In this document: piece by piece, positions 1 through 64,000 of the stretch
Layout of the letters: every line of letters begins with the position of its first letter
Numbering within the stretch: the stretch's first letter is position 1
From: Parcubacteria group bacterium
GTDB lineage: Bacteria > Patescibacteriota > Patescibacteriia > UBA1558 > GWA2-36-10
DNA: 64,000 nt
Direction: 5' to 3'
Assembly: GCA_003104935.1 (NCBI GenBank)
Contig: PQAE01000004.1
Span: 6,835 to 70,834 of the forward strand
Notes under the pieces: model-generated
The model's input: the letters and a program-made list of their open reading frames with translations, nothing else
The model's database searches: none
Told to the model about the DNA's origin: nothing
Made by a program: the position numbers and the translations under genes

Positions 1-230
1 AGGTAGCCGATTAGGGCCCTCCGAGAGAGGTTAGTTTATTAAATAGCCGCCTAAAATTAACACAAATCATAAAAAAAATCAAGCCCATAGCACGCCTGGC
101 GGCGGCTATGAGCCGAGGGCCCCATTTTAGGCCATTTTTAGGACATTTTTGGCTCATTCTTGCCTTTACTTTAGGCCTTTTTTGTGTTAATATTTAGACA
201 CTAATAAGAGTAAAAATTGAGCCAAAAACT

Positions 231-836
231 ATGACTATCTCGTGGTATGGTTTTAACTATTTTAAGCTACAAAACGGCGAGGAGTCGCTGATTTTTAATC
301 CCTATACCTTGGACAAGGTGACGCATTTTGGCAAAGCCAAGGCGGATATGGTTTTGTTTTCTGATCCGGCCAAAGTAGCGGAAGTAAAGATGGATGCCGA
401 GACTTTTGTGGTGGACTCGCCGGGCGAGTATGAGGTCAAAAACATGTTTGTCTATGGCCGGCAGATCGGTCAACAGATTGTCTATGTGGTAAATTTTGAC
501 AAGATCAAAGTCGCTTTTTTAGGAGAGATGGAAGACCGTGAACTCACTAATGGCGATTTGGAGCTACTAGAAGATGCCGATGTACTGATTTTGCCGGTTG
601 GTGACGGCGCATATTTGAATAGTAAGCAGGCCGTCAAATTGATCGGTCAGATCGAACCGCGCGTGGTGATACCAAGTTGCCATAGTGCCGGCACTTTCAA
701 ACTAAAGAGCGATCCGGTGGCGGTCTTTGTTAAAGAATTTGGCGTCAAAGCTGAGGAGCTGGATAAATTTAAAGTAAAAAAGGCCGACTTGCCGCAGGAT
801 GACGTCAAATTAGTTATCTTAAAGCCCAGTGCTTAA
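231..836 (+). CDS. MBL-fold (metallo-beta-lactamase-like, UPF0173-type) protein; canonical HxHxDH metal motif not evident
   Basis: 201-aa ORF starting MTISWYGFNYFKLQNGEESLIFNPY, which resembles the MKITWLGHSAFLIE...LIDP start of MBL-fold hydrolases. No His-rich metal motif is present, so catalytic competence is uncertain. Confidence 0.4.
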   Translation: MTISWYGFNYFKLQNGEESLIFNPYTLDKVTHFGKAKADMVLFSDPAKVAEVKMDAETFVVDSPGEYEVKNMFVYGRQIGQQIVYVVNFDKIKVAFLGEMEDRELTNGDLELLEDADVLILPVGDGAYLNSKQAVKLIGQIEPRVVIPSCHSAGTFKLKSDPVAVFVKEFGVKAEELDKFKVKKADLPQDDVKLVILKPSA

Positions 837-841
837 GAAAT

Positions 842-1183
842 ATGGAAGAGAAAAACAACAAAATTATCGTAGTTTATATCTTGGCCGGAATATTTTTTGC
901 GGCTATCGTCTACCAATGGGTTAAATTCGCTCCCTACAAAGCAATTTCTGCGCCTCCGGATAATACCTGGGAACAGATCACTCAGCGGGCCGGCCAGGCC
1001 GTCAACACTATCCAGAATAATTTTACAAACGTCAAAGATCAGTTGACCGATATGCAAAGCGAACTACAGCGCCAGGCCAAAGAAAAAATAATATTGGAGC
1101 AAGCCCGGCAATATATCATAAATTTACACAAAAATACCACGACCAGCACGAGCACTTTGAATAATTCTAACAAAAGAAATTAA
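842..1183 (+). CDS. hypothetical membrane-anchored protein (single N-terminal TM)
   Basis: 113-aa ORF. It has a hydrophobic N-terminal segment IIVVYILAGIFFAAIVY followed by a polar Q/T/N-rich tail. No recognisable family. Confidence 0.35.
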   Translation: MEEKNNKIIVVYILAGIFFAAIVYQWVKFAPYKAISAPPDNTWEQITQRAGQAVNTIQNNFTNVKDQLTDMQSELQRQAKEKIILEQARQYIINLHKNTTTSTSTLNNSNKRN

Positions 1184-1224
1184 CCCCCTCTCCCTCCCCC
1201 TTACTAAGGGGGAGAAGGAGGGGG
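1184..1224 (+). terminator. G/C-tract palindromic hairpin (CCCCCTCTCCCTCCCCC / GGGGGAGAAGGAGGGGG), member of a repeated hairpin family
   Basis: Near-perfect ~17-bp inverted repeat immediately after the stop codon at 1181-1183. Related elements occur at 34074-34151 and 36826-36902. Confidence 0.45.
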
Positions 1225-1271
1225 TGAAAATACTAGCTTGATAGAGCAGAAAAGAATACATTAATTTATTT

Positions 1272-3761
1272 ATGCCCAAGAAAATACTTAAACCAATTAA
1301 AGAAGCAGAACCTACCCCGGCCACCTATGATCGGGTGGAGCAGTTGTCCATCGTGGACGAGATGCAGAGCTCTTATATCGATTATGCTATGAGCGTAATC
1401 GTCTCCCGCGCTCTGCCTGATGTCCGCGATGGCCTGAAACCGGTGCATCGTCGTATCCTTTACGCCATGTGGACTCTGGGACTGCGCCATAGCGCCAAGT
1501 TCAGAAAATCCGCCACAGTGGTCGGTGAAGTGTTGGGCAAATACCATCCCCACGGTGATGTGGCGGTTTATGATTCTATGGTACGCATGGCCCAGGATTT
1601 TTCCATGCGCTATCAGCTGGTTAACGGCCAGGGAAACTTTGGCTCTATGGACGGTGACGGCGCCGCGGCTATGCGCTATACCGAGGCCAAATTGACGGCT
1701 CTGGCTGAGGATCTGATGACGGATATTGAAAAAGACACGGTTGATTTTGTGCCAAACTATGACGGCGCGCATCAGGAACCGCGGGTTTTGCCGGCCAAGC
1801 TTCCTAACCTGCTTTTAAACGGCGGCACTGGTATTGCCGTCGGTATGGCCACCAATATTCCGCCCCACAATTTAGGAGAACTCTGCGAGGCCATTGCCCT
1901 GCTGATAGACAAACCGGATTCTACCGTCGAAGACCTGATGCAACACGTCAAAGGACCTGATTTTCCCACGGGCGGAGTTATCTATAATATCGATGATATC
2001 AAGGCCGCCTATGCCACCGGCCGGGGAGCGATTGTTTGCCGGGGCGAAGCTGAGATTTCCGAAAACAAATTAGGTCAGTTTCAGATTATTATCAGCTCCA
2101 TTCCTTTTCAGGTGAACAAAGCGACGCTCTTGGAAAAAATAGCCGAGCTGGTCAAAGATAAAAAAGTGGAAGGCATCAAAGATCTGCGCGATGAGTCGGA
2201 CAAAGACGGCGTGCGCATCGTGATTGACCTCAAAAAAGAAGCTTATCCTAAAAAGATTTTAAATAATCTTTATAAGCATACTCAGCTACAGGAAAAGTTT
2301 CACGTCAATATGCTGGCCCTGGTGGATGGCATCCAGCCGCGCGTGCTTAACCTTAAATCAATCTTAGAGGAGTATATCAAACACCGTCAGGAAGTCGTAG
2401 TGCGCCGGACTAATTATGAACTGGCCAAGGCCAAAGACCGGGCTCACATCTTAGAGGGTTTAAATTTGGCCCTGGACAAGATCGACGCCGTGATCAAGAC
2501 TATCCGCGCCTCCAAAGACAAGGAAGTAGCCAAAACAAACTTGATGACCAGATTTAAGCTGAGCGACCGCCAAGCTACCGCTATTTTGGAAATGAGACTG
2601 CAAAATCTGGCTAACCTGGAAAGATTAAAGATTGAAACCGAGTTAAAAGAGAAATTAAAACTGATTAAAGAATTAACCGACATTTTGAAGAGCAAAGTCA
2701 AGGTGTTGAAGATTGTCCGGGACGAACTCATGGATTTGAACATCAGATTCAAAGATGATCGCCGCACCAAGATCGTCAAATCCGCTATTGATAAGATGAC
2801 CACCGAAGATCTGATCCCAAACGAATCAACGGTCGTGACCATGACTCATGACGGCTACATCAAGCGTCTGTCTCCCGAGACCTTCAAGACGCAGAGCCGC
2901 GGCGGCAAGGGAGTGATCGGTCTGACCGCCAAGGAGCAGGACGACGTCAAATTATTTTTCACGGCCAATACTCATGACAACCTGATGTTCTTTACAACGG
3001 TCGGTCGGGTCTTTAAACTGATGGCTTATGAAATCCCGGCCATGACTCGCACGGCCAAGGGACAAAACATTGTCAATTTTTTACAGCTGGCGCCGGAAGA
3101 ACAAGTGTCTTCAGTATTACAATGTCAGGACCTGGCGGCTTTTAAATTTCTGGTAATGATTACCAAAAATGGTCTGATCAAGCGGGTGGCCCTAGACCAG
3201 TTTGAAAACGTCCGTCGCTCCGGACTGATCGCCATCAAATTAAAATCCGGTGATGACCTCTTGTGGGTCAAGCCATCGGGCGGCAATGATGATATAATGC
3301 TGGTTACCGCCCAGGGGCAGTCTATTCGCTTCAAAGAAAAGATGGTGCGCACTATGGGACGCAGTGCCGCCGGTGTGCATGGCATCCGGGTTAAAAAAGG
3401 CGACGAGGTGGTCGGCATCGATCTGGTCAATGAAGGCAAAGTCAGTAAGGATGAGCAATTATTAGTGGTGATGGCGCACGGCTTTGGCAAGCGGACCGGA
3501 CTGGGAAATTATAAAGTGCAGGGCCGCGGCGGATCGGGTATCAAGACCGCCAGTATCAGCACCAAGACCGGGGCGATTGCCGTAGCTAAGATTGTCAGCG
3601 CCCGGCTGGAAAATGACGACATGATTATTATTTCCCGCAAGGGGCAGGTGATTCGCTTGCCTATAAAGTCGGTCAGCATTTTAGGCCGCGCGACACAAGG
3701 AGTCAGACTGATGCGTTTTAAAGACGCTGATGATAAAGTTTCTTCGGTAACTTTTGTCTAA
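1272..3761 (+). CDS. gyrA: DNA gyrase subunit A
   Basis: 829 aa. Carries GyrA signature segments [59 protein letters not shown] and a C-terminal beta-pinwheel region. Confidence 0.95.
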
Positions 3762-3767
3762 AAAAAT

Positions 3768-4781
3768 ATGGAGGACAGAATAATCTCCGCTAGCGAACAA
3801 GATAGTGACCTCGCCTTGGATGTAACTCTGCGCCCGCAGTCACTCGGGGAGTATGTGGGCCAGTCACAGATTAAGGCTAATTTAGATATTGTTCTTCGTG
3901 CCGCCAAGGGCCGAGGCGAACCACTGGACCACGTCCTCTTATACGGACCGCCGGGTCTGGGTAAGACCACTCTGGCGCATATCATCGCCAAAGAAATGGG
4001 CGTGGGCATCAAAGTCACTTCCGGACCGGCCATATCGCGAGCCGGGGATCTGGCGGCGATTATCACCAATCTGCAAAGCGGCGATATTTTGTTCATAGAT
4101 GAGATTCACCGGCTCAATAAAACTATAGAAGAGATACTTTACCCGGCCATGGAGGATTTTGCCCTGGACATCGTCTTGGGCAAAGGCCCGGCCGCTCAGA
4201 TCCTGCGTTTGGATTTGCCTAAGTTTACCTTGATCGGCGCCACCACCAGATATAATTTGATTTCTTCACCACTGCGCGACCGTTTTGGTATCACGCACCG
4301 TCTGGATTTTTATAATCCAGAGGAGTTGGGGGAGATTATCCGCCGCTCCGCCAAAATATTAAATGTGGCTATTGATGATCAGTCCCGGGGGGAGATCGCC
4401 GGACGTAGCCGGGCCACGCCCCGCATCGCTAACCGTGTACTCAAAAGAGTGCGCGACTACGCCCAGGTCAAAGCCGACGGCAACATTGACCTGGATTTGG
4501 CTCGCCGAGCGTTGGAACTGATGTCTATAGACCAGCATGGCCTGGATGAGATTGATCGCAAATTGTTAAAAATAATGGCTCATAATTTTTCCGGCGGGCC
4601 GGTCGGTCTGGGTACCCTGGCCGCGGCTTTACAAGAGGAAGCAGGCACGATTGAGGACATTTTTGAACCCTATTTGATGCAACTGGGCTTTTTAGCCCGT
4701 ACCGGCAAGGGGCGGGTCCTGACCGATAAAGCTTATGAGTACTTGGGACTGGAAAGAAAACCGGAACAGAAGTTATTTTAG
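3768..4781 (+). CDS. ruvB: Holliday junction branch migration helicase RuvB
   Basis: 337 aa. [12 protein letters not shown]...[22 protein letters not shown] Walker A AAA+ segment and a winged-helix C-terminus typical of RuvB. Confidence 0.93.
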
Positions 4782-4786
4782 TTCAA

Positions 4787-5371
4787 ATGAAGCGATTATT
4801 ACTACACACTTGTTGCGCACCTTGCGCAATTTATGTAATAAAAAAACTGACCAAAGAATTTAGCGTCAGTATTTTTTTCTATGATCCCAATATCCATCCG
4901 CGGCGCGAGTATAATCAGCGCCGTGATGAGATGCGCGGCTATGCCCAAAAAATTGGTTTAGATTTTCAGGAAGGCGAGTATGATAGCATCCGCTGGCTAA
5001 CGGCCACGCAAGGACTGGAAAATGAGCCGGAGCGCGGCCGGCGTTGTGATGTTTGTTTTGATCTGCGGCTGGCTAAAACTGCGTCCCAGGCCAAGGCCGA
5101 GCAATATGATGTCTGGGCCACGGTGCTGACTATCAGTCCTCACAAAGATGCCGAGCGCATCAATGCTATCGGCAACCGCCTGGCCGGACAGTACGGCATT
5201 ACTTTTTTAGACGGAGACTGGAAAAAGCAAGACGGTTTTAAGACGGCCAGCCGGTTTAGCCGGGCGGAAAATTTTTACCGCCAAGATTATTGCGGTTGTC
5301 TGTATTCCAAAGCCGAGAAAGAGCGGGTCAAACATGACCGCCTCAAGATTTATGCAGATAAAATTATTTGA
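4787..5371 (+). CDS. queH: epoxyqueuosine reductase QueH (DUF208)
   Basis: N-terminal LLLHTCCAPCAIY motif and Cys pattern characteristic of QueH. Immediately upstream of queA. Confidence 0.8.
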   Translation: MKRLLLHTCCAPCAIYVIKKLTKEFSVSIFFYDPNIHPRREYNQRRDEMRGYAQKIGLDFQEGEYDSIRWLTATQGLENEPERGRRCDVCFDLRLAKTASQAKAEQYDVWATVLTISPHKDAERINAIGNRLAGQYGITFLDGDWKKQDGFKTASRFSRAENFYRQDYCGCLYSKAEKERVKHDRLKIYADKII

Positions 5372-6374
5372 TTATAAATTACCGGACGGCCGTATCGCTC
5401 AAAAGCCGGTCAGTCCACGCGATCACTCGCGGCTTTTATTTTTAAACAAAAAAAATGGACAAATTAGCCATTGTCATTTTTATGATTTGCCGGAGATTTT
5501 GCAACCCGGCGACGTCCTAGTGCTCAACGAAACTAAAGTATTTCCGGCCCGGCTGATCGGTCGCAAGAATAGCGGCGGTAAAGTGGAGTTGTTTTTACTA
5601 AAACCCTTAAAAAACGGGCTTTGGCAGTGTTTGATCGGCGGTCGGCGCTTGCGGGCCGGTCAGACCATTTTATTTGCCAAAGGACTCAAAGCAGAACTCG
5701 TTTCCGGTGTTAACACCAAGATTAAGATTGTAAAATTTAATTATAAAAACTCAAAATTGAACACATTAATTGCTCAGCTCGGGCACACACCCTTGCCACC
5801 CTATATCAAGACGCCGGACAGTCAGAAAATTCGTAAGTCATATCAAACAGTTTTTGCCAAAACCAGCGGATCAGTCGCCGCGCCGACCGCCGGACTACAC
5901 TTTACTCCGCAACTTTTAAAAAAATTAAAGAGCCAAGGAGTAAAAATTTTTAAGATAACCTTGCACGTGGGTTGGGGTACTTTTGCACCGGTGTCTGTCA
6001 GCGATATTACCAAACACCAGATTCACAGAGAATGGGTCAGTATCAGCCCGGCCGCGGCCCGGGCGCTCAATCTTTTAAAAAAACAGGGGCGGCGGATTAT
6101 TGCGGTGGGGACTACTACCACGCGCGCGCTGGAGGCCATGACTCGGAATAAAAAATTAATTTCCGGTGAGCAGGACGTCGATATTTATATCTACCCCGGC
6201 TATAAGTTTAAATTTATAAATTCTTTGATTACCAATTTTCATTTACCTCAGAGCTCCCTCTTGTTTTTAGTCTGCGCCTTAGCCGGACAAAAAAATATTT
6301 TACGCGCCTATAATATTGCCGTGCGGCGAAAATACCGTTTTTACTCTTTTGGCGACGCGATGTTTATAAACTAA
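5352..6374 (+). CDS. queA: S-adenosylmethionine:tRNA ribosyltransferase-isomerase QueA
   Basis: MQIKLFDYKLPDGRIAQKPVSPRDHSRLL matches the QueA N-terminal consensus. Start moved to the internal ATG at 5352, since the track ORF at 5334 adds a non-conserved extension. Confidence 0.9.
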   Translation: MQIKLFDYKLPDGRIAQKPVSPRDHSRLLFLNKKNGQISHCHFYDLPEILQPGDVLVLNETKVFPARLIGRKNSGGKVELFLLKPLKNGLWQCLIGGRRLRAGQTILFAKGLKAELVSGVNTKIKIVKFNYKNSKLNTLIAQLGHTPLPPYIKTPDSQKIRKSYQTVFAKTSGSVAAPTAGLHFTPQLLKKLKSQGVKIFKITLHVGWGTFAPVSVSDITKHQIHREWVSISPAAARALNLLKKQGRRIIAVGTTTTRALEAMTRNKKLISGEQDVDIYIYPGYKFKFINSLITNFHLPQSSLLFLVCALAGQKNILRAYNIAVRRKYRFYSFGDAMFIN

Positions 6375-6390
6375 TCTTTAGAGGGCAATA

Positions 6391-6668
6391 TTTTGGTAAA
6401 AGAAAATCAGGACCCCCGTATCGCGCTTAGCGCGACGGGGCAAGCCCATCAAAATATAATGTTCTCAAAAGACCCGAGTAAATCGGGTACTATAAAATTT
6501 GGTAAAAGAGAATCAGGACCCCGTAGAAAACGCATGGCTCGTTCTACGGGGCAAGCCCATCGAAATATAATGTTTTAAAAAAAGACCCGAGTAAATCGGG
6601 TATTGTAATACTCGGTAAATGAAATCAGGACCCATTTAATCGCCCCAAGTGATCAAATAAGTCCTGAT
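6391..6668. repeat. intergenic tandem repeat, ~2.5 units of 107-113 bp, each with conserved hairpins and a TATAAT box
   Basis: Unit 1 runs 6391-6497, unit 2 6498-6610, and a partial unit 3 from 6611. Shared blocks are GGTAAAAGARAATCAGGACCCCGTA, a variable CCCCGTA...TACGGGG stem-loop, CGGGGCAAGCCCATCRAAATATAATGTT, and the AGACCCGAGTAAATCGGGT hairpin. Confidence 0.7.
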
Positions 6669-6851
6669 GACTTCTGTGTTTGTACGATATTCAATTGTCG
6701 ATGATCTTGAGCGGCTTAGAGCCACAACATTTTGTTTTTTTATTTCTGTCACGCTAAGCGCGACTTTTTTGTTGTTTTGAGCCTTAAACGGTTCAAGATT
6801 CTGTGTAAAGTACCTTAGATAACTATATTATAGCATATTTTTGGGCATTAA

Positions 6852-7442
6852 TCAAGGATTTTTTTCCAAAAGCAAAATCGTCCAAGGTAGGGGCTGCTTT
6901 TTAGCTATGATTTTAAAGTAAGGAGAGACTAATTTTTCAAACTTATTTATTGACCAATGGTTAATATGTCCAGGGGTATTGCCCCAGTCGGATAGGTAAC
7001 GGCCCCGGGACATATTAAGCATCCTCCAGAGAGGTTCACGCGGCACGCTGATTAGACAATATTTTTTTGTCACGCGTTTTAACTCCGTCAAAGCCTCGGT
7101 CGGTTTTTCTAAATGTTCCAAAACTTCCAGGGCAATGACCAAATCAAAATTATTATCCGGACTATTTATCCTGTAAATCGACTCCTGACTGACGCTGACT
7201 TGAGGATTGCGATTTTTCGTTTGGGCCACCAACTCAGCTTCTATGTCTGAGGCCGACCACAACAAATCGGGTCTCATTTTTACCAAATACTCAGTGGAGA
7301 ACCCCGGACCACAGGCGAGCTCGCGGGCATTTTCAATGTCCAGATTTTTTAGGAGCAAATTTATATCAGCATAAAAATTAGCTATCAGCCGGCGGGCGAT
7401 AAAATTCGCTTGGGTATATTTTCGTGAAAAATCCGGTATCAT
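6852..7442 (-). CDS. class I SAM-dependent methyltransferase
   Basis: 196 aa. LACGPGFSTEYL glycine-rich SAM motif I and LVIALEVLEHL motif (Methyltransf_11/12-like). Confidence 0.7.
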   Translation of the reverse strand: MIPDFSRKYTQANFIARRLIANFYADINLLLKNLDIENARELACGPGFSTEYLVKMRPDLLWSASDIEAELVAQTKNRNPQVSVSQESIYRINSPDNNFDLVIALEVLEHLEKPTEALTELKRVTKKYCLISVPREPLWRMLNMSRGRYLSDWGNTPGHINHWSINKFEKLVSPYFKIIAKKQPLPWTILLLEKNP

Positions 7443-7508
7443 TTTAGTCGCTTTAATTAGTTTGTGTTTTGTGCTTTAATTATGCTAATCTTATTATATT
7501 ATAGCTAT

Positions 7509-8489
7509 ATGCAAAACACCAGCCAAAAAATTAAATTGATTATCCAGATACCTTGTTATAATGAAGCCGGGCAACTGGCTATGACCGTAGCGGAGTTACC
7601 GCGCCAAATACCCGGCGTTGATATTATAGAATATTTGGTGATTGACGACGGCAGTAGCGATCAGACAGCGGAGATCGCCCATGGATGCGGCATCCATCAC
7701 ATTGTTAAGTTTACTAAACACCTGGGTTTAGCCAGAGCTTTTATGGCCGGCATTGAGAAATCCTTGGAGCAAGGAGCAGATATTATCGTTAACACTGATG
7801 CGGACAATCAATACTTCGGAGGCGATATAGAAAAATTAGTACAGCCCATTTTAGAGGGCCGGGCGGATATGGTTGTGGGCCAGAGACCGATCGAGAATAT
7901 TGAGCATTTTTCCCGGACTAAAAAATATTTACAGCGCCTGGGCAGTTGGTTGGTCAGGCGGGTTTCCCAGACCGATATTCAGGATGCTCCCAGCGGTTTC
8001 CGCGCCTTTAGTCGCACTGCCGCCAGCCAGCTAAATATTTTTAGCGAATATTCCTATACTTTAGAAAGTATTATCCAGGCGGGACAAAACGGTTTAGCAG
8101 TGATTTCGGTGCCGATCCGGATCAACGGCGAAATCCGTCCCTCGCGTTTAGTCAAAAGTACGTTTGATTATATCAGTCAATCAGTCTTTACAATATTGCG
8201 CATTTTTGTGGCCTATCAACCATTAAAATTTTTTGTTACATTAGGCGGTGCTTCATTTATTATTGGGTTACTTATTGGCCTGCGTTTTCTGTGGTTTTAT
8301 TTTGAAAATAATGGCGCCGGTCATGTCCAGTCTTTAATTTTAGCGGCTCTGTTATTAGGTGGAGGATTTTTTCTGTGTATCGTCGGTATCTTAGCGGACA
8401 TCATCTCCGTCAACAGAAAACTTTTAGAGAAAATAGACAACCGCCTCAAGCAGGTGGAGACAAAACTTAACAAAGAAAACAATGGCTGA
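7509..8489 (+). CDS. GT2 family polyprenyl-phosphate glycosyltransferase (Dpm1/GtrB-like) with C-terminal TM helices
   Basis: KIKLIIQIPCYNEAGQL...LVIDDGSSDQT...NTDADNQY (DxD) motifs of GT2. Two C-terminal hydrophobic helices. Start set at the internal ATG (MQNTSQ); the track ORF begins at 7464. Confidence 0.8.
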   Translation: MQNTSQKIKLIIQIPCYNEAGQLAMTVAELPRQIPGVDIIEYLVIDDGSSDQTAEIAHGCGIHHIVKFTKHLGLARAFMAGIEKSLEQGADIIVNTDADNQYFGGDIEKLVQPILEGRADMVVGQRPIENIEHFSRTKKYLQRLGSWLVRRVSQTDIQDAPSGFRAFSRTAASQLNIFSEYSYTLESIIQAGQNGLAVISVPIRINGEIRPSRLVKSTFDYISQSVFTILRIFVAYQPLKFFVTLGGASFIIGLLIGLRFLWFYFENNGAGHVQSLILAALLLGGGFFLCIVGILADIISVNRKLLEKIDNRLKQVETKLNKENNG

Positions 8490-9030
8490 TCAGGTGGAGG
8501 GGCTGTTATCCGGCTATTTGCGGAAAAGTCGCGCCGAGTTGGCTCGACCATTTTTGAAAGGTACCATTTTAGATTTTGGTTGTGGGGTGGGTTATTTAGC
8601 TGGTTTTGTTCCGAATAGCAAATATATTGGAGTTGATCGCGACCGAGAATCTCTGCACGTAGCCAAGAAAAACTATCCCCAACATGTTTTTATTGAACAA
8701 TTGCCGCCGTCAGGAAGCTACGATACAATCATCGCTTTAGCCGTAATCGAACACTTGCCAGATCCGAAAGCTCTGTTGTCAGTACTATCTGCGCTACTGG
8801 CCGAGGGCGGAAAAATAATAATTACCACGCCCCATCCGGTCTCCGATAATGTGCATTGGTTTGGTGCAAAATTGGGCATTTTTAGCCGAGCCGCTCATGA
8901 AGAGCACGAACATTTATTTGATAAAAAATCGTTTAACCTTATTCTGCCCGCCAGCGGCCTAGAGATCCTGGAGTATCGGCGTTTTTTGTTTGGTATGAAT
9001 CAGCTATTTGTCATTGGGAAAAATGTTTAG
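8482..9030 (+). CDS. class I SAM-dependent methyltransferase
   Basis: ILDFGCGVGYLAGF motif I and IIALAVIEHLPDP motif. Overlaps the GT2 stop by 8 nt, suggesting an operon. Confidence 0.7.
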   Translation: MADQVEGLLSGYLRKSRAELARPFLKGTILDFGCGVGYLAGFVPNSKYIGVDRDRESLHVAKKNYPQHVFIEQLPPSGSYDTIIALAVIEHLPDPKALLSVLSALLAEGGKIIITTPHPVSDNVHWFGAKLGIFSRAAHEEHEHLFDKKSFNLILPASGLEILEYRRFLFGMNQLFVIGKNV

Positions 9031-10741
9031 AAATAAAAGCAAAAAATTTTGGTTGGTATCAGTGGCGATATTTTTTGTCTTGTTTTTTATCCATTTATTT
9101 TTTTCCTTTAATAATAATACTCTCATTGCCTTGCCGGATGAGCTGGGTTATTGGGGACACGCGCGGTATCTAGCCGGAGGGTATCATCCGCATTTTTACA
9201 ATGCCGCTTTTTACAATTTTGGCTACTCTTTGATTATCTGGCCAGCCTTTATTTTGTTTCGTGAGCTCAATCAGATTCATCAGGCAGCGGTACTGATTAA
9301 TAATATTTTGATGGCCCTTATTATTTTTCCGACCTATTATATTGTTCGGCATATTTATAACTGTGAAATAAAATTGGCCCTAGCTATCGCTTTTGTGGTC
9401 AGTCTTTATCCTAGTTTTTTGGCCCAGACAAATTTTATTATGTCTGAAAACATCCTTATACCAGCCTACTTGATGTTAATTGTTTTTTTGTACCAGTGGC
9501 TGCAAAAGAACAGCTTATTTCATTTAGTTTTATTTTCGTTGGATTCTGTATTTTTGTTCGCTATCCATCCTCGGGCCGTGCTGATGCCAGCACTGGTTGT
9601 GACGCTATTATTGATCTTGATATTTTTTAAAAAAATTAGTAAACGATTTTTTTGGATCGGCCTAGGGACTTTAGTGTTTTCTCTAGGAATAGTAGTTTTG
9701 GTTAATCGGCATCTGGCTGCGGTGGGTTGGAGCACGGTGAACAGTTTTAATTTGGTCAAATTAATACCCACTTTTTTTTCCGGGACCGGTCTGCTTTTAT
9801 TTTTTTCGGCTATACCCGGCCAATTATTGTATTTACTAATTGGCAGCTTTGGTCTTTTTGCTTGGGGCGCGTATTATCTCTGGAAAAAAATAACGGACAA
9901 CTATGGCCGATTGTCTCTGCGGGAGATTTTAGCCGATAATAAAAAAATAGCCATAGCTTTTGTGTTATTTAGCTCTTTGTTGATTCTAATGATATCTTGG
10001 GTATTGCCGATTTTCGCCAATGCCAACGGTAGCTTACGGGCCGATCACATATTTTATGGCCGCTATAATGAGGGTTTTGTTATTTTTTATTTGACGGCTG
10101 GATTAGCGGCCTTATTTGATAAAAGCATAAAGAAATCCTACCATATTTTATGGTTATTTTTATTGGCCTGGCCAGTCAATTATGTTTATGATTTACTAAA
10201 TAAGTTGATTTCGGTGAGTACCTTCAATATTTGGGCCATAACGCCCCTGTTTTATTTATCTGGTCAAAAAAACATTGTTTTAGTTGCTGTTTTTGCAGCT
10301 ATGATCACTATAGCTCTGAGGTTTTCAGCTAGCCATAATTTTAAAGTAACTTTCTTTATATTGTGTACATTTTTTTTATCTTTTGCGGCAGTAAATAGAC
10401 AGATGCTCTTGGAGGGACGGCAGCGTTTTTATCAAGCGGCAGATTTTTCCACGACTCGGTATTTAGAAAAAGCCGGCGATATCTACCAGCTTAGTTTTGA
10501 CATGAGTTTTAACGGCAAAGATCAACCTAATTGGGCCACCTGGTATATCTCCGCCTATGCTTATCAGTATTATTTACCACAAATAAAGTTTGAACAATTT
10601 TATAGTTCTAAAGCGGATATTCCTAAGGGTCCCTATGTACTTAGCCGTCCGGATTGGTCACAGGCCCGAGCGTTAAAGGCGGAAATGGTATTTCAGGACG
10701 ATGCGATCGGTCAGGCTCTCTGGCGTCTGCCCGTTAATTAA
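9008..10741 (+). CDS. GT-C fold membrane glycosyltransferase (PMT/ArnT-like, GT39/GT83-type)
   Basis: 577 aa with >10 predicted TM segments. The first extracytoplasmic loop carries a DE motif (ALPDELGYWGHARY) as in Pmt/ArnT enzymes. Adjacent to the Dpm1-like GT2. Confidence 0.5.
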   Translation: MSLGKMFRNKSKKFWLVSVAIFFVLFFIHLFFSFNNNTLIALPDELGYWGHARYLAGGYHPHFYNAAFYNFGYSLIIWPAFILFRELNQIHQAAVLINNILMALIIFPTYYIVRHIYNCEIKLALAIAFVVSLYPSFLAQTNFIMSENILIPAYLMLIVFLYQWLQKNSLFHLVLFSLDSVFLFAIHPRAVLMPALVVTLLLILIFFKKISKRFFWIGLGTLVFSLGIVVLVNRHLAAVGWSTVNSFNLVKLIPTFFSGTGLLLFFSAIPGQLLYLLIGSFGLFAWGAYYLWKKITDNYGRLSLREILADNKKIAIAFVLFSSLLILMISWVLPIFANANGSLRADHIFYGRYNEGFVIFYLTAGLAALFDKSIKKSYHILWLFLLAWPVNYVYDLLNKLISVSTFNIWAITPLFYLSGQKNIVLVAVFAAMITIALRFSASHNFKVTFFILCTFFLSFAAVNRQMLLEGRQRFYQAADFSTTRYLEKAGDIYQLSFDMSFNGKDQPNWATWYISAYAYQYYLPQIKFEQFYSSKADIPKGPYVLSRPDWSQARALKAEMVFQDDAIGQALWRLPVN

Positions 10742-11795
10742 AATGGAAAAAGACCGTGTCGCCGTCGGCCATAATATATTCTTTACCTTCCATGCGGATT
10801 AGTCCTTTTTCTTTAGCCTGATTCCAACCGCCGGCACTTAGCAATTCCTCCCAGCCGACTATCTCGGCGCGGATAAATCCTTTTTCAAAATCCGTGTGGA
10901 TCACACCGGCGGCTTGGGGAGCTTTACTACCGCGGCTGACAGTCCAAGCCTTGGTCTCCATGGGTCCGGTCGTTATAAAAGTAATTAAGTCAAGCAGTTT
11001 ATAACTAGTAGTGATCAGGTTATCCAGTCCGCTGTGAGCTACACCCAGCTGCTCTAAATATTCTTTAGCTTCCTCCGCAGATAATTCCGCCAGCTCGGCT
11101 TCGATCTTGGCGCAGATAGCCAGACTATTGGCCGGCAATTGTAAGTCCTGACTGAGCTGGTCTTCACTAATATTGTAGAGATAGATAATCGGCTTGGTAG
11201 TCAGTAAATTTAGCGGTTTAATTATTTTTTTCTCCTCCGTACTCAAATCTAAAGTATTAATCAACTGGTTCTGATCCAAGGCATTTTTTATTTTTTCTAT
11301 GGCAGCGTACTCTACTTCGGCGATTTTGTCGTGACTGCTTTTTAACTTGTCCTTAGCTTTGGATAAAAATTTTCCCACAGTCTCCAGATCAGCCAGGACT
11401 AGTTCCGTGTTGATAATCTCCTTGTCATATTCCGGATCCACCTTACCGTGGACATGGATGACATTATCATCATTAAATTTTCGCACTACCTGGACAATAG
11501 CATCAACTTCGCGGATATGAGTGAGGAATTTATTACCCAAGCCCTGGCCTTCGGAAGCGCCCTTGACTAGTCCAGCGATGTCCACAAATTCTATAGTAGT
11601 GGGGACCACTTTTTCCGACTTAGATATGACTGCTAATTTACTGAGCCGTTCGTCCGGCACGGCCACTACACCCACATTGGGGTCGATAGTACAAAAAGGA
11701 TAATTGAAAGCATCGACCTTATTTTTAGTTAAGGCCTGGAAAAGTGTTGATTTGCCTACGTTCGGTAGGCCGACGATGCCAAGGGAAAAAGACAT
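10734..11795 (-). CDS. ychF: ribosome-binding ATPase YchF
   Basis: [24 protein letters not shown]1 motif, TGS domain at the C-terminus. Start taken at the internal ATG 11795; the 18-aa extension of the track ORF is not conserved. Confidence 0.9.
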
Positions 11796-11940
11796 AATTT
11801 TTTTCAATAATAACGAGACTATTAAAACACACAAACACCAAAATGACAACCCGCTTGGTTTGACTTGCCTTTTATTTGGTGTTAAATTGAGTCGTCGGTT
11901 TAGTTCTCTGCAAACTGAGGTCCGTTGTGCGGGAGGTAGT

Positions 11941-12384
11941 GTGGTGACCAGAAAAATCGTCCTGGCGGGAAATGTCTCGGTGTTGGTGATTATGATCGTC
12001 CCGCTGATAATTCTGTGGACCGGGGAATCCGCGCAAAAAAGAGAGCATGCTCAGGAGCAAGATCAAATCGCCCAGGCCTACTCGGTGCAAAATGCGGTGG
12101 AGCACTACATCTATATCAATCACGGAAAATATCCGCGGACCGTCAATCAGAAAGGTTTTCGTGGCCATGTGTTCTGTGATTATCTGCCCGGTCAGAGGAA
12201 ACTGCGTAATCTGGCTACCGATCAAGCCAGCGAACCGCGCGACTATGCGGAGCTGACCTTAAACAAGGTAGCTGACCCTTACGCTATCTACTATCGTTAC
12301 TTTCCTCGGGAAAGAAAATACGCCATCTATTGTTATGGCGGCTATCCGGCTCAACCCTTGCTAGTTTTGCAAGGGAAAAAGTGA
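11941..12384 (+). CDS. hypothetical signal-anchored small protein (possibly pilin/pseudopilin-like fold)
   Basis: GGGAGG lies 4 nt upstream of GTG 11941. N-terminal TRK then hydrophobic IVLAGNVSVLVIMIVPLIILW. The upstream part of track ORF 11704-12384 overlaps the ychF start and is rejected. Tyr/Pro-rich C-terminal part. No prepilin GFTLIE motif. Confidence 0.35.
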   Translation: MVTRKIVLAGNVSVLVIMIVPLIILWTGESAQKREHAQEQDQIAQAYSVQNAVEHYIYINHGKYPRTVNQKGFRGHVFCDYLPGQRKLRNLATDQASEPRDYAELTLNKVADPYAIYYRYFPRERKYAIYCYGGYPAQPLLVLQGKK

Positions 12385-12396
12385 GCTAAGACAAAC

Positions 12397-12438
12397 GCCT
12401 CCACTTTCTTTTTAGAAAGTGGAGGCTGCTTTTTTATT
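12397..12438 (+). terminator. rho-independent terminator
   Basis: GCCTCCACTTTC-ttttta-GAAAGTGGAGGC perfect 12-bp stem followed by TGCTTTTTTATTT. Confidence 0.7.
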
Positions 12439-12469
12439 TCTCTGGTATAGGTTATAATTCTTTTGCTAT

Positions 12470-12577
12470 ATGAATCCCGTTAGAAATTTAAACTAATCTT
12501 TATTAGTCAATATAATAGCGGGTTAAAACAAAAAGAATATTTTAAAGCTTAGTAAATTCGTAAATTTCTAACGGGAT
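12470..12577 (+). promoter_or_regulatory. structured leader with mini-uORF overlapping the uvrD start: 16-bp inverted repeat ATCCCGTTAGAAATTT (12474-12489) / AAATTTCTAACGGGAT (12562-12577) sequestering the start codon
   Basis: TATAAT at 12454-12459. uORF ATGAATCCCGTTAGAAATTTAAACTAA (MNPVRNLN*) runs 12470-12496. The 3' arm contains the uvrD ATG at 12576. A related element is upstream of dnaG. Confidence 0.55.
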
Positions 12578-14597
12578 GAAGCATATTGATTTTAAAAAAG
12601 AGCTCAATGAGGAGCAATATAAGGTAGTGACAGCCGGTAGCGGAGCGCATTTGGTCTTAGCCGGTGCCGGTAGCGGTAAGACGCGGACTTTGGTTTACCG
12701 TGTGGCCTGGCTTTTAGAGCAGGGGGTTAAGCCAGATAAAATATTACTACTTACTTTTACCAATAAAGCGGCGAGTGGCATGATGAATCGGGTTCGGGAA
12801 ATCCTGGGGTATAGAGAAAATCAAAAATTGATTCTCTGGGGCGGAACTTTTCATGCTATTGCCAATAGATTATTGCGCCAGTACGGAAAATATATAAATA
12901 TTGCACCAGATTTTACCATAATTGATGCGGATGATTCTGAAAGATTGATTAAAATTATTTGCAAGGAAATCCTAGGGGATATTAAAGATGCGCGACGACC
13001 TTCGCCGGGTATTATTAAAGAAGTGATTAGCTTTGCGGCCAACGCCAAGATTGATCTAGAAGAAAGTCTGGACAGAAAGTTTAGCGATTGGTCCGGCTGG
13101 CTGCCGGATCTGCAAAAAGTGGCGGCCGAATATGAACGCCGCAAGACTATGTCCAATGTTTTAGATTTTGATGATCTACTGACTAAGTGGTTGGAGCTGA
13201 CCCGCCACCCGGAGGCCGGTAAGAAACTGGCTGATAAGTGGGAGCACATCCTGGTCGACGAATATCAGGATACCAATACGGTGCAGGCGGAAATTATCTA
13301 TAACCTCAGCCGGCACATTAAAAATGTTTTAGTGGTAGGGGACGACGCGCAAAGCATTTACTCTTTCCGAGCGGCGGATGTGGCCAATATTTTAGAGTTT
13401 CCGGAAAGATTTAAAAACACCCAGATCCACAAGCTGGAAACTAATTATCGCTCCAGCCCGGAAATATTAAAACTAGCTAACTCTATTTTCACCGCCCAGG
13501 ATCAGCAGTTTGTCAAAAATTTAAAGGCCATCAAAGACAGCTGTATCTTGCCTCAGCTGGTCGCCCTGCGCAGTAATCAGGAAGAAGCTTGGTTTGTAGT
13601 GGAGCGCATCCGGGATTTACTGGAGGAAGGGGTATCGCCGCGCAATATCGCTGTGCTTTTCCGGGCCGCATCAAATAGTCAGGCTTTAGAATTAGAACTA
13701 AACAAAAGAGGAATAAATTACGAAATGCGCGGCGGACTAAAGTTTTTTGCCCGGGCGCATATCAAAGATATCTTGTCTTTTATAAAAATTTTAGGAAATT
13801 GGCGGGACGAGATTTCCTGGTTGCGTATATTACAAATGTACGAAGGCATCGGGCCGATCACGGCGCAACAGATTTTTCAACGTTTTAAAGAATATAAAGA
13901 TTTTCCCGAGTTACTGCAGGCAAAAATAATTTTGGCCGATAAAGCCGGTAAAAGCTGGTCAAAAATCTCCTCAGTTTTTGAACAACTGGAAAAGTTAAAA
14001 GGACATAATTTGCGGGAGCTGATCGAAGTGGTGTTGGCCGAATATACCGACTATCTGACCGCTACCTATAGCGATTTTAAACAGAGAGAGGACGATTTGG
14101 AGCAGTTAGCGCTTTTTGCCACGGGTTATGATAATCTGGAAATATTTTTAAATGAAATTAGTTTGCAGGAAAGCTTTAGCGGCCAGGAAGCCAGTAACGG
14201 CCAGAAGGACGCCATTATTCTCAGTACGGTCCATCAGGCCAAGGGGCTAGAGTGGGATGCGGTCTTTATCATTAATCTGACCAATCAGTCCTTCCCACAC
14301 CCCTTATCATCCAGCCCAGCTGAAGAAGCTGAAGAAAAGAGATTGTTTTATGTGGCCGTTACCCGAGCGATTCGGCATCTGTATCTGTGTTACCCTTTAG
14401 CCGTATTTCGCTATGATGGTCAGCAAAGTATGGGTCCCTCGCCATTTATTACTCAACTGGAAAGTAGTCTATTTCGGCGTAATGATCTAGCCCGCACTAC
14501 CCTTAATCGCAGTGCCGAGGGTGTGGAGTATGTCATCGACCCGGATTATAAAGACCACGACAGTGACGGATTTTTACCCGATGTTAGTGTCTGGTAA
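12576..14597 (+). CDS. uvrD: UvrD/PcrA-family ATP-dependent DNA helicase
   Basis: 673 aa. LNEEQYKVVTAGSGAHLVLAGAGSGKTRTLVYRVAWLL Walker A, plus DEYQDTN, VGDDAQSIYSFRAA and TVHQAKGLEWDAVF helicase motifs. Confidence 0.9.
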   Translation: MKHIDFKKELNEEQYKVVTAGSGAHLVLAGAGSGKTRTLVYRVAWLLEQGVKPDKILLLTFTNKAASGMMNRVREILGYRENQKLILWGGTFHAIANRLLRQYGKYINIAPDFTIIDADDSERLIKIICKEILGDIKDARRPSPGIIKEVISFAANAKIDLEESLDRKFSDWSGWLPDLQKVAAEYERRKTMSNVLDFDDLLTKWLELTRHPEAGKKLADKWEHILVDEYQDTNTVQAEIIYNLSRHIKNVLVVGDDAQSIYSFRAADVANILEFPERFKNTQIHKLETNYRSSPEILKLANSIFTAQDQQFVKNLKAIKDSCILPQLVALRSNQEEAWFVVERIRDLLEEGVSPRNIAVLFRAASNSQALELELNKRGINYEMRGGLKFFARAHIKDILSFIKILGNWRDEISWLRILQMYEGIGPITAQQIFQRFKEYKDFPELLQAKIILADKAGKSWSKISSVFEQLEKLKGHNLRELIEVVLAEYTDYLTATYSDFKQREDDLEQLALFATGYDNLEIFLNEISLQESFSGQEASNGQKDAIILSTVHQAKGLEWDAVFIINLTNQSFPHPLSSSPAEEAEEKRLFYVAVTRAIRHLYLCYPLAVFRYDGQQSMGPSPFITQLESSLFRRNDLARTTLNRSAEGVEYVIDPDYKDHDSDGFLPDVSVW

Positions 14598-14649
14598 TAA
14601 TCTGTGATTTAGGGTAAAATTTGATAGTAATTTTTTATCATCCGCAGGC

Positions 14650-15441
14650 ATGGAAAATAAAAAAGATATTATTGTCTTGGATTTAGAGACCAAGAAAACA
14701 TTTGACGAAGTGGGCGGACAGCACAACCGGCATCTTTTGGGCGTATCCTTGGTCGGCATCTATTCTTTTAACCGGGATAAATACAAGGGTTTTAAAGAAG
14801 AGGAGTTTGGCGAACTTTTAAAATTATTACAAGATACAGAATTAGTTATTGGCTTTAACAGCAAGAGTTTTGATTTTGAAGTGTTGCAACCATATTTTAA
14901 GGATTTTGATTTAAAGACGGTTCCGCACTTAGATATATTGGAAGAAATAGTTTATGCTCTAGGTCATCGCCTGAAATTGGAAACAGTCGCCCAAAGCACC
15001 TTGGGCTATGGCAAGTCAGGCAGTGGTCTGGATGCTATTATGTATTTTAGAAATAATGATTGGGACAAACTGGTCAAATATTGTTTGGATGACGTCAAGG
15101 TGACCAAGGAGGTTTATGAGTATGGGCTAAATCATGGTTATATCTGGTATCAAAATGCCGGACAAAAGGAAAAAATAATGGCCCGTTGGCGCAAAAATGA
15201 AAACACCAGCATACCGCAAATAGTAACCGAGGCTTTACAAAAAGGCGATCAGCTGGAAATAGAATATATGGATGACAATGGACAGGTGACCAACCGGAAA
15301 GTTGACATTCAGCAGATAAATGGAGATAAGATTAAAGCTTATTGCCATTTGCGTCAGGCCTTGCGCGTTTTTGATCTGGCTAAAATAAAAAAAGCCACGG
15401 TGGTGGGTAAGATGGACTCTTGGCAAAAGAGTTTGCTATAA
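14650..15441 (+). CDS. DEDD-type (DnaQ-like) 3'-5' exonuclease fused to a C-terminal WYL-like domain
   Basis: Exo motifs I IVLDLETKK, II IGFNSKSFDFEVL and III YCLDDVKVTKEVYEY. The C-terminal ~75 aa (IEYMDDNGQVTNRKVDIQQI...KIKAYCHLRQALRVFDLAKI) fit the WYL pattern (Y..G.t.R.v.P..i....yl.a.c...R.F.l..I). Confidence 0.5.
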   Translation: MENKKDIIVLDLETKKTFDEVGGQHNRHLLGVSLVGIYSFNRDKYKGFKEEEFGELLKLLQDTELVIGFNSKSFDFEVLQPYFKDFDLKTVPHLDILEEIVYALGHRLKLETVAQSTLGYGKSGSGLDAIMYFRNNDWDKLVKYCLDDVKVTKEVYEYGLNHGYIWYQNAGQKEKIMARWRKNENTSIPQIVTEALQKGDQLEIEYMDDNGQVTNRKVDIQQINGDKIKAYCHLRQALRVFDLAKIKKATVVGKMDSWQKSLL

Positions 15442-15580
15442 TTATTTTTATAAATTTTTTGGACCGAGTGACCACCAGAATCATCATTTCCGCGCATGCG
15501 GGAATCCCAATCCTCAGAGAATTGAGATGCCGGACTAAAGCCGGAATGACAATAAAAGGTCAGCTTCGGCCGACCTTAAT

Positions 15581-16420
15581 TTACTTTTTATTTCTTTCCG
15601 CTAACTTCACAGTATTATAAAGCAACATCGCCACAGTCATCGGTCCGACACCTCCTGGCACAGGTGTAATGTGCGAGACTTTTTCAAAAACTCCGCTGTA
15701 GTCCACGTCGCCCACAGTATATTTATCGTCAATTTTATTAGTGCCAACATCGATCACTATCGCCCCATCTTTGACCATCTCTTCAGTGATAGCAAAAGCT
15801 TTACCAATAGCTGTAATTAAAATATCAGCGGTTAGAGTTTTGTCCTTGAGACTTTTTTCTGTGGGAGAAACTATTTCTGTAACAACATCCTGATCGTTTA
15901 ACAATTTAGCTAAAGGTCGGTAAAGTATCTGGCTCTTGGCCACAATGACCGCCTTTTTTCCGTTTAAGTTTTCGCCGGTAGATTTTATGAGTTTAATTAT
16001 GCCGAGAGGTAACCCAGGAATAAAGTCGGTTTGCTGAGCCAAGAATTTTTCAATATTTTTTGCATGAAAACCGTCCACATCTTTGGTCGGATCAATAGCC
16101 GAAACTATTTTATCAGTGTCCAGGCCGGCGGGTAAAGGTAGTTGGACCAAGATCGCATCTATTTCTGAATCATTATTTAAAAAGTTTATAGTTTCTAATA
16201 CCTTAGTTTCACTACTGTCCGCCGCTAATAGATATTCATGAAAAGCAATGCCAATTTTCTGGCAGGCTTTCTTTTTCAGGCCGACATAGAGGCGGGAGGC
16301 GGGATCATTACCAACCAAAACGACAGCTAAATTGGGATTTAGTTTTTTAGCAGTGATTTCTTTGGTTAGCTCAGCTTGGATCTCTTCGGCCAAAGCTTTG
16401 CCGTCTATGATTTTAGGCAT
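15581..16420 (-). CDS. folD: bifunctional methylenetetrahydrofolate dehydrogenase/cyclohydrolase FolD
   Basis: 279 aa. MPKIIDGKALAEEIQAEL start, VILVGNDPASRLYV and ITPVPGGVGPMTVAML motifs. Confidence 0.92.
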   Translation of the reverse strand: MPKIIDGKALAEEIQAELTKEITAKKLNPNLAVVLVGNDPASRLYVGLKKKACQKIGIAFHEYLLAADSSETKVLETINFLNNDSEIDAILVQLPLPAGLDTDKIVSAIDPTKDVDGFHAKNIEKFLAQQTDFIPGLPLGIIKLIKSTGENLNGKKAVIVAKSQILYRPLAKLLNDQDVVTEIVSPTEKSLKDKTLTADILITAIGKAFAITEEMVKDGAIVIDVGTNKIDDKYTVGDVDYSGVFEKVSHITPVPGGVGPMTVAMLLYNTVKLAERNKK

Positions 16421-16428
16421 AATATTTT

Positions 16429-16514
16429 GCTATTGCGAGGACCCTGGACCATATGGTGCAGGGGACGAAGCAATCCCAATGAGATTGCCGCGCCCTTTCG
16501 GGCTCGAAAAGCGG
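16429..16514. repeat. structured intergenic repeat, copy A of the ATTGCGAGG...GCAATC...GATTGC...CGCCC...GGGCTCG family
   Basis: Lies between the glyA stop and the folD start. Shares ATTGCGAGG, a variable hairpin (CCCTGGACCATATGGTGCAGGG), GCAATC-loop-GATTGC and CGCCC-loop-GGGCTCG with copies at 34348-34422 and 37285-37356. Confidence 0.6.
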
Positions 16515-16515
16515 A

Positions 16516-17781
16516 TTAATTTAATTCCGGATACAGCGGAAACTCATCCATCAAATTAAGTATTTTCTTTTTATTTTCTGGTGTGGCTTGTTTAGACTTG
16601 AGACTATCAATAATAATTTCCGCGATCACAGCTATATCTTTTTCTTTCAGCCCGCGGGTGGCCAGGGCGGCCGTACCCAGCCGGATGCCAGAAGGATCCA
16701 TGGGCTTACGCTGGTCAAAAGGGATCATATTTTTATTAGTGTAGATATTGACACTATCCAGAAGAGTTTCCGCTTCCTGACCGGAGAGCCCTACGGTGGT
16801 GACGTCTAACATTAGCAGATGATTATCAGTGCCACCAGAGACCATTCTAATGTCGGCTTCTCTGAATTTATTTTCTAGAATTTTGCAATTAGTCAAAATT
16901 TGTTTTTGATAATCCACGAAATCAGAACTCAGTGCCTCGCCAAAAGCTACGGCCTTGGCCGCCACGATGTGTTCTAGCGGTCCACCCTGCATGCCCGGAA
17001 AAACAGCCGAGTCAATTTTTTGGGCCAGGTTTTTTTTATCTTCCGGATTCAGGCGGTCGGCTATTTTGGACAAAATAATGGCGCCGCGCGGTCCGCGTAA
17101 AGTCTTGTGCGTAGTAGTAGTGACTACATCGGAGACCGGTATGGGATCGGGGTGTAATTTCGCGGCCACCAGTCCGGCGATGTGAGCCATATCCACCATC
17201 AGATAAGCGCCGACCTCATCGGCTATTTTTTTAAATTCAGCAAAATCAATTTTCCGGGAATAAGCCGAGGCACCGGCCAAAATAATTTTTGGTTTATGTT
17301 CCTGGGCTAATTTTCTGACTTCAGCAAAATCAATCAGCTCGGTTTCTTTATTTACTCCGTAGTGAATAAAATTGTAAAATTTACCGGAAAAATTAACCGG
17401 ATGTCCGTGCGTCAGATGTCCGCCATGGGCCAGAGAAAAACCGAGGATAGTGTCGCCCAGATTGGCCAGAGCAAAATAGGCTTCGGCATTGGCCTGACTG
17501 CCGGCATGGGGCTGGACATTGGCATGCTCGGCACCAAATAGCTGTTTGGCTCTATTTATAGCCAGTGCTTCGGCCTGATCGATAAATTCATTGCCGCCAT
17601 AGTAGCGTTTGCTGGGGTAACCCTCAGCATATTTATTGGTTAGCACCGAACCGGCCGCTTCCAAGACGGCCAGGGACACAAAATTTTCCGAGGCGATCAT
17701 TTCCGCACCCTGGCGTTGGCGCTGTAGTTCGGCGGCGATAATTTTAGCAATGGCCGGGTCTGATTTTTCCAGATACTTCAT
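16516..17781 (-). CDS. glyA: serine hydroxymethyltransferase
   Basis: 421 aa. IASENFVS, the PLP-lysine region [14 protein letters not shown], and YPSKRYYGG. Confidence 0.95.
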
Positions 17782-17885
17782 AATTTTCCCTAATATTAAA
17801 GTATATTTAGTGTAGCATAAAGAAAAGATAAAAAGAAAGACCTAAGCGAGCCGGGCCCGATTAGGTCTTTCCAAGGGCTAGTAAC

Positions 17886-18350
17886 CTATTTACTTGGCAT
17901 TTTTTTAGCCCTAGTAAGTAGCTCTACTTCCAAAAAACGCCAGTAGCGGCCTCTCTTGATGGCACCCTTGATCTGGTTGGCTCGCGCCAACTTTATTATT
18001 TTCCTGGGAGAAAGTCCGGTCAGTTCGGCCGCTTGGCGACTATCGAGCAGTCGGCCGTGATTTCGGCGACACTGCTCGCGGTGGTGGGCGTTGGAAAAAT
18101 CGGTATAAAGATTGAGCAACTCTATCCGCATTTCCCCCAGATTGGCGCCGCAGTCTTCCACCAATGCCGTGAAGTTAATGGACACGGGCAGTTTTCCGCC
18201 GTGCTTGACGATCGGCACGTAGATCTCGATTATACGCATCGATTTCAGGTAGCGGTGTTGTAGAGGTCCCTTGCCTGCCAGATCCAGCAGAAAGGAAATA
18301 AATAATTCCCTTTCACTAATAGAGAGCTGGTGGACCCAGTCAAGTTTCAA
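17886..18350 (-). CDS. DNA-binding protein with C-terminal excisionase/MerR-type helix-turn-helix
   Basis: The C-terminal LLDSRQAAELTGLSPRKIIKLARANQIKGAIKRGRYWRF matches the HTH_17 excisionase-family pattern. N-terminal domain unassigned. Lies directly downstream of elp3 on the same strand. Confidence 0.45.
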   Translation of the reverse strand: MKLDWVHQLSISERELFISFLLDLAGKGPLQHRYLKSMRIIEIYVPIVKHGGKLPVSINFTALVEDCGANLGEMRIELLNLYTDFSNAHHREQCRRNHGRLLDSRQAAELTGLSPRKIIKLARANQIKGAIKRGRYWRFLEVELLTRAKKMPSK

Positions 18351-18467
18351 TTTGTCGCCTCCTCTTTGGAAAAAAAGTTCAGGTACGATATGGTCCCGAC
18401 CGACCAGATGGTTAGACGGGCTAAAACAGAAATATTAAACAGCAGTCATGCAACTTTGTCAAGAGAA

Positions 18468-20117
18468 CTACAATTTTTTTGTCAGATAAGTCCCTTCCAA
18501 ATGATAATCGAGTTTACGGTAATAGCTTCTTACTCCAATTCCGGAAATTACGGCTATCTTATGGAGATTATTTCCCAGGGTTATTTTTTCCGCCTCAGCC
18601 ATCAATTTTTTGCCCAGTCCCAAGTGCTGGGAGCGTCCGTTGGCCTCATTTTCATCTCTGATTTCATCACCGCCGGTGGGAATCATCCGTCCATACACAT
18701 GCAGTTCGCGCACCAGTGAGGCGTTCTTCAACTCGGGAAAGATATTTTCCGCCGGATTATTATTTATGCGCAGGCGCAAGAAAGCATAGACTTTGCTTCG
18801 GTCAGAATTTTCATAACTTAGAAAAAATTCCTGGCCACCTGAGGCTTCATATTTTCTGATGACTAAAATGGCCTGTTCAATTTCCTCGTTGTCGTTGCGC
18901 ACCTCGCGACAACGGAGGCACTGGCATTTTTGGCCACGTTTACTCAGTTCCTTTTGCAGATACTGCCGCAGATTGGTGATGCGATTGCCGGCCACGATAC
19001 TTTCCTGAGGTATATCACGAATTAATCGGTTTATGCGCATATAGGGCGGAACTAAAGTCTTCACTTCTAGTAATAATTCTAAAAGCTCCTTTTCGCTATA
19101 TGGTTGATAATCGCCATTTTTAAACAAATTATAGAGCTCGGCATAGGGGTTGACTATACAGGGATAAATTTTTATTTGATCGGGTTGTAAATCCGGAGAA
19201 GAAAAAACATATTTAAACATTTTCAGATCCTTGGCTGGCGTGGAGCGGGGCAAATCGGGCATATAGTGATGGTCAACTTTAAAACCGGCATCTTTAAGCA
19301 TCTTGGTCGCGGCAATACTTTGCTCGATACTATGACCGCGCTTAATGTAATCCAAAATTTTATTATCGCTATGTTGGACGCCAATCTGTACTCTGGTGGC
19401 TCCCAAACGGCGCATTTTTTTTATTTCATTTTCATTAATAAAGTCCGGACGGGTCTCCAAGGTTAGCCCGATTATTTTGTAGCGGGCATCTTCATTTATT
19501 TTTTGTTCTTTTTCCAGACTTAGTGGTTTTCTTTTTATTGTGTCAGCTCCACCAAAGGCGGACCTGCTGTGGGCGGGAAAAGTATTGGCGGCATAAAATA
19601 GGTCGCGCACAAATTCATTCTGATATTCACCAGGATAGACTGACCAGGTGCCACCGAGAATAAGCACCTCCAGTTTATCCACCTGATGGCCGTTATTTTC
19701 TAAGGCTTTTATACGCATAGTCATCTGCCGTAGGGGATCAAAGAGGTTCATCTTGGCCCGGGCAGCGGCCGGTTCATTAGATAAATAACTCTTAGGCATG
19801 TCCGGTTCGGTCGGGCAGTAAACGCATTTTCCCGGGCAGGCAAAAGGTTTGCTCAATACGGTAATGACCGAGACACCGGAAAGAGTTCGGATCGCACGTT
19901 TGGTCAGCAACCGGGAAAATCTCTGGTTTTCCTTGATTTTACCCTGATTTACCAATTGACGATAGAGAGAAATCAGTGTAGCTTTATTAAGTGGAGCGCT
20001 GTGTATTTTAGCAAAAGCCTGTCGCCAGGCGCGGGCAAAATCAAGCTCCGTGGCTCCAGGATTTTGGGCCAATTGAATTATAATTTCTTTTAATTTTTTT
20101 TCACTAATTTTTTCCAT
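18468..20117 (-). CDS. elp3: Elp3-like tRNA uridine-34 modification enzyme (radical SAM + GNAT acetyltransferase)
   Basis: The radical-SAM cluster KPFACPGKCVYCPTEPDMPKSYLSNEP matches eukaryotic Elp3 ...[25 protein letters not shown]. The C-terminal GNAT acetyl-CoA motif QHLGLGKKLMAEAEKI matches Elp3 HQGFGTLLMEEAERIA. Start taken at MEKISEKK. Confidence 0.8.
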   Translation of the reverse strand: MEKISEKKLKEIIIQLAQNPGATELDFARAWRQAFAKIHSAPLNKATLISLYRQLVNQGKIKENQRFSRLLTKRAIRTLSGVSVITVLSKPFACPGKCVYCPTEPDMPKSYLSNEPAAARAKMNLFDPLRQMTMRIKALENNGHQVDKLEVLILGGTWSVYPGEYQNEFVRDLFYAANTFPAHSRSAFGGADTIKRKPLSLEKEQKINEDARYKIIGLTLETRPDFINENEIKKMRRLGATRVQIGVQHSDNKILDYIKRGHSIEQSIAATKMLKDAGFKVDHHYMPDLPRSTPAKDLKMFKYVFSSPDLQPDQIKIYPCIVNPYAELYNLFKNGDYQPYSEKELLELLLEVKTLVPPYMRINRLIRDIPQESIVAGNRITNLRQYLQKELSKRGQKCQCLRCREVRNDNEEIEQAILVIRKYEASGGQEFFLSYENSDRSKVYAFLRLRINNNPAENIFPELKNASLVRELHVYGRMIPTGGDEIRDENEANGRSQHLGLGKKLMAEAEKITLGNNLHKIAVISGIGVRSYYRKLDYHLEGTYLTKKL

Positions 20118-20772
20118 GCCGACTTTGGACAAAGTATATGATCAGATTTCGCGGGAGTTTGCGGCCTCGCGCGTCTTGGCGTGGCCAGAGCTGTCCGTGG
20201 TTATACCATATATCCAGGATGGTTTCAAGATCTTGGATCTGGGTTGCGGTTCGGGGCGGCTACTCCATACTCTAGAGTCCAGCGGAAAAAAATTTGATTA
20301 TACTGGCGTGGATTTTAGCGAGGGGTTGGTCAGCCAAGCTAGGGTGCAATTTCCGCAACGCAACTTTATCGTGGACGATATTACGCACGTGGATTTGCCC
20401 GCGGAAAGTTATGATTTGATTTGCATGGTCGCCTCCTTTCACCATTTAAAGACCAAGGAAGAGAGAGAAAAATTATTGCGCGACGTTTTCCGCTGGCTGA
20501 GACATGACGGATACTTTTTTATGACCAATTGGAATTTATGGCAGGCTAAATACCTGAAATATTATTTGAAAAATTTTTGGCAAAAAAAAAGTTGGCGCGA
20601 TTTCTATATACCCTGGAAGAGCGGGAGCGGATCCGAAGACAAACTCTGGCGCTTTTATCACAGTTTTGGCGTAGGCGAGTTAAAAAAACTCTTAGGGCAG
20701 ACCGGCTTTGTTTGCGGCCGGCACGGAGTCTATAAAACTAAGTGGAATATAGTCTCGCTAGTTAAAGAGTGA
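20116..20772 (+). CDS. Trm9/ALKBH8-type tRNA (carboxymethyluridine34) methyltransferase-like class I SAM MTase
   Basis: VYDQISREFAASRVLAWPELSVVIPYIQDGFKILDLGCGSGRLL parallels yeast Trm9 [44 protein letters not shown]. The C-terminal LWRFYHSFGVGELKKLL parallels Trm9 KYRYYHLYREGELAE. Diverges head-to-head from elp3 with overlapping starts. Confidence 0.65.
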   Translation: MPTLDKVYDQISREFAASRVLAWPELSVVIPYIQDGFKILDLGCGSGRLLHTLESSGKKFDYTGVDFSEGLVSQARVQFPQRNFIVDDITHVDLPAESYDLICMVASFHHLKTKEEREKLLRDVFRWLRHDGYFFMTNWNLWQAKYLKYYLKNFWQKKSWRDFYIPWKSGSGSEDKLWRFYHSFGVGELKKLLGQTGFVCGRHGVYKTKWNIVSLVKE

Positions 20773-20839
20773 TTTTGGTGTTATTTTCAGGTAAAATATG
20801 TTAAAATTTAGCCACCAAGTATAATTTTTAATCAAGAAT

Positions 20840-22213
20840 ATGCAGGATCAGATTTTTAAAGCTTATGATATCCGGGGCATTTACCCCAGCGAGATAAGTG
20901 AAGTTGATGTGCCTCAGATTGCTCAGGCCTATTTGGTCTTATTATCAGAAAAATTAAGCAAGCCTATAAAGGACTTAAAAATAGCTGTAGGCCGGGACGC
21001 TCGCCTGTCCTCGCCGCTACTCTTAGAAAAAGCGATCGAGACATTTTTGCAATTTGGCGTCACCGTAGATGATTATGGGCCGATGTCCAGCAACGATTAC
21101 TATTTTGTGGTGGGAAATTATAAATATGACGGCGGCCTGATGGCCACGGCTTCGCACAATCCGCCAGAGTATGGCGGCTTTAAGATGGCTTTTGCCAACA
21201 ATCAACATCCGGACAGTATTGATTTCTTAGCCGGCCGGGAATTATACGCCAAATTAAAAACTTTGAGTTTTCCTCTAGAGGCGCCAGCCAAAGCGGGGAC
21301 GCGCACGAGTAAAGATTATATTCAGGAGCACCTGCAACATATTTTTAATTTTGTGGAGTTAGAAAAAATTACCGCCAAAAATATTGTAGTGGACAGCGGC
21401 AACGGCATGACGGCCGTCATGATTCCGGAAATATTTAAAAAACTCCCAGGAAAAATGACCAATATTTTTGACGAGCTGGACGGCACTTTTCCTAACCGGC
21501 CGCCCAATCCTTTGACTCCCGGGGCGCCGGACAAATTGATAGCAAAAGTCCGGGAAGAAAAAGCGGATCTGGGCGTGATTTATGACATTGACGGCGATAG
21601 GATGTTTTTGGTGGACGAGAAAGGAAATTTTATCCGCGGAGACATGATTTTGCTTTTATTAGCAAAAGCTATGCTGGCTAAAAATCCCGGCGCCGGCGTC
21701 GCCTACAATTTGATTTGTTCCCATGCAGTACCGGAGCTAATCACTAAATGGGGCGGCCGGCCATTGCGTAGTGAAGTCGGCTATATGAACCTGTCGCGAC
21801 ACATGCGAGAGGAGGGAGGCGTCATGAGCGGAGAAGTATCGGCCCACTTTGCTTTTCGGGATAACTTTTATGCCGACTCCGGCTATATCGCTTTATTATT
21901 AGTATTACAGACTCTGTCGGAGGATGGCCGGCCGCTTTCAGAATTAATCAAAGAATATTCTTTGTATCACCGAGCGGATGAATATAATCTTAAAGTCGCG
22001 GACGTAGCGTCCGAGCTGGATAAAATTAGAAATAAATATCATGACAATATCCGCGATGAGATCGACGGCATCACAGCCGAATTCGGCGACTGGTGGTTTA
22101 ATGTCCGGGCCTCCAACACCGAACCGCTTTTACGCATCACCGTCGAGGCTAAGACCAAAGCGATGCTGGATGACAAGCAAAAAGAATTAGTGGAACTGGT
22201 GCAAAATCAATGA
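20840..22213 (+). CDS. phosphomannomutase/phosphoglucomutase (alpha-D-phosphohexomutase)
   Basis: Active-site TASHNPPEYGGFK, metal-binding DIDGDR, and a sugar-binding loop GEVSAHF-like region. Confidence 0.85.
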   Translation: MQDQIFKAYDIRGIYPSEISEVDVPQIAQAYLVLLSEKLSKPIKDLKIAVGRDARLSSPLLLEKAIETFLQFGVTVDDYGPMSSNDYYFVVGNYKYDGGLMATASHNPPEYGGFKMAFANNQHPDSIDFLAGRELYAKLKTLSFPLEAPAKAGTRTSKDYIQEHLQHIFNFVELEKITAKNIVVDSGNGMTAVMIPEIFKKLPGKMTNIFDELDGTFPNRPPNPLTPGAPDKLIAKVREEKADLGVIYDIDGDRMFLVDEKGNFIRGDMILLLLAKAMLAKNPGAGVAYNLICSHAVPELITKWGGRPLRSEVGYMNLSRHMREEGGVMSGEVSAHFAFRDNFYADSGYIALLLVLQTLSEDGRPLSELIKEYSLYHRADEYNLKVADVASELDKIRNKYHDNIRDEIDGITAEFGDWWFNVRASNTEPLLRITVEAKTKAMLDDKQKELVELVQNQ

Positions 22214-23016
22214 TCGGGATTTTTGATTCCGGATTTGGCGGTTTGACCATATTCGGTGACATTGAAAGACAACTGCCCGAATATGATTATATCTATTTAG
22301 GCGACAACGCCCGTGCTCCTTACGGCAATCACAGCCAGGAGCTGATTTATGAATATACCCGACAGGCGGTAGATTATCTATTTAATCAAGGTTGTGATTT
22401 GATTATTTTGGCTTGTCATACTGCCTCGGCTGAGGCCTTACGTAAACTCCAGCAAGAATATTTGCCAAAAAATTGGCCGGGGAAAAATGTCTTGGGTGTG
22501 ATTCGTCCCATTGCCGAGGAGGCGATCCGCCTAAGCTCGGGTAAAAAAGTGGCCGTTATCGGCACCCAGAGCACCATTGATTCTCAGAGCTATATCCGCG
22601 AGATCCAACATCAGGATCCGTCTATTGCCGTAATCCAGCAGGCCTGTCCGCTGTTAGTACCGATTATTGAAGAAGGACAAATCCAGGCTCCCAGCACCCG
22701 GCAGATACTAAGGGACTATCTGGAGTCGATTAAAGAAGCCAAGCCTGACGTGCTGATACTAGGCTGCACCCACTACGGCTGGCTCTATGATATAATAAAT
22801 AAATTACTAGGCGGACAGGTGCAGATATTAGACAGCGGGCGGATTGTAGCGGAAAAATTGGCAGATTATTTGGCACGACATTCAGATTTAGTTAAAAAAA
22901 GTTTGGCCGAACCGCAAAGGATATTTCTCACTACCGATGACAATAAAAAATTTGACCGGGCCGCCCAAAAATGGCTGGGTCGGGAAATAAAATCACAGAT
23001 AATAAAATTAACCTAA
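22210..23016 (+). CDS. murI: glutamate racemase
   Basis: MIGIFDSGFGGLT...YLGDNARAPYGN and ILACHTAS/LGCTHYG Cys-containing active-site motifs. Confidence 0.9.
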   Translation: MIGIFDSGFGGLTIFGDIERQLPEYDYIYLGDNARAPYGNHSQELIYEYTRQAVDYLFNQGCDLIILACHTASAEALRKLQQEYLPKNWPGKNVLGVIRPIAEEAIRLSSGKKVAVIGTQSTIDSQSYIREIQHQDPSIAVIQQACPLLVPIIEEGQIQAPSTRQILRDYLESIKEAKPDVLILGCTHYGWLYDIINKLLGGQVQILDSGRIVAEKLADYLARHSDLVKKSLAEPQRIFLTTDDNKKFDRAAQKWLGREIKSQIIKLT

Positions 23017-23027
23017 AATTTATATAT

Positions 23028-24068
23028 ATGGTCAGTCAAAAAGTACAAATAGCCTTTTTTGAAACCGGGCCTTGGGAAAAAGAATATTTAAAAAAGCGTC
23101 TGCCCGGAGCGGCCCTATCATTTTTTCCGGATGTCTTGTCAGCCAAAGATCTGGCTAAATTAAAAATTACCCAAATTTTATCGCCTTTTATATATTCCAA
23201 AATAGGCAGCGGCATTATTAAAGCTATGCCCAAGCTAAAATTAATTGCCACGCGTTCCACCGGGTTTGACCATATTGATTTGAAAGCCGCGCGGGGGGCC
23301 AAAGTGCAGGTGGCCAATGTTCCGGCCTACGGAGAGAACACGGTGGCCGAGCACACCTTTGCCTTAATTTTATCTTTATCCCGTAAGATTCACCAATCCT
23401 ACGAAAGAACTTCGCGCGGTAATTTTAGTTTGGAAGGACTGCGGGGCTTTGATCTGAAAAATAAAACTATCGGACTGGTGGGCTGCGGGCACATCGGCCA
23501 GCACGTGGTGCGCATGGCGCGGGGTTTTGAAATGAATGTTTTAGTTTATGATGTCAAGAGAAATGCTAGACTGGCCCGGCAATTTGGCTTCAAATATGTT
23601 GGCCTTAATGATCTGTTAAAGAAATCTGATATTATTACGTTGCACGCGCCCTATAATAAGGCCACCCACCATATTATTAACCGAAAAAATATTAAAATAA
23701 TAAAAAATGGCGCCATACTTATAAACACTGCGCGGGGCGGCTTGGTGGACACCACGGCTTTAGTTGACGGCTTGCGTAGCGGTCGTCTAGCCGGCATTGG
23801 ATTGGACGTTTTGGAAGAGGAGAAGTATATTCTTAAAGAAGAGGCCCAGCTACTGTCACCGCATTTTGGCATCAAAGGCAAAGAAAATATTGCGGAGTAT
23901 TTACAGACCATCGTAGAGGGACATATGCTTTTAATTTCAGATAAAGTAATTGTTACGCCGCATAATGCTTTTAACAGCCAGGAGGCACTAGAGAGGATTT
24001 TAGATACCACGATAGAAAATATCAAAGATTTTGTGGCCAAGCGAAAACTGAAAAATTTAGTTAAATAA
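23028..24068 (+). CDS. D-isomer-specific 2-hydroxyacid dehydrogenase (NAD-binding)
   Basis: GLVGCGHIGQHVVRMARGFEMNV Rossmann motif, catalytic RGG...D...H pattern (NTARGGLVD, TPHNA). Start set at the internal ATG 23028. Confidence 0.8.
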   Translation: MVSQKVQIAFFETGPWEKEYLKKRLPGAALSFFPDVLSAKDLAKLKITQILSPFIYSKIGSGIIKAMPKLKLIATRSTGFDHIDLKAARGAKVQVANVPAYGENTVAEHTFALILSLSRKIHQSYERTSRGNFSLEGLRGFDLKNKTIGLVGCGHIGQHVVRMARGFEMNVLVYDVKRNARLARQFGFKYVGLNDLLKKSDIITLHAPYNKATHHIINRKNIKIIKNGAILINTARGGLVDTTALVDGLRSGRLAGIGLDVLEEEKYILKEEAQLLSPHFGIKGKENIAEYLQTIVEGHMLLISDKVIVTPHNAFNSQEALERILDTTIENIKDFVAKRKLKNLVK

Positions 24069-24084
24069 ATTTAAATATAATTTT

Positions 24085-24570
24085 ATGAGTTTTGAAAAAC
24101 GACTAGCCGGCCAGGCAGAGGCCGAAGAACAGGCAGTAGAAATAAGCTGGGATCAGCAAATGTCCCAAGCCGAGCAAGCTTTTGAAGCTAGGTCTATAGC
24201 TGCCCAGACCATAGACAAAGAAGCGCTGGCCGCAACGCAGGAGGGATTAAAAGAAGCAGCGGTACGGCAGATGGACGAAGAAGAACAAGCGGAGGGTTTT
24301 GCCGAATTGAATTTAGATGATTTAAACAAGCTACTGGGCCAGGCTTATCAGACCAGAGAAGCAGCTTTTTTTGCCCGCCGAGATTTGCTGGACAAAACTC
24401 TTACCGCCCCAAAATATAAAGTGAGCGCCCAAGAATTTCAATCAGCTCTAGGAGCCTTTGAAGCTACTTATAGAAACGAGGTTTGTAGTAATGAGAGAAT
24501 TCAACGTTTGGAAAAATGGATTAGCAAAAATGATCCTTATAGCGCGGAAAATTTGAAAAAAAGTGAATAA
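24085..24570 (+). CDS. hypothetical acidic, helical protein
   Basis: 161 aa, E/A/Q-rich. No recognisable motif. Confidence 0.35.
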   Translation: MSFEKRLAGQAEAEEQAVEISWDQQMSQAEQAFEARSIAAQTIDKEALAATQEGLKEAAVRQMDEEEQAEGFAELNLDDLNKLLGQAYQTREAAFFARRDLLDKTLTAPKYKVSAQEFQSALGAFEATYRNEVCSNERIQRLEKWISKNDPYSAENLKKSE

Positions 24571-24592
24571 AATAATTTTGTAGATATTTGAA

Positions 24593-24625
24593 GAGGCCTT
24601 GCGCTGCGCGCAAGGCCTCTTTGGC
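24593..24625. terminator. hairpin terminator between convergent genes
   Basis: GAGGCCTTGCGC-tgc-GCGCAAGGCCTC perfect 12-bp stem followed by TTTGGCAATTTT. Confidence 0.5.
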
Positions 24626-24642
24626 AATTTTCCCGGGGATTG

Positions 24643-25008
24643 CTAGCGGTTGGACCGAGCTACCAGTAGCTCGTGCACCTTGTCCTTGAGCTCGGACGTG
24701 TCCGAACTCTTGATCAGGTAGGCATCGGCCAGCCAGGATGAGAAATGTTCCCGGTAAGTCGTATAGCTGGAGTTGATGATGACCGAAAGTGACGGTCGGA
24801 TCTGCATCAGGCGACGCAGGACATCAAGCCCGTTTTCCGCTTCCAGGCGGGCATCCAGAATTGCCAGATCTGGGGCAACGCTTTGCGTCAGCTCCAGAGC
24901 CTCGGTTCCGTTGGTCGCTGTGACCACATCGTAGCTCTCTTCTTCTAGCTCAAGTTGGTACAATTTGCGGATACTGGCATCATCATCGACCACGAGAATC
25001 TTGGCCAT
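24643..25008 (-). CDS. stand-alone CheY-like response regulator (REC domain only)
   Basis: MAKILVVDDDASIRKLY...PDLAILDARLE with the phospho-acceptor Asp context. No output domain and no adjacent kinase. GC-rich with G/C third positions, unlike its neighbours. Confidence 0.75.
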   Translation of the reverse strand: MAKILVVDDDASIRKLYQLELEEESYDVVTATNGTEALELTQSVAPDLAILDARLEAENGLDVLRRLMQIRPSLSVIINSSYTTYREHFSSWLADAYLIKSSDTSELKDKVHELLVARSNR

Positions 25009-25116
25009 TTTTCCTCCGGGGGTGATGAGGAGTGAGACAATCAGCGCCATATCAACGAAACGAACAAAAGACCGGCCAGATTATCACGGAGTAGATAATT
25101 TGTAAAGGCCACATAT

Positions 25117-25146
25117 CAAAAGCCCTGTACCGTATGGTGCAGGGCT
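25117..25146 (-). terminator. hairpin terminator (minus strand) after the lipoprotein gene
   Basis: AAGCCCTG-caccatacggta-CAGGGCTT followed on the minus strand by TTTGATAT. The loop carries the palindrome ACCGTATGGT, also seen in the repeat at 16449-16470. Confidence 0.5.
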
Positions 25147-25512
25147 TTATTTGACCTGGCTTGGCTGAAGCAAGGTCGGTGTCTTGTTCTCGCTGTAGTG
25201 TTCGCAGGGAGGCACGTCGATTAAGGTGCGACGACCCTTGAAAACAGGATCCTTGTACCAGACGAAGAGCGATCCATAGCGGTTGATGGACGCAAAGCGG
25301 ACCACAGCATCACTTTTCTGATACAGTTTAAGCAGGGATTTTTTACGTTGCTCCAGGCTTAAACCTTTACAGCAGTTGATGCTATCTACTGCCGCAGCGT
25401 GTTCACCCAGAGCCGTGATGTCGATTTGCCAGCGGGCGCGGGGAGCCGACCCACAGGCAGACAGTAGAATCAGGAGTAGCACTACCGGGATCAAATAGCG
25501 ATACCGGACCAT
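25147..25512 (-). CDS. putative lipoprotein
   Basis: Signal peptide MVRYRYLIPVVLLLILLSACG with an LSAC lipobox. AGGAGGTGG lies upstream. GC-rich. Confidence 0.5.
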   Translation of the reverse strand: MVRYRYLIPVVLLLILLSACGSAPRARWQIDITALGEHAAAVDSINCCKGLSLEQRKKSLLKLYQKSDAVVRFASINRYGSLFVWYKDPVFKGRRTLIDVPPCEHYSENKTPTLLQPSQVK

Positions 25513-25590
25513 GAGCCACCTCCTAAAAGAGACGTAAGTGGAAGGACAAAAATTAGTAATAATCTAGCACGGAGCAGGCGCGCTTGTCCA

Positions 25591-25630
25591 GTTTTTAAAA
25601 AAGCCGCCCCTCAACTACGCTCGGGGCGGC
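25591..25630 (-). terminator. rho-independent terminator of trpS (minus strand)
   Basis: Minus strand reads GCCGCCCCGAGCGTAGTTGAGGGGCGGC followed by TTTTTTAAAAA. Confidence 0.65.
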
Positions 25631-25641
25631 TAAGAAATATT

Positions 25642-26595
25642 CTAGATTAATCCCACTAATTTTTTTATTTCCAACAAGTTTTTATCGGCCAGCACTTGGG
25701 CTTTTTTGGCGCCGTCAGAAAGAATTTTTTCCACTTCTAGGGGGTGAGCATCATAGTATTTTATTTTTTTTTGCACTGGCTTGAGAAATTTTAAAACAGA
25801 TTTGGTCAGCTCGTCCTTGAGTGTGGAATTCATCAATTGTTTTTTAGCTAAGTCCCGATTAAATTTTTTGTACTTAGTTGTTTCACCGAATATTTTATAT
25901 AATTCCAGCAGATTTTTTACGCCTGCCTCATCAGCCACAGCTTTTTTAATTTTTTTGGTTATGGTTGCGGCATTGTCGCGGATAGCGATATAGCTGGTTT
26001 CGCCCAAGGACTTGGACATTTTTTTATTCGGAGCATTAAGTGACATCACGCGGATGTTTTTCGACAGTATTGGTTGGATTTCCGCAAAATATTTTTTATA
26101 TTTATTATTAAATTTTCTGGCTAGCACACGAGTCAACTCCAAGTGCTGTAGCTGGTCTTCTCCCACCGGCACATATTCAGCTCCATAGATCAGGATATCG
26201 GCGGCCATCAAAGCCGGGTAGGTCAGTAAGCCGGCATTGACATTTTTGGGCTGTCGGACACACATATCTTTGTATTGGGTCATGCGCTCCAATTCAGCCA
26301 CCGGGATCAGGCAATTAAAAATCCAATCGAGTTCGGTGTGGCCAGTTACCTCAGATTGTTTACATAAAATAGATTTTTTAGGATTGATGCCCAGGGCCAG
26401 TAAATCTACAGCTAACTCACGAGTATTTTTTCTCAGCGTAGCGGCATCGATATCAATAGTCAGAGCGTGCAGATCCACTACGGAGTAAATACAATCATAT
26501 TTTTTTTGCAGATCCACCCAATTTTTGATGGCGCCCAGGTAATTACCCAAATGAAGCTGGCCAGTTGGTTTGATGCCCGAAAATAGTGTTTTCAT
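25642..26595 (-). CDS. trpS: tryptophan--tRNA ligase
   Basis: MKTLFSGIKPTGQLHLGNYLGA (HIGH region) and KMSKS. Start taken at ATG 26595; an in-frame ATG at 26616 is also possible. The track ORF extends to 26766. Confidence 0.9.
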   Translation of the reverse strand: MKTLFSGIKPTGQLHLGNYLGAIKNWVDLQKKYDCIYSVVDLHALTIDIDAATLRKNTRELAVDLLALGINPKKSILCKQSEVTGHTELDWIFNCLIPVAELERMTQYKDMCVRQPKNVNAGLLTYPALMAADILIYGAEYVPVGEDQLQHLELTRVLARKFNNKYKKYFAEIQPILSKNIRVMSLNAPNKKMSKSLGETSYIAIRDNAATITKKIKKAVADEAGVKNLLELYKIFGETTKYKKFNRDLAKKQLMNSTLKDELTKSVLKFLKPVQKKIKYYDAHPLEVEKILSDGAKKAQVLADKNLLEIKKLVGLI

Positions 26596-26762
26596 CCCGT
26601 TAGAATTTTTATTCATATTATATTGATAATAGCCTAATTGTATAAAAATAAGTCCCGGCTGTAAAGCGGGGCTAAAGTTAAGGAGGAGACTCGTCGCGAG
26701 TCTCCTCCGAATTGGCCTTTTGGACCACGAGTGCTGGGTTGCGTCCCAACAGGACTTTTCTT

Positions 26763-26861
26763 TCATCCCATCGGGAATGCTTGAGCAGTGTCCACGAAGA
26801 TGACTGCCAGCGCGCCCCAGATGATGCCGTAGATGAGGATTGTACGGATCAGCGACTTCAT
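26763..26861 (-). CDS. small hydrophobic peptide (32 aa) MKSLIRTILIYGIIWGALAVIFVDTAQAFPMG
   Basis: ATG preceded by AAAGGAGCGCAT (SD). Followed on the minus strand by the perfect hairpin GGAGGAGACTCGCGACGAGTCTCCTCC. GC-rich like the RR/lipoprotein islet. Not in the ORF track because it is under 60 aa. Confidence 0.3.
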   Translation of the reverse strand: MKSLIRTILIYGIIWGALAVIFVDTAQAFPMG

Positions 26862-26912
26862 ATGCGCTCCTTTCGTAGCGCTTTTGAGGTCAATAATATT
26901 ATATATAAATAA

Positions 26913-28847
26913 TTACACTTCGACAACTACCGGAAGGATCATGGGCCGGCGTTGAGTTTTTTGGTAGATAAACTGTCCCAGACTATTACGCAGAGCATCT
27001 TTGATGTAGGCGTCATTGACTTGAGTGTGCGTCTTGTTATGCTCATTGATGACATTTTTTACCCTGGTACGGATGGTCTCCACGATTTCTTTGTTTTCCC
27101 GCATATAGATAAAGCCACGGGAGATAATGTCGGGCGAGTGCACCAAACGGCCGGATTTGCCGGACATTGTGGCGATCACCACGATCATTCCGTCCTCGGC
27201 CATCATCTGGCGGTCGCGCAGTACTACATTGGACACATCACCGACTCCCAGACCGTCTACAAAGACGTATTCAGAGATCGCTTTTTCTTTGGCGATATGA
27301 GCATTGCGGTTGCGGTCAAACTCAATGATAGCGCCGTTGTCCGGCACAATCACCCTATTTTCCGGCATACCCGCCCGGTAAGCAACCTTGGCGTGAACTT
27401 TGAGGAATGAATGATTGCCATAAACCGGGATATGGTATTTGGGTTTAATCATCTTGATCATATCAAAAAGATCTTCCTGCTTGGCGTGTCCGCCGGCGTG
27501 CACATCCATCATTTTGTAATGGATGACTTCGGCGCCTAAGCGGTAGAGGTTATCTTTTAGTCTCTGTACCGATCTTTCGTTTCCTGGAATGACTGAAGAG
27601 GAAAAGACGATAGTGTCGCCTTTTTCCACCTTGAGAGTTTTGTGTTCGCGGTTAGCGATACGCATCAGCACGGCGTTGTCTTCGCCCTGGGCGCCGGTGC
27701 AGAGAATGATAATTTTATTATCCGGATAATGACGCATATCTTTGAGTGTGATCAGAGTGCCGCGGCGCACCTTCATATAGCCGAGAGTTTGAGCTAATTC
27801 AACATTGCGTTTCATGCCGTAGCCCTCGATCACTACCTTTTTTTCCAGTTTTTCAGCGGCCCAGATTATCTGCTGGATACGGCCGAGTAGAGAGGCAAAG
27901 GTGCCGATGATCACCCGGCTCGGCGCATCTTTCAGGATTTTGTCGATATTTCCCTGGATCTCGTATTCTTTGAGCTGATGCCCTTCCTGGGTGGCGTTGG
28001 TGGAATCAGCCATCAGTGCCAGGACATTTTGTCGGCCTAGGCCGATAATTTTATCCATCTCCGTCGGTACATCGCCTGAGCTTTTGCTGTCCAACTTAAA
28101 GTCGCCGGTATGGACAATCTTGCCCAGCGGAGTGTCTATAATGACGCCCAGAGAACCGGGAATATTGTGGCTGACTCCATAAAAACTGATCTTGAACTTA
28201 CCCAAAACCAAAACTGTGTCGCTGGTAATAGATTTTAATTTGAGTGCCTGTTTGTTTTCATAATCTTCCTGGCGCTTGGCGATGATGCCTAGAGTCAGCG
28301 GCGTGCCGTAAATAGTCGGATTGCCTAGCACCGGAATCAGGTGGGGAATGGCGCCGATATGATCATAGTGTCCGTGGGTGATAATCACGCCGCGGATATT
28401 TTTTTCTTTTCCCTTGAGATAGGAAATATTAGGGATGATATAGTCAATGCCTGGCATGTCTTCTTCCGGCCACTGCAGACCCATGTCTACGATGACTATA
28501 TCCTGGTCGTATTCAAAGACGGTCATATTGCGGCCAACCTCCTCACAACCGCCAATGGGTATAACGCGCAGTTTAAGATCGCCGCGGGGCGCCTCTGGTC
28601 GGGGAGAGGGCTTATTAAAGGCAATTTCCGTTTTAGGGCGCGGCGTATTCTTGGCGCCTGAGTAATTTTTGGCAAAATTCGCCTGGCGGCGACCCGGACG
28701 GTTGTCGTTTTTTTTGCCCTGATAGTGGCCTGGTTGATTGCGGCGTTTGCCGTGGCTAAAATGGCCCTTGGGGGCGCTGCCACTGACTTTTTTATCGGGA
28801 TGGGAAATGGATAAAAGGCTATCAGTCGTATCTTTCGTTACTTTCAT
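26913..28847 (-). CDS. rnj: ribonuclease J (MBL/beta-CASP) with ~90-aa basic N-terminal extension
   Basis: IPIGGCEEVGRNMTVFEY, GVIITHGHYDHIGAIPHL, and beta-CASP and C-terminal domains. N-terminal K/R/P/G-rich low-complexity extension. Confidence 0.9.
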   Translation of the reverse strand: MKVTKDTTDSLLSISHPDKKVSGSAPKGHFSHGKRRNQPGHYQGKKNDNRPGRRQANFAKNYSGAKNTPRPKTEIAFNKPSPRPEAPRGDLKLRVIPIGGCEEVGRNMTVFEYDQDIVIVDMGLQWPEEDMPGIDYIIPNISYLKGKEKNIRGVIITHGHYDHIGAIPHLIPVLGNPTIYGTPLTLGIIAKRQEDYENKQALKLKSITSDTVLVLGKFKISFYGVSHNIPGSLGVIIDTPLGKIVHTGDFKLDSKSSGDVPTEMDKIIGLGRQNVLALMADSTNATQEGHQLKEYEIQGNIDKILKDAPSRVIIGTFASLLGRIQQIIWAAEKLEKKVVIEGYGMKRNVELAQTLGYMKVRRGTLITLKDMRHYPDNKIIILCTGAQGEDNAVLMRIANREHKTLKVEKGDTIVFSSSVIPGNERSVQRLKDNLYRLGAEVIHYKMMDVHAGGHAKQEDLFDMIKMIKPKYHIPVYGNHSFLKVHAKVAYRAGMPENRVIVPDNGAIIEFDRNRNAHIAKEKAISEYVFVDGLGVGDVSNVVLRDRQMMAEDGMIVVIATMSGKSGRLVHSPDIISRGFIYMRENKEIVETIRTRVKNVINEHNKTHTQVNDAYIKDALRNSLGQFIYQKTQRRPMILPVVVEV

Positions 28848-28873
28848 GAATGTAATTTAATTTTTAAGATTGA

Positions 28874-30751
28874 TTATTTAGCTAAGACTCTTTTAGTTTT
28901 GATATACCAAGAGTTGATATTGTCAAATCTATCCGCCGGCAAATTGATAAAGCGCAATTGGTCTAGGCCCTTGAGCTTGGCGCTAGTCGGGTAGATATAA
29001 GTGGGATTATATAAAAAGATGGCAAAGTTTAATTCGATTAGTTTGGTTTGAAAATTTTTCAGCGGTTCTATTTTTTGGTCCTCGGCTTTGGCAATGCGGA
29101 TCTGGTCGAGATATTTGTCTATATCTTTATTTGAAAAAATGCTTAAGTTTAGCCCGGGATTTTGGGTCTGGCTGGAATGCCAGAAAGGATAGGGACCAGA
29201 GCTGGTGTTGATCACCTGCCCGTAAAGTAGGGCTTCGTATTGGCGTGGTTCGATCACATTTTGGCGGATTTTATCTTTGGAAACGATTTCCAAATCAGTG
29301 CGTACGCCGATCGCTTCCCAATTTTCCTTGATTATGGCCACAGCCTTGACGGTTTCAGTCTGATCCACAGTGGTCAGCTTAATAGCTAAATCCACTAGAT
29401 CATTGCCATTTTTTTTCTGCCGGAAAGTCTGGCCTTCAGCGATAGTCCATCCCAGGTCGCTAAGAATTTTTTTGGCTTGGTCCGGATCATATTGCGGGCC
29501 TTTGATAGCCGCATCATATCCGGTCAGCCCCGGTAATATCGGCGTGTCGATAATTTGTCCGTCATTGTTGAGCACCTCGGTTAAAACGCGGTTTTTATTG
29601 ACCGCCAGCGCCAATGCCGAGCGCAGTTTGTCGTCTTCTAGCAACTTGTTGTTTTTGGGATTATAGAAAACAGCGGTGTATTGGGGTAATTGTAGATTAT
29701 GGAATTGGGTTTGTCCGCCCCTGACCTGATTTTTGTATTCCTTGGGCAAAAAACTTAATCCTTCTACGTTTTTATTTTCCAGAGCGGTCACGCCGGCGGA
29801 AAAATCGGCAAAAAATTTAAAATTTAATTCCTTGATGTAGGGAGCGCCGAAATGATAGTGGTCGTAGGCCTCCAAGGTATAGGTTTTGATATTGCCGCTG
29901 GCATCGCGGGAGAGCGATTTAAATCTATATGGCCCGGAACCGATCGGCTTGGTGTTTAACTCGGCTAAGGAAGCGCCGAAGGCCGGGATGCTGTACCAGA
30001 GATGTTCCGGTATCAGTCCCACGGTCAGTGCCGACAAAAAAGGCGCGAAGGGTTTGGTTAAAATGAATTGGACCGTAGTATCATTTATTTTTTTTACCGT
30101 GACGCCGTTGAAACTGTTTCTAAAAGGACTGCCGAAATCCGGGTTTTTTATACTAGCTACAGTGAAGATTACGTCATCGACGGTGATGGGCTGGTCATCG
30201 TGCCAGCGGAGGTTGTTTTGTAGTTCAAAAGTGTAAGTAGTTTGCTCGGCGTTAATCTTGTAGGCTTTGGCCAAATCGGGAATAATATTGCCTTGCTGGT
30301 CGTATTTAAGCAATCCGGAATAAACCAATTTGACCAGGTCCCGGTCGGCATCAGTTGAAACTAGGATGGGATTGATCAATCGGGGAACGCCGATGAGCCC
30401 TTCAGTGTAACTGCCGCCCTGGGCGGGTAATAGAGTGGAGTGTCGGGCATAGGCCCGCCAGGAAAAAATCGCCAGCGAACTGACTAATATCAGCAACGCT
30501 ATAACCATTTTTATTTTTTCCGTGCGGCGTAAAATCTGTCCGATCTGACGGAGTTGGTGCCAGGAGGGCCAGCTTTTTTTGTTGAGCTGTAGGACCAATT
30601 GTTCGTTGATATCGATGGGAGCATCCTCCTGGGGTTTTATTCGGCGGAGCAGGCTAAAAATACCGCTGAACAGGCGACCGGTTTTTTTTGCTATAAGAAA
30701 AATAATGAGTTTTAACGGCCGAGCGATTTTAGTAATTCGGCCGTTTTCCAA
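28874..30751 (-). CDS. ABC-type substrate-binding protein, family 5 (OppA/DppA-like), N-terminally membrane anchored; no cognate permease nearby
   Basis: 625 aa. SBP_bac_5-like core (GGSYTEGLIGVPRLINPI...YSGLLKYDQQGNIIPDLA...RWHDDQPITVDDV). N-terminal TM segment. Confidence 0.55.
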   Translation of the reverse strand: MENGRITKIARPLKLIIFLIAKKTGRLFSGIFSLLRRIKPQEDAPIDINEQLVLQLNKKSWPSWHQLRQIGQILRRTEKIKMVIALLILVSSLAIFSWRAYARHSTLLPAQGGSYTEGLIGVPRLINPILVSTDADRDLVKLVYSGLLKYDQQGNIIPDLAKAYKINAEQTTYTFELQNNLRWHDDQPITVDDVIFTVASIKNPDFGSPFRNSFNGVTVKKINDTTVQFILTKPFAPFLSALTVGLIPEHLWYSIPAFGASLAELNTKPIGSGPYRFKSLSRDASGNIKTYTLEAYDHYHFGAPYIKELNFKFFADFSAGVTALENKNVEGLSFLPKEYKNQVRGGQTQFHNLQLPQYTAVFYNPKNNKLLEDDKLRSALALAVNKNRVLTEVLNNDGQIIDTPILPGLTGYDAAIKGPQYDPDQAKKILSDLGWTIAEGQTFRQKKNGNDLVDLAIKLTTVDQTETVKAVAIIKENWEAIGVRTDLEIVSKDKIRQNVIEPRQYEALLYGQVINTSSGPYPFWHSSQTQNPGLNLSIFSNKDIDKYLDQIRIAKAEDQKIEPLKNFQTKLIELNFAIFLYNPTYIYPTSAKLKGLDQLRFINLPADRFDNINSWYIKTKRVLAK

Positions 30752-30772
30752 GTTGGGCGAAATATTTTTTGC

Positions 30773-30994
30773 TTAATTACCAATAAAGAGATTAGCCAAA
30801 GCAGTGGCTAAAAATAAGACACAAAGGATGATGGTCAGGCGGAAAATCGTTTTTTCCGCGCCCCGTTTGGTGCGGTAGACGGCACTATCGCCGCCAAAAG
30901 CCGATCCTAAACCAGATCCCTTTTGTTGTAGTAAAATGGAGATAATCAAAAGAATAGAGATGACGATCTGAATGATGTATAGGGTATTTTTCAT
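30773..30994 (-). CDS. secG: preprotein translocase subunit SecG
   Basis: 73 aa, two TM helices, LLQQKGSGLGSAFGG signature. Confidence 0.85.
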   Translation of the reverse strand: MKNTLYIIQIVISILLIISILLQQKGSGLGSAFGGDSAVYRTKRGAEKTIFRLTIILCVLFLATALANLFIGN

Positions 30995-31208
30995 TGTCTA
31001 GAAGTGTTATAACTTTTAATATACTATCAAAAATTTCTATCCTTGTCAAGCCTGATTCTTTAGCATGCAAGTTCTTAGCGGCCATGTCTTTGAAGTTATA
31101 TCCTTTTTTTGGAAAATTTCTAGGCCGCTCCTGGCAGAGCACACGATACTTATTGACGGCACAGCATTGTTGTGCTATCCTAGTCAGGATTATATTCTCC
31201 AAATAAAT

Positions 31209-34061
31209 ATGCCCAAATTTATCACTATCAAAGGAGCCAAGGTACATAATCTTAAGAATATTGATGTAAAAATTCCGCGTGATAAATTGACCGTCATCAC
31301 TGGTTTGTCCGGCTCGGGCAAATCTTCTTTGGCTTTTGATACTATTTATGCCGAAGGCCAACGCCGTTATGTGGAGTCATTATCTACCTATGCCAAACAA
31401 TTTTTGGATTTGATGGATAAGCCCGATGTGGAACAAATTGATGGTTTGTCGCCGGCTATTTCTATTGATCAGCATTCTACCTCGCGCAATCCGCGCTCCA
31501 CAGTCGGTACCGTTACGGAAATTTATGATTATCTACGCCTGCTATATTCCAAAGTTGGTCAGCCGCACTGCTACAAATGCGGCCAGAGGCTCAGCCGGCA
31601 GACTCAGACCGAAATCGTAGCTAAGATCGGCCAGTTGGCTCCTGATGCGGAAATTAGATTTCTGGCTCCGGTAGTGCGGGATAAAAAAGGCGATCACCTC
31701 AAAGCGATCGAAAGAGTGAAATCGGCCGGTTATCGCCAGATTAGATTAGACGGCCAGATTTTTTCTTTAGATAAAATACAGGAGATCAATCCGGATCGCA
31801 ACAAACGGCACACCGTAGAAGTGGTTATTGATAATTTGCGTTTAGACGGTACCAGAACCACCAGAGACAGATTAATTCAAGTAGTTAAAACCGCTTTGGA
31901 TCTGGGCAACGGCTTTATGACCGTGGCTTTGTGGCGAGGCGAAAAGGAATGGGGCTTTAGCCAGCACTTTACCTGCCCGAATCATAACGAAGTGATCTTT
32001 GCCGAGATTGAGCCGCGCAATTTTTCATTTAATAGTCCTCATGGTGCTTGTCCGGATTGTACCGGCTTAGGGACAAAACTGACGGTGGATCCGGAGCTGG
32101 TCATGCCCAATAAAAAACTGTCTCTAGCCGAAGGAGCTATCCGACCCTGGTCACGTACGGCCACCAATCAAAATTGGTACAACGCCGTTTTGGAAGCAGT
32201 AGCAAAGAAATACAAATTTTCTACCCGCGTGCCTATCAGCCAGTTAACCAAGAAACAAATGGAGCTGATACTCTTCGGCACCGGCGAAGAGCAATACAAT
32301 TTAAATTTAATAAATCATAATTTTGCCAGCGACTACCAGACGACTTTTGAAGGAGTGGTCAGTAATCTGCAACGGCGCTATCGCGAGACCGATTCGGACT
32401 ATATCCGTAGCGAGATCGAGCGCTATATGAAAATCGAGCTTTGCCAGAGTTGTCTGGGTAAGCGCCTCAAGCCAGAGTCGCTGAGTATCAAAGTGGCGGA
32501 CAAAAATATTGCCGAGGTCTCGGCGATGAATATCGGACAGCTTTACGGTTTTTTTGGCGGGCTGGCTACAAGCCTAAACGCCGAAGAAAATACGATTGCC
32601 CGCCAAATAGTGCGTGAAGTCCGGGAAAGACTAGGATATTTACGCAATGTCGGTTTGGATTATCTGGCTCTGGACCGAGCGGCCAGTACACTTTCCGGCG
32701 GTGAGGCCCAGCGTATCCGTTTGGCTACCCAGATCGGTTCCTCGCTCACGGGAGTAATTTATATTTTAGACGAGCCCTCGATCGGCTTGCATCAACGGGA
32801 TAATAATAGACTGATCCAGGCTTTGAAACATTTGCGTGATTTAGGCAATACCGTCATTGTGGTTGAGCACGATGAAGAAACTATTCTCTCCGCCGAAAAT
32901 ATTATCGATATCGGACCGGGCGCGGGCAAGCACGGCGGCGAGCTCGTCGCTCAGGGCACACCGGACGCTATCCGCAAAAATCCCAAATCTCTGACCGGCC
33001 AATACCTATCCGGTAAAAAGTCTATCCCGATACCCAAAAAATACCGTCGCGGTAGCGGCAAAGCTATCGTGATTAGCGGCGCCGAAGAATTTAATTTGAA
33101 AAATATTGACGTCTCTTTGCCTTTGGGCAAGTTTGTCAGCATCACCGGAGTATCCGGCTCGGGAAAATCCACTCTAATGACGGAGATTTTAGCCAAAACT
33201 CTGGCCAAACATTTTTATCGGGCAAAAGCGAATCCCGGAAAACACAAGAGTATTACCGGTCTGGAAAATATTGATAAAGTGATTGATATCGATCAGTCAC
33301 CGATTGGCCGCACGCCCCGTTCTAATCCCGCGACCTATACCGGTGTCTTCACTTATATCCGTGATTTATTTGCAGAATTGCCGGAGGCCAAAATCCGTGG
33401 TTACAAAGCCGGACGTTTTAGTTTTAATGTCATGGGTGGCCGCTGTGAGGCCTGCCAGGGTGACGGCGTAATCAAGATTGAAATGAATTTTTTGCCCAAT
33501 GTCTATGTGGAGTGCAAAGAGTGCCGCGGCCGGCGTTATAATAACGAAGCTCTAGACATTCATTATAAAGGTAAAGACATTTCCGAGGTTTTGCAGATGA
33601 CGGCCGACGAGGCCATGCATTTTTTTGATGATGTGCCTAATATTTATAATAAATTAAAAACTTTAGTGGATGTCGGCTTGGGCTATGTCCAGCTGGGTCA
33701 GCCGGCCACGACTCTATCCGGCGGCGAAGCCCAGCGCATCAAATTGGCCACGGAATTATCCCGCCGTTCTTCCGGTCGCACGCTGTATATTTTGGATGAG
33801 CCGACTACCGGTTTGCACTTTGATGACATTAAAAGATTATTGGAAGTTTTGCATCGCCTGGTTGATAAAGGCAATACGGTTTTAGTGATTGAACATAATC
33901 TGGATGTGATCAAGAGCTCGGACTGGATTATAGATCTCGGGCCCGAGGGCGGGGACGGTGGCGGTTATCTTGTAGCCGAAGGCACGCCCGTGCAAGTTGC
34001 CAAGGTAAAGAAAAGTTATACCGGCCAATATTTGGCTAAAATACTGGCTAAGAAGAAATAA
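31209..34061 (+). CDS. uvrA: excinuclease ABC subunit A
   Basis: [59 protein letters not shown], two ABC ATPase modules, and zinc-finger Cys pairs. Start at the internal ATG 31209. Confidence 0.95.
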
Positions 34062-34073
34062 AAATTATTTTAA

Positions 34074-34151
34074 TACCCCCTCTGTCTCTCGACAAGCTCG
34101 AGACATCTCCCCCCTAATTTAGGGGGAGCGAAAGAGGGGGGGGTATTTTTT
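34074..34151 (+). terminator. nested G/C-tract hairpin terminator (family shared with 1184-1224 and 36826-36902)
   Basis: TACCCCCTCTG...CTCGACAAGCTCGAG...TCCCCCCTAATTTAGGGGGAG...AGAGGGGGGGGTATTTTTTATTTGG. Outer C/G-tract stem, inner hairpins, then a T-run. Confidence 0.6.
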
Positions 34152-34156
34152 ATTTG

Positions 34157-34259
34157 GTCATTCTGGAGCGAAGTCGCGTCTGACACGACGAGCGATAGAA
34201 TCTATGAGATTATATACATATAGACTCTATCGTCGCGCTGAGCGTGACTCCAGAGTGAC
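34157..34259. repeat. long imperfect inverted repeat (~40-50-bp arms) centred on GAGATTATATACAT
   Basis: The left arm GTCATTCTGGAG...CGACGAGCGATAGAATCTAT and the reverse complement of the right arm GTCACTCTGGAG...GCGACGATAGAGTCTAT pair at the outer 12 bp and inner ~16 bp. Confidence 0.55.
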
Positions 34260-34347
34260 AGTGGGGTAGTGTTAATCTATTGACAAAATCAATAAAATGT
34301 GAGGGGCTTCTTTCTTTTTATAAAAATGCCGACGATAGCCATTTACA

Positions 34348-34422
34348 GTCATTGCGAGGAGCTTAGGCGACGACGCAATCTAAAAGCTATGGATTGCCAC
34401 GCCCTAACGGGCTCGCAATGAC
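34348..34422. repeat. structured intergenic repeat, copy B (ATTGCGAGG...GCAATC...GATTGCC-CGCCC-loop-GGGCTCGCAATG)
   Basis: The outer stem ATTGCGAG/CTCGCAAT closes the element. Shares its blocks with copies A and C. Confidence 0.6.
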
Positions 34423-34566
34423 CAAATGCCATGCTGTCGGCATTTTTTTAGAGAGTTTTTAAAAATCCCCCACTTTCCGACGACGCGAGGAGGCTTATTG
34501 TTAGCTTTATTTTTATTGCCAATTCTCGCCAAATTGAGTAATATAAAGGCAAGGAAAATCGCTGTT

Positions 34567-35535
34567 ATGACTGATTTGGAAAAAGCAATTTTAAAAACCA
34601 TCACCTATTTTGATGTTTTTAATTATCCCCTGACAGACTGGGAGATACAGAAGTGGCTTTACAAATATCCTGGCACCACCAAGTTATCGGAAATTCGTAA
34701 TGTATTGGCGAACAGCCAGATTCTAAAAAAAGAATTGATTCTCAGCGAAGGATTTTACAGTTTGCGGGGCCGGGAAAATATTTACTTACAACGTAAACAA
34801 AATAATAATCTGGCGGAAAGAAAATATAACCGGGCCTTGCGTCTGGTTAGGCTCTACCGCTTTGTTCCTTACATCAAGATGGTGGCGGTCTGTAACTCGT
34901 TGTCTTATAGCAATGCGGCTGATGACAGCGACATTGATTTTTTTATCATCACCAAAAAAAATAAGATCTGGATAGCCAGATTCTTGGCGATCATCCTGGT
35001 CGGCCTATCCGGTTTCCGGCCGAGAGTCGGACATACCCGTGATGCCTATTGCCTTAGTTTTTTTATTGACGAGTCCAAACTAGATATTCGCGACCTGTCT
35101 TTGGGCAAGCACGATATCTATTTTACATATTGGCTTCGTCAGCTGATGCCAATTTACAATCCGGCCGGGCTTTATGAAAAATTTTTAGCGGCCAATAGCT
35201 GGACCAATAGTTTTTTGCCAAATGCTTATGCTAATAAATTTGTTCGCGAGGTGACCAGCGGCCAGACCAGCCGACGCTGGCGTAAATTTATCGGCGTGCT
35301 ATTATCTCCGCCTTTTATCAGCCGGGGACTGGATGCCGTTTATCGTCAGCTCCAGATGAGGATCCTGGGGCGCAATCTCAAAGCCATCATCAATATCGAC
35401 ACCCGGGTGGTGGTCAATGATCGCGTCCTCAAGCTGCACAACAATGACCGCCGTGAGTATTTTTATAAAAAATGGAAAGAATTAATTCGCCCTTTATTAG
35501 ATAAATATGAAGAACCTAGCGCACAAATCATTTAA
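34567..35535 (+). CDS. hypothetical protein (possible minimal nucleotidyltransferase-like motif S..DSDIDFFII), conserved next to O-antigen-ligase-like gene
   Basis: Start at the internal ATG 34567 (MTDLEKAIL); the track ORF starts at 34426 inside the repeat region. No confident family. Confidence 0.35.
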   Translation: MTDLEKAILKTITYFDVFNYPLTDWEIQKWLYKYPGTTKLSEIRNVLANSQILKKELILSEGFYSLRGRENIYLQRKQNNNLAERKYNRALRLVRLYRFVPYIKMVAVCNSLSYSNAADDSDIDFFIITKKNKIWIARFLAIILVGLSGFRPRVGHTRDAYCLSFFIDESKLDIRDLSLGKHDIYFTYWLRQLMPIYNPAGLYEKFLAANSWTNSFLPNAYANKFVREVTSGQTSRRWRKFIGVLLSPPFISRGLDAVYRQLQMRILGRNLKAIINIDTRVVVNDRVLKLHNNDRREYFYKKWKELIRPLLDKYEEPSAQII

Positions 35536-36805
35536 ATTTTTTCTGGGATTATTTATCATCCTGATTCCCTGGCAGACCCGCTGGATTTTTTCCTACTGGA
35601 ATATCGGGGCCGAGCCCTGGGAGATCGGTAAACTCAGTCTTTACGGGAGTATGATCGTGCTGCTCCTGGCGGCCATTTTTTTCCTGACTCAGCACCGCGA
35701 AGAACTGAAGCTGTCCAAAAATAAATTTCTTTATTTTGTCTTTGCTTATTCTATCGTCATCGGTCTGTGGTCGCCGTTACCGGCCGTGTCTTTATATTAT
35801 CTGTTGATAGTATATCTGGCCGTACTTTTTGCCCACCTTTGCCGTTTTTTAAACAAGAGAGCCTTGCTTTATATGTTTTTGACTAGTGGCCTAATCCAAG
35901 CTCTCTTAGCTTTACAGCAATCGATCGCGCAACATATCTGGGCAAACAAATGGCTGGGTTTGGCCGAACACCTGCCCAATACACTCGGTACGGCCGTGGT
36001 GGAGCTGGGAAATGAGCGCATCCTGCGGGCTTACGGCGCCCTGCCCCACCCCAACATCCTGGGCGGGTTTTTATTTATGACTATTTTTATCGGCGTCTAT
36101 CTCTGGGTAGATTTTTATCAGCGTGGCGAAAAAGAAAGATGGGGCCAATCATATGTCAGAAAAAATGTCGCCGGATTTTTGTATGTAATCACGACCTTGG
36201 TGGTGGCTACTTATGCTCTGCTGGCGACTTTTTCTCGCAGTGCGGTGCTGGCTCTTTTGGCCAGTTTATTTTCCGTAGCAATCATCAATGTCCTGCGTCG
36301 AAAATGGCTGCGCGTCAGCGTGGTCATCCGCTATGCCATAATCTTTATTATCGTAGTTTTATCTTTTAACGCCTGGTTTGGTGACGCCTGGACTACCCGC
36401 CTACAGGTAGCCGGTCGCTTGGAAGAAAAATCTGTCAAGGAACGATACGGTTCTTTTAATCAGTTTTATACCGCCAGCGGTAAAGACATTTTATTTGGCC
36501 AGGGTATGGCTATGAACACCAAGGTGACCAAAGATCACAATCCGACGGAGGCGGTTTACAATATTCAACCAATTCACGATACTTTTGCGCTGGCCTTAGC
36601 GGAAGTGGGTGTAATTGGTATTTTGCTGATTATCGGTATTTTGAGAATGGTCATCAAAGAAGCGGACGAGATCGACACAGCTTCCACCAGCTTATTATTA
36701 GGGTTGATGGTGATTGGTTTATTTGATCATTATCTCTGGACCACCTGGACCGGTTGGTTGATGATGGTCTTTGGCCTGGTTAATATGTATAAACAGAAGA
36801 AATAG
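35507..36805 (+). CDS. O-antigen ligase/polymerase (Wzy/WaaL)-like polytopic membrane protein
   Basis: 432 aa, ~10 TM segments. Periplasmic loop with AYGALPHPNILGGF and a conserved H/R-containing region typical of the O-antigen ligase family. Confidence 0.5.
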   Translation: MKNLAHKSFKFFLGLFIILIPWQTRWIFSYWNIGAEPWEIGKLSLYGSMIVLLLAAIFFLTQHREELKLSKNKFLYFVFAYSIVIGLWSPLPAVSLYYLLIVYLAVLFAHLCRFLNKRALLYMFLTSGLIQALLALQQSIAQHIWANKWLGLAEHLPNTLGTAVVELGNERILRAYGALPHPNILGGFLFMTIFIGVYLWVDFYQRGEKERWGQSYVRKNVAGFLYVITTLVVATYALLATFSRSAVLALLASLFSVAIINVLRRKWLRVSVVIRYAIIFIIVVLSFNAWFGDAWTTRLQVAGRLEEKSVKERYGSFNQFYTASGKDILFGQGMAMNTKVTKDHNPTEAVYNIQPIHDTFALALAEVGVIGILLIIGILRMVIKEADEIDTASTSLLLGLMVIGLFDHYLWTTWTGWLMMVFGLVNMYKQKK

Positions 36806-36825
36806 TGGAAAACAATTTTTTTAAA

Positions 36826-36902
36826 TACCCCTTCTGATTCTCGCTTCGCTCAAATCTTCTCCCCCTTAGAAAGGGGGGAGATAAAAGGGGTGTTATTATT
36901 TG
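36826..36902 (+). terminator. nested G/C-tract hairpin terminator (family copy 3)
   Basis: TACCCCTTCTG...TCTCCCCCTTAGAAAGGGGGGAG...AAAAGGGGTGTTATTATTTGG. Same architecture and the same ...TATTTGG tail as 34074-34151. Confidence 0.55.
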
Positions 36903-36909
36903 GTTTTTC

Positions 36910-36938
36910 TTGACAAAATAATCTTAGCACTCTATAAT
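36910..36938 (+). promoter_or_regulatory. sigma70-type promoter of groES-groEL (TTGACA-17 nt-TATAAT)
   Basis: TTGACA at 36910-36915, a 17-nt spacer, TATAAT at 36933-36938. Confidence 0.8.
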
Positions 36939-36950
36939 ACAGAGTGCTAA
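36924..36950 (+). promoter_or_regulatory. CIRCE operator (HrcA binding site) TTAGCACTC-N9-GAGTGCTAA
   Basis: Perfect match to the CIRCE consensus, overlapping the -10 box upstream of groES. Confidence 0.9.
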
Positions 36951-37006
36951 TTTTTCGCCCGATGGGCGATCCGCCTTTGGCGGAATTAACCTAAACCAAT
37001 AAAAAT

Positions 37007-37282
37007 ATGAATCTAAAACCATTAGGAGACCGGGCGGTTGTGCGGCCTTTGCCCAAAGAAGAGCTGACTAAATCCGGTTTGATTTTGCCGGAAAATGTCA
37101 GTAAAGATTCCCGTCTAGAAGGCGAGCTGATGGCTATCGGCCAGGGAGAAAAAATCTCTAAACTTGGTCTGAAAGTCGGACAAAAAGTAGTTTTCTCCGA
37201 ATATGGCGGAGCGGAAATAAAAATCGAGGGGCAAGAATATAAGATTATTAATCTGGAAGACCTCTTGGCAGTTATTGAATAA
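37007..37282 (+). CDS. groES: co-chaperonin GroES
   Basis: MNLKPLGDRAVVRPLPKEELTKSGLILPE..., 91 aa. Confidence 0.95.
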   Translation: MNLKPLGDRAVVRPLPKEELTKSGLILPENVSKDSRLEGELMAIGQGEKISKLGLKVGQKVVFSEYGGAEIKIEGQEYKIINLEDLLAVIE

Positions 37283-37284
37283 TC

Positions 37285-37356
37285 GCTATTGCGAGGTCGG
37301 CTAGTGCCGTGGCAATCGCAGTGAGATTGCTTCCCGCGCCAAGCGCGGTCGCAAAA
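37285..37356. repeat. structured intergenic repeat, copy C, occupying the groES-groEL spacer
   Basis: GCTATTGCGAGG-TCGGCTAGTGCCG-TGGCAATCGCAGTGAGATTGC-TTCCCGCGCCAAGCGCGGTCGCAA. Same block order as copies A and B. Confidence 0.6.
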
Positions 37357-37380
37357 GCTTAAAGAAAGGAAATAAATTTT

Positions 37381-39012
37381 ATGGCTAAACAAATATTTTT
37401 TAAAGAAGAGGCCCGCGCCAAGATGAAAAGAGGCGTGGACATCCTGGCTAACGCCGTCAAAGTCACTCTGGGACCCAAAGGGCGTAATGCGGTGCTGGAC
37501 AAAGGCTTTGGCGCGCCCAATATCACTAAAGACGGTGTGACCGTGGCCAAAGATATAGAGCTGGAAGACAAATTGGAAAATATGGGAGCGGAAATCGTCA
37601 AAGAAGTGGCCTCCAAGACGGCTGATGTAGCCGGTGACGGTACTACTACCGCCACCATTTTGGCCCAGGGCATAATCATGGAAGGTCTAAAAAATGTCAC
37701 GGCCGGAGCCGATCCATTAACCTTAAAAAGTGGTATTGATCAGGCCACGGAAGCCGTCGTAGCTCATTTAAAAAAAATATCCAAGGCTGTTTCTGGTCAG
37801 CAGGAAATAGAGCAAGTAGCCGCAATTTCCGCCAATGATAAAGCTATCGGCAAAACTATCGCCGAGGCCATGCAGTCCGTGGGCAACAACGGCGTGATTA
37901 CCGTAGAAGAATCCCAGAGTTTCGGTATCGAGAGCAAAGTAGAAGAGGGTATGCAGTTTGACCGCGGTTACGTCTCTCACTATATGGTGACGGACACGGA
38001 AAAGATGCAGGCGATCTATAATGATGTCAGTATTTTGATTACCGATCAGAAAATTTCCGCTTTGCAGGACCTATTACCTCTATTGGAAGCTCTGGCTCAG
38101 GCCGGAAAAAAAGAATTAATTATTATTGCCGATGATATTGAGGGCGAAGCCCTGGCTACATTAGTCGTTAACAAAATTAGGGGAATCTTTAATACTCTGG
38201 CCGTCAAAGCGCCTGGTTTTGGTGACCGCAAAAAAGAAATGTTGCAGGACATCGCCGTTCTCACCGGGGCTAAGTTGGTTTCGGAAGAACTGGGTATGAA
38301 ATTATCCAGCGCTACGGCGGAAGTTTTAGGCTCGGCCCGCAAGGTGCTCTCTACAAAAGAGAATACTACTATAGTAGAAGGCCGCGGTGAGGCCAATGAA
38401 ATCGCCGCGCGAGTAGCCCAGATCAAAAAAGCCTTGTCCGAAGCCGAATCTGATTTTGACAAAGAAAAATTACAGGAAAGGTTGGCTAAGCTCACCGGCG
38501 GTGTAGCCGTCATCCGCGTGGGAGCGGCGACTGAAACCGAAATGAAGGAGAAGAAAGATCGCATTGAAGATGCGCTGGCCGCTACCAAAGCGGCCGTGGA
38601 GGAAGGAGTTTTGGTCGGCGGCGGTGTGGCCTACTTACGCTCACTGGAATCTATTGATAAATTAAATCTGGACGGCGAGGAAAAATTAGGCGCCGAGATT
38701 TTAAAAAAAGCCCTGACCACTCCAGCCGAGCAGATTGCCAAAAACGCCGGCAAGGACGGTGCAGTGGTAGTGGCGGAGATTTTGAAAAACAAAGACAACT
38801 TTGGCTATAATGCCAAAGACGATAAATTTGAAGATCTGGTTCAGGCCGGTATTATTGACCCGACTAAAGTAGCGCGCTCAGCTTTGCAAAACGCCGCTTC
38901 CGCCGCGGGATTGTTTCTGACCACCGAAGTGGCTATCGCCGATCTACCCAAGAAAGAAGACGACAGCCACGCCGGTATGGGTCATATGCCCGACGGCATG
39001 AATATGATGTAA
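37381..39012 (+). CDS. groEL: chaperonin GroEL
   Basis: 543 aa. [50 protein letters not shown], and a C-terminal GGM-like tail ([12 protein letters not shown]). Confidence 0.97.
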
Positions 39013-39103
39013 TACTAATTTACTTAAACTGGCTTCGCTTTTGGCGGGGCCTTTTTGTTTTATATCTGTTTTTTTGTTATAATAAGAGTGTGTTTTACGG
39101 CTT

Positions 39104-39643
39104 ATGATCAGTGTAGAGAGTAAAGAAAAAGATGCCTTCAGCTATAATAGCGGTTCGGGCTATCAATATGAAGGCGAGAGTTCGGAAATCTGGGTGGCGG
39201 ATTTTGGTTCGCACGATATCGAGGAGTCCCTGCGCGAGGAAGTAGCCAAGCTGAAGCCCAAAACTCCTTTGTATGTCAGCTGGATACTGACCGCTTTGCT
39301 CATTTTCATTGTGGTGATGTCGGGAGAATGGCTGGTGCGTGTTTGGACTGAGCGTCTGTATTGGTCGGAAATAACTATTTTTTGGTCAGTGTGGCTGTGG
39401 CGTCTAGCGGCTCTCCTAGCCTGGATTTATGTGGCTCGTTTCCGCTGGGCTATAGACTGGCGCAAATTTTTTATCATCAGTTTGATCGCTTTTATCCTGG
39501 CCGTGTTTGTGGCCGATATCTTTAAAATCGTAGCTATCGGCTCGGCCTGGACTTGGCTCAATCTACTGGTAGACCCGATTTGGATGGCCATACTGGTAGC
39601 CGCCCTAGGCGCTGTGCTTTATAAATTAACTAATCATAAATAA
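39104..39643 (+). CDS. hypothetical polytopic membrane protein
   Basis: 179 aa. Acidic N-terminus, then 4 predicted TM helices. Confidence 0.4.
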   Translation: MISVESKEKDAFSYNSGSGYQYEGESSEIWVADFGSHDIEESLREEVAKLKPKTPLYVSWILTALLIFIVVMSGEWLVRVWTERLYWSEITIFWSVWLWRLAALLAWIYVARFRWAIDWRKFFIISLIAFILAVFVADIFKIVAIGSAWTWLNLLVDPIWMAILVAALGAVLYKLTNHK

Positions 39644-39658
39644 TAATTAATAAAAAAT

Positions 39659-39976
39659 ATGGAAGAAGTAAAGACAAATATGCCGCCGGACAAAAGAGAC
39701 GTGGAAGAAAATAAGCTCATTTCCGCTTTGGCTTATATTTCTATCATTTGCCTGGTGCCGCTGTTTTTAAAAAGAGAATCTAAGTTTGCTCAGTTTCATG
39801 CTAAGCAGGGATTAATCCTGTTTATCATCGAGCTTTTTGCCTTTATACCATTTTTTGGTACGATTCTATTTATCATCGCGGTGATTCTGGCCATCCTGGG
39901 AGCGCTCAATGCCTGGAACGGCAAATATTGGGTGATGCCGGTGCTGGGCCAGTTTGCCAGCAAATTAAATATTTAA
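39659..39976 (+). CDS. DUF4870-like small membrane protein
   Basis: ISALAYISIICLVPLFLKRESKFAQFHAKQGLILFIIELF pattern characteristic of the DUF4870 family. Confidence 0.5.
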   Translation: MEEVKTNMPPDKRDVEENKLISALAYISIICLVPLFLKRESKFAQFHAKQGLILFIIELFAFIPFFGTILFIIAVILAILGALNAWNGKYWVMPVLGQFASKLNI

Positions 39977-40053
39977 TTTTTTTGAGCAATAGAAATAAGC
40001 CGGGGCAGAAGCTGTGCTCGACTTATTTTTTCTAAGCTTTAATTTTTTATTTT

Positions 40054-42459
40054 ATGGCCAGCAAAAAATTTATCCTCTGGTTTAATCAGATAGGCATCAA
40101 AGATGTTTCCAAAGTCGGCGGCAAAGGAGCGTCGCTCGGTGAGATGTACCGCAAATTATCGGCTCAGGGTGTGCCCATACCAAACGGTTTTGCGGTCACG
40201 GCCGAGGCCTACGACTATTTTGTCACGGTGACGGGGTTAAAAAAACAAATCAAACAGGTTTTACAGGGATTAGACACCCATGATATCCATAGTTTGCAGA
40301 GCGCGGGACAGAAAATCAGACAACTGATCATCGCCGCGGATTTTCCGGCGGATTTGAAGAAATATATTGCGGCGGCCTATCAGAAATTATCGGCTACCTA
40401 CAAAATAAAGAATGTTGATGTGGCGGTGCGTTCCAGTGCTACGGCGGAAGACTTGCCGGACGCATCTTTTGCCGGCCAGCAGGATACTTATCTCAATGTT
40501 GAGGGCAACGCCGAATTATTAGAGGCCTGCAGGCGCTGTATGGCTTCGCTTTTTACCGATCGGGCTATTTCCTATCGCCACGACAAGGGTTTTGACCATT
40601 TCAAGGTCAAACTTTCCATCACCATCCAAAAGATGGTGCGCTCGGATTTGGCCTGTTCGGGCGTGATGTTTTCTATTGATACGGAATCGGGTTTTCGTCA
40701 GGCCGTGCTGATCAACTCTATTTATGGTCTGGGCGAATATATAGTCCAGGGCATGGTCAATCCCGACGAATTTTATGTGTTTAAACCCACTTTAAAGGCG
40801 GGTAAAAATGCAATTATCGGCCGGCGATTGGGATCAAAAAAAATAAAACTAGTCTATGATTCCAAATCCCGGACTAATACCAAGAAAATGGCGGTGACAC
40901 CGGCGGAGCAAAATAAATTTGCGCTGACGGACAGAGAGGTGATGCAGTTAGCGCGTTGGGCGGTAGATATCGAACAGCACTATAAAAAACCGATGGATAT
41001 GGAATGGGCCAAAGACGGGCGGACCGGAAAATTGTTTATCGTCCAGGCCCGGCCGGAAACCGTGGTCTCTCAGGAAGATCCTAATACTTTGACGGAATAT
41101 AAATTAGCGCACAGCGGTAAAGTGATCGTGGAGGGCGCCTCGGTAGGCAACAAGATCGGTCAGGGCACGGCCCATATTATCCTCAATGCCAAACAGATCG
41201 ACCAGTTTAAAAAAGGCGAAGTGCTGGTGACCGAGATGACTGATCCCGATTGGGAACCGATTATGAAAATCGCTTCGGCGATTATTACTAACTCCGGCGG
41301 TCGCACCTGCCACGCGGCTATTATTTCCCGGGAGCTGGGCATCCCCTGTGTAGTGGGCACAAGAAATGGCACGGACAGAATCAAGAACGGCCAGTTGCTG
41401 ACGGTCTCCTGCGCTGAAGGCGAGCGGGGTCGCGTCTATCAGGGATTATTAAAATACAATATCAAAAAAACAAATCTGCGTCAGATAAAAAAACCGCAGA
41501 CCAAGATCATGATGAACGTGGGTAATCCTGAGACGGCCATGCAGGATAGTTTTATACCCAATGACGGCGTAGGGCTGGCCCGTGAAGAATTTATCATTTC
41601 CAATTATATCCGCATTCACCCGCTGGCTTTATTGAATTACGGAAAATTAAAGGACCAGTCGGCTAAAAAACAGATTGCCAAACTGACGGCCAGCTATAAA
41701 AATAAAGCCCGGTATTTTGTGGATAAATTGGCCGAGGGTGTGGCTACTATCGCCGCCAGTTTTTATCCCAAGGATGTCATTATCAGGCTATCAGATTTTA
41801 AATCCAATGAATATGCCAATCTGATCGGCGGCCGCGCTTTTGAAGCGATTGAGTCCAACCCCATGATCGGTTGGCGGGGAGCGAGTCGCTACTATGACAG
41901 CAAGTATTTGCCGGCTTTTATCTTAGAATGCAAAGCTTTGTATAAAGTGCGCCAAGATATGGGCCTGAAAAATCTTAAAATAATGGTACCGTTTTGCCGC
42001 ACCATAGAAGAGGGCAAAAAAGTGTTAAAAATCATGGCCGATAACGGTCTGGTGCGCGGCCGTGATGGTCTGCAGGTCTATGTGATGTGTGAGATTCCTT
42101 CAAATGTGATTTTGGCTACAGAGTTTTCCAAGATTTTTGACGGATTTTCTATCGGCTCCAATGATTTGACTCAGTTGACCCTAGGTGTGGATCGCGACAG
42201 CGAATTGGTCGCTCACGTCTATGATGAAAGAAATGAGGCCGTCAAAACTCTAATCAGGCAAGTCATCAAAACCGCTAAAAAAATGCACCGTAAGATCGGC
42301 ATTTGCGGACAGGCACCATCTGACTTTCCTGATTTTGCCCAGTTTTTGGTCGGTGAAGGCATTGATTCTATTTCTCTTAACCCCGATACGGTCATTAAGA
42401 CCATGATCGCTATCAATCAGACGGAAAGAAAATTACGCCGGCGGCGAAAAAAGAGATGA
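40054..42459 (+). CDS. ppsA: phosphoenolpyruvate synthase (pyruvate, water dikinase)
   Basis: 801 aa. N-terminal ATP-grasp region (GGKGASLGEMY), central phospho-histidine domain (GGRTCHAAIISRELGIPCVVG), C-terminal PEP-utilising TIM barrel. Confidence 0.9.
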   Translation: MASKKFILWFNQIGIKDVSKVGGKGASLGEMYRKLSAQGVPIPNGFAVTAEAYDYFVTVTGLKKQIKQVLQGLDTHDIHSLQSAGQKIRQLIIAADFPADLKKYIAAAYQKLSATYKIKNVDVAVRSSATAEDLPDASFAGQQDTYLNVEGNAELLEACRRCMASLFTDRAISYRHDKGFDHFKVKLSITIQKMVRSDLACSGVMFSIDTESGFRQAVLINSIYGLGEYIVQGMVNPDEFYVFKPTLKAGKNAIIGRRLGSKKIKLVYDSKSRTNTKKMAVTPAEQNKFALTDREVMQLARWAVDIEQHYKKPMDMEWAKDGRTGKLFIVQARPETVVSQEDPNTLTEYKLAHSGKVIVEGASVGNKIGQGTAHIILNAKQIDQFKKGEVLVTEMTDPDWEPIMKIASAIITNSGGRTCHAAIISRELGIPCVVGTRNGTDRIKNGQLLTVSCAEGERGRVYQGLLKYNIKKTNLRQIKKPQTKIMMNVGNPETAMQDSFIPNDGVGLAREEFIISNYIRIHPLALLNYGKLKDQSAKKQIAKLTASYKNKARYFVDKLAEGVATIAASFYPKDVIIRLSDFKSNEYANLIGGRAFEAIESNPMIGWRGASRYYDSKYLPAFILECKALYKVRQDMGLKNLKIMVPFCRTIEEGKKVLKIMADNGLVRGRDGLQVYVMCEIPSNVILATEFSKIFDGFSIGSNDLTQLTLGVDRDSELVAHVYDERNEAVKTLIRQVIKTAKKMHRKIGICGQAPSDFPDFAQFLVGEGIDSISLNPDTVIKTMIAINQTERKLRRRRKKR

Positions 42460-42767
42460 AAAAAATAGTCACTATACTTTGTCTTTTGTTAATAATATTT
42501 TTTGCTTGGTATAAAGCTAGAGATATTTATATTTATTTTAGCTATCAAAAAGATAAGCAGGAATTGCCGGCAACTGACTATTATAAATATTTAGGTCTAG
42601 ATTGTTATCAGCAAGGTAAGGATACGTATGGCTGTTGCATGTCTTCCTTAAAAGATATAGCCGCCGGTAATTATAAAGTAGCTCCGCCTGAGGGCTGTCC
42701 GATTGGTTCTGAACCAAAAACTTTGCGTTGTCTAGGGTCGTTAAAGTGGTGTCAGCCGGAAAAATAA
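42456..42767 (+). CDS. small Cys-rich secreted/membrane-anchored protein (7 Cys)
   Basis: Signal-anchor MKKIVTILCLLLIIFFAW. CX..C/CC motifs. Overlaps the ppsA stop (ATGA). Confidence 0.4.
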   Translation: MKKIVTILCLLLIIFFAWYKARDIYIYFSYQKDKQELPATDYYKYLGLDCYQQGKDTYGCCMSSLKDIAAGNYKVAPPEGCPIGSEPKTLRCLGSLKWCQPEK

Positions 42768-42811
42768 TTTTTAACCCCCTAAAACCTGCTGATAGGCAAT
42801 AAGCGGGTTTT

Positions 42812-42839
42812 TTGTATTATTGACTTATTAGGCTATAAT
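42812..42839 (+). promoter_or_regulatory. candidate promoter of tRNA cluster (TTGTAT-16 nt-TATAAT)
   Basis: TTGTAT at 42812-42817, TATAAT at 42834-42839, about 24 nt upstream of tRNA-Ser. Confidence 0.4.
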
Positions 42840-42862
42840 AATTATACTAATAATCGTTTTAC

Positions 42863-42950
42863 GGAGGGTTCGCATAGTGGCCTAGTGCACACGCTTGGAA
42901 AGCGTGCAACCCGCAAGGGTTCGAGAGTTCGAATCTCTCACCCTCCGCCA
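42863..42950 (+). tRNA. tRNA-Ser (anticodon GGA), type II with long variable arm, CCA encoded
   Basis: Acceptor GGAGGGT/ACCCTCC. Anticodon stem CACGC/GCGTG with loop TTGGAAA. T-arm GAGAG-TTCGAAT-CTCTC. 88 nt. Confidence 0.9.
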
Positions 42951-42965
42951 AATATATTAATGCAC

Positions 42966-43052
42966 GCCGAAGTGGTGAAATTGGTATACACGCACGGTTC
43001 AGAGCCGTGTGACCGTGAGGTCATGGAGGTTCAAATCCTCTCTTCGGCACCA
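42966..43052 (+). tRNA. tRNA-Leu (anticodon CAG), type II, CCA encoded
   Basis: Acceptor GCCGAAG/CTTCGGC. Anticodon loop TTCAGAG. Variable arm TGACCGTGAGGTCA. T-arm GGAGG-TTCAAAT-CCTCT. Confidence 0.9.
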
Positions 43053-43118
43053 AATTTCGACAAGAGTGACTTGTCGAAATTTGTCCCGAACGAAGTTGAG
43101 GGACAACGTACTAGATAA

Positions 43119-43194
43119 GGGCTGTTAGCTCAGTTGGTAGAGCGCTACATTCGCATTGTAGAGGTCGGGAGTTCGACTCTCCCACAGTCCACCA
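43119..43194 (+). tRNA. tRNA-Ala (anticodon CGC), G3:U70 identity pair present, CCA encoded
   Basis: GGGCTGT...ACAGTCC acceptor with G3-T70. Anticodon loop TTCGCAT. D-arm GCTC-AGTTGGTA-GAGC. T-arm GGGAG-TTCGACT-CTCCC. Confidence 0.9.
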
Positions 43195-43272
43195 TGGTCG
43201 CATGGCTTCCACCTTCCCCCAGACTTGATCCGGGGTTCGGTGGACAGGCAGTTTCGTAATTCTTGAATATTG

Positions 43273-43349
43273 GGGCATGTAGCTCAGTTGGTTAGAGCGC
43301 TACATTCACATTGTAGAAGTCGGAGGTTCGAGTCCTCCCATGCCCACCA
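43273..43349 (+). tRNA. tRNA-Val (anticodon CAC), CCA encoded
   Basis: Acceptor GGGCATG/CATGCCC. Anticodon loop TTCACAT. T-arm GGAGG-TTCGAGT-CCTCC. Confidence 0.9.
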
Positions 43350-43569
43350 TTTTTGAGAATCTCGCAGCGCCGAGCTATAGGCGAGGCGCGAAGACCCCGG
43401 CGCAGGCCGGGGCAGGTGCGACCACCATCCTTCGCTCCTTGTTACACTCGGAGCTACGGATGGCAGGCCATTTTACAAACAAAATTTGCCTTAACTTTTC
43501 GGGCCATTGGCCCGCCAAAGCTCAAAGGCGTAGTCGGGGGTTAGCGCAGTTTAGTGAGAGAGTTATAAT

Positions 43570-43644
43570 CGGGGTGTAGCGCAGTGGTAGCGCGCACGGT
43601 TCGGGACCGTGAGGCCGTGGGTTCAAATCCCACCACCCCGACCA
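43570..43644 (+). tRNA. tRNA-Pro (anticodon CGG), C1:G72, CCA encoded
   Basis: Acceptor CGGGGTG/CACCCCG. Anticodon loop TTCGGGA. T-arm GTGGG-TTCAAAT-CCCAC. TATAAT sits directly upstream at 43564-43569. Confidence 0.9.
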
Positions 43645-43768
43645 ACTTAAACTTTTTTCAAATTCAAAGGCGGTTTTAAAAATAAATACGCGGCTCGGTA
43701 GCCGTTTTTTGTTTTCTCTAGTGGTAGTTTAGCTTCGCTTTTGTTATAATGTATAAGGTTTGTAACAT

Positions 43769-45472
43769 ATGCTGTGGAAAAAAATTACTAAAACATTTAC
43801 AATATTTTTTTCGCTTTTTGGCTGGCTGATAGCGGCCCTACCTCCTTTTAATATTGAGATACCGAACGCTCGAGCGGCGGTGCCTTCCGGTGTCATCGTG
43901 GCCTGGCCTTCTACCAATGATACTATACCCACAGGATGGTCAGAGGTGACGACTCTGTCAACATATTATTTGGAAGGCACTACCATTGATCCGTCGGCTG
44001 TAGCCGGCGGTAATACTACCCATACTCATACCTCGCCGACCCATACTCATACCGGCCATACTCATACCGGTACCACCGGAAATGGCAGTAGTGCTAGTGT
44101 GGCCACTACTAATGCCGGTACTGCCGGCGCGGCCAATGCTCATGCTCATGCCGTTACTGTCGGTGCTTCCGCCAGTAATGTTGCACAATCGGCCAATCTA
44201 GGCACTGCTTCCAATGATCCGCCCTATACTACCGTTATCTGGATAAAGTCAAACGGGACCACCGACATACCGGTCGGAGCCTGGGCCTATTTTAATGCTA
44301 CTGCGCCCAGTGGCTGGTCAAGTCAAAGTGCCGGCAGATATTTAAAAGGTACGACTAACGGCGGTAATGGCGGAGCTACTGGCGGCACATCAAATGCCCA
44401 TACACATACGGATAGCGGACATACCCATACCGAAAGCGCCCACACTCATACCGGAACTACCAACGCCACAGCAAGCAAGGTGAATACTGCGGCCGGTTCA
44501 GGATATTCTACCGGGGGTCATACGCACAGCGTATCTAGTAGTGGTGTAACAGCCACAGAACAGCCAGGGGTGGGAGTTTTGGCTAATGCTGACGGTCAGC
44601 CGCCCTTTTATATATTGAATACTATTCAAAATGATAATGCTTCCGCTTCCTTGCCGCTAAATGTGATTGCCATGTGGGACGGAACAGTGGACACGATTCC
44701 GGCCGGCTGGAAACTCTGCGACGGCAATAATAGCACCCCTAGTCTTAATGATAAATTCATAAAGGGGGCTAGCACTGATTTAGAGATTAGCAGTACCGGC
44801 GGTGCTTTGACTCACACCCATGCCGCCAGCACAGCGCACAGTCATACCGTAGATTCACACACCAATACTTTTACTGTAAGCGGAGACACTGGATCGCAGG
44901 TAGTTAACGCTAGTAAAACCGGAAGAAGTATTATCGGATATGATCATACCCACACCTTGTCGATTACCGGCGGGGGAACCACCGGAACTGGAACCATTAC
45001 CGCCGACGCCAACTCGGTCAATGATAATCGGCCGCCCTATAAAGAAATAGTCTATATCCAGTACCAGGGCGTGGCCATATCTATCAGTTTGACGACTGAC
45101 GGCTCAGTGAATTTTGGCACCTTGTCAGAAAACACCACTCAGGATAATACCGCCAGTGGTGTCAATGATGTGGAGGTGGTGTCGGTAGATAGCGGCACCG
45201 CCAAACTCTCCATAAAGAGTACAGTTTTTACGCAGGGAGGAAATACTTGGACCCTGGGCGCCAGTAACGGCACTAACCAAGTGAAGTGGGAGTTTGCTTC
45301 ATCTACTACCAATTGGCTGACTTTTTCCAGCGCTGGCACTGATTATACTCTGGAAAGTAGCGTGGCGGCGCCTAACACCAGAAATATTTATTTACGCCTA
45401 ACCACTCCTTCGCCTTCCAGCTGGTATACTGCGTTTAGTGCTTCGGTCACTGTTACCGCGTCAGCGCCATGA
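43769..45472 (+). CDS. secreted protein with three tandem phage-tail-collar-type repeats and a C-terminal beta-rich module
   Basis: Signal/TM TIFFSLFGWLIAALPPF. Repeats built as VIVAWPSTNDTIPTGWSEV / VGAWAYFNATAPSGWSSQ / VIAMWDGTVDTIPAGWKLCDGNN, each followed by G/HT-rich stretches (HTHTSPTHTHTGHTHTG) and NDPPYTTVIWIK / GQPPFYILNTI / DNRPPYKEIVYIQ endings, as in tail collar (Collar) domains. The C-terminal module is shared with the next gene. Confidence 0.6.
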   Translation: MLWKKITKTFTIFFSLFGWLIAALPPFNIEIPNARAAVPSGVIVAWPSTNDTIPTGWSEVTTLSTYYLEGTTIDPSAVAGGNTTHTHTSPTHTHTGHTHTGTTGNGSSASVATTNAGTAGAANAHAHAVTVGASASNVAQSANLGTASNDPPYTTVIWIKSNGTTDIPVGAWAYFNATAPSGWSSQSAGRYLKGTTNGGNGGATGGTSNAHTHTDSGHTHTESAHTHTGTTNATASKVNTAAGSGYSTGGHTHSVSSSGVTATEQPGVGVLANADGQPPFYILNTIQNDNASASLPLNVIAMWDGTVDTIPAGWKLCDGNNSTPSLNDKFIKGASTDLEISSTGGALTHTHAASTAHSHTVDSHTNTFTVSGDTGSQVVNASKTGRSIIGYDHTHTLSITGGGTTGTGTITADANSVNDNRPPYKEIVYIQYQGVAISISLTTDGSVNFGTLSENTTQDNTASGVNDVEVVSVDSGTAKLSIKSTVFTQGGNTWTLGASNGTNQVKWEFASSTTNWLTFSSAGTDYTLESSVAAPNTRNIYLRLTTPSPSSWYTAFSASVTVTASAP

Positions 45473-45574
45473 TTTTTTGCTTTAAATTAATTTTTGTTTA
45501 CGGGTAGTAGTGGCGTATTTTTGGTTTTTTTGAAATTGTGCTATAATAATACCGAAAATAAATAATAAAATATT

Positions 45575-46096
45575 ATGGAAAAGTCAAAAAATTCATTAGT
45601 TTTAGTAAGTATCTTAATGGTGGCTGGTTTAGCCATCATGATTCACGCTCGGGCGGCAACCGTCGTGACCGCCACTGTAACGGTGCGTAGTTTAGCCGTA
45701 TCACTAACACCGACCAGTTTTGATTATGGGACTATGGATTCTAATACTTCTTCCAGCACCTTGCAGATGTTCGCCGGTGCCGGTATTGTGGTTACCAACG
45801 ACGGTTCAGTTAACGAAGATTTTTATCTGACCGGTTCGGATACGGGCGCCTGGACCATTAACACGGCTGTGGCTTCAAATGTTTATGTGCACAAGTTTTG
45901 TAACGATACCGACGATGATTGCACTTCGCCTCCGACCAGTTATACTAATATGTCTACGGGAGCGACACCTTTAGATACAGCCATTGCCGAGGATGGAACC
46001 ACTGCTTTTCAGCTCCGGATTACCACGCCTAATCCCAGCACTATTTTTACTTCCCAAGAACCCACAGTGACGGTCACAGCCAGTGCCAGTAGTTAG
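45575..46096 (+). CDS. secreted beta-rich protein homologous to the C-terminal module of the upstream collar-repeat protein (possible TasA/camelysin-like fold)
   Basis: Signal peptide ...IMIHARA-ATVV. Shares ...SFDYGTMDSNTSSS... and the ending ...FQLRITTPNPSTIFTSQEPTVTVTASA with ...VNFGTLSENTT... and ...YLRLTTPSPSSWYTAFSASVTVTASA of 43769-45472. Confidence 0.45.
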   Translation: MEKSKNSLVLVSILMVAGLAIMIHARAATVVTATVTVRSLAVSLTPTSFDYGTMDSNTSSSTLQMFAGAGIVVTNDGSVNEDFYLTGSDTGAWTINTAVASNVYVHKFCNDTDDDCTSPPTSYTNMSTGATPLDTAIAEDGTTAFQLRITTPNPSTIFTSQEPTVTVTASASS

Positions 46097-46117
46097 CGCT
46101 TTTATTAAATTATACTT

Positions 46118-46714
46118 ATGAAAAAATTGATCCTGTTTGCTTTGGCAGTTGCTCTGGCAATACCTCTGTTAGTTTCAGCGAAGATAGGTGTTGGTATTGG
46201 AACGGGAAAAATAGTAGTAGATCAGCAATTAAAGGCGGGCCTTATTTATAATATCCCTAATTTAGTAGTGATTAATACCGGCGACGAACCTTCGGATTAT
46301 AGTGTCGGCACTCAACGGGTAGAGGGCCAAAAAGAGTTTATCCCCGCTGCCGATTGGTTCAGTTTTGAACCAGACATCTTTTATTTAGAACCCGGACAAA
46401 CTCAAATCGTTAAGATAAAATTGACTTTGCCTATCCGGGGAGCGAAACCGGGAGATTATTTCTCCTTTGTTCAGGCTTATCCCGTTAAGAAAGAAATGCC
46501 AAAAGGCACCAGTGTCGGAGTGGCGGCCGCGGCCAAATTGTATTTTTCGGTTTCCCCGGCCAATTTTTTTCAGGGGATATATTATCGCTTAGCTTCGCTG
46601 ATCGTGCTGACTGCGCCCTGGAGCTACATCGTCTTTGTCTTGCTGGCGATTGCTACTCTGGGAGTTCTTATTCAAAAAAATATCAAGTTTAAAGTCAGTA
46701 TCGGTCGCAAATAA
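46118..46714 (+). CDS. cell-surface protein with signal peptide and C-terminal TM anchor
   Basis: MKKLILFALAVALAIPLLVSA signal. Beta-rich middle (LEPGQTQIVKIKLTLP...GAKPGDYFSF). C-terminal hydrophobic helix LIVLTAPWSYIVFVLLAIATLGVLI followed by basic residues. Confidence 0.45.
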   Translation: MKKLILFALAVALAIPLLVSAKIGVGIGTGKIVVDQQLKAGLIYNIPNLVVINTGDEPSDYSVGTQRVEGQKEFIPAADWFSFEPDIFYLEPGQTQIVKIKLTLPIRGAKPGDYFSFVQAYPVKKEMPKGTSVGVAAAAKLYFSVSPANFFQGIYYRLASLIVLTAPWSYIVFVLLAIATLGVLIQKNIKFKVSIGRK

Positions 46715-46729
46715 ATTTTTTGCCCACTG

Positions 46730-47788
46730 ATGTCAAAAGCAAGCCGATTTTTATTAGAAATATTTCCCCTCTTAATCGTGGGGATATTTTTTGTTTGTTT
46801 CCAAATTTACGCGCTTAATAATCAAGTTAATCCTACTATTAGGGTCAGAGTTTGTGGAAACTTTATCGCCGAAGCTGGCGAGGAATGCGATACAAACGAT
46901 TTTGCGGGAAAAACTTGCGCTACTTATGGTCACAATACCGGAGTTTTGACCTGCAATCCGGATTGTACGGTCAATGCTACGGCGTGTTCTACCACTGTCG
47001 TGCCTCCGTCTCCGGGTGGAGGCGGTGGCGGTGGCGGTGGCGGAGCGCCGGCGCCGACGGTGACTAGAATAAATTTTTTGGGCCGAGCCTATCCTTTGAG
47101 TAAAGTGGTTTTGTTAAAAGATGGACAGTTAGCGATCGAAACTATCTCCGGGCCGGATGCTGTTTTTTCCTTGTCTCTGACCGGTTTATCCGCCGGTAAT
47201 TACAATTTTGCGGTCTATAGTGAAGATGCTGATCACCGCCGCTCCGCTTTATTTACTTTTCCGGTCTATATCACCAGCGGAGCAGCCACGACCGTTAGTG
47301 GAATATTTTTATCACCCACCATCGCTATCGATAAGATCGAGGTTAAGTATGGAGATGATCTGACCATTTTTGGGCAAAGTCTGCCAACGGCGACAGTGAC
47401 GATCAATGTGAACTCTAACCCCTCAATCTTAAAACAAACCCAGACCGATGCTAACGGAGTTTACCTTTATAAATTTGATACCACGCAGGTAGAGAAAGGC
47501 GACCACTCAGTCCGTTCCAAAACCGTAGCCGCCGCCGACATTAGCCCCTATGGTTTGAGTCTGGCCTTTAAAGTCGGAGAAAAAAATACCTTGAGTAATG
47601 GTGAGATCAACCCACCGGCGTCCGGCCGGGGAGATGTCAATAATGATGAGAGAATCAATCTGGTAGATTTTTCCATAGTCGCTTATTGGTATAAGAGAAC
47701 TAAGCCGCCGGCGGCGGCGGATCTAAATAGTGACGGCAAAGTCGATTTGATAGATTTTAGTATTCTTGCTTATTATTGGACAGGGTAG
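46730..47788 (+). CDS. secreted Cys-rich protein with poly-Gly linker and C-terminal tandem dockerin (type I) Ca-binding repeats
   Basis: Signal/TM LLEIFPLLIVGIFFVCF. Cys-rich block (CGNFIAEAGEECDTNDFAGKTCATYGHNTGVLTCNPDC) and G10. The two C-terminal segments DVNNDERINLVDFSIVAYWY and DLNSDGKVDLIDFSILAYYW fit the dockerin D-x-N-x-D-G-x-(I/V)-(N/D)-x-x-D-(F/L) pattern. Confidence 0.7.
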   Translation: MSKASRFLLEIFPLLIVGIFFVCFQIYALNNQVNPTIRVRVCGNFIAEAGEECDTNDFAGKTCATYGHNTGVLTCNPDCTVNATACSTTVVPPSPGGGGGGGGGGAPAPTVTRINFLGRAYPLSKVVLLKDGQLAIETISGPDAVFSLSLTGLSAGNYNFAVYSEDADHRRSALFTFPVYITSGAATTVSGIFLSPTIAIDKIEVKYGDDLTIFGQSLPTATVTINVNSNPSILKQTQTDANGVYLYKFDTTQVEKGDHSVRSKTVAAADISPYGLSLAFKVGEKNTLSNGEINPPASGRGDVNNDERINLVDFSIVAYWYKRTKPPAAADLNSDGKVDLIDFSILAYYWTG

Positions 47789-47936
47789 TGAAAAGCGACA
47801 TCCATTACTTTTTAATAAACATGAATAAAAAAATATTTTCATAAGTCAGGGCAGAAAATTTTAGTCGCTTTCTACTACCCCGGGACCCAGTTATAAGTCG
47901 TTCCAGGATAAGTCAAAAAGATAAATTATTAATCTT

Positions 47937-48209
47937 ATGGTCAAATTTTATTACGTTTATGTGTTGCAGAGCAAAGTCACAGGTGATCTATATAAGGGAT
48001 TGACCACGCATTTAAATCAACGTTTACAACAACATAATAAGGGATTCAATTTTTCTACAAAAGGAAAAAGGCCGTGGATGATAATTCATTATGAGGCATA
48101 TCGTGACGAAAAAGATGCGAGACGGCGAGAAAAGTATTTGAAAACGAGCCAGGGAAGTCGCACGCTAAAACGTATGTTAAAAGAGTATTTTTATGCGCAA
48201 AAAAGATAA
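47937..48209 (+). CDS. GIY-YIG nuclease family small protein (YhbQ/UPF0213-like)
   Basis: FYYVYVLQSKVTGDLYKGLTTHLNQRLQQHN is a GIY-YIG-type motif. 90 aa. Confidence 0.6.
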   Translation: MVKFYYVYVLQSKVTGDLYKGLTTHLNQRLQQHNKGFNFSTKGKRPWMIIHYEAYRDEKDARRREKYLKTSQGSRTLKRMLKEYFYAQKR

Positions 48210-48260
48210 TTTTGGCTGTTTGCTACTATCCAGTAGGTTGATGAAGGGTTTGATACAAAA

Positions 48261-49145
48261 ATGAAACTGAAAATACAACTAATTTTATTTTGCTCCCTGG
48301 GTTTTTTTTGGCTAACCAGCTCGCCGGTTATGGCCGCCCAATTTTCCTTTCAGGCTCCGGCCACTGAAGTGGGTCTGGATAAAATCTGGACCGCCGAGTT
48401 ACGGGTAGATACGCAGGAGCAATATATCAATGCCCTGCAGGGAAAGATCTCATATCCGACGGATAAATTAGCAGTGACCGACATCAAAGATAACGGGTCA
48501 ATTATTAATTTTTGGGTGGAACGTCCGCGCGCTCAGGCCGGAGAAATATCGTTTTCCGGTATTATCCCCGGAGGCTATCTGGGCCAGGGACCGCTGTTTA
48601 CTGTTTATTTCAAAACCAGAACGCGCGGTCTGGCTACGCTTATCCAAAAAGAGGGGCAAGCCCTGCTTAATGACGGCCAGGGCACGGCTACGCCAGTAGA
48701 GTTGGCCAGTTATAATCTGAATATTTCCGTCCAAGCCCCGGAACAAAATGTTATTGCCGTAGAGACCAGGGACACTGAAGCGCCGGAGAAATTTGACCCG
48801 CTGATTACCCGGAGTCAGGATCTGGCCGGAAATAAATACGTGCTGATTTTTTATGCCCAAGATAAAGGATCGGGCATTGACCACTACGAGATCAAAGAAG
48901 GTTTGTGGGGATTTAAGCGGGCCACTAGCCCTTATGTCTTAGCGCGTCAGAAATTGGATCACACTATTTTAGTCAAAGCCGTAGATCGTTACGGTAATTT
49001 TACAATAGCCAAGGTCAGTCCGGTGGAGCCGGCGGTGTGGTATGAAAAATTACCTATTTTTGCTATAATATATATAATTGTCGGAGTCATTATCCTGCTC
49101 ATGATCAGAGTTTTATGGCGCAAAATAAAAACAAAACGCAAATAA
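48261..49145 (+). CDS. membrane-anchored surface protein with N-terminal cohesin-like domain, Ig-like second domain and C-terminal TM
   Basis: Signal peptide ...SSPVMA-AQF. Residues ~25-165 show a cohesin-type pattern (GKISYPTDKLAVTDIKDNGSIINFWV...GEISFSGIIPGG...LFTVYFKTRTRGLATL...ALLNDGQGT) homologous to the next gene. C-terminal TM LPIFAIIYIIVGVIILLMI plus RKIKTKRK. Confidence 0.5.
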   Translation: MKLKIQLILFCSLGFFWLTSSPVMAAQFSFQAPATEVGLDKIWTAELRVDTQEQYINALQGKISYPTDKLAVTDIKDNGSIINFWVERPRAQAGEISFSGIIPGGYLGQGPLFTVYFKTRTRGLATLIQKEGQALLNDGQGTATPVELASYNLNISVQAPEQNVIAVETRDTEAPEKFDPLITRSQDLAGNKYVLIFYAQDKGSGIDHYEIKEGLWGFKRATSPYVLARQKLDHTILVKAVDRYGNFTIAKVSPVEPAVWYEKLPIFAIIYIIVGVIILLMIRVLWRKIKTKRK

Positions 49146-50872
49146 AAAATAGAGCCCTTATTTTCGGTGTTTTTTTCGCGATACTACTTGTTTTTTGGAT
49201 TGTCCCCCGGGTGCAGGCGGCGACGATCTATCCTTCACCTACTTCCGGATCTTATGATGTCGGCAAAACTTTTAATGTTGGTGTCTATTTGTCCAGTGCG
49301 GATCAGGCGGCCAATGCGGTTTCTGGTACTCTGAGTTTTCCGTCGGATAAATTAGAAGTCACCGGAGTTTCCAAGAGCGGCTCGATCATAAATCTATGGG
49401 TGCAGGATCCGAGTTATAGCGCCGGCACAGTCAGTTTTGAGGGCATTGTCCTTAACCCCGGGTTTAAGGGTTCGGGCGGTAAAATTATTTCCGTCAGTTT
49501 TAAAACTAAATCGCCGGGCACGGCGAATCTGACTTTTACTTCCGGTTCAGTATTGGCTAATGACGGCCAGGGAACAAATATTTTAAGCGGTTTTGGTAGC
49601 GCCAGTTTTGGTGTCGAGGTGCCAACTATCGGCCCGGCAGCTCCAGAGGCGGAGACTCCGGCGGTGGCATCGGGCGTCTTGCTCGCACCGCCGATCACTT
49701 CGGAGACCCACCCCAATCCGGACTCCTGGTACAATAACAATAAAGCGATTTTTAGCTGGCAATTGCCGGCGGGCACTACGGCGACCCAGCTACTCGTGGG
49801 CGAAAAACCTCAGGTTACTCCCACAGTTACTTATAGTCCGGCCATTGCCACTCGGGCTTTGGACGCTCTAGATGACGGCGTCTGGTATCTGCATGTGCGC
49901 CTCAAAAACGCCAACGGCTGGGGCGGTATTACCCATTTCCGTTTTCAAATTGACACAAAAAATCCGGATTTTTTTAACATGAAAGTTTTGGAAGAGGCGG
50001 ACAAGACTATCCCCACCCGAACTTTATCTTTTGAGGCCGCTGACGAGATGTCCGGCATCAGCCATTATGAGATCCAGATTGACGACGGAGAATCTCAAAA
50101 ATGGATTGATGATGGTAGCCACAAATATACTACGCCGGCGCTGGGTCCCGGGCGACATGTGCTGATAGCCCGAGCAGTGGATAAGGCCGGCAATTATCTC
50201 AGTAGTTTTAATGAATTTTTTATTGATGCGCTACAGCCGCCGCAAATTACCGATTATTCCAAAGAACTGACCGCCGGCAGCATGTTTGTAGCCAAGGGCA
50301 CGGCTTATCCTAACTCTCAGGTAGTGGTCTGGCTACAAAAAGATAAAGCAGACGCCCAGAGCGCTACGGTCAGTTCTGACAAAGAGGGAAAATTTACTTT
50401 TATCGCCGACCAAAAATTAGCTGACGGCTTATATCAGCTCTGGGCTGAAGTGATCGATCAGCGGGGGGCTAAGAGCAGTCCCTCGGAAAAACTAACGGTC
50501 ATGGTCCAGCCGCCAAAAATCGTTCGGGTCGGTTCCTGGGTAGTCAGTATTCTCTCGGTGATTATTCCCCTGATCGCTCTGGTATTCCTATTGGTATTTA
50601 TGCTAATCTTCAGTTATCGCAAGTGGAGTATCATGCGCGGCCGGGTACGGCGCGAGGTCGGCGAGGCCGAGTCGGTCTTGCACAAAGAGTTCAACAACCT
50701 ACGCAAGAGAATCCGGGCTCATCTGAAGATTTTGGAGCAGGTCAGCAAGAAGAAGAAATTAACCAAGGAAGAACAGTTGACCATGGAAGAATTACGCCAG
50801 GAATTAGCGTCGGCCGAGCATAATGTCGAGAAGGAGATCGAAGATATCCGTAGAGAAGTTAATAAAAAATAA
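49115..50872 (+). CDS. membrane-anchored surface protein with N-terminal cohesin-like domain, additional beta domains, C-terminal TM and charged coiled-coil cytoplasmic tail
   Basis: Signal peptide ...VPRVQA-ATIY. Cohesin-like block SGTLSFPSDKLEVTGVSKSGSIINLWV...GTVSFEGIVLNPG...IISVSFKTKSPGTANLTF...VLANDGQGT. Shared second domain (SGISHYEIQIDDG...ARAVDKAGNY vs SGIDHYEIKEG...KAVDRYGNF). TM WVVSILSVIIPLIALVFLLVFMLIF, then an E/K/R-rich tail. Confidence 0.5.
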   Translation: MAQNKNKTQIKNRALIFGVFFAILLVFWIVPRVQAATIYPSPTSGSYDVGKTFNVGVYLSSADQAANAVSGTLSFPSDKLEVTGVSKSGSIINLWVQDPSYSAGTVSFEGIVLNPGFKGSGGKIISVSFKTKSPGTANLTFTSGSVLANDGQGTNILSGFGSASFGVEVPTIGPAAPEAETPAVASGVLLAPPITSETHPNPDSWYNNNKAIFSWQLPAGTTATQLLVGEKPQVTPTVTYSPAIATRALDALDDGVWYLHVRLKNANGWGGITHFRFQIDTKNPDFFNMKVLEEADKTIPTRTLSFEAADEMSGISHYEIQIDDGESQKWIDDGSHKYTTPALGPGRHVLIARAVDKAGNYLSSFNEFFIDALQPPQITDYSKELTAGSMFVAKGTAYPNSQVVVWLQKDKADAQSATVSSDKEGKFTFIADQKLADGLYQLWAEVIDQRGAKSSPSEKLTVMVQPPKIVRVGSWVVSILSVIIPLIALVFLLVFMLIFSYRKWSIMRGRVRREVGEAESVLHKEFNNLRKRIRAHLKILEQVSKKKKLTKEEQLTMEELRQELASAEHNVEKEIEDIRREVNKK

Positions 50873-50883
50873 TCATAAATTTT

Positions 50884-51810
50884 ATGCCCACTCAAAACAA
50901 CGCCGCCAAGTTTGCTTTTTTCTACATGCTATCGCTGATCGCCCTGGTCTTTGTGGCCGTGGCCAGCGGTACGATTTTATTTCAGATCATCAATAAGCTG
51001 GTCCCGGATATCGCCAATATCTATAGTAGTATGTATTTGGATGAGGCTATGCGTTTTGGGATCTCCGCGCTGATTATCGCCAGTCCCATATTCTATATTA
51101 CCGCCCGGCAGATCTACAAAAGTTTGTACAACGGTTCCCTGTCGTCGGATTCCGGCGTACGCAAATGGCTGACTTATCTAATACTCTTAGTTTCTATCAT
51201 CGTGATGATCGCCTGGCTGATCGCTATTTTAAACGGATTCCTGAGCGGCGAATTGACCGCCAAGTTTGTCCTAAAGGCTTTGACGGCGATTATTATCTCC
51301 GGCATTGTTTTTTCTTTTTATTTTTACGACATCCGGCGAGATGATATTTTAAACAAAGTTGATAAAGTAATTAAAATTTATTTTTTTGCTTCTCTGGCGG
51401 TAATCGTCGTTATCCTGATAGCGGCTTTTATGAATGTCGAATCTCCCGCCGTGGCTCGGGAAAAGAAAATCGATCAGCAGGTAATCAATAATTTTTACAC
51501 CATTCAAAATGACGTCGACGATTATTATAATACCTATAAAAAAATGCCGGCTAGCCTAAGCGATTTGACTAAGGAGTATAATAATCTGACGCCCGAGGTT
51601 TTAAATAATCCGTCGGATAACACCCCCATTGAGTATAAGGTCAATGGAGATAGGGGCTTTGAGCTCTGCACCACTTTTAAATCCGCCAATAAAGGTAAAG
51701 GGCAGCTCTATCAGGATACTAACTGGCTCCACGATGCCGGTTATCAATGCTTGCGACAAAATGTGAGCGATTACCCTAAAGGTATCGTGCCGGCTCCGAT
51801 GATTCCCTAA
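50884..51810 (+). CDS. hypothetical membrane protein (DUF5671-like N-terminal 4-TM domain, extracytoplasmic C-terminal domain)
   Basis: 308 aa. Four hydrophobic helices in the first 180 aa. The C-terminal domain carries Cys residues. Confidence 0.4.
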   Translation: MPTQNNAAKFAFFYMLSLIALVFVAVASGTILFQIINKLVPDIANIYSSMYLDEAMRFGISALIIASPIFYITARQIYKSLYNGSLSSDSGVRKWLTYLILLVSIIVMIAWLIAILNGFLSGELTAKFVLKALTAIIISGIVFSFYFYDIRRDDILNKVDKVIKIYFFASLAVIVVILIAAFMNVESPAVAREKKIDQQVINNFYTIQNDVDDYYNTYKKMPASLSDLTKEYNNLTPEVLNNPSDNTPIEYKVNGDRGFELCTTFKSANKGKGQLYQDTNWLHDAGYQCLRQNVSDYPKGIVPAPMIP

Positions 51811-52283
51811 TGCCCAAGCAGATTTATCGCGCTTATTATCATAGCCCGTTGGGCTGGCTGGAGTTGGTAGCCACAAGCCAAGGCCTCATAGCCATTAATT
51901 ACAAAAATAAAAAAGGGAGCGTTGTTGCGACGCACCCTTTTTTAACCCGGGCGCAAAAGCAACTGGCCGAATATTTTCAGGGCCACCGCTTTGTTTTTGA
52001 CCTGCTGGTTTATCTGTCCGGTACGCCCTGGCAAAATAAGGTTTATCTAAATCTGGCGCGCGTTCCTTACGGTCGGGTGATTAGCTATCAAGATCTGGCT
52101 ATTTTAGCTGGTGTCGGTAAAGCGGCTCGCGCGGTTGGCCAGGCGGTCAATAAAAATAAATTACCCATTATTATTCCTTGCCATCGGGTCATCGGTAGCG
52201 ACGGTAAATTAATAGGTTATGCCGGCGGATTGGCGAAAAAAATTTGGCTTTTAAGGCACGAAGCTGGTGTTTTGACTAAATAG
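51810..52283 (+). CDS. ogt: methylated-DNA--protein-cysteine methyltransferase
   Basis: Active-site IPCHRVIGSDGKLIGYAGG (PCHRV motif), 157 aa. Confidence 0.9.
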   Translation: MPKQIYRAYYHSPLGWLELVATSQGLIAINYKNKKGSVVATHPFLTRAQKQLAEYFQGHRFVFDLLVYLSGTPWQNKVYLNLARVPYGRVISYQDLAILAGVGKAARAVGQAVNKNKLPIIIPCHRVIGSDGKLIGYAGGLAKKIWLLRHEAGVLTK

Positions 52284-52300
52284 GTCAGATAAATTAAGAT

Positions 52301-52377
52301 AGGAGCATGAATCCCGTTAATAATTAGCTTTAGCGGGCAGGGAGAAAATAATCAGAGACTAGTAATTTTAACGGGAT
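52301..52377 (+). promoter_or_regulatory. structured leader with SD-preceded mini-uORF (MNPVNN*) and ~14-bp inverted repeat ATCCCGTTAATAATT / AATTTTAACGGGAT sequestering the dnaG start
   Basis: AGGAG at 52301-52305. uORF ATGAATCCCGTTAATAATTAG runs 52307-52327. The 3' arm overlaps the dnaG ATG at 52376. Same core motif as the uvrD leader. Confidence 0.55.
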
Positions 52378-54172
52378 GAATCCGGTGGAGGAAGTAAAAA
52401 ATCGTCTAGATATAGTAGAGATCATCTCTGGCTATATTAGTTTATCGCAGGCCGGGGCTAATTGGCGGGCGCGCTGTCCTTTTCACAATGAAAAGACGCC
52501 TAGTTTTATGGTCTCCAAAGAAAAACAAATTTGGCATTGCTTTGGCTGTGACAAAGGCGGCGACATCATCACTTTTGTGCAGGAGTACGAGGGTATTACC
52601 TTTGGCGAAGCTCTGCGCATTCTGGCGGAAAAAGCCGGGGTGGTGCTGGAAAATCAGCGCTTTGAAAAAAAGGTAGACTACAATCCCTTTTACCAATTGA
52701 ATAAATTAGCGGCGGATTTTTATCAAGCCAAACTATCGAATAGCGACGAGGCCAGTATTAAAACCGGAAAATATTTACTCAATCGCGGTCTGACCGAAGC
52801 CAGCATAAAAAAATGGCAATTAGGATTATCCGGCTCGGCTTGGGATGAACTATATTTATACTTAAGAGATCAGGGGTTTAGTGACGAACATATTTTCCAG
52901 GCGGGATTGATTGTAAAAAAGAAAAGCGGATTAGGTTATGTGGACCGTTTCCGTCAGCGCTTGATGTTTCCCATCGCTGACGCTCAGAGCCGAGTGGTCG
53001 GTTTTACTTCGCGCACCTTGGCGCATATTATTTTTGCCGAAGATGATTTTGGCGGTAAATATATCAATAGTCCCCAGACGGCCATCTATGATAAGAGCCG
53101 CATTCTTTACGGTTGGCACTTAGCTAAAGAAAGCATCCGGCAGAAAAAGTATTTGATTATTGTGGAAGGAAATATGGATGCCATCATGGCCCATCAGGCC
53201 GGCACTAATAACACCATTGCCGTTTCCGGCACTGCCTTGACCATCGAACAGCTACGTTTGATTAAGCGTTACGCTAATAATGTCATTCTGGCTTTTGACG
53301 GAGATGCCGCCGGGTCGCGGGCCGCCTTCCGCAGTTTTGCCCTGGGCTGGCAGGAAGACATGAATCTGAAAATCCTGGTTTTGTCCGGCGGCGACGATCC
53401 GGCCGATATGGTCAAAACAGATAAGGAGCGCTGGTTACAAGCGGTCAAAGATTCGGTGCCGGTTATGGATTACTATTTCAAACGCATTGTGGCCGGCGTG
53501 GACCTGAATCGCTCAGACCATAAGAAATTGGCGGTGGGCAAACTACTGCCGATAATCAAGTTTTTGAAAAGCCGGGTAGAACAGGCGCACTATCTGCAAA
53601 ATCTATCCGATAAACTGCAGATCCCTTTAAATATTTTGCAGGGCGATCTGGAACAGGCCAAGTCCTTTATTGATAAACCGGCGGTCAATAATATAGAAAC
53701 CCCAAGGACCGAGCGGGAAAGAAAAGAAGCTTTATTGCTCTTATCGGAAAAGTTATTAGCCTTAGCTTTTTTTAAACCGCTTTATCTGGAAAAAATTATC
53801 AGTGATCTGGCGCCGGAATTTTTGGATGAGGAGCTCCAGGGCCTTTACAGGAAGGTGATTATTTATTATACTAAGCAACATAATTTGGACAATTTTGCGG
53901 ACGCCGGCGATTTATTATTGACGGAAAAAAACGACTATATCCGTCTGGTCATGCTGGGAGAGATGGAATATGGCGATTATAGCGAAAAGGACCTGCAGGG
54001 CGACTTTTTTTCTCACACTAAGCGTCTTAAATTAAGAAAGTATGAGGCCGAGCGCGATCTGCTGATTGCACAATTGCGTCAGGCCGAGCTCAGCGGTGAT
54101 CAGGATCGCCAAAATTCCGCCATGCACCAAATAAATTTACTTAATAAGGATATAAATAAATTATCTAGTTAA
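52376..54172 (+). CDS. dnaG: DNA primase
   Basis: [23 protein letters not shown]. Zinc-ribbon [11 protein letters not shown]...[15 protein letters not shown] (IVEGNMDAI...AFDGDAAG). Confidence 0.93.
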
Positions 54173-54173
54173 T

Positions 54174-55436
54174 ATGGTGGCCAAAAAAATAAAAAAAGGC
54201 GCTAAAAAAACCATCCGTCATTTCAAACCCAAGAAAAAAAAGAATCTGGCGGTAAAAAAAGCGTCGCCTAAAAAGTCGGCTCGTCCCCGCAAGACCAAAG
54301 TTGTCAAAAAACATAAGGCCCGGGTTATAAAAGCTAAAGCTCCCAAAGGCAAACTGGAAAAGAGCTATGTGGACCTATTGATTAAGAAAGCCCGGTCGCG
54401 CGGTTTTGTGACGGAAAACGAAGTATTACGGGTTTTTACCGACTTGGAAGATTACCAGGAAGATTTTGAAGATTTTTTAGACATGCTGGATTACATGGCT
54501 ATCCAGGTAGTAGCCAATGATATCGGACTGATTAACACTAGCGGCAAACCCTCGGACACTTTGCAAAAGATGGGCCTCAAAGGCGATGATAAGCGGGGCG
54601 ACCTGACGGACATCGCTGCCGATTCTATCCAGATGTATTTGCGGGAAATCGGCAAAGTGCCTCTGCTCAAGCAGGAAGAGGAGATGATGTACGCCAAGCG
54701 CAAAGAAAAAGGAGAGATTGAAGCTAAGAAAAAATTAATTGAATCTAATTTGCGTCTGGTCGTTTCTATCGCCAAAAAATTCACCGGCCGTTCGCTGACC
54801 TTGTTAGATTTGATTCAGGAAGGTAACATCGGATTATTTCGCGCTGTCGAAAAATTTGATTACCGCAAGGGCTATAAATTTTCCACCTACGCTACCTGGT
54901 GGATCCGTCAGGCTATCACCCGTGCTTTAGCTGATCAGTCCCGAACTATCCGTATTCCCGTACACATGGTGGAGACGATTAATCGCTTTAACCAAATTGA
55001 GCGCCGCTTGGTGCAGGAGCTGGGTCGCGATCCCTTGCCTGAAGAAATCGCCGCGGAAATGGGTGAGGACATCGACAAGATCAGACAGATTATAAAAATT
55101 TCCCAGGAAACTGTTTCTCTGGAGGCCTCGGTGGGCGATGACGATGAGGACAGTACTTTGGGCGACTTTATTGAAGATGAAAAAAATATCGGTCCGGACC
55201 GGGTGGCCGCCCTAAAATTGCTCGGCGATCATGTCAAAAAAGTAATCGGCGACCTGACTCCCCGGGAGCAGAAAATACTGGAAATGCGTTTTGGACTGAT
55301 GGACGGTGTAGCCCATACTCTGGAGGAGGTTGGCCAGGAGTTCGGCGTGACCCGCGAGCGCATCCGTCAGATCGAGGCCAAAGCTTTGGAGCGCATCAAA
55401 AAGCACGAAGATATGCGCAAACTCCGGGACTACTAA
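54174..55436 (+). CDS. rpoD: RNA polymerase sigma-70 factor RpoD with lysine-rich N-terminal extension
   Basis: Regions 1.2-4 are conserved ([78 protein letters not shown]). The first ~60 aa are K/A/P-rich. Confidence 0.93.
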
Positions 55437-55448
55437 AAAATACCTTGG

Positions 55449-55485
55449 CTGAGCCCGTTTTTCCAGCGGGTCTCAGCTTTTTTTT
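55449..55485 (+). terminator. rho-independent terminator after rpoD
   Basis: GCTGAGCCCG-tttttccag-CGGGTCTCAGC followed by TTTTTTTT. Confidence 0.65.
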
Positions 55486-55544
55486 AGCCTATTTGTATGC
55501 TATGATATAGGATATAAATAGATTGTTTTAGCAGATTAATATAT

Positions 55545-56003
55545 ATGTTTTTAACCACTCATGCGGCCGCGGCACTCTATGTCGGCACCCAGGTTCACGA
55601 TCCTTTGCTGGCTCTAGCTATCGGCTTTGCCTCGCACTTTGTCATGGATGCCGTTCCGCACGGTGATGAGACGCTGGGCAGTCACCATATCACAACGCGC
55701 GGAAAATATTTTTACCTGGCCAAAGTGGCTTTTGTAGATTTATTTTTAGCCGGCAGTCTAGTGTTTTTTTATATGCATCGCCGGCCGGAAGTAGATCGTC
55801 TGGTAGTGGCGGCCGCGGCCTTTGGGTCCTGGCTGCCGGATTTTCTCTGGCTGGCCAACCGCTTGCTGAAGATCAAGATCCTGACTTTTTATACCCGGAT
55901 GCACGACCGGATTCATGAGCTGATTAATTGGCAATTCTCTCCGGTCTATGGCGTGCCCTTTCAGATTATCATTACCATCCTGTTTATGAAGATGTTGTTT
56001 TAG
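55545..56003 (+). CDS. small His-rich polytopic membrane protein (possibly YdjM/DUF457-like membrane-bound hydrolase fold)
   Basis: 152 aa, 4 hydrophobic helices. Conserved His/Asp (HFVMDAVPHGDE). Confidence 0.35.
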   Translation: MFLTTHAAAALYVGTQVHDPLLALAIGFASHFVMDAVPHGDETLGSHHITTRGKYFYLAKVAFVDLFLAGSLVFFYMHRRPEVDRLVVAAAAFGSWLPDFLWLANRLLKIKILTFYTRMHDRIHELINWQFSPVYGVPFQIIITILFMKMLF

Positions 56004-56018
56004 TAATATTTTTGCGCG

Positions 56019-57668
56019 ATGAAAATAAAGCTCGCAAATCCTGGCCGTCGACCAATCTATGTTTGGTTGATTTTTTTATCGGCGACTCTAGTTTTGTACG
56101 GGGCCGGCATGCATATTTATTTTTTGTCCGATGATTGGCATTGGCTGTATCTGGGACAAGAGCGAGCCATAGACGGCAGTTTATTTTTGAGCAATTATGC
56201 CGGCCAGACCGGCGACGGATCTTATAATCCGTTTTTATTTTTGATTTTTAAATTGTTCTATGTCCTGTTCGGCTTAAAGTTTTGGGCTTACCATCTGATC
56301 AGCATCCTCGTACACGCTACCAACGGTTTGCTAGTATATTTGTTGGCCAGGAAATTATTTGTTGTCGGCCAACGAAACATAGCTTGGTTTTGGCCGGTCA
56401 TTATCGGAGCAATGTTTATTGTCTGGCCTAACCAGGTGGAGACCGTCACCTGGCTGTCGGCCTGGGCGCATTTGTGGCCGACATTCTTCTTTTTATTATC
56501 TCTGCTCAGTTATTTACATTTTCGCTCGTCTAGTCGCCGGTTTTATTTGTTTTTATCCGTCCTGTTATTTACCATAGCTATTTTTACCAAAGAAACTACG
56601 CTGAGCTTGCCGTTTATTATATTAGTGAACGAGATGTTTCTGGGGCGGCTTTGTCAGACTACCCGACCGGATTATCTGAGGGTTCGTTATTTTTTTTACA
56701 TTCTTTTATTTTTTCTATTATTACGTTATGGTGCTACCGGCATGTGTCTGGGATATTATATGGCGCCGGTCTTAGGTCTTGACCCGTTGGCGTGGATTGC
56801 GCGCTTGGCGATATACGGATCAGAGCTAGTCAGCTTTGGTTTCCTGAGAATCTTGCTGAGCAAAATCGTTTATCATTATCAGCTACTAGTTGCCATTTTG
56901 GTTTTACTATTTTTAGCCGGCAGTACTTATGGCTTATATGTTAGGAAAAAGTTTTTTTTGCTGGCGGTGGCCGGGAGTCTGCTGATAGCGTTGGGGCCAT
57001 TTTTACTTTTAGATTTGCACCGTACTACTTTTGCCGATGAGAGATATCTGTATTTGCCGTCTGTTTTTTTTGTGATCGGCCTGGGTTATATTCTCAGCTT
57101 TTGGCCACGGCGTTATTGGCCACGGACCATACTGATAGTGATCGGTATAATTTGTCTGGGCGTGGTGCGCTACAAATTGGACATCTGGCAACAGGCCGGC
57201 CGGCTCAGTCAGCAGACACTGGCCAGTTATGGCGAATTAAAACTAGCACCGGATCAGAAATTGGTCGCAGTGGGCCTGCCGGACAATCTGGCCGGAGCCC
57301 AACTCTGGCGCAACAATCTGTCTTTAGCCCTGGATTTTATCTATCCGGTTCCGGTAAGGCACCAGATAACGATGTTGCCGGTTTATGTCCAGTTAAATAA
57401 AGATAATCAGGACAAACATCTGCTTAACTGGCGCCAAGATGAGCTGGGCTGGTTTGGGGAGAGTGCCGACGGCAGTTTTGTGGTCACCGGCCTGACCTCG
57501 CTCACCCGCAACGGTTTTTATTGGGAGCTATGGAACTATAATTATCAAAATTATACGGCTAATACTATCCGGCTGATGCCGCAGACGGAGAAGCTAAAAG
57601 ACTCGCTGGGTAGCGGACAAATAAAAATTTTTACTTTTGACCGCGGGCGATTCCGCATTCTAGAATAA
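56019..57668 (+). CDS. GT-C fold membrane glycosyltransferase (PMT/ArnT-like)
   Basis: 549 aa, more than 10 TM helices. First-loop DD motif (YFLSDDWHWLY). Soluble C-terminal domain. Confidence 0.45.
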   Translation: MKIKLANPGRRPIYVWLIFLSATLVLYGAGMHIYFLSDDWHWLYLGQERAIDGSLFLSNYAGQTGDGSYNPFLFLIFKLFYVLFGLKFWAYHLISILVHATNGLLVYLLARKLFVVGQRNIAWFWPVIIGAMFIVWPNQVETVTWLSAWAHLWPTFFFLLSLLSYLHFRSSSRRFYLFLSVLLFTIAIFTKETTLSLPFIILVNEMFLGRLCQTTRPDYLRVRYFFYILLFFLLLRYGATGMCLGYYMAPVLGLDPLAWIARLAIYGSELVSFGFLRILLSKIVYHYQLLVAILVLLFLAGSTYGLYVRKKFFLLAVAGSLLIALGPFLLLDLHRTTFADERYLYLPSVFFVIGLGYILSFWPRRYWPRTILIVIGIICLGVVRYKLDIWQQAGRLSQQTLASYGELKLAPDQKLVAVGLPDNLAGAQLWRNNLSLALDFIYPVPVRHQITMLPVYVQLNKDNQDKHLLNWRQDELGWFGESADGSFVVTGLTSLTRNGFYWELWNYNYQNYTANTIRLMPQTEKLKDSLGSGQIKIFTFDRGRFRILE

Positions 57669-57757
57669 TCAGTTTACGGGAGCGTAAATCGTTTGATTAT
57701 TCCGCGATTTTCAGTTATTCTTATGGTAGCAATAGCTAATTTACTCCATAAAAAAGG

Positions 57758-58795
57758 ATGAAAGAAGAGTTAAAGGTAGAGAAGTTGGGCGTGCTGTTGG
57801 AGCCCACTAAACAACCATTTGAAAAAAGGGCGGTCTTAAATCCGGGCTGCTATCAAGACGGCGAATTTGTGCATGTATTTTATCGGGGCATTGATCATGA
57901 TAATCATTCCAGCATCGGCTATGCTAAATTAAAGGGGCCGACCAAAGTGGTACAGAGATTTAAAAAGCCCGTCATTTCCCACAGCTATCAATATGAAAAG
58001 GCCGGCGCGGAAGACCCCCGGATCGTCAAGCTGGGAAAAACTTTTTATCTGACTTATGTCGCTCACGACGGCAAAAATGCGCTGACAGCTTATGCCACCA
58101 GCCGTGACTTAAAAAAATTTAAAAAACGCGGCTTGATCAGCCCCTTGGTGACCTACGACACCTCCGCTTCCCTGTTTCGAAAAAACAAGCTCAAGGACCG
58201 TTATTTTATGTTTGAGGCCTACTATGAGGAATCGGCCGGAGATGATATTTTGCTGTGGTTCAAGGATGTATTTTTATTTCCACGCAAGTTTAAAAACCGC
58301 TTTGCCATGCTGGCCAGAGTCCTGCCGGACATCCATATCATTTTTTTCCGGAGTTTCAACCAGTTGAAACAAAGGAGTTTTTGGAAAAATTATTTAAAGC
58401 GACTATCCAGCCACGTGGTTTTGGAAAATAAATACTGGTTTGAATCCCGCAATATCGGCGGCGGCGCTCCGCCCATTTACACCAAGGACGGCTGGCTAGT
58501 GATCTTTCATACCGTGTCGGAATCAAATAAATCCAGAATATATTATGCCAGCGCCGCTTTGCTGGATAAGACTAATCCGCAAAAAGTCATCGGACGACTG
58601 AGCAAACCTCTGTTTTCTCCGGATCAGGAATGGGAGAAAAGAGGTTTTGTTAATGACGTCGTCTTTCCCACTGGCACGGCCATTTTCGGCAAAGACCTCT
58701 ATATCTATTATGGGGCGGCCGATAAACGCATTGCCGTCGCCCGGGTAAATTTTCGGCAACTAATCAAGAAACTTAAAGCAACTCCGCAGAAATAA
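57758..58795 (+). CDS. GH130-family (DUF377) beta-propeller glycoside phosphorylase/hydrolase-like protein
   Basis: VLNPGCYQDGEFVHVFYRGIDHDNHSSIGYAKLKG...AGAEDPRIVKLGKTFYLTYVAHDG pattern, including EDPRI, typical of GH130. Confidence 0.55.
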   Translation: MKEELKVEKLGVLLEPTKQPFEKRAVLNPGCYQDGEFVHVFYRGIDHDNHSSIGYAKLKGPTKVVQRFKKPVISHSYQYEKAGAEDPRIVKLGKTFYLTYVAHDGKNALTAYATSRDLKKFKKRGLISPLVTYDTSASLFRKNKLKDRYFMFEAYYEESAGDDILLWFKDVFLFPRKFKNRFAMLARVLPDIHIIFFRSFNQLKQRSFWKNYLKRLSSHVVLENKYWFESRNIGGGAPPIYTKDGWLVIFHTVSESNKSRIYYASAALLDKTNPQKVIGRLSKPLFSPDQEWEKRGFVNDVVFPTGTAIFGKDLYIYYGAADKRIAVARVNFRQLIKKLKATPQK

Positions 58796-58799
58796 GACT

Positions 58800-61028
58800 A
58801 TGACTCCCTTGCGCGCTAAAGTCGAATCGAGTCAGATACTGTTTGTCAGCACCTACCCGCCTCGGGAATGCGGTATTGCTACTTTTACCCAGGATTTGAC
58901 CCAGGCTCTGGATAAAAAATTTAGCCCCCTGGTTAAAACTAAGATTTGCGCTCTGAACGAGCAGGCTACTTCTATATATAACTATAATCAAAATGTAGTC
59001 CAACAGGTCGCGGCCAGCGAGCTGGAGAATTATGTTTCCGGCGCCAATAAGATCAACGCCCGTAGCGAAGTCAAGCTGGTCAATATTCAGCATGAGTTCG
59101 GGATTTACGGCGGGTATTGGGGTAATTATTTGATACCCTTTATGCAAGCTCTGGATAAGCCGATTGTGGTGACCCTGCATTCGGTTTTGCCCCGGCCTCA
59201 GGAATATGTCCGCAAAGTTGTGCAAATGATGGCGGCCCGGGCTCAGGCGCTGGTGGTGATGAACAGGCTCTCGCAAAAAGTACTGATCCAGGATTACCAG
59301 ATTCCCCAGTATAAGATTTTTTACATCCCGCACGGCATACCGCAGGTGATGTACGGATCGGGCCAACCTTTTAAGGAACAATTGGGACTAAGCGGCAAGA
59401 TCGTATTGTCCACTTTTGGTTTGCTCAGTGACAATAAAGGCATCCAATATGCCATCCGGGCCTTACCCAAGATCGTGCAAAAATATCCTCAGGTTGTTTA
59501 TTTGATTATCGGTGAAACTCATCCTAATGTCCGTAAAAATGAAGGTGAGCATTATCGTAATTTTCTCAATAAGGAAGTGAAAAGACTCGGCCTCAGTAAC
59601 CAGGTTAAATTTTATAACAAATATATCAATCTGGAAGAGATCACAAATTTTTTACAGGCCACCGATATTTATATTTCTACTACGCTTAGTCAGGCCCAGT
59701 CTGTGAGTGGTACCCTCTCTTATGCCTTGGGTTGCGGACGCCCGGTGGTCAGCACGGCCACCCACTATGCCGAACATATTATCACCAAGAAAAATGGCAT
59801 CCTGGTTCGTTTCCGCAATGCTAGTGATATCACCAAAGCGGTTTTATCTTTACTCGGCGACGACAGGACCAGGTTGGCTATGGGCGCGCAAGCCTACAAA
59901 GATACTCGGCCGATGATTTGGCCTAATGTGGCCGAGTCTTATTATAAAATCTACAAAAAAATCGCCTCTTTGGCAGGGGAGAGCAATAAACTGCCGCCCA
60001 TCAAGCTGGACCATCTAGTCAGACTGACCGATGACTTTGGTGTGGTTCAGCATGCTCGCTACAGCCGGCCGGAAAAAAGATTTGGTTATAGCACCGACGA
60101 TATGGCTCGGGCGCTGATTGTCTGCGCTCAATATTTACAGCTCGGTTCCTCCGGTATGGCCGCAAATCTGATGCGGATTTATATGAAATTTTTGAAATTC
60201 GCCCAGAAAAAAAACGGCAGTTTTGTTAATATCGTCACCCAGCAGAGGCGCCGGACCGCGGCTATCGAGGATGATGTACAGGGTCGGGTGATTTGGGCCC
60301 TAGGTTTTGTCAGCGCCCAAGCTAATGTAGCGGAAGACATAAAAAAAGAAGCGCGCCATTATTTTAAGAAAATTTTTCCTTTAATCAAGCGATTGAAGGC
60401 GCCGCGATCTATGGCCTTTGCTCTTTGCGGATTATATTATTATTTACAGGCCTTTCCTCAAGAACAGAAAGTGAAAAAATCGTTGGCCCAGCTGGCTGAT
60501 CACTTGGCTTTGCTTTATGAACACAATGCTTCCTACAAATGGCATTGGTTTGAAGATTTTTTGACTTATTCCAACGCTAAATTACCCGAAGCGCTATTTT
60601 TGGCCTATGATCTGCTACGGAAAAAGCGCTACCTGAAAGTGGCTCAGGCCTCGCTCAAATTTTTAGATTCGCTGACCTTTGGGCCCAAGTATTTTGCTCC
60701 CATCGGGCAAAACGGTTGGTGTTTTAAGGATAAAACTCGCGCGTATTTTGACCAGCAACCGGAAGACGTTTCCACTATGGTCCAGGCCAAAATCTTGGCT
60801 TATAAAATTACTAAAAATAAAAAACAGCTAAGCGACGCCTTGCGGGCCTTTCAGTGGTTTCTGGGAAAAAATTATCTGGGCCTAATGGTTTATGATGAGC
60901 TAACCGGCGGTTGCCACGACGGGTTGGGACAGTTTGAGCTCAATCTGAACCAGGGAGCAGAGTCCACTATTTGTTATTTGATGGCGCGGTTGGCTTTACA
61001 GGATCCGGTTTTAGTTAAATTAAAATAA
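58800..61028 (+). CDS. GT4-family glycosyltransferase fused to a ~340-aa alpha-helical C-terminal domain of unknown function
   Basis: The N-terminal ~400 aa carry Glyco_transf_4/Glycos_transf_1 features (ILFVSTYPPRECGIATFTQDL...E(x7)E-like region). The C-terminal half has no assignable motif. Confidence 0.6.
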   Translation: MTPLRAKVESSQILFVSTYPPRECGIATFTQDLTQALDKKFSPLVKTKICALNEQATSIYNYNQNVVQQVAASELENYVSGANKINARSEVKLVNIQHEFGIYGGYWGNYLIPFMQALDKPIVVTLHSVLPRPQEYVRKVVQMMAARAQALVVMNRLSQKVLIQDYQIPQYKIFYIPHGIPQVMYGSGQPFKEQLGLSGKIVLSTFGLLSDNKGIQYAIRALPKIVQKYPQVVYLIIGETHPNVRKNEGEHYRNFLNKEVKRLGLSNQVKFYNKYINLEEITNFLQATDIYISTTLSQAQSVSGTLSYALGCGRPVVSTATHYAEHIITKKNGILVRFRNASDITKAVLSLLGDDRTRLAMGAQAYKDTRPMIWPNVAESYYKIYKKIASLAGESNKLPPIKLDHLVRLTDDFGVVQHARYSRPEKRFGYSTDDMARALIVCAQYLQLGSSGMAANLMRIYMKFLKFAQKKNGSFVNIVTQQRRRTAAIEDDVQGRVIWALGFVSAQANVAEDIKKEARHYFKKIFPLIKRLKAPRSMAFALCGLYYYLQAFPQEQKVKKSLAQLADHLALLYEHNASYKWHWFEDFLTYSNAKLPEALFLAYDLLRKKRYLKVAQASLKFLDSLTFGPKYFAPIGQNGWCFKDKTRAYFDQQPEDVSTMVQAKILAYKITKNKKQLSDALRAFQWFLGKNYLGLMVYDELTGGCHDGLGQFELNLNQGAESTICYLMARLALQDPVLVKLK

Positions 61029-61034
61029 AAAAAT

Positions 61035-62174
61035 ATGAAATTAACCAATGACGGTTATCAGCAGGCGATCAGGGTTTTACAACATTGTGCCCGTCCCAGC
61101 GGCTGGTTTGCTTCGGGTCTGCCCGGGGGTTATGCCGGGCTATGGGCCCGGGACAGCATGACTACTTCCCTGGGAGCCGCGCTGATAAAAAATAAATTCA
61201 AGCCGACATTTAAGGCCAGCTTAGCCCTGCTTAGTAAAAATCAATCGGCGCTGGGACAAATCCCCAATGCCGTGGGAGATTATAACGAAGACAGAAAATC
61301 CCGGGTGACTTTTAATACCATTGATTCTACTTTGTGGTATATTATCGGCCAACATATTTACGCTCAAGCTTATCACGACGGCAGTTTATTAAAAAAATAT
61401 AAAAAAAATATTGACCGAGCTTTTTTATGGCTGGCTTATCAGGATCCAAATGAAGATAAATTGTTGGTACAGCAACCGACCATGGACTGGCAAGACGCGT
61501 TTCCGCACAAATATGGCCGGGTCATCAACACCCAGGCTCTGCATTACGGCGCCTTGCGTTTGGCCGGAAAAAAATCGCAGGCCGAGCATATTAAAAAAGT
61601 AGTGAACGGCAATATAGAAAAATATTTGTCGCTCTATGATAAAAAGAGGGGCTATTATCTGCCTTGGGTTTGGAAAAATCACGACGGCGACCGGGAGCAG
61701 GAAACCTGGTTTGACACCCTGGGAAATCTGCTGGCTATAATTACCGGTTTAGCTACGCCCAAAATCGCCGAGAAAATCCTGGACTATATCGAGCAAAAAA
61801 AAATCAACCGGCCCTATCCCTGCCAGGCGATCTATCCGCCGCTCCGGCCGGCCGACAAAGAGTGGCAGTCCTATTTTTCCAAAGCTATTTCTAAACCTTA
61901 TGATTATTTAAACGGAGGGATCTGGCCTTTTATCGGCGGTTTTTATGTCGCGGCTCTAGTTAAAACCAAAAGACACTCCCGGGCCCTAAGCGAGCTGGAG
62001 CGTCTGAGTCATGCTAATAAATTAGGTAAAGACCGGGTCTGGGAATTTAATGAGTGGCTGGGCGGCCGGAGCGGCCGACCACAGGGCGCACCTTACCAGG
62101 CCTGGTCGGCCGGAACTTATCTTTTTGCCCGGCAGTCCGTGCTGGACAAAAAAGTTCCCTTTTTTAATTACTAA
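61035..62174 (+). CDS. six-hairpin (alpha/alpha)6 glycoside hydrolase-like protein (GDE_C/GH63-like)
   Basis: PSGWFASGLPGGYAGLWARDSMTTSLGA, then QDPNEDKLLVQQPTMDWQDAF and GGIWPFIGGFYV motifs typical of amylo-1,6-glucosidase / GH63-type barrels. Confidence 0.5.
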   Translation: MKLTNDGYQQAIRVLQHCARPSGWFASGLPGGYAGLWARDSMTTSLGAALIKNKFKPTFKASLALLSKNQSALGQIPNAVGDYNEDRKSRVTFNTIDSTLWYIIGQHIYAQAYHDGSLLKKYKKNIDRAFLWLAYQDPNEDKLLVQQPTMDWQDAFPHKYGRVINTQALHYGALRLAGKKSQAEHIKKVVNGNIEKYLSLYDKKRGYYLPWVWKNHDGDREQETWFDTLGNLLAIITGLATPKIAEKILDYIEQKKINRPYPCQAIYPPLRPADKEWQSYFSKAISKPYDYLNGGIWPFIGGFYVAALVKTKRHSRALSELERLSHANKLGKDRVWEFNEWLGGRSGRPQGAPYQAWSAGTYLFARQSVLDKKVPFFNY

Positions 62175-63315
62175 GGTTTAATTTTTCCCGGACAATCTTG
62201 ATACAGCGCAGAGCCAGGTTTTGGTATTGAAATTTATCCAAGGCATGGACAGCGGCTTGCTGTCCGATTTTATTTCGCAGATTATCGTCGGTCAGCAGAT
62301 CCAGGGTGTATTTGGCCAGCTCATCGGTATCGGCCCGATAAGCCAGAGTTTTGTGCTTATCAAATTTCATCTTAAAGGGCTGGTCAAAACCCATTTCTTT
62401 ACTGACCCACTCTTCTTCCAGATCGACGGTGGAGGCGACCTTGGCTAAAAATCCGGTCTGGCCGTGGATGATAGTATCGCGGGGGCCCATAGCGTCGATG
62501 GAGATCACCGGCTTGCCGCAGGCCATGGCTTCCATCTGGATCATGCCAAAACCTTCGATGCGACTGGGGGCGGCATAGATATCGCAGGCATTGAGCAGAT
62601 AGGGCATGAAGTCATGGTGGAAGTAGTCTTCGATATAAATAATTTTTTTAGGGTCCAGGCCCAGCTCGCTGATCAGCTGCATTTCCTCTTTGTGGTGGTT
62701 GCGGGCGCATTTGCTACCGCTGGCTTTACAAACATATTTATAATTAGGGTATTCTTTATCAATTTTAGCCAAGGCTTTGATCATTTCCTGAGCTCCTTTA
62801 GAGGTGACGTCGCCGCCGATAGTCAGTAGCATTTTTTCGTCCTCTTTGACACGGAGCATCTTGCGGACTTGGCGGATGCTGGCTGAGTCCCGGGGCATAG
62901 GCTTAAATAAACTGGCCTCATAACCGACATGTAAGACTTCGTAGTTTTTGACATCTATACCATCTCGTTTATAAGTGTCAATTACCCATTGGGAAGTGGT
63001 AAAAACCAGCGGTAGTTCACTGAGTATCTTATGATAGTTGGCCACCCAACCGTCCGCCAATAACCAGGGTATTGGCTGTAGCTTATAATCCATCGGACTA
63101 TAGATCAGGTCGGGTGTATCGGCCCACCAGCCGATGCCGATGACCGCATCCGGCTGAAATACTTTATAACACCACTCTTTTTCTTTTTTCTTGGCCTGGT
63201 AATGGCAGGCTAAAACATCGACGCCGTGTTCCAATAGTCCTTTGTGGAGCAGGTGTCCCTGGATGGACAGACTGCCGCCGTTGTTGGGGTATTCATAGAG
63301 CAAAAGGATTTTCAT
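62164..63315 (-). CDS. GT4-family glycosyltransferase
   Basis: MKILLLYEYPNNGGSLSIQGHLLHKGLLEHGVDV N-terminal GT4 pattern. C-terminal Glycos_transf_1 with a conserved E...E region (RIEGFGMIQMEAMACGKPVI). Confidence 0.75.
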   Translation of the reverse strand: MKILLLYEYPNNGGSLSIQGHLLHKGLLEHGVDVLACHYQAKKKEKEWCYKVFQPDAVIGIGWWADTPDLIYSPMDYKLQPIPWLLADGWVANYHKILSELPLVFTTSQWVIDTYKRDGIDVKNYEVLHVGYEASLFKPMPRDSASIRQVRKMLRVKEDEKMLLTIGGDVTSKGAQEMIKALAKIDKEYPNYKYVCKASGSKCARNHHKEEMQLISELGLDPKKIIYIEDYFHHDFMPYLLNACDIYAAPSRIEGFGMIQMEAMACGKPVISIDAMGPRDTIIHGQTGFLAKVASTVDLEEEWVSKEMGFDQPFKMKFDKHKTLAYRADTDELAKYTLDLLTDDNLRNKIGQQAAVHALDKFQYQNLALRCIKIVREKLNLSN

Positions 63316-63323
63316 AGGTTTGT

Positions 63324-63917
63324 TTAATGATAAATTTTAAAAGTTTCCTTAGCTAAACAACTGATATTTTCAAATGATTTCGGGCTAAAGCCGTAAAGTT
63401 TTTTGATAATATTTTTTTTATTTTTTAATGCGCCAAGATTTATTTTGACGGTCCAATCAATGCTTCGGGGCGGGGGATTGATAATCCTTTTTTTATTATT
63501 CAGCCGGTAAGCGAAAAAAAATAGCTGATCACAGATTAATTTTTTGTTTTGCACCAATTTTTTTACCACGCGGTGCACGCCGCGATGCCTGGGGTGGCCG
63601 TATTCACCGTTTGCGCCATGAGTAAAAATATAATCAAATTTTTTTGTCGCAAATTGCTTTAAAATCCTTTTGGCAATCGGTGCTTGGCTGGCCCGGATAC
63701 TCATCAGGCCCTCGTCTTCCAGGTCGGACATGATGCCGCGGGCGCTGTAGTGTCGGCAGACTTTCCTAAATTTAGGAGCGCGATCAGCATCATCGGCGCG
63801 GCAGAGAGCAAAGATGGTCCAGCGGATGTTTTTGTAGCGGGCGATAGTGCCGCCCATCCAAATAGTCTCGTCATCGGGATGGGCGACGATGATCAGTCCG
63901 GAGCCGCTATTTTTCAT
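63324..63917 (-). CDS. PIG-L/LmbE-family N-acetylglucosaminyl deacetylase
   Basis: LIIVAHPDDETIWMGGTI (AHPDDE zinc motif), HxxH region. Start set at the internal ATG (MKNSGSG). Confidence 0.8.
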   Translation of the reverse strand: MKNSGSGLIIVAHPDDETIWMGGTIARYKNIRWTIFALCRADDADRAPKFRKVCRHYSARGIMSDLEDEGLMSIRASQAPIAKRILKQFATKKFDYIFTHGANGEYGHPRHRGVHRVVKKLVQNKKLICDQLFFFAYRLNNKKRIINPPPRSIDWTVKINLGALKNKKNIIKKLYGFSPKSFENISCLAKETFKIYH

Positions 63918-64000
63918 AAGCGGCCGCACGGCGGGCGATTATTTTTTTAAAGCGGTCGATAATCACCGTTTCCTGGGCTTCGAGCCGGTATTGCTTGGCC

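Follow-up and report, generated by a model that had tools for sequence, protein, structure and literature searches.

Ssn nucleases and their hairpin repeats

In Neisseria, the hairpin repeat NTS (CGTCATTCCCGCGMAVGCGGGAATCYRG), whose layout is CGTC-ATTCCCGCG-MAV-CGCGGGAAT-C-YRG, is bound by SsnA, a 94-aa single-domain GIY-YIG nuclease (Chenal 2025, PMC11893778). SsnA binds the NTS only as single-stranded DNA, cuts a few nucleotides upstream of it and does not bind RNA (PMC11893778). The C located just 3′ of the palindrome is the nucleotide most crucial for SsnA binding, and the GTC on the 5′ side of the palindrome matters for cleavage in Neisseria (PMC11893778). In the same study, ssnA genes were described as typically flanked by repeats, an analogy was drawn with REP elements and RAYT, and Ssn-hairpin units were proposed, as a hypothesis only, to be mobile elements (PMC11893778). 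An Ssn-related motif (SRM) is an imperfect palindrome of 20-50 nt that can fold back on itself as single-stranded DNA, and it takes its orientation from a conserved (C/H)GTC that stands outside the palindrome on the 5′ side. For the co-occurrence of SRMs and ssn genes at genome level, 81% is reported. The published SRM search pattern, HGTCWYN(0-2)YYVSBRHN(0-5)WNVSBRGN(0-2)RNCYNB, is an operational string and not a biological definition.

We analysed a window of 64 kb (64,000 nucleotides) from a Parcubacteria group (CPR) genome, in which a short repeat had been noticed in three copies. Each of these copies is very probably a gene-less inverted pair of Ssn-related hairpin motifs, the full-length form of which carries an ssn gene between its halves. 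The window element is not a new kind of repeat; it is a new sequence class of the Ssn-associated hairpin repeats and a new addition to their host range, present here as gene-less doublets. We named "A-type" the sequence type whose hairpin is closed by ATTGC/GCAAT. Its half-elements share with the NTS the layout of (C)GTC, hairpin, C and YRG; in both systems the hairpins stand on either side of a stand-alone GIY-YIG gene encoding ~95 aa, and many copies are dispersed between genes. Inverted pairs are also found beside ssnA in Neisseria.

The two systems nonetheless differ. The A-type stem, ATTGC...GCAAT, encloses a purine-rich internal loop and an apical hairpin that varies, whereas the NTS forms a continuous ATTCCCGCG stem; A-type halves measure 26 to >50 nt, and in the window two of them join to form a compact doublet of 72-86 nt, separated by a spacer of 7-11 nt. 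As for the host, it is a CPR genome, and the ~73 kb of it that were read yielded no Ssn-clade gene. None of 237 A-type halves and no site in the window matches the SRM pattern, which does match a control NTS sequence; the A-type motif class therefore falls outside the operational definition of the Ssn study. The Ssn system is in this way extended to CPR genomes and to a motif class that the published pattern misses. A literature search with A-type and B-type sequence strings returned only unrelated primer matches, and it was an NTS-like string present in another sequence (L013) that led to the Ssn paper (Chenal 2025, PMC11893778).

Altogether, a very common and largely unannotated bacterial repeat is identified here and linked to the recently discovered Ssn single-stranded DNA nucleases. 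We take this repeat to be a source of spurious "hypothetical protein" ORFs. The dRS3 and NIMEs of Neisseria are also short segments bounded by inverted hairpin-forming repeats. The A-type elements resemble them by their inverted hairpin halves and by arrays that vary between strains, but none of the window copies contains the dRS3 consensus, ATTCCC-N8-GGGAAT.

Three doublets built from A-type half-elements

The three copies were found where the initial annotation had placed them, with end coordinates corrected by at most 2 nt, and their common block order is seen in all three (Table 1). The motif GCAATC-N(4-14)-GATTGC matches three times in the window, against 0.08 matches expected by chance, and ATTGCGAGG is present without mismatch at exactly three sites of the window, every one inside a copy. 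When a covariance model trained on 74 family members was run against both strands of the window, the three copies were the only matches to the doublet at E <= 3e-8; scores were near-equal on the two strands, owing to the near-palindromic sequence of the element. In the same genome, a fourth copy (L472:1-77) lies 3.7 kb upstream of the window start and is truncated by the end of its contig.

Table 1. Coordinates, in window positions, of the repeat copies and of other features discussed in the text.
Feature	Position	Strand	Description
Copy 1	16429-16512	.	Variant doublet, GCT replacing GTC at both ends; 37 bits, E 3e-8
Copy 1, left half	16429-16475		Long apical hairpin
Copy 1, spacer	16476-16482		
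Copy 1, right half	16483-16512		Degenerate: one G of the closing stem gone
Sibling doublet	34157-34259	.	GTC-ATTCT...AGAAT-C (left), GTC-ACTCT...AGAGT-C (right, - strand reading); weak model match (E 0.03), direct reading
Host terminator-like hairpin	34322-34450	+	AAAAATGCCGAC...GTCGGCATTTTTTT, copy 2 at its apex; one continuous fold, -53.7 kcal/mol, z = -5.7
Copy 2	34348-34422	.	Canonical doublet; 66 bits, E 1e-16, both strands
Copy 2, left half	34348-34380	+ (reading)	GTC-ATTGC...GCAAT-C
Copy 2, spacer	34381-34391		
Copy 2, right half	34392-34422	- (reading)	Same layout, GTCATTGCGAGCCCGTTAGGGCGTGGCAATC
Copy 3	37285-37358	.	Variant doublet, GCT termini as in copy 1; 41.6 bits, E 1e-9
Copy 3, left half	37285-37317		
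Copy 3, spacer	37318-37324		
Copy 3, right half	37325-37358		
Stand-alone GIY-YIG gene	47937-48209	+	90 aa; 33-37% identity to Ssn proteins, pairwise E 1e-8 to 2e-9

As read from a sequence comparison with more than 300 relatives, the unit of the repeat is a half-element consisting of (C/T)GTC, a hairpin closed by ATTGC/GCAAT and then a C, and a copy is made of two such halves in inverted orientation. The interior of the A-type hairpin is rich in purines, and its apical stem-loop is variable. In the alignment, the 5′ part of the doublet reads Y-GTCATTGCGAG(G), a variable hairpin and CG(AA/TG/CG)GCAATC; the spacer comes next, then GATTGC(TT/CA/CG)CG, a second variable hairpin or a short connector, and finally (C)CTCGCAATGAC-R. 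The terminal inverted repeats are 11-12 bp long, and the spacer between halves measures 4-30 nt in the set scanned. GTC is kept in almost all of the 74 aligned members, and the C 3′ of the palindrome is invariant in the family alignment. The three bases following the A-type half are CAG in 130 of 449 doublets. Apical segments are highly diverse, with 315 distinct sequences at one position, mostly hairpins, among which GAA/GNA triloops are the commonest.

All six half-elements of the window possess GCAAT-C. GTC is found in both halves of copy 2 and GCT in all four halves of copies 1 and 3; since the GCT...AGC termini are common to these four halves, copies 1 and 3 form a sub-lineage. Folded singly as single-stranded DNA, five of the six halves adopt a hairpin closed by ATTGC/GCAAT, the exception being the right half of copy 1. 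A half folded in this manner presents NGTC, the ATTGC/GCAAT-closed hairpin and a C, which is the geometry of the NTS.

The repeat had initially been described as an outer stem enclosing several hairpins, with compensatory substitutions that would argue for selection on this structure. Each full copy does fold into an outer stem with internal hairpins (z -2.2 to -5.2), but the four-way junction is not supported as the selected structure: it is one possible fold, and comparative data point to two half-element hairpins. Indeed, 23-35 of the 74 members lack pairing at positions 3-4 of the "central stem", while across sibling types each half invariably has two complementary 5-mers, one following GTC and the other preceding the final C. 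Because the central stem is often unpaired and changes are compensated within halves, two independent hairpins are favoured over the junction. Examples are the compensated stem variant ATCGC/GCGAT in L095 and one Tisiphia doublet that carries ATTCCTGC/GCAGGAAT in one half beside ATTCCCGC/GCGGGAAT in the other. Three copies alone cannot demonstrate compensation; it is the wider family that reveals it, within halves. Within this family, Watson-Crick compensated pairs in the closing stem are few (6 versus ~40 broken), and covariation of the core stem is not assessable because the search pattern fixed those positions. The outermost Y...R bases of the doublet agree above chance (C-G 36 and T-A 29, versus T-G 9 and C-A 5).

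A sibling doublet is also present in the window (Table 1). Its stem 5-mers are compensated within each half and mismatched between halves, and it probably corresponds to another Ssn-like specificity.

The nuclease gene between the halves and the host range of the motif

In other genomes, A-type halves flank a nuclease gene. In two Aerophobetes sequences (L204/L205), a GIY-YIG gene is flanked by GTCATTGCGAGgagcgaagcgacgaaGCAATC, which stands 19 nt ahead of its ATG, and by GATTGCttcgggaccttgtccCTCGCAATGAC, 33 nt beyond its stop codon, and in L230 such a gene is likewise placed between a forward half and a reverse half. A-type halves were found at most 300 nt from a GIY-YIG gene in all nine independent gene contexts examined, and they adjoin a frameshifted GIY-YIG ORF in L095. 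This ORF has more than 8000 homologs of 95-97 aa; the proteins are 70-89% identical across Aerophobetes, Cyanobacteria, Verrucomicrobiota, Planctomycetota, Elusimicrobiota and Chloroflexota.

The A-clade GIY-YIG (PF01541) protein aligns without gaps to the SsnA ortholog of N. gonorrhoeae (47% identity, E 1e-33) and is 39% identical to the product of another NTS-flanked gene, in L326. The N. gonorrhoeae ortholog is 94 aa long, carries Y6, Y17 and E64 as published (PMC11893778) and is flanked by exact NTS repeats. The sequence in which it was found (L474, NZ_CP119140.1, 2.17 Mb) is labelled a plasmid and is evidently the chromosome; the ssnA ortholog is without annotation there. NCBIfam returned no significant family for these GIY-YIG proteins, its matches being far below the cut-offs, and the PDB gave a weak UPF0213 match only. 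The A-type elements are thus a family of defined anatomy that is associated with Ssn genes. Because the same halves flank a GIY-YIG gene elsewhere, the window copies can be read as gene-less MITE-like doublets: they have the hairpin-gene-hairpin structure with a spacer of 7-11 nt in place of the gene. The proposal of a REP/MITE-like DNA repeat was right in spirit, as the element is dispersed, intergenic, palindromic and found in either orientation.

Two further arrangements were observed beside GIY-YIG genes. In L087 (4269-4800), a gene encoding a 95-aa GIY-YIG protein is followed, ~40 and ~160 nt downstream, by two copies of TGTCACCCTGAGCCTGCCGAAGGGTCG, which is another motif type, an arrangement consistent with a separate hairpin motif for every nuclease clade. 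L208 and L209, from near-identical strains, differ only in an element array downstream of the GIY-YIG gene (~3340-3470), with a full doublet in one and repeated right-end fragments in the other, and this difference indicates a fast turnover of arrays.

The window itself contains a stand-alone GIY-YIG gene (Table 1), which was considered as the cognate nuclease. It is probably not: the protein is a distant Ssn relative, and half-elements were found neither on the flanks of the gene nor in the 25 kb around its homologs. The gene shows conserved synteny across Patescibacteria with a downstream gene for a ~290-aa membrane protein. A Parcubacteria group MAG has an annotated protein identical to its product. 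A hairpin, GGTAGTGAAAAGCGAC...GTCGCTTTCTACTACC (47786-47880), precedes the gene, and the outer stem of this hairpin recurs upstream of homologs in L218 and L222.

We scanned one genome per species with ATTGCGAGG-N-GCAATC-N-GATTGC. Among the matches listed, the A-type motif occurs in at least 119 genome stretches from roughly 20 phyla and in one archaeon, Ca. Methanoperedens. The bacterial hosts among these matches include Planctomycetota, Chloroflexota, Omnitrophota, Nitrospirota, Gemmatimonadota, Acidobacteriota, Bacteroidota (Pedobacter, Flavihumibacter, Polaribacter), Cyanobacteria (Microcoleus, Rivularia), Alpha-, Beta-, Gamma- and Deltaproteobacteria, Spirochaetota, Margulisiibacteriota and many CPR groups. 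The motif is also present in at least 120 viral or proviral contigs. The repeat, which had been taken for a novel family, belongs with the Ssn-associated hairpin repeats. While the genome under study has three copies in a 64-kb window and the fourth close upstream, no element was detected in 906 kb (80 loci) around the groEL genes of the nearest relatives of the window. The distribution is therefore very wide but patchy. Near the dispersed copies, no recurrent protein-coding neighbour emerged from 1776 ORFs of at least 100 aa at 119 loci.

The hypothesis that Ssn-hairpin units are mobile gains testable support from the doublets without a gene, from this patchiness and from the occurrence of a near-identical nuclease in distant phyla. 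Furthermore, pairs of A-type motif and nuclease are candidates for new single-stranded DNA cleavage specificities.

Proposed origin and possible mobility of the copies, and their genomic setting

The full-length unit would consist of a stand-alone Ssn-family gene for a protein of 95-97 aa between the two halves, an architecture that matches NTS-ssnA-NTS. By analogy with SsnA, we infer that A-type motifs may be cleaved, and that the elements may be active in this genome. The hairpin would form on single-stranded DNA, for example during replication, transformation or conjugation; the nuclease would then bind the hairpin together with the 3′ C and cut a few nucleotides 5′ of GTC. As each strand of a doublet carries one forward motif, two cuts are predicted, which would bracket the element on opposite strands. 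The short doublets may be non-autonomous, MITE-like derivatives of hairpin-ssn-hairpin, dispersed among the spacers between genes and the loops of hairpins. Copy 2 has an intact appearance. With GCT at the termini of copies 1 and 3, and damage to one half of copy 1, these two may be inert or answer a variant specificity.

Several observations suggest mobility: the patchy distribution, the identity of gene and motif across phyla, the copies nested at the apex of larger hairpins (copy 2 and those of L054), the long groES-groEL spacer and the rearrangement of arrays. No clean pair of empty and filled sites was found among the relatives compared; an exact look-up of GroEL, sought for an empty site, gave no match, and the nearest metagenome relatives are at most 69% identical. 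The L208/L209 difference was considered as a clean insertion and rejected, as what separates the two is an array rearranged internally. For L054, a composite transposon was also rejected, since housekeeping genes lie between the repeats and the element is nested in a 142-nt palindrome. The same holds for the TGA at the end of the spacer as a relic of the ssn stop codon: TGA ends just 9% of spacers. At its two ends the spacer usually has complementary dinucleotides, which merely extend the palindrome. We consider it possible, although somewhat short of probable, that hairpin-ssn-hairpin is an element that moves autonomously by means of its single-domain GIY-YIG ssDNA nuclease, and the doublets its horizontally spreading MITE-like offspring. 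Such an element could have given rise to the spread of the doublet over more than 20 phyla, the CPR and at least one archaeon, and to a preference for hairpin loops and short intergenic spacers. If true, this would be a class of element not yet demonstrated, nuclease-driven rather than transposase-driven.

Transposase-driven origins were weighed against the reading of the copies as Ssn-related doublets. A REP/BIME/REPIN element mobilised by a RAYT (Y1 HUH) transposase of the IS200/IS605 superfamily would have much in common with the A-type: an inverted hairpin doublet in many copies, no target-site duplication, a single repeat-flanked gene and an intergenic location, including sites within operons; the analogy is that of the Ssn paper itself. 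We nonetheless hold it to be highly improbable. The GTAG/GTGG (GT(A/G)G) tetranucleotide is missing from the 5′ end, the termini being (Y)GTCATTGCGAG, the gene between the halves encodes a GIY-YIG nuclease and not a Y1 transposase, and no recurrent transposase-like ORF was seen among the 1776 ORFs at the 119 loci. Moreover, REPs are species-specific, unlike the A-type sequence, which is conserved from phylum to phylum. A classical MITE descended from an insertion sequence with a DDE transposase, which we judge as improbable as the RAYT origin, would agree with the length of the terminal inverted repeats, with the small size and dispersion of the copies and with the existence of a longer, gene-carrying relative. 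That relative, however, encodes the 95-aa GIY-YIG nuclease, the sub-terminal hairpins are conserved, which is atypical of DDE ends, and flanking direct repeats are almost absent (2 of 91 elements at lengths 2 and 3, none of 91 at 4-8 nt); the suggested check for target-site duplications thus came out negative.

The other two alternatives place the function of the element in RNA. A structured RNA (sRNA or cis-acting mRNA element) selected for the four-way junction is very unlikely, and the mobile small-RNA module that had been suggested is not supported. The fold is stable as RNA from both strands, two copies are inside operons and must be transcribed, and the terminal pair covaries (C-G 25, U-A 22, U-G 7). 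But the element has no fixed orientation relative to transcription, the nested pairing is broken at the central-stem positions mentioned above, and the motif is linked to the gene of a DNA nuclease whose characterised counterpart is inactive on RNA (PMC11893778). The search of Rfam 15 yielded above threshold only five tRNAs, the best other match being RAGATH-28 (11 bits versus 45), and groESL is already under its own perfect CIRCE operator. Least credible of all, in our opinion, are intrinsic terminators or attenuators that merely share sequence. Copy 2 is within a hairpin followed by a T-run, but this T-run belongs to the outer host hairpin and lies outside the element; copies 1 and 3 have no T-tract and stand between co-transcribed genes, and an identical motif across phyla would not be expected of terminators.

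The setting of the Ssn-related doublets in the window is as initially described: all three are intergenic. Copy 1 occupies the 95-nt spacer between glyA (stop at 16516) and folD (start at 16420), both on the - strand. Copy 3 lies in the groES-groEL spacer, starting 3 nt past the groES stop and ending 22 nt before the groEL start. This spacer is 98 nt long here, compared with a median of 40 nt in 76 relatives, and would be 24 nt without the 74-nt element. Copies 1 and 3 are most likely co-transcribed as stable stem-loops in the glyA-folD and groES-groEL mRNAs, any effect on these mRNAs being secondary. Copy 2 is downstream of uvrA and near a hypothetical gene. The called start of the ORF at 34426-35535 falls inside the 3′ arm of the terminator and is therefore probably not the true start. 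Past uvrA, palindromes are piled up (34062-34450): a G/C-rich terminator-like hairpin (~34068-34150), the sibling doublet and the terminator with copy 2.

Upstream of groES, the perfect CIRCE operator TTAGCACTC-N9-GAGTGCTAA (36924-36950) is overlapped by a perfect sigma-70 consensus promoter, TTGACA-17-TATAAT (36910-36938). This CIRCE is an ordinary HrcA control site without relation to the repeat. Elsewhere in the window, two tandem units of ~111 nt, 86-92% identical, are found in an intergenic region (6435-6622), and five tRNA genes form a cluster at 42863-43641.

Follow-up and report, generated by a model that had tools for sequence, protein, structure and literature searches.

Can a bacterium carry, in two adjacent genes, a eukaryote/archaea-type pathway for modifying the wobble uridine of tRNA? 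This question is raised by a locus in a 64-kb stretch of Parcubacteria DNA (“the window”), in which an elp3 gene and a gene for a Trm9-like methyltransferase lie head-to-head. An earlier reading of the sequence by itself (the “sequence-only reading”) listed three ORFs here, all of which are found at the coordinates in Table 1, and described the pair as an mcm5U34 module. We confirm the layout, and the sequence, conserved residues, and gene linkage all support the interpretation. We consider it likely that the two genes form an Elongator-type wobble-uridine module, in which Elp3 would make cm5U34 and the methyltransferase would esterify it to mcm5U34. The genes flanking the pair have housekeeping functions (SHMT, FolD, PGM, a racemase, RuvB, QueH, and QueA).

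Table 1. Features of the elp3–methyltransferase locus (positions are those of the window)
Feature	Position	Strand	Description
elp3	18468..20117	(-)	549 aa; radical-SAM + GNAT/KAT; predicted tRNA U34 carboxymethyl (cm5U) synthase
Trm9-like class I SAM-dependent methyltransferase	20116..20772	(+)	218 aa; predicted cm5U34 -> mcm5U34 carboxyl methylation
CATG junction	20115..20118	.	divergent start codons: elp3 ATG(-) 20117->20115, methyltransferase ATG(+) 20116-20118
HTH ORF	17886-18350	(-)	HTH_17 domain

Judged by its sequence, the elp3 ORF encodes a genuine Elp3, for which cm5U34 synthesis is predicted. The ORF begins at an ATG (20117), with an alternative TTG at 20132. With 537.7 bits, the protein clears the cutoff of 350 set for TIGR01211, the NCBIfam whole-protein family model for Elp3, and the match spans model positions 38–522 and residues 59–554, numbered from the TTG start; Pfam finds Radical_SAM and Radical_SAM_C domains. 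The sequence-only reading had assigned to this ORF both the Elp3 radical-SAM cluster and the acetyl-CoA motif, and both are present. The cluster motif, CPGKCVYC, occupies residues 94–101 and supplies all three cysteines (C94, C98, and C101). The spacing is C-x3-C-x2-C rather than the C-x4-C-x2-C expected in that reading; the shorter form is shared with DmcElp3 and all Patescibacteria homologues, while the longer form occurs in MinElp3 and in the archaeal neighbor L052. At the acetyl-CoA site, where the reference is MinElp3 K150, K266, Q461, H463, and Y517 plus a Q/RxxGxG motif, the window protein has K148, K280, E471, H473, and Y532, together with QHLGLGKKL at residue 497. The glutamate at the position of MinElp3 Q461 is also found in DmcElp3 (E386). 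A zinc motif, CQCLRC, at residue 398 aligns with the CRCIRC of both MinElp3 and DmcElp3; this zinc-binding CxCxxC linker of prokaryote-type Elp3 has been described (PMC6367351).

The origin of the window Elp3 looks prokaryotic rather than eukaryotic, going by the rank of its matches. The closest solved structures are MinElp3 (6iaz, 1.6e-113) and DmcElp3 (5l7j, 9e-100), and bit scores fall from 383 for the archaeal MinElp3 to 338 for DmcElp3 and ~295 for eukaryotic Elp3. The protein also has a basic N-terminal extension of ~80 aa, with a pI of 10.8 for the first 80 residues. Reviews place bacterial Elp3 only in Dehalococcoides, and the sequence-only reading likewise called bacterial homologues rare. 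In metagenomes they are not rare: with DmcElp3 as the query, there are at least 7997 matches at E ≤ 1e-60.

The protein encoded by the divergent gene resembles yeast Trm9 at both of its ends, as had been proposed by eye. In phmmer searches, its top solved relative is Yarrowia Trm9 (YlTrm9, 5cm2_Z; E = 7e-16), with the next structure at 5e-11, and the alignment covers residues 18–213, which takes in TR..WP near the N-terminus as well as RYYH near the C-terminus. A profile of the methyltransferase family again ranks 5cm2_Z first (1.2e-25, profile positions 20–216), and by either method the match is full-length. The AF2 model has a pLDDT of 93 and matches 5cm2_Z in Foldseek at 6.5e-15 with a TMt of 0.83; an uncharacterized archaeal methyltransferase, 3sm3, is level with Trm9 in this comparison, and many class I methyltransferases score similarly. 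The class I features include the SAM-binding motif I, LDLGCGSG, and an acidic residue after beta-2, D66. Pfam domains are generic (Methyltransf_25 and Methyltransf_11, 72 and 71 bits), and no curated family threshold is passed for Trm9 because neither Pfam nor NCBIfam has a Trm9-specific model. JGI annotation names some homologues TRM9 or alkB homolog 8.

The more specific evidence comes from the active site. Ten ScTrm9 residues have been mapped as important by mutagenesis or modeling (Letoquart 2015, PMC4678810), and all 10 are kept in the window methyltransferase: Y8, R19, D66, H109, and H110 correspond to ScTrm9 Y18, R29, D72, H115, and H116, and W139, W167, R179, Y181, and N211 correspond to W145, W168, R241, Y243, and N271. 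In an alignment of 30 family sequences, conservation at these positions is complete or no lower than 90%, with the exception of W167; among distant family members, the Y243-equivalent position is variable. A UbiE-, BioC-, or RebM-type identity, the grouping that would have spoken against Trm9, is rejected given the 10 retained residues and NCBIfam scores far under the cutoffs for BioC (51.8 vs 185), UbiE (45.6 vs 216), and the MenG/UbiE subfamily (38.9 vs 158); the match to RebM (3bus) has E = 1.4e-4 vs 7e-16 for Trm9. A weak match to CpaM is likewise below its NCBIfam threshold. For both proteins, then, identity is shown at the level of sequence and fold, and by conservation of catalytic residues.

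The two genes are also neighbors in many other genomes. We surveyed 81 loci and scored a methyltransferase as signature-positive if it kept at least 7 of the 10 mapped ScTrm9 residues. Elp3 is encoded in the locus for 33 of 41 signature-positive methyltransferases vs 1 of 40 others (Fisher p = 6e-14), and methyltransferases that match the SAM-binding core alone never have Elp3 nearby. The pair recurs in many uncultivated bacteria. It is found in Patescibacteria, Anaerolineae, Fermentibacteria, and Dehalococcoides mccartyi, and also in archaea, where the cases are a Crenarchaeota MAG (L022) and two DPANN loci (L052 and L078). In D. mccartyi (CP019867.1), a divergent methyltransferase of 224 aa with the Trm9 signature lies 43 nt upstream of the gene for DmcElp3, the one bacterial Elp3 with a solved (crystal) structure. 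The pair and its arrangement are thus conserved across phyla, and this adjacency provides independent support for reading the two genes as an Elp3/Trm9 module. We found no paper describing a bacterial Elp3–Trm9 pair, or mentioning a methyltransferase partner of DmcElp3, in the literature searched (Patescibacteria/CPR, Chloroflexi, and Dehalococcoides; Glatt 2016 NSMB was not covered), in agreement with the sequence-only reading, according to which no bacterial Elp3 is known to have a dedicated Trm9 partner.

Does the module have further members? All-versus-all ORF clustering of 34 loci recovers nothing conserved besides the pair itself, apart from shadow ORFs antisense to elp3. No third conserved gene, whether for Trm112, Ncs6/thiolase, or Kti12, was found in these loci. 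The third ORF of the window locus had been described as an excisionase-type HTH gene. It does encode an HTH_17 domain (PF12728, 35.5 bits vs a Pfam cutoff of 27), but on the NCBIfam “excise” model it reaches just 16.7 bits, short of the cutoff of 28.8. We reject it as a member of the module: no homologue was found in 80 related loci, it is unrelated to the ORF in the same position of the syntenic locus L081, and, although Shine-Dalgarno (SD) sequences are scarce in the window, it has a strong one, the sole such case. Lack of an SD is not a peculiarity of elp3 and the methyltransferase gene, since only 2 of 51 window genes have one.

The absence of a conserved third gene bears on the question of Trm112. 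The methyltransferase might be a true Trm9 orthologue that is functional only in a heterodimer, its partner being a zinc-knuckle protein of the Trm112 type from another part of the genome; the module would then be a three-component one. Yeast and Haloferax Trm9 are insoluble or inactive without Trm112 (PMC4678810; PMC6144793), and Trm112 (COG2835) does have homologues in bacteria, which are suspected of partnering methyltransferases; moreover, the portion of the genome covered by our Trm112 search is the 64-kb window. Within it, phmmer finds no Trm112-like ORF below E = 0.8, a weak test that used E. coli YcaR as the query. In YlTrm9, Trm112 buries six hydrophobic residues, and three of these are replaced by charged residues in the window protein (V59, F78, and A110 by K38, D61, and D93), and the contact positions are mostly polar across the methyltransferase family. 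We consider an obligate heterodimer unlikely, albeit worth serious attention, and the window methyltransferase possibly does not need Trm112.

A second alternative accepts that the two enzymes cooperate but holds that their end product is not mcm5U34, either because another Elp3-dependent intermediate or another position is methylated or because most cm5U becomes a thiolated derivative or ncm5U. Conversion of cm5U to ncm5U is an additional route in yeast and archaea, which makes the end product uncertain. Chemistry after cm5U depends on the lineage: Thermoplasma has ncm5U, and a Haloferax trm9 deletion strain has products that were not identified (PMC5372719, PMC6144793). Both the tRNA binding and the in vitro activity of DmcElp3 are weak. 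On the other hand, the residues proposed to hold the uracil ring and the carboxylate of cm5U in place are all kept (R29, H116, R241, Y18, N271, H115, and W145 in ScTrm9 numbering), and the 34 loci share no neighboring gene for an amidotransferase or thiolase. A different end product therefore seems quite improbable to us. Finally, that a generic small-molecule or protein methyltransferase sits beside elp3 by chance, as the generic Pfam domains, the sub-threshold matches to BioC, UbiE, and CpaM, and the undiscriminating Foldseek scores would allow, is scarcely credible when the protein carries Trm9-specific motifs at both termini, core-only methyltransferases lack an Elp3 neighbor, and adjacency is kept in Patescibacteria, Chloroflexota, Fermentibacteria, and archaea though the flanking genes change.

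The junction between the genes is extremely compact. The CATG sequence means that the two ATG codons, on opposite strands, overlap by 2 nt; if elp3 begins at the TTG, the overlap is 17 nt. These values refine an earlier estimate of ~1–17 nt. The ATG start of elp3 is backed by homologue alignment, with the window protein and that of locus L001 both beginning MEK, and independent gene calls for L081 give an identical 2-nt overlap. The exact CATG overlap occurs in at least five other loci (L001, L013, L015, L028, and L081/L082). Divergent Elp3–methyltransferase pairs are separated by a median of 26 nt, and 17 of 31 have spacers of ≤30 nt, vs 2 of 26 other divergent neighbor pairs; this difference rules out short divergent spacers being a general trait of such compact genomes. 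The junction has no intergenic promoter region. A promoter consensus scan across it was uninformative (9 sites vs 6.2 ± 2.7 expected), and no known RNA element was found there (no Rfam match at E ≤ 1).

Taken together, the data suggest the following scheme for an mcm5U34 module. In the first step, stand-alone Elp3 would bind the anticodon stem-loop, aided by its basic N-terminal extension, as family membership suggests. Its KAT domain would hydrolyze acetyl-CoA, SAM would be cleaved at the [4Fe-4S] cluster held by C94, C98, and C101, and a carboxymethyl group would be added to C5 of U34, yielding cm5U34. In the second step, the Trm9-like methyltransferase would use SAM to esterify the carboxyl group to mcm5U34, a reaction predicted from its conserved active site and from gene linkage. 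Because the head-to-head starts overlap or nearly touch, expression of the two genes is probably coupled. Coupling could operate through promoters embedded in the 5′ coding end of the partner gene, or through leaderless or near-leaderless divergent transcripts. The product, the substrate tRNAs, Trm112 independence, and the mode of transcription are what we infer; according to a 2020 review, evidence for bacterial xcm5U34 derivatives was so far not direct (PMC7663514).

If correct, this scheme has several consequences. From a conserved, dedicated partner of the Trm9 type, one would expect bacteria to contain a specific nucleoside, mcm5U34, with D. mccartyi and cultured Saccharibacteria as candidates. 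The range of Trm9 would widen far beyond eukaryotes, Halobacteriales, and Sulfolobales, and hundreds of proteins labeled “class I SAM-dependent methyltransferase” or “hypothetical” could be re-annotated. Structural and enzymatic studies would gain a small Trm9 that possibly does without Trm112, and the start codons, whose divergent overlap is conserved, make a compact case for promoters embedded in coding sequence. A much broader extrapolation is that large parts of the Patescibacteria/CPR, Anaerolineae, and Dehalococcoidia decode with eukaryote- or archaea-type mcm5U34, a minimal, Trm112-independent Elp3–Trm9 pair replacing MnmE/MnmG, and that a conserved bidirectional control region, leaderless or nearly so and compact enough for the two start codons to share a CATG, keeps the pair together; we regard this as conceivable but somewhat doubtful.

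The closest functional parallel is the eukaryotic pathway to mcm5U34, comprising Elongator and Trm9-Trm112 or ALKBH8-TRMT112. The same two catalytic families would act in the same predicted order, and the Elp3 KAT and radical-SAM residues and the Trm9 active-site residues are common to both systems. Unlike eukaryotic Elongator, the window system lacks Elp1, Elp2, and Elp4-6 subunits, and it has no AlkB or RRM domains. Unlike eukaryotic Trm9, the methyltransferase has no Trm112 that could be found in the window or the conserved neighborhood, and its Trm112-contact patch is partly charged. The window Elp3 has C-x3-C-x2-C, whereas eukaryotic Elp3 has a longer loop, and it has the CxCxxC zinc motif that eukaryotic Elp3 lacks (PMC6367351). 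The genes, moreover, are physically paired here, in contrast to those of the eukaryotic pathway.

Among prokaryotic systems, archaeal Elp3 is similar in being stand-alone and in having a basic N-terminal extension, and MinElp3 is the nearest relative of the window protein. Archaeal Trm9 has been thought to be confined to Sulfolobales and Halobacteriales (PMC5372719), and the Elp3 and Trm9 genes of Sulfolobus solfataricus are clustered (PMC2584109). In Haloferax, HvoTrm9-Trm112 makes mcm5U (PMC6144793). There (HVO_2888; HVO_1032-Trm112), Trm9 needs Trm112 and its gene is not beside elp3, whereas the host of the window locus is a bacterium with the genes paired. DmcElp3 (PDB 5L7J, 5L7L, and 6IA6) is, like the window protein, bacterial and stand-alone, with identical CPGKC(I/V)YCP spacing, glutamate at the Q461-equivalent position, and a divergent methyltransferase carrying the Trm9 signature. 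It differs in having no N-terminal extension, and it binds tRNA weakly (PMC6367351). Spacers in Dehalococcoidia are 43–74 nt, compared with the 2-nt overlap in the window. The bacterial MnmE/MnmG pathway (with MnmC) to xm5U34 likewise acts on C5 of the wobble uridine, U34, and its substrates belong to the same tRNA class. Its enzymes, a GTPase and an FAD/folate enzyme, are unrelated to Elp3–Trm9, and its product is cmnm5U or mnm5U.

The methyltransferase of the window is 100% identical to the deposited protein C3F02_01345 of Parcubacteria group bacterium, which is annotated as a “hypothetical protein”; this places the window in a Patescibacteria/CPR genome. Its Pfam hits are limited to the generic domains Methyltransf_25/11, and every NCBIfam model stays below cutoff. 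BioC scores 51.8 (cutoff 185) and UbiE 45.6 (cutoff 216), giving no backing to a UbiE-type identity, which the sequence-only reading had named as its possible refutation. Compared with all solved structures, the enzyme is closest in sequence to Yarrowia lipolytica Trm9 (YlTrm9, 5cm2_Z; E = 7e-16, residues 18-213), with the next structure at E = 5e-11; a profile from 30 family members improves the YlTrm9 match to E = 1.2e-25 over nearly the full length. An AlphaFold model (pLDDT 93, pTM 0.90) matches 5cm2_Z with E = 6.5e-15 and TMt 0.83, and an uncharacterised Methanosarcina methyltransferase, 3sm3, is on par. Fold by itself is not discriminating among class I methyltransferases; the discriminating test is that of the active-site residues. 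Functionally relevant residues of ScTrm9 are known from mutagenesis (R29, D72, H115, H116, W145, W168, R241, Y243 and N271) and, for Y18, from modelling (Letoquart et al. 2015, PMC4678810). In a sequence alignment with YlTrm9, the window enzyme keeps 10/10: Y18, R29, D72, H115 and H116 correspond to Y8, R19, D66, H109 and H110, and W145, W168, R241, Y243 and N271 to W139, W167, R179, Y181 and N211. With the exception of W167, these positions are invariant or nearly so in the family alignment. The enzyme is best described as Trm9-like rather than generic, as had been proposed by eye. Some family members are already named TRM9 or alkB homolog 8 in JGI annotations, so this identity is partly caught by automated annotation pipelines.

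The neighboring ORF, read earlier as Elp3, scores 537.7 bits against the NCBIfam ELP3 model (cutoff 350). Its best solved relatives are Elp3 without exception: archaeal MinElp3 (383 bits, E = 1.6e-113), Dehalococcoides mccartyi DmcElp3 (338 bits, E = 9e-100) and eukaryotic Elp3 (about 295 bits, E = 6.5e-88 to 3.1e-86). The radical-SAM cysteines (C94, C98 and C101, within CPGKCVYCP) are spaced C-x3-C-x2-C, a pattern shared with DmcElp3 and every Patescibacteria homologue, whereas archaeal Elp3 has the C-x4-C-x2-C that the sequence-only reading had expected here. A zinc motif of prokaryote type, CQCLRC, lies at residue 398, and QHLGLGKKL at residue 497. For the acetyl-CoA site, residues K150, K266, Q461, H463 and Y517 of MinElp3 (PMC6367351) have the equivalents K148, K280, E471, H473 and Y532, with E471 matching E386 of DmcElp3. 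DmcElp3 lacks the tRNA-binding N-terminal extension, and its tRNA binding is weak (PMC6367351); by contrast, the window protein has an N-terminal region of ~80 residues with a pI of 10.8. The three ORFs delimited earlier (Elp3, methyltransferase and HTH) were all recovered at those positions.

Features of the window at and around the Elp3-methyltransferase pair
Feature	Coordinates	Strand	Description
RuvB, QueH, QueA	3768-6374	+	Farther upstream of pair; ordinary chromosomal genes
Divergent ORF pair	6852-7442 / 7464-8489	- / +	~21-nt spacer
HTH ORF	17886-18350	-	154 aa; C-terminal HTH_17 domain; TTG start
Elp3	18468-20117	-	NCBIfam TIGR01211; Pfam Radical_SAM, Radical_SAM_C
Palindrome	20077-20084		ATTATAAT
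CATG junction	20115-20118		Both ATGs share 2 nt
Trm9-like methyltransferase	20116-20772	+	YlTrm9 match; ten Trm9 residues
FolD, SHMT			One flank of pair; ordinary chromosomal genes
Phosphoglucomutase, Asp/Glu racemase, 2-hydroxyacid dehydrogenase			Other flank of pair; ordinary chromosomal genes
tRNA cluster	42863-43644	+	Ser-GGA, Leu-CAG, Ala-CGC, Val-CAC, Pro-CGG

Scanning a genome collection with the methyltransferase family alignment gave 80 loci (81 with the window). Each was searched for Elp3, and each methyltransferase was scored on the ten Trm9 residues, with a class boundary of ≥7/10. Elp3 is present in 33 of the 41 loci at or above this boundary (window included), versus one of the 40 below it (Fisher p = 6e-14); in that one, L048, a contig end truncates the methyltransferase ORF. 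Where present, Elp3 nearly always directly adjoins the methyltransferase. At least two of the eight signature-positive loci without Elp3 (L005 and L056) have only ~135 nt of upstream sequence or less. By record title, loci with the pair belong to Komeili-, Kuenen-, Portnoy-, Dojka-, Gracili- and Saccharibacteria, WWE3, Anaerolineales, Aquidulcis, Fermentibacteria, “Multivoraceae”, Pacearchaeota and Nanoarchaeota. It is tandem in a Gracilibacteria MAG (L008 450-2652; Elp3 then methyltransferase, ~10-nt gap) and a Crenarchaeota MAG (L022 456-2250; methyltransferase then Elp3); therefore, linkage outlasts changes in orientation. All-versus-all ORF clustering across 34 loci revealed no third conserved gene near the pair. 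Three records titled “uncultured Gammaproteobacteria bacterium” (L001, L003 and L006) encode Elp3 54-70% identical to the Parcubacteria protein, and their taxonomic labels are probably wrong.

The overlap of start codons on opposite strands, estimated earlier at ~1-17 nt, proved to be 2 nt. The Elp3 ATG is backed by N-terminal alignment (a MEK start in both the window and L001), and the N-termini of all Patescibacteria Elp3 homologues are just as short. For the methyltransferase, the start must precede the conserved Y8, leaving only ATG 20116 or TTG 20125. An identical CATG overlap is found in L001, L013, L015, L028 (with an alternative second ATG 18 nt downstream) and L081/L082, where independent gene calls, 4362-6002(-) and 6001-6675(+), match it. 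The spacers of 31 divergent pairs have a median length of 26 nt, and 17/31 are ≤30 nt, versus 2/26 for other divergent neighbors in the same loci under the same first-ATG rule; tight spacing is specific to the Elp3-methyltransferase pair. The spacing of the other divergent ORF pair listed in the table is uncertain, since its right-hand ORF starts with GTG.

At the junction, a consensus promoter scan gave nothing above chance, and Rfam gave no match. Shine-Dalgarno (SD) sequences precede 2 of the 51 ORF starts examined in the window, and the sequence ahead of genes is rich in A/T, with TATAAT-like hexamers often right before the ATG (e.g., 20840 and 24085); there are hints that SD-independent or leaderless initiation is widespread in the source genome. 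TATAAT-like boxes lie 6-7 nt from the methyltransferase ATG in the spacers of L021, L026 and L028, and in L011 a symmetric ATAATAT box sits between both ATGs. Because of these boxes and the near-absence of SD sequences, we infer that the divergent transcripts may be leaderless or nearly so. The perfect palindrome lies within elp3 codons 12-14, ~32 nt ahead of the methyltransferase ATG. It gives TATAAT on either strand and may serve as a bidirectional -10 element embedded in the gene.

The HTH ORF has the only strong SD sequence in the window, GAGGAGG. The N-terminal 100 residues of its product match no family. It was ruled out as a module member: no related locus encodes a homologue, and the ORF in its position in the syntenic L081 is unrelated. 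This lack of conservation points to an insertion between SHMT and elp3 that is lineage-specific and possibly came in by horizontal transfer.

No Trm112-like gene was found in the 64-kb window, in a weak test with an E. coli YcaR query, or in the conserved neighborhood, as judged from the ORF clustering over 34 loci. Trm112 buries six hydrophobic residues of YlTrm9 (PMC4678810), and three of these are K, D and D in the window enzyme. Together, these observations hint at a stand-alone enzyme.

GC content is uniform around the pair, and nothing suggests a mobile element. None of the five clustered tRNAs bears U34; the window therefore encodes no candidate substrate for Elp3. RuvB is directly followed by QueH, then QueA, ~13 kb from the pair; RuvB-QueH adjacency also occurs 2-3 kb from the pair in both Dehalococcoidia loci (L083 1101-2688 and L084 706-2327), which may be coincidence or remnant synteny.

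DmcElp3 has been termed “a rare example of bacterial Elp3s” (PMC6367351), and a 2020 review placed bacterial Elp3 in Dehalococcoides only, with evidence for xcm5U34 there lacking (PMC7663514); a 2026 paper mentions “numerous bacteria”. With a DmcElp3 query rebuilt from a PDB alignment, we found at least 7997 matches at E ≤ 1e-60; bacterial Elp3 is therefore not rare in environmental data, contrary to the sequence-only reading. In D. mccartyi CP019867.1, elp3 is preceded at 43 nt by a divergent gene for a 224-aa Methyltransf_11/25 protein; this arrangement recurs in a second Dehalococcoidia-type genome, where the spacer is 74 nt. The D. mccartyi methyltransferase carries the Trm9 signature; thus, the module also sits beside the only structurally studied bacterial Elp3.

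From family membership, conservation of catalytic residues and linkage of the genes, a two-step pathway is the best-supported reading of the pair: Elp3 would make cm5U34 from acetyl-CoA and SAM, and the Trm9-like enzyme would methylate its carboxyl group, yielding mcm5U34. The pair thereby gives a clear, testable prediction addressing an open point on bacterial Elp3. Literature searches found no description of a bacterial Elp3-Trm9 pair, in line with the earlier statement that no dedicated partner had been reported. In Sulfolobus, Elp3 and Trm9 were seen to cluster as early as 2008 (PMC2584109), archaeal Trm9 orthologues were thought limited to Sulfolobales and Halobacteriales (PMC5372719), and HvoTrm9-Trm112 has been shown to make mcm5U (PMC6144793). 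The evidence supports a known pathway whose host range is widened here; the arrangement of the two genes is unusual, and it is conserved. The proposed steps match those of eukaryotes and Haloferax, and the pair is a direct extension of known biology, with no new chemistry.

Follow-up and report, generated by a model that had tools for sequence, protein, structure and literature searches.

A putative envelope operon of Patescibacteria that joins a cohesin–dockerin trio to a WxL-type gene set

The locus described here lies in a 64-kb window (the whole stretch of DNA that was analysed) and consists of seven ORFs on the same strand (Table 1), which are found, together with the motifs quoted for them, at the positions given in a preliminary description of this DNA. 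Six of the products, that is all except the GIY-YIG protein, start with a hydrophobic signal-like segment, and g3, g6 and g7 possess a C-terminal TM helix followed by a basic tail, both features having been read from a crude hydropathy scan rather than from SignalP/TMHMM. The g1 protein is 100% identical to the Parcubacteria MAG protein C3F02_01470, and no further cohesin, dockerin or shared-module genes are present elsewhere in the window.

Table 1. Genes of the locus and their sub-features (positions in the window).
Feature	Position	Strand	Description
g1	43769..45472	+	567 aa; large secreted protein: signal-like N-terminus, triple collar head, C-terminal shared module
g1, three tandem tail-collar-type repeats (~37-165, 166-292, 293-434)	43877..45070	+	3-4 HxH motifs per repeat
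g1, C-terminal shared module, residues ~435-567	45071..45472	+	WxL-like in position and motifs; invariant W of W-T-L
g2	45575..46096	+	173 aa; small secreted protein consisting of the shared module only
g3	46118..46714	+	198 aa; short-form WxLIP homologue
g4	46730..47788	+	352 aa; signal, six-Cys module, Gly10 linker, two Ig-like domains, dockerin
g4, dockerin, type-I-like, residues 300-352	47627..47788	+	two near-symmetrical Ca-loop + helix segments
GIY-YIG gene	47937..48209	+	90 aa; insertion within operon
g6	48261..49145	+	294 aa; short anchored cohesin protein
g6 domains			signal; cohesin ~26-157; small beta domain 181-253; TM helix; basic tail
g7	49115..50872	+	585 aa; long anchored cohesin protein; 31-nt overlap with g6
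g7 domains			signal; cohesin ~36-170; Pro/Ala linker; three further beta domains including Big_13; TM region ~468-505; 80-residue charged cytoplasmic tail

A relative of g4 is encoded by at least 551 species-level genomes, nearly all of which are labelled Patescibacteria. Wherever enough sequence is available downstream to make a CPR locus informative (n = 64), g4, g6 and g7 adjoin in this order on one strand, without exception (64/64), so that, of the synteny put up for checking in the preliminary description, the part formed by these three genes is conserved. The median gaps over loci are 6.5 nt for g4-g6 and -22 nt for g6-g7, and because a strict order over hundreds of species is combined with overlapping or near-abutting genes, chance co-location is ruled out. 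Of 66 loci, 44 carry a WxLIP-family gene (g3 in the window) ahead of g4 at a distance of no more than 800 nt; the median gap is 10.5 nt. Since about one third of the loci have no WxLIP gene directly upstream of g4, the trio g4, g6 and g7 (module A) and the genes g1, g2 and g3 (module B) can be uncoupled; the trio is much more widely spread and more strongly conserved than g1-g3. Beside the cassette, related genomes carry housekeeping or core genes (DUF5671, ogt, dnaG, rpoD). A position next to ogt, dnaG and rpoD would suit a general role in the envelope no less than one in attachment.

The GIY-YIG gene is embedded in the run, as had been described, and its product scores 55.9 bits against Pfam (cut-off 22.6). 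It is a lineage-peculiar element: g4 and g6 are separated by 472 nt here, with this gene between them, as compared to the median of 6.5 nt in other loci, which lack it. It is a local insertion and not part of the surface system.

The dockerin that had been recognised at the C-terminus of g4 scores above the Pfam cut-off for Dockerin_1 (PF00404; 37.9 bits against 22.9, E 2.1e-9, residues 301-347), its best sequence matches in the PDB are dockerins and PF00404 is present in most g4 homologues. Both of the 20-mers quoted earlier are there, the two segments reading DVNNDERINLVD followed by FSIVAYWY and DLNSDGKVDLID followed by FSILAYYW. Each 20-mer contains a D-x-N-x-D-x-x-x-[ND]-x-x-D loop, and g4 hence displays the duplicated EF-hand-like calcium loop (D-x-[ND]-x-D...D at position 12) plus helix of a dockerin. 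The Ca-loop residues are at least 90% conserved across 41 homologues. Within g4, conservation is highest in the dockerin, where 28 of 53 columns are at least 90% conserved. As a whole, g4 (~50% identity throughout the phylum) is better conserved than any other protein of the set; it also contains six invariant Cys and a Gly10 run, but no catalytic, enzyme or CBM domain. It is an invariant secreted structural stalk protein.

The N-terminal domains of g6 and g7 were thought to be cohesin-like, and a cohesin fold, the flattened jelly-roll sandwich of nine beta strands, is what structure prediction yields. The AF2 model of the g6 domain is of high quality (pLDDT 93.8), and the top ~45 matches of this model in a Foldseek search of the PDB are all cohesins (target TM 0.7-0.76, rmsd ~3 Å), the best being the Coh+FN3 structure 2w1n (E 7.8e-10). 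Neither g6 nor g7 has a direct match to Pfam Cohesin (PF00963) at E<=1. This Pfam family is matched by 16 of 59 members of the g6/g7 family (best E 1e-7), and the three top PDB matches of the family profile are ScaB cohesins from R. flavefaciens (E 0.017-0.08). Modelling and profiles together support a cohesin fold for both N-terminal domains. The two proteins are paralogues with a second common domain, as proposed (34% identity and E 2e-25 between the N-termini, E 3e-7 for the second domain). Further along g7, a Big_13 domain is detected by Pfam (50.7 bits), an OmpL47-type domain is matched below threshold, and the charged tail that follows the TM helix is kept in many loci. At the level of domains and synteny, a cohesin–dockerin reading of g4, g6 and g7 is supported, and neither of the two findings named beforehand as refuting it was made. 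Binding between them is predicted, its indirect evidence being the adjacency kept in 64 of 64 loci.

Cohesins and dockerins being classically cellulosomal, the locus could be read as a mini-cellulosome for polysaccharide degradation, especially since CBM_4_9, alginate lyase or BNR domains are found elsewhere on some proteins that share the C-terminal module of g1 (see below). This possibility, or a run of unrelated surface proteins, appears very improbable, as g4 has neither a glycoside hydrolase nor a CBM, the operon has no glycoside hydrolase at all, and each anchored protein has a single cohesin with no scaffoldin in sight. Membership of the cellulosomes was rejected, for want of a multi-cohesin scaffoldin and of dockerin-borne glycoside hydrolases or CBM.

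Upstream of the trio, g3 is composed of a signal peptide, a DUF916/PGBD-like Ig domain and the C-terminal anchor, and belongs to a family (E 4e-47 against its own HMM) whose relationships are traceable by sequence. The profile of this family matches the solved EfmWxLIP1 over both domains (E 8e-7), 21 of 52 members match Pfam WxLIP_PGBD (PF06030; best E 5.6e-8) and an hhalign comparison with eight Firmicutes WxLIPs gives 97.6% (E 3.8e-12). These comparisons clearly place g3, which is itself a short, PGBD-only form, among the homologues of the WxL-interacting protein of Firmicutes. The beta module of g1, its 173-aa paralogue and the protein with signal peptide and TM anchor had been listed as separate items; together they form the architecture of a WxL cluster, which by its published definition comprises a large protein, a small protein and a WxLIP (Hassan & Williamson, PMC10599100).

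The module common to the large and the small protein was correctly seen in g2 as a secreted paralogue of the g1 C-terminus (30% identity, E 5e-8), and the g1 copy matches the HMM of the module family at E 1e-39. The module is matched by ~1200 clusters, and each of the 150 top-scoring proteins listed from them carries it at its very C-terminus, behind N-terminal domains that are diverse (lectin, protease, glycosidase). The layout of large protein, small protein and WxLIP recurs around a module of a second sequence type. Its motifs align collinearly with those of the WxL domain: (i) the first WxL-type motif is W-T-L with an invariant Trp (W-T-I in g2), (ii) the second Trp is invariant in large proteins, but in the context W-x-x-F, and (iii) the C-terminal WxL position is occupied by V-T-V in the g1/g2 type and by Y-x-A in the second type. 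None of 24 members has a Pfam match, WxL (PF13731) included, no match was obtained in the PDB, and hhalign probabilities against the WxL domain (2.9% and 6.5%) are little above those of the controls. That the module is homologous to the WxL domain thus has no statistical support, and we use WxL-like for its position and motifs only.

In g2 and the other small proteins, a conserved V-x-A-T-V-T-V strand comes directly after the predicted signal cleavage site, and this strand is absent from the modules of large proteins. It could be a donor strand through which g2 polymerises or is complemented, in which case g1 would be a two-domain tip adhesin (an N-terminal head and a C-terminal pilin-like domain devoid of donor strand), g3 a membrane-bound PapD-like chaperone or terminator and the cohesin–dockerin trio the base, amounting to chaperone-usher-like pilus logic in a single-membrane cell. 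We regard this as unlikely. It agrees with the strand being left unplaced in the AF2 monomer of g2 (a poor model, with a pLDDT of 49), with a Foldseek list for the same model made mostly of Csu, Fim and Pap pilins (non-significant, E>=0.07), with sub-threshold matches to SCPU in second-type small proteins and to PapD_N in five g3-family members, and with an AF2 prediction in which a WxLIP strand inserts into WxL (PMC10599100). However, the structural and Pfam signals are all below significance, and the locus, which contains no usher, sortase or other polymerisation machinery, offers no evidence of polymerisation.

The head of g1 does consist of three tandem collar-type repeats, as the preliminary description had it, which are related to each other at 36.5% identity and E 9e-22 (r1/r2), E 2e-19 (r1/r3) and E 5e-12 (r2/r3), and which share between them eleven HxH motifs, mostly in register. 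Against Pfam Collar (PF07484), which had been put up for checking, g1 itself reaches only E 0.3 (11.5 bits, cut-off 24), but several homologues carry this domain. In searches with repeat 3, the phage JUB59 receptor-binding protein (PDB 6ov6) is matched at E 4e-8 and the tail fibre 9nxk at E 1e-3. A precedent exists in the fibres of T4 and JUB59, where Fe2+ is bound by HxH pairs (PMC9509320), and the presence of three repeats with in-register motifs suggests an intramolecular pseudo-trimer. Where g1 has this head, other genomes have lectins, proteases or different domains; as a head, the triple collar is specific to this lineage. Since the shared module follows, at the C-terminus, domains as diverse as those of lectins, proteases or glycosidases, the operon's variable cargo is g1-type proteins and not g4. 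This bears on the model as initially formulated, in which g4 is a dockerin-tagged cargo on g6/g7 receptors and the collar protein a separate adhesin. Cohesin and dockerin identities and the adjacency of the genes fit that model, which nevertheless looks quite doubtful to us, since g4 lacks any effector domain and hardly varies in sequence or architecture, the variable element is g1, and g1-g3 are a WxL-type unit of their own.

The trio might also be a housekeeping scaffold, with g4, g6 and g7 organising the wall or an S-layer, or tying the envelope to the cytoplasm via the g7 tail, the WxL-type genes being an optional add-on and host attachment not the main role. Its wider spread and better conservation than g1-g3, the conserved g7 tail and the core-gene neighbours are what one would expect, and in the saccharibacterium Southlakia a stand-alone protein with a dockerin domain, different from g4, is essential (PMC10633639). 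We nonetheless find this improbable, as two out of three loci have a WxLIP gene immediately ahead of the trio, at the median gap of 10.5 nt given above, and the heads (lectins, proteases, phage-RBP-like domains) point to outward-facing functions.

We consider it moderately probable that the locus represents a single envelope operon, conserved in Patescibacteria (here from a Parcubacteria MAG) and composed of two coupled modules. Module A would be a membrane-anchored docking scaffold, in which the type-I membrane proteins g6 and g7 each present a single cohesin outside the cell, at the tip of a stalk of beta domains that is short in g6 and long in g7, the latter adding its conserved charged tail in the cytoplasm. 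Secreted g4 would plug into one or both of these cohesins via its calcium-type dockerin, so that its Ig stalk and six-Cys knob would be tethered at the surface of the cell. Module B, in turn, would be a WxL-type display unit, in which membrane-seated g3 may hold the module of g2 and that of g1. Its working end would be the g1 head, with the three collar repeats presumably folded as a pseudo-trimer resembling the tip of a phage receptor-binding fibre and the in-register HxH pairs, if so folded, acting as metal sites; in other genomes, this head is swapped for lectins, proteases or glycosidases. The operon, which may serve in host or substrate attachment, is a good candidate for how ultra-small CPR cells attach things to their own surface. 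We found no description in the literature of a cohesin–dockerin trio, a WxL-type unit and a collar head together, in keeping with the earlier statement that no system with these parts so arranged had been described.

Several features of module A are familiar. A surface-tethered single cohesin and a partner with a C-terminal Ca-loop dockerin are likewise found in the anchoring scaffoldins of C. thermocellum (OlpA), the Coh/Doc glycosidases of C. perfringens and the Archaeoglobus fulgidus cohesin 2xdh. It is with non-cellulosomal or anchoring cohesins of this kind (2w1n, 2vo8, 2jh2, 2xdh, 3ul4) that g6 has its best structural matches, and the near-identical halves of the g4 dockerin recall dual-binding-mode dockerins. 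Unlike known anchoring cohesins, g6 and g7 are anchored by a C-terminal TM helix and not by SLH domains or sortase. The set also departs from known cohesin–dockerin pairs in that (i) one dockerin protein faces two paralogous cohesin proteins of unequal stalk length, (ii) g4 is a non-enzymatic stalk and g7 has a conserved cytoplasmic tail, and (iii) the trio shares an operon with a WxLIP gene, in a patescibacterial host.

For module B, the closest parallel is with the WxL (Csc) surface-protein clusters of Firmicutes, reportedly described by Siezen in 2006, earlier surveys of which have, to our knowledge, covered only cultured, mostly Firmicutes genomes. As in these clusters, g2 is made of the shared domain only, g1 has variable N-terminal domains ahead of it, a W-x-L motif with an invariant Trp is present, and the DUF916(±DUF3324)-TM protein has its significant homologue in g3, whose short form parallels the 181-aa EfmWxLIP2. 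In contrast, the g1/g2 module has no significant similarity to Pfam WxL or real WxL proteins, its type has lost the second WxL motif, and the cohesin–dockerin trio stands in place of the small LPXTG protein.

With chaperone-usher pili (FimH tip, PapD), there are likenesses in the head plus pilin-domain layout of g1, in the N-terminal strand found on the small subunit only and in the Ig-type partner g3, whereas usher and outer membrane are absent and similarity scores are all below significance. Membership of this class was rejected, given the absence of an usher and PapD_N and SCPU matches that are sub-threshold only. Finally, g1 shares with phage tips (T4 gp12 and gp37, JUB59 RBP 6ov6) a G-W...C-D-G-like core, HxH motifs and an N-x-PP-Y ending. 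While phage fibres are homotrimers with one repeat per chain, g1 has three diverged repeats in one chain, which would form a pseudo-trimer, and it is a cellular protein in which this head is fused to a surface-display module.

When an alignment of g4, the secreted protein with a C-terminal dockerin, was scanned against one genome per species, a relative was found to be encoded in at least 551 genomes. The 80 loci that were kept almost all carry labels of Patescibacteria lineages – Parcubacteria, Paceibacterota, Magasanik-, Wolfe-, Komeili-, Uhr- and Kaiserbacteria, Minisyncoccia and Ca. Microsyncoccus archaeolyticus – the few other labels being taken as recorded. Downstream sequence of at least 2.8 kb is available for 64 loci, and in each of them a g6-type gene comes next after g4 on its strand, then a g7-type gene (the short and long membrane-anchored cohesin proteins, respectively); the median gaps are 6.5 nt (g4–g6) and -22 nt (g6–g7). 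Ca. Microsyncoccus archaeolyticus, which parasitises an archaeon and for which enrichment cultures have been described, has the cassette as well (L015). No further cohesin, dockerin or module gene was found within the 64-kb window. In one locus (L058), the block from g1 to g4 occurs as two tandem copies with identical scores; it was either duplicated recently or misassembled.

All seven ORFs of the present locus lie tightly packed on the + strand at the coordinates reported in the preliminary description, which was also right to place a GIY-YIG gene, here of 90 aa, between g4 and g6. That gene belongs, however, to this lineage rather than to the cassette, since the long g4–g6 spacer that holds it is confined to this lineage, making it an insertion. 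GIY-YIG homologues occur near the cassette at varying positions in six other loci (L044, L047, L052, L053, L054 and L080), pointing to a small gene that is mobile or has been inserted more than once.

The window belongs to a Parcubacteria-group MAG, since two of the products, g1 (C3F02_01470), a large secreted protein with a collar head, and g4 (C3F02_01485), are each 100% identical to proteins of that MAG. According to a crude hydropathy scan (not SignalP/TMHMM), the six proteins other than GIY-YIG have an N-terminal signal-like segment, while g3, g6 and g7 each end in a TM helix plus basic tail. In public gene calls (P0001, 271 aa), g6 begins 23 codons further downstream; the 294-aa start was retained because the family alignment preserves the longer hydrophobic N-terminus. 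The yield of a promoter/terminator scan was not above chance. Immediately upstream of g1 are five tRNA genes (Ser-GGA, Leu-CAG, Ala-CGC, Val-CAC and Pro-CGG); tRNA-Val and tRNA-Pro are ~220 nt apart, and a terminator-like hairpin lies close by. An ORF in the same region, adjoining the 3' side of a gene for a PEP-utilising enzyme, encodes a protein of 103 aa that begins with a signal-like segment, contains several Cys and matches no Pfam or NCBIfam family. The genes downstream of the cassette (DUF5671 membrane protein, Ogt methyltransferase and DnaG, with RpoD further on) are likewise found downstream in a Komeilibacteria contig and in another MAG (L001 and L012); the operon therefore sits in a conserved core-gene neighbourhood.

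Coordinates and junctions of features at the locus and in homologous loci
Feature	Sequence	Position	Remark
PEP-utilising enzyme gene	window	40054-42459	
103-aa ORF	window	42456-42767	
Five tRNA genes	window	42863-43644	
Terminator-like hairpin	window	43690-43705	
g1 residues 14-36	window	43808-43876	degenerate signal-region motif, FGWLIAALPPFNIEIPNARA
g1–g2 junction	window		102 nt gap
g2–g3 junction	window		21 nt gap
g3–g4 junction	window		15 nt gap
Stretch between g4 and g6 with GIY-YIG gene	window	47789-48260	472 nt
g6–g7 junction	window		31 nt overlap
g7–next gene junction	window		11 nt gap
DUF5671, Ogt and DnaG genes	window	50884-54172	
LysM-bearing WxLIP paralogue	L010	5153-6304	
LysM-bearing WxLIP paralogue	L017	6278-7465	
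LysM-bearing WxLIP paralogue	L026	3437-4591	
LysM-bearing WxLIP paralogue	L039	6377-7531	
LysM-bearing WxLIP paralogue	L051	3627-4790	
g1-g2-g3-g4 block, tandem copies	L058	1055-5162, 6544-10987	
Apparent g2–g3 fusion	L004	1687-2739	artefact

Residues 301-347 of g4 score 37.9 bits against Pfam Dockerin_1 (cut-off 22.9), cellulosomal dockerins are their top PDB sequence matches, and both 20-mers quoted earlier as calcium-binding segments are present in the sequence, each with a full Ca-loop pattern. The dockerin is also the best-conserved stretch of g4, with at least 90% conservation in 28 of 53 columns across 41 homologues. Neither g6 nor g7 gave a direct cohesin match in searches of Pfam, NCBIfam and PDB sequences, and their identification took a family alignment and an AlphaFold2 model, beyond direct sequence search. 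There are 634 g6 homologues of ~290 aa, and those source names that bear a taxon are all CPR/Patescibacteria, most matches carrying no name; 16 of the 59 aligned family members match Pfam Cohesin, and the top PDB matches of the family profile are Ruminococcus ScaB cohesins. The g6 model built from this alignment has a pLDDT of 93.8, and its ~45 best Foldseek matches in the PDB are cohesins without exception, headed by a cohesin+FN3 pair from C. perfringens (2w1n, E 7.8e-10), single cohesins reaching TM 0.7-0.76 at about 3 Å. The N-terminus of g7 is in turn similar to that of g6 (34% identity, E 2e-25). The cohesin fold that had been proposed for both N-termini is therefore supported.

With an iterated profile, 44 of 66 loci were seen to have a g3-family gene no more than 800 nt upstream of g4 (median gap 10.5 nt), either in a long form (300-370 aa, two Ig domains and a TM helix) or, as here, in a short form (about 200 aa, one Ig domain and a TM helix). 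Pfam PF06030 ('WxL Interacting Protein, peptidoglycan binding domain') is matched by 21 of 52 members, the family profile matches the solved EfmWxLIP1 (9i25 and 9i1y) over both domains (E 8e-7), and comparison with eight WxLIPs from Firmicutes plasmids gives an hhalign probability of 97.6% (E 3.8e-12, 225 columns). At the level of sequence, g3 is thus a WxLIP homologue. In a subfamily of paralogues 3-5 kb upstream of g4, the predicted TM helix is followed by a LysM domain; unless topology differs, this peptidoglycan-binding domain would then face the cytoplasm. An apparent g2–g3 fusion in L004 was discarded, because a stretch of N, read as X in translation, joins two separate genes there.

A WxL cluster consists of a small WxL-only protein, a large protein whose WxL domain is C-terminal and preceded by binding domains, and a WxLIP (PMC10599100), and here g2, g1 and g3, respectively, resemble these components. 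The C-terminal 133 residues of g1 are paralogous to g2 (E 5e-8), a small protein made of this module alone. The sole invariant residue of the module is the Trp of a W-T-L motif; the large proteins have a second invariant Trp. Loci with a long WxLIP have a second module type, again in a large and small pair, which share a C-terminal module of ~160 aa ending in G-S-Y-x-x-T-L-T-Y-x-A-T-x-x-F, an ending that aligns residue for residue with the Y-x-A-T-I-x-W-x-L...P ending in Firmicutes. The match between the two types is weak (hhalign 23%, E 9e-4). The motifs of module and WxL domain align collinearly, the profiles of both types are without a Pfam WxL or PDB match, and comparison with WxL domains from Firmicutes plasmids (hhalign 2.9% and 6.5%) is near controls and not significant. 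Homology of either type to the WxL domain thus lacks statistical support, and since g1–g3 nevertheless fit the cluster definition, we speak of a WxL-cluster-like unit with a true WxLIP and do not file the module as WxL. An AlphaFold2 model of g2 (10-sequence alignment) has a pLDDT of 49 and its Foldseek matches are not significant. The rival reading of this unit as a donor-strand fibre draws on signals that are all sub-significant.

At E<=1e-3 the module profile retrieves about 1200 clusters at 50% identity, and all of the 150 best-scoring proteins (138-1706 aa) end with the module. In about a third to half of the large proteins, the signal region contains the unusual motif W-[IVL]-F-S-G-W-P-x-I-W..(F)PP..I..A-x-A, which is possibly a dedicated signal for sorting or processing and of which g1 has a degenerate version. 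What precedes the module is diverse: DUF2341, Gly_rich_2, Laminin_G_3, subtilase, fn3, BNR, MAM, alginate lyase, CBM_4_9 and BclA_C domains are among those found in 61 large proteins, and among the 80 loci the collar head is confined to the closest relatives of this MAG. These observations point, on domain content, to the g1-type protein as the variable, displayed element. This role had first been given to g4 as docked cargo, an assignment that is not supported, since g4 has an unchanging architecture (six-Cys module, Gly-rich linker, two Ig domains and dockerin) and about 50% identity across the phylum. Likening the six-Cys module to a Myxococcus-type Cys-rich repeat was dropped as it lacked Pfam/NCBIfam library support, and SEML1_0315, an essential dockerin protein of Southlakia, was rejected as a g4 orthologue because its gene, which encodes 927 aa, stands alone in other surroundings.

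The three tandem collar repeats of g1, rightly recognised from the start, are similar to each other (E 9e-22 to 5e-12) with their HxH motifs in register, and the third has a match in phage JUB59, to its receptor-binding protein (6ov6, E 4e-8). In the fibres of JUB59 and T4, Fe2+ is bound by HxH pairs that three chains contribute (PMC9509320), which by analogy suggests that the g1 head, with three repeats in one chain, folds as a pseudo-trimer within the molecule and has three to four metal sites. Triple-collar proteins that stand alone (~420-430 aa, no module) are widespread (P0126, P0142-P0240), including in records labelled Chloroflexi and Vicinamibacterales, and the same MAG encodes a second triple-collar protein without display module (C3F02_03080, 650 aa).

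The mechanism that we infer for this cassette, which is of real interest for CPR biology, would be that (i) g6 and g7 present membrane-anchored cohesins at two stalk heights, (ii) g4 docks onto these cohesins via its dockerin, a predicted binding, and (iii) next to this trio, g3 holds g2 and the head-bearing g1 via their common module. Patescibacteria make up a large fraction of bacterial diversity and most are attached to other cells; to our knowledge, their attachment molecules are essentially unknown outside Saccharibacteria. An operon present in hundreds of species, encoding solely surface proteins of which one has a swappable receptor-binding-type head, is a concrete and testable candidate for an attachment or display apparatus, to be weighed against the rival reading of a general envelope scaffold. 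A bolder proposal, which we regard as rather unlikely, is that the six genes form a single undescribed organelle over much of Patescibacteria, the main attachment device of Parcubacteria-type episymbionts, with the trio as base, a WxLIP-held fibre or display unit of donor-strand type and a swappable head setting host or substrate. Its base may be a membrane scaffold of two cohesins and one dockerin wired to the cytoplasm via the g7 tail, and its head here a single-chain, metal-stapled, phage-fibre-like pseudo-trimer.

Literature searches on cohesin, dockerin or WxL in CPR/Patescibacteria/Parcubacteria brought up no account of this conserved cassette, nor of any WxLIP-type system in Patescibacteria or of one that is coupled to a cohesin–dockerin trio. 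NCBI already labels some of the proteins 'cohesin domain-containing' or 'dockerin type I repeat-containing'. Known precedents are non-cellulosomal cohesin–dockerin pairs on the one hand and WxL clusters on the other. The cassette extends WxLIP-type systems past Firmicutes, and would use cohesin–dockerin as a fixed joint of the structure, not as a plug for recruiting enzymes. Moreover, whereas Firmicutes WxL clusters, such as those seen on plasmids, have a small LPXTG wall-anchored protein as fourth conserved component, here there is a cohesin–dockerin trio instead, which, speculatively and by analogy, could be its functional substitute.

Follow-up and report, generated by a model that had tools for sequence, protein, structure and literature searches.

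The region upstream of dnaG, in the 64,000-nucleotide stretch of Parcubacteria DNA that was analysed (the window), contains a short upstream open reading frame (uORF) whose first amino acids repeat those of the primase and an inverted repeat that reaches into the dnaG start codon. These features raise the question of whether the leader evolved as a control device for dnaG or came to this gene from elsewhere. An earlier note, made from the letters of the sequence, had seen in it an SD-driven uORF that duplicates the first four dnaG codons, looks like an engineered mimic of the real start and speaks for function rather than chance. The comparisons described below indicate that the leader very probably belongs to a mobile-element family built on a gene for a GIY-YIG nuclease, of which it would be a MITE-like copy that lacks the ORF.

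Most of the local observations proved to be correct. The uORF encoding MNPVNN is present, dnaG begins with MNPVEE (ATGAATCCGGTGGAGGAA), and the arms are complementary at 10 of 10 positions (52311-52320 and 52368-52377), forming a perfect inverted repeat over the dnaG ATG that lengthens to 14 bp if a 1-nt bulge is allowed (ATCCCGTTAA-T-AATT/AATT-TTAACGGGAT). The spacer is 38 nt long, as had been noted, versus 72 nt in the copy before uvrD (between arms 12474-12489 and 12562-12577), and TAGCGGG is common to both spacers. The proposed well-positioned SD did not hold up. AGGAG (52301-52305) leaves a gap of 1 nt to the uORF ATG, against the 5-10 nt taken as the criterion for an SD-dependent uORF, and SD sequences are absent from most genes of the source genome. 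The motif lies instead in the discriminator of a promoter, TTGACT-17-TAAGAT, that is also kept at dnaG in six relatives (L001, L002, L003, L262, L264 and L265); L001-L003, without the uORF, retain TAAGATAGG at the discriminator position. Because AGGAG falls within the discriminator of a conserved promoter, it is probably outside the transcript, which would make the uORF a leaderless one. The coordinates of these features are collected in the table.

Table. Features of the dnaG leader and of the related copies in the window (positions of the window; empty cells, nothing reported)
Feature	Position	Strand	Description	Basis
dnaG promoter	52272..52300	+	-35 TTGACT 52272-52277, 17-nt spacer, -10 TAAGAT 52295-52300	promoter scan
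Predicted +1 of dnaG transcript	A52307	+		promoter scan (position predicted)
Discriminator	52301..52306	+	AGGAGC, between -10 box and predicted +1
Left direct repeat	52307..52311	+	ATGAA, former dnaG start codon, now orphaned, with 2 nt more	empty sites, host-start covariation
uORF	52307..52327	+	ATG AAT CCC GTT AAT AAT TAG (MNPVNN*); codons 2-4 from the element's left arm
ORF-less element body	52312..52375	+	T-CCCGTTAA ... TTAACGGG, 64 nt	matches family pattern
Left arm	52311..52325	+	ATCCCGTTAATAATT	pairing and RNA folds
Internal box	52329..52337	+	TTTAGCGGG; alternative partner of left arm; local hairpin -9.6 kcal/mol
Right arm	52364..52377	+	AATTTTAACGGGAT; contains A and T of dnaG ATG
dnaG	52376..54172	+	DNA primase, 598 aa; right direct repeat ATGAA forms its first 5 nt
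uvrD copy	12470..12580	+	second complete ORF-less copy
uvrD copy, left ATGAA	12470-12474	+
uvrD copy, uORF	12470-12496	+	MNPVRNLN*
uvrD copy, arms	12474-12490, 12561-12577	+	left, right
uvrD copy, internal box	12516-12522	+	TAGCGGG
uvrD ATG	12576	+
trpS copy	26591..26616	-	truncated; ATGAAT-AAAAATTCTAACGGG-ATGAAA; right arm alone left, between ATGAA repeats
trpS ATG	26595-26593	-

The apparent copying of the dnaG start has two separate origins. The peptide MNPV is indeed repeated, whereas the nucleotide duplication is exact over only 8 nt (ATGAATCC) and reaches 10 of 12 overall. An MNPVEE N-terminus was found in 19 of 120 DnaG homologues, including those of element-free relatives, and is the ancestral DnaG N-terminus in the clade. 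N-P-V of the uORF is supplied by the arm of the element, so the shared MNPV is a coincidence of two sources. What is truly duplicated is the host start codon itself, in the manner of a target-site duplication, and this duplicate covaries with the host gene; the description as an engineered mimic was accordingly abandoned.

The dnaG feature is one of several in the window, with a complete copy before uvrD and a truncated one before trpS. Chance is an inadequate explanation: the two-arm pattern has 2 matches in the window and 0 in 100 shuffles, and a generic scan for a direct repeat, an arm and a start codon returned only the dnaG and uvrD sites, with 0 hits in 20 shuffles. The earlier view that the feature is non-chance therefore stands, and its extension to a dnaG-specific device falls on the approximately 130 Pfam families found among the host genes elsewhere. 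The copies at dnaG and uvrD have the form of MITE-like derivatives that lack the ORF, and the one at trpS is truncated.

When the pattern TGAATCCCGTTA-N(31-91)-TAACGGGATGA was run on species-representative genomes, more than 118 loci were found, in Patescibacteria, Omnitrophota and Planctomycetota; among the 80 matches listed, 57 were from Patescibacteria, 10 from Planctomycetota and 7 from Omnitrophota. The family has the layout ATGNN, T-CCCGTTAGA...TCTAACGGG, ATGNN-host gene, and its ends are conserved (left, AT-CCCGTTA(G/A)A; right, T(C/T)TAACGGG-AT), those of the dnaG and uvrD copies included. The flanking 5-6-nt repeat consists of the host start codon plus 2-3 nt and varies with the host start (ATGAA, ATGCG, ATGGA); in the window it is ATGAA, at 52307/52376 and 12470/12576. 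Additional copies in these loci, free of pattern bias, have the flanks ATGCGT/ATGCGT, ATGGAT/ATGGAT, ATGGAT/ATGGAA and ATGAAC/GTGAAG. Hexamers resembling a -10 box are most frequent 6-9 nt ahead of the left start codon. Between them, the host genes behind 122 copies match 130 different Pfam families, identical 70-nt copies stand before non-homologous genes on the same contig, and tandem and nested copies occur among the family loci. The stem is exactly 14 bp and sharply bounded. All four Watson-Crick types are found at the three inner pairs, which are paired in 94-99% of copies versus 54-63% in shuffles, and this covariation also holds in full-length copies.

The coding partner of these small copies was found in full-length versions of about 280 bp, each with a single ORF for a GIY-YIG nuclease of 91-95 aa that consists of one domain and matches PF01541 only. 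The orphaned host ATG is the first codon of this ORF (MNPVR...), which finishes in ...LTG, with a TGA that overlaps the regenerated host ATG; the first codons (M-N-P-V-R) and the last (L-T-G-stop) are encoded by the 14-bp terminal inverted repeats (AT-CCCGTTAGA-NNN/NNN-TCTAACGGG-AT). In L102 a 93-aa GIY-YIG ORF spans exactly from arm to arm, and its 70 homologues, which match PF01541, mostly start with MNPV or MNHV and end in ...FLxLTG; nucleases with MNHV...LT* termini go with the arms CACGTTAG/CTAACGTG. A metagenome scan in which start codons were left unspecified gave at least 120 loci. Among the matches listed, ATGAAT stood to the left of 95 of 122 copies and ATGAAx to the right of 104 of them, and 64 copies had an intact ORF of 91-95 aa (59 distinct proteins), the remainder being degenerate. 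The small copies would derive from the full-length ones, as suggested mainly by shared termini, co-occurrence and intermediate sizes; copies that share contigs span a continuous range of 40-180 nt. A GIY-YIG remnant (E = 2e-5) was detected in 1 of 96 ORF-less interiors, the others having no significant coding remnant. Likewise, the interior of the dnaG element yielded no coding remnant and no homology to leaders of relatives. Two proteins present on many contigs, P0131 and P0163, have a single genomic context each and are uninformative on mobility.

Comparison of the dnaG site among relatives provides its filled and empty forms, which share one promoter (TTGACT-17-TAAGAT). In both L264 and L265 the site is empty (TAAGAT-N6-ATGAATCC, also given as TAAGAT-N6-ATGAATCCTGT), and dnaG is element-free and leaderless. 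The earlier note had named the absence of the uORF or inverted repeat from close relatives with conserved dnaG upstream regions as evidence against its reading, and this is what was observed: both are missing from L001, L002, L003, L264 and L265, which keep the promoter, and are degenerate in L262. A dedicated cis-regulatory leader, evolved for replication and repair genes such as dnaG and uvrD and using an SD-driven start-mimic uORF to control a masking hairpin, is accordingly highly improbable. The features it invokes (uORF, hairpin and overlap with the start codon) do exist, and both complete copies in the window precede genes of DNA metabolism. Against it are the 1-nt spacing of AGGAG within a conserved promoter, the five promoter-keeping relatives that lack the element, and the occurrence of the element before approximately 130 unrelated gene families in several phyla, including trpS in the window. 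Rfam also holds no matching family: at the gathering score, the window gave tRNAs alone, and at E<=1 in five element loci the elements were unmatched, with sub-threshold matches elsewhere only. A gene-specific leader or riboswitch was likewise rejected, in view of the unrelated host genes and the lack of a covariance-model match.

These findings describe an element that is placed exactly at the host start codon, with the host ATG and 2-3 nt on either side. The left ATG copy keeps the host promoter and translation signals and starts the nuclease ORF, or a short uORF in decayed copies; the right copy is the regenerated host start, overlapped by the stop codon of the element (ATGA). dnaG in the lineage of the window was very probably leaderless ancestrally (TAAGAT-N6-ATG), the element entering after ATGAA and later losing its ORF to leave 64 nt. 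The nuclease, by analogy with the Ssn system considered below, would recognise the arm hairpin in single-stranded DNA and drive copying, and the 5-6-nt repeat could result from microhomology-guided copying rather than from a staggered cut.

Whether the inserted element now affects its host gene is a separate matter. In keeping with the functional reading of the earlier note, an effect on dnaG translation is plausible, since the uORF overlaps an arm that pairs with the dnaG start. RNA folding set the dnaG copy, taken alone, only slightly apart from shuffled sequences in stability (z = -1.44), and the uvrD copy more strongly (z = -3.3). The predicted structures are mutually exclusive, the left arm pairing either with the right arm or with the internal box. 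In the sequence of events that we infer, dnaG transcription would begin at A52307 and MNPVNN would be made from the 5'-terminal AUG. As long as the RNA is untranslated, the left and right arms would pair (-19 kcal/mol) and cover the dnaG AUG, and a ribosome on the uORF, or a kinetically favoured local hairpin of the left arm with TTTAGCGGG, would release the right arm and allow dnaG initiation. Such unmasking of the dnaG start through uORF translation is plausible on these grounds.

The family as a whole contains features that such a mechanism might use. The shared TAGCGGG noticed earlier is genuinely characteristic of the family: a CGGG box is present inside 44 of 135 copies, compared with about 8 expected, and is enriched on the sense strand alone, the reverse word occurring 3 times. 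The base facing the T of the arm is A or G in 39 of the 44, which is compatible with wobble pairs. Two frames are closed within the right arm, by TAA and TGA, and the third is open. The uORF has no interior stop in 63 of 135 copies, 46 of which stop in or at the right arm (31 at TAA and 15 at an ATGA overlap), while 17 form an in-frame fusion with the host gene. In Omnitrophota and Planctomycetota copies an SD (GGAGG) lies inside the right arm. The frame of the uORF relative to the terminal TGA was not conserved, and start-to-start length modulo 3 was roughly uniform. On the dnaG site itself, the more distant relative L262 (DnaG 65% identical) has a degenerate copy with arms still paired, versus closer relatives (DnaG 72-79% identical) without recognisable arms; so long a persistence may reflect selection for some function. 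One reading of these features is that the element, of mobile origin, was exapted, its three-part RNA (left arm, box and right arm) having become a translational switch tied to uORF translation, temperature or ribosome availability. The sense-strand bias and wobble-compatible base of the box, the stops, the open uORFs, the SD in the right arm, the persistent pairing in decayed copies and the exclusive folds all agree with it. The same features would, however, be equally expected if insertion is merely made harmless, by element-level selection or purging, and G-T pairs are possible in single-stranded DNA too. We consider this exaptation possible but doubtful.

The arms might instead act in DNA rather than in mRNA, as the hairpin site of an Ssn-like GIY-YIG nuclease specific for single-stranded DNA that affects recombination, transformation or replication. 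Among described systems, Ssn with its NTS/SRM hairpin repeats, published in 2025, comes closest. SsnA (94 aa) binds a hairpin repeat flanking its own gene, its cut in single-stranded DNA falling a few nucleotides upstream, and the two halves of its site can come on separate strands (PMC11893778). NTS repeats in Neisseria have been proposed to influence recombination, transformation or replication near the genes that they mark, and the IS-like architecture of Ssn was remarked upon by its authors, with mobility raised as a hypothesis (Chenal et al., Nat Commun 2025, PMC11893778). Common to the two systems are a GIY-YIG protein of about 94 aa with a single domain, a gene between inverted repeats, many gene-less copies near other genes and a C/G-rich repeat core (..TCCCG....CGGGA..) with an oriented flank. 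In favour of DNA-level action, the element gene encodes a protein of about 93 aa of this kind, the antisense junction TTCAT-CCCG, as no more than a lead, resembles the NTS sequence GTCAT-TCCCG, the stem combines a constant length with a conserved core and covariation in its inner part, and an arm-less relative of the element nuclease is encoded in the window. Against this, the window contains no full-length armed copy, and the published SRM consensus, HGTCWYN(0-2)YYVSBRHN(0-5)WNVSBRGN(0-2)RNCYNB, has 0 matches on the two strands of the window, the shuffle mean being 0.3. The nearest solved structure to the nuclease is labelled UPF0213 (BH0048, E = 2e-12), and action at the DNA level leaves the strict start-codon placement unexplained. 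This alternative is, in our estimation, rather unlikely.

The mobile family proposed here also differs from Ssn in several respects. Each flank supplies only half of a site that is completed by pairing over the intervening gene, and the two halves take in its first and last codons, in contrast to the two complete 20-50-nt hairpins of Ssn; its copies lie exactly at start codons, with ATG plus 2-3 nt duplicated; mobility is indicated by its empty sites and by identical copies at genes that are unrelated; and its hosts are Patescibacteria, Omnitrophota and Planctomycetota. The small copies share with bacterial MITEs (Correia/NEMIS and RUP) a short length (54-114 nt), terminal inverted repeats, a flanking direct repeat, several copies per genome beside genes and a longer coding partner with the same ends, and thus display the terminal inverted repeats, target-site duplication, small size, lack of an ORF and multiple copies by which MITEs are recognised. 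Unlike MITEs, their partner is a GIY-YIG nuclease rather than a DDE transposase, mobilisation by it being putative; their inverted repeats covary, so that pairing is conserved rather than sequence alone; and their insertion is restricted to start codons. A small nuclease gene, hairpin repeats recognised in single-stranded DNA and gene-less copies throughout the genome are likewise found in IS200/IS605 elements with PATEs and in REP/RAYT systems, although those use HUH/Y1 enzymes and one subterminal hairpin per end and make no target duplication, whereas here a GIY-YIG protein, one long-range stem formed by both ends and a 5-6-nt repeat are found. The seg and mob GIY-YIG homing endonuclease genes of T4 are also selfish genes wedged between host genes, commonly with stop/start overlaps, but those phage enzymes have a separate DNA-binding domain, and their elements show no terminal inverted repeats, duplication or gene-less progeny. 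Finally, ermC-type attenuation and MS2 unmasking resemble the dnaG leader in having an upstream ORF over one strand of a hairpin and a downstream start in the other; the dnaG copy differs in lacking an evident sensing step (a stalling peptide or ligand) and in being a mobile-element by-product found at unrelated genes.

Other candidates were rejected. Integron attC sites (5'-RYYYAAC ... GTTRRRY-3', at the 3' end of a cassette) have a different order from the GTTAGA...TCTAAC found here on both strands, and the elements lie at the 5' ends of housekeeping genes. An invertible promoter is incompatible with the spacers of about 20 nt in the smallest copies, and a LexA-type operator with arms 38-72 nt apart and unrelated genes downstream. 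A phage origin was dismissed because only 2 matches to the element occurred among 2.9 million viral contigs.

Taken further, the analogy with Ssn suggests, at about even chances, a minimal autonomous element of about 0.28 kb that belongs to an unrecognised class. Its Ssn-like nuclease of about 93 aa would bind the hairpin of its own ends in single-stranded DNA and copy the element into start codons, often at a leaderless +1 ATG, borrowing the promoter and initiation of the host and returning translation through an ATG that overlaps its stop; gene-less descendants would persist as uORF-hairpin modules at essential genes such as dnaG, uvrD and trpS. No description of a GIY-YIG element that inserts into start codons was found in the literature searched, most subscription journals lying outside its scope. 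If the proposal is correct, the target duplications, empty sites and decay series would be direct genomic evidence for mobility, past or present, of stand-alone GIY-YIG proteins with hairpin repeats. They would also reveal an unusually economical form of parasitism, in which insertion at a start codon uses the host promoter and initiation and hands translation back to the host, and such a strategy would be common in the reduced genomes of Patescibacteria. For annotation, 'MNPVR...' mini-ORFs, N-terminal extensions (MNPVR...SNGM) and start hairpins would have to be read as scars of the element and not as gene-specific regulators. Many natural nuclease/hairpin pairs would also be on offer for single-stranded-DNA tools.

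The uORF and complementary arms that the earlier note described in the dnaG leader are real: the two-arm joint pattern had two matches in the window and none in 100 shuffles, and arm pairing at dnaG reaches 14 bp with one bulged T. The window lies on a Patescibacteria (Parcubacteria-group) contig, and the DnaG encoded here matches an NCBI MAG protein at 100% identity. The meaning given to these features, that of an SD-driven uORF imitating the dnaG start, was a misreading; judged by its sequence, the leader is a copy, lacking the ORF, of a GIY-YIG element that is widespread and inserts at start codons. AGGAG ends 1 base 5' of the uORF ATG, and AGGAGC sits 3' of the sigma-70-type -10 box and 5' of the expected +1, a placement that speaks against SD function, as does the absence of an SD from nearly all window genes (all gene starts were examined). 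Because SDs are nearly absent, upstream regions are A/T-rich and a -10-like box lies close to the ATG in several window genes, frequent leaderless or SD-independent initiation is suggested for this organism. Furthermore, DnaG proteins of the clade commonly begin with MNPVEE (19/120 homologues), so the shared MNPV was not copied from dnaG.

Element copies, associated gene features and a free-standing GIY-YIG gene in the window
Feature	Position	Strand	Remark
uORF ATG AAT CCC GTT AAT AAT TAG (MNPVNN*)	52307-52327	+	read in sequence
dnaG start ATGAATCCGGTGGAGGAA	52376	+	read in sequence
Inverted-repeat arms at dnaG	52311-52320 and 52368-52377	+	perfect complementarity
dnaG promoter TTGACT-17-TAAGAT	end at 52300	+	promoter scan
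uvrD copy, left end ATGAATCCCGTTAGAAATTT, right end AAATTTCTAACGGGATGAA	starting 12470, ending 12580	+	second copy
Truncated trpS copy ATGAAT-AAAAATTCTAACGGG-ATGAAA	26591-26616	-	only the right arm, with an ATGAA repeat on either side
Free-standing 90-aa GIY-YIG gene	47937-48209	+	PF01541; 44% identity to armed family members

The full-length element is seen at locus L102, where the same ends lie 265 nt apart around a 93-aa ORF (MNPVTPSFTYVYVIRS...LYTGCT...RFLGVTG*); the TGA of this ORF overlaps the host ATG. The protein has 70 homologues in the database, all PF01541 GIY-YIG proteins of ~93 aa, most of which start with MNPV[TSR] or MNHVR and end with ...RFLxLTG; the left arm therefore codes for M-N-P-V-R and the right arm for L-T-G-stop. 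The nuclease consensus keeps the GIY-YIG catalytic motifs; among solved structures it matches that of the UPF0213 protein BH0048 (E = 2e-12). A metagenome scan with AATCCCGTTAGA-N(240-270)-TCTAACGGGAT, in which the start codons were left free, returned at least 120 loci. Among the full-length matches listed, the three bases 5' of the arm were ATG in 95/122 and GTG in 3/122, ATGAA followed GGG in 104/122, and 64 copies had an intact 91-95-aa ORF (59 distinct proteins), the rest carrying stops or frameshifts. Some full-length copies have 6-nt repeats (ATGCAA, ATGAAA) or non-start repeats (ATAAA). Two nuclease proteins present on many contigs have one genomic context each, their ORFs overlapping the host start by ATGA/GTGA or TGATG. 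Extra copies on contigs of full-length elements measure 40-180 nt, and a coding remnant, ..FYTGCTNLK.. (E = 2e-5), persists in one ORF-less copy (L031).

ORF-less copies were sought in one genome per species with the pattern TGAATCCCGTTA-N(31-91)-TAACGGGATGA, which gave at least 118 loci, with ~1 expected by chance by our own estimate. The 80 matches listed include 57 from Patescibacteria, 10 from Planctomycetota, 7 from Omnitrophota, 2 labelled Gammaproteobacteria and 1 from Limnocylindrales. Among these listed matches, an ORF lies directly 3' of every copy. A set of 122 such host ORFs hit 130 different Pfam families, none dominant, and no Rfam family matched the elements in the window or in five other loci. 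In extra copies within the fetched loci, which are free of search-pattern bias, the 5-nt flanks vary with the host gene (ATGCGT...ATGCGT, ATGGAT...ATGGAT, ATGGAT...ATGGAA), and in two elements with GTG-start hosts (L045; full-length L122) C, not T, stands opposite the first base of the host start. Two elements stand back to back in L043 (6504-6714) and in L103 (5444-5644), the second using as its left repeat the ATGAA regenerated by the first; this would be expected if a regenerated start codon stays a target. Two 70-nt copies in L086, 100% identical, precede non-homologous genes on one contig. Exceptions were observed in L090 (992-1087, 2230-2353), where the copies bracket a gene and have CTTGT instead of the start-codon repeat on one side, and in L019 (5909-6008), where a longer palindrome (CAAATTTTGTT..AACAAAATTTG) surrounds the copy.

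Covariation, proposed in the earlier note as a check, was found in the stem. Across 134 distinct ORF-less copies, with positions counted from the left ATG, pairing is 94-100% at positions 5 to 18 and then drops abruptly to background, while the three innermost pairs include all four Watson-Crick types and are 94-99% paired, versus 54-63% in shuffles. Because of this abrupt limit and the variety of the innermost pairs, it was concluded that the stem is a sharply bounded 14-bp helix in which pairing itself, and not sequence alone, is maintained. The same covarying 14-bp stem is present in full-length copies. In the sub-family with arms CACGTTAGA / TCTAACGTG (L135 / P0163 and homologues; protein MxHVR...SLT*), a compensatory change in the otherwise conserved core alters both protein termini (P to H; final G lost).

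Among described systems, the Ssn family is the nearest. In Neisseria, the GIY-YIG enzyme SsnA (94 aa, one domain) binds its NTS hairpin repeat in single-stranded DNA only, cutting a few bases upstream, and the two halves of its site can be supplied separately (PMC11893778). The ssnA gene is flanked by NTS copies, with hundreds more around other genes, and its authors likened the NTS-ssnA-NTS layout to an insertion sequence (PMC11893778). Enzyme type, enzyme size and repeat association are alike; in contrast, the ends of the present element pair with each other, overlap the ORF termini and sit at start codons with duplication, in different taxa, and the published SRM pattern (PMC11893778) has no match in the window. 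MITEs, IS200/IS605-PATE and REP-RAYT systems have formal features in common with the element, but its enzyme is different. No description of a start-codon-inserting GIY-YIG element was found in the searchable literature.

The promoter TTGACT-17-TAAGAT is kept upstream of dnaG in six relatives. In L264 and L265 the site behind it is empty: ATGAATCCTGT comes six bases after the promoter, and dnaG is leaderless, with neither uORF nor inverted repeat. The site is filled behind the same promoter in the window and in L262 (DnaG 65% identical), with interiors of 64 nt and ~104 nt, respectively; the L262 arms are mutated yet pairing, and TAA has become TGA at the same stop position. In L001-L003 (DnaG 72-79% identical) the leaders measure 28-75 nt and arms cannot be recognised; the L002 leader may be a fully decayed insertion. 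An unrelated hairpin (AAGGACAT...ATGTCCTT) directly follows the conserved promoter in L002 (600-640), with ATT at the position of the window's left ATG. Either the dnaG site is an insertion hot spot, consistent with the resemblance of ATGAATCC to the element's own left junction, or one old insertion decayed differently in each lineage.

Among 254 distinct copies, -10-like hexamers cluster 6-9 nt 5' of the left start codon (57 copies, versus 1-4 per other position), an arrangement shared by window dnaG. Copies from Omnitrophota and Planctomycetota have a purine-rich SD 5' of the left start and a second GGAGG within the right arm. An RNA-level consequence for dnaG is hypothesised from predicted folds. 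RNA from 52307 is predicted to form a long-range stem (-19.3 kcal/mol) that pairs two bases of the dnaG AUG, A and U, and the 5' part of the leader alone to form CCCGUUAA:UUUAGCGGG (-9.6 kcal/mol). When the first 30 nt are kept unpaired, as they would be under a ribosome translating the uORF, essentially no structure is predicted at the dnaG start. In untranslated leader RNA, the left-right stem would cover the dnaG AUG, and a ribosome on the uORF would free it.

An internal CGGG box belongs to the family: it is present in 44/135 ORF-less interiors (expectation, 8.3; reverse word, 3 occurrences). The box is located 20-40 nt from the left ATG, with A or G opposite the arm's T in 39/44. The uORF has no interior stop in 63/135 copies; in 46 of these its stop falls within or at the right arm, and in 17 it continues in frame into the host gene (e.g., L016, L017, L019, L022, L023, L049, L068, L087, L091, L093 and L114). 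The box and stop pattern fit an element that keeps its host gene translatable, but are not proof of regulation. The in-frame uORFs predict host proteins with N-terminal extensions (MNPVR...SNG-M...), from which mis-annotated starts are likely to arise in these phyla.

The uvrD copy has a 17-bp stem (fold z-score -3.3), and its spacer shares TAGCGGG with that of the dnaG copy, as previously noted. A promoter-like site, TTTAAA-18-TATAAT, lies inside it (12487-12516, +); if it is active, the left arm would be missing from uvrD transcripts, and no hairpin could form. The truncated trpS copy lies directly 3' of a TATAAT box; the mechanical ORF list runs trpS to 26766, but the TrpRS-like N-terminus (MKTLFSGIKPTGQLHLGNY) begins at 26595. 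The free-standing GIY-YIG gene, which occupies an intergenic gap with a + strand gene on either side, is without CCCGTTAGA/TCTAACGGG arms and may encode a related nuclease that could act in trans on ORF-less copies. Finally, the window contains a five-tRNA gene cluster (42863-43641, +; Rfam RF00005).
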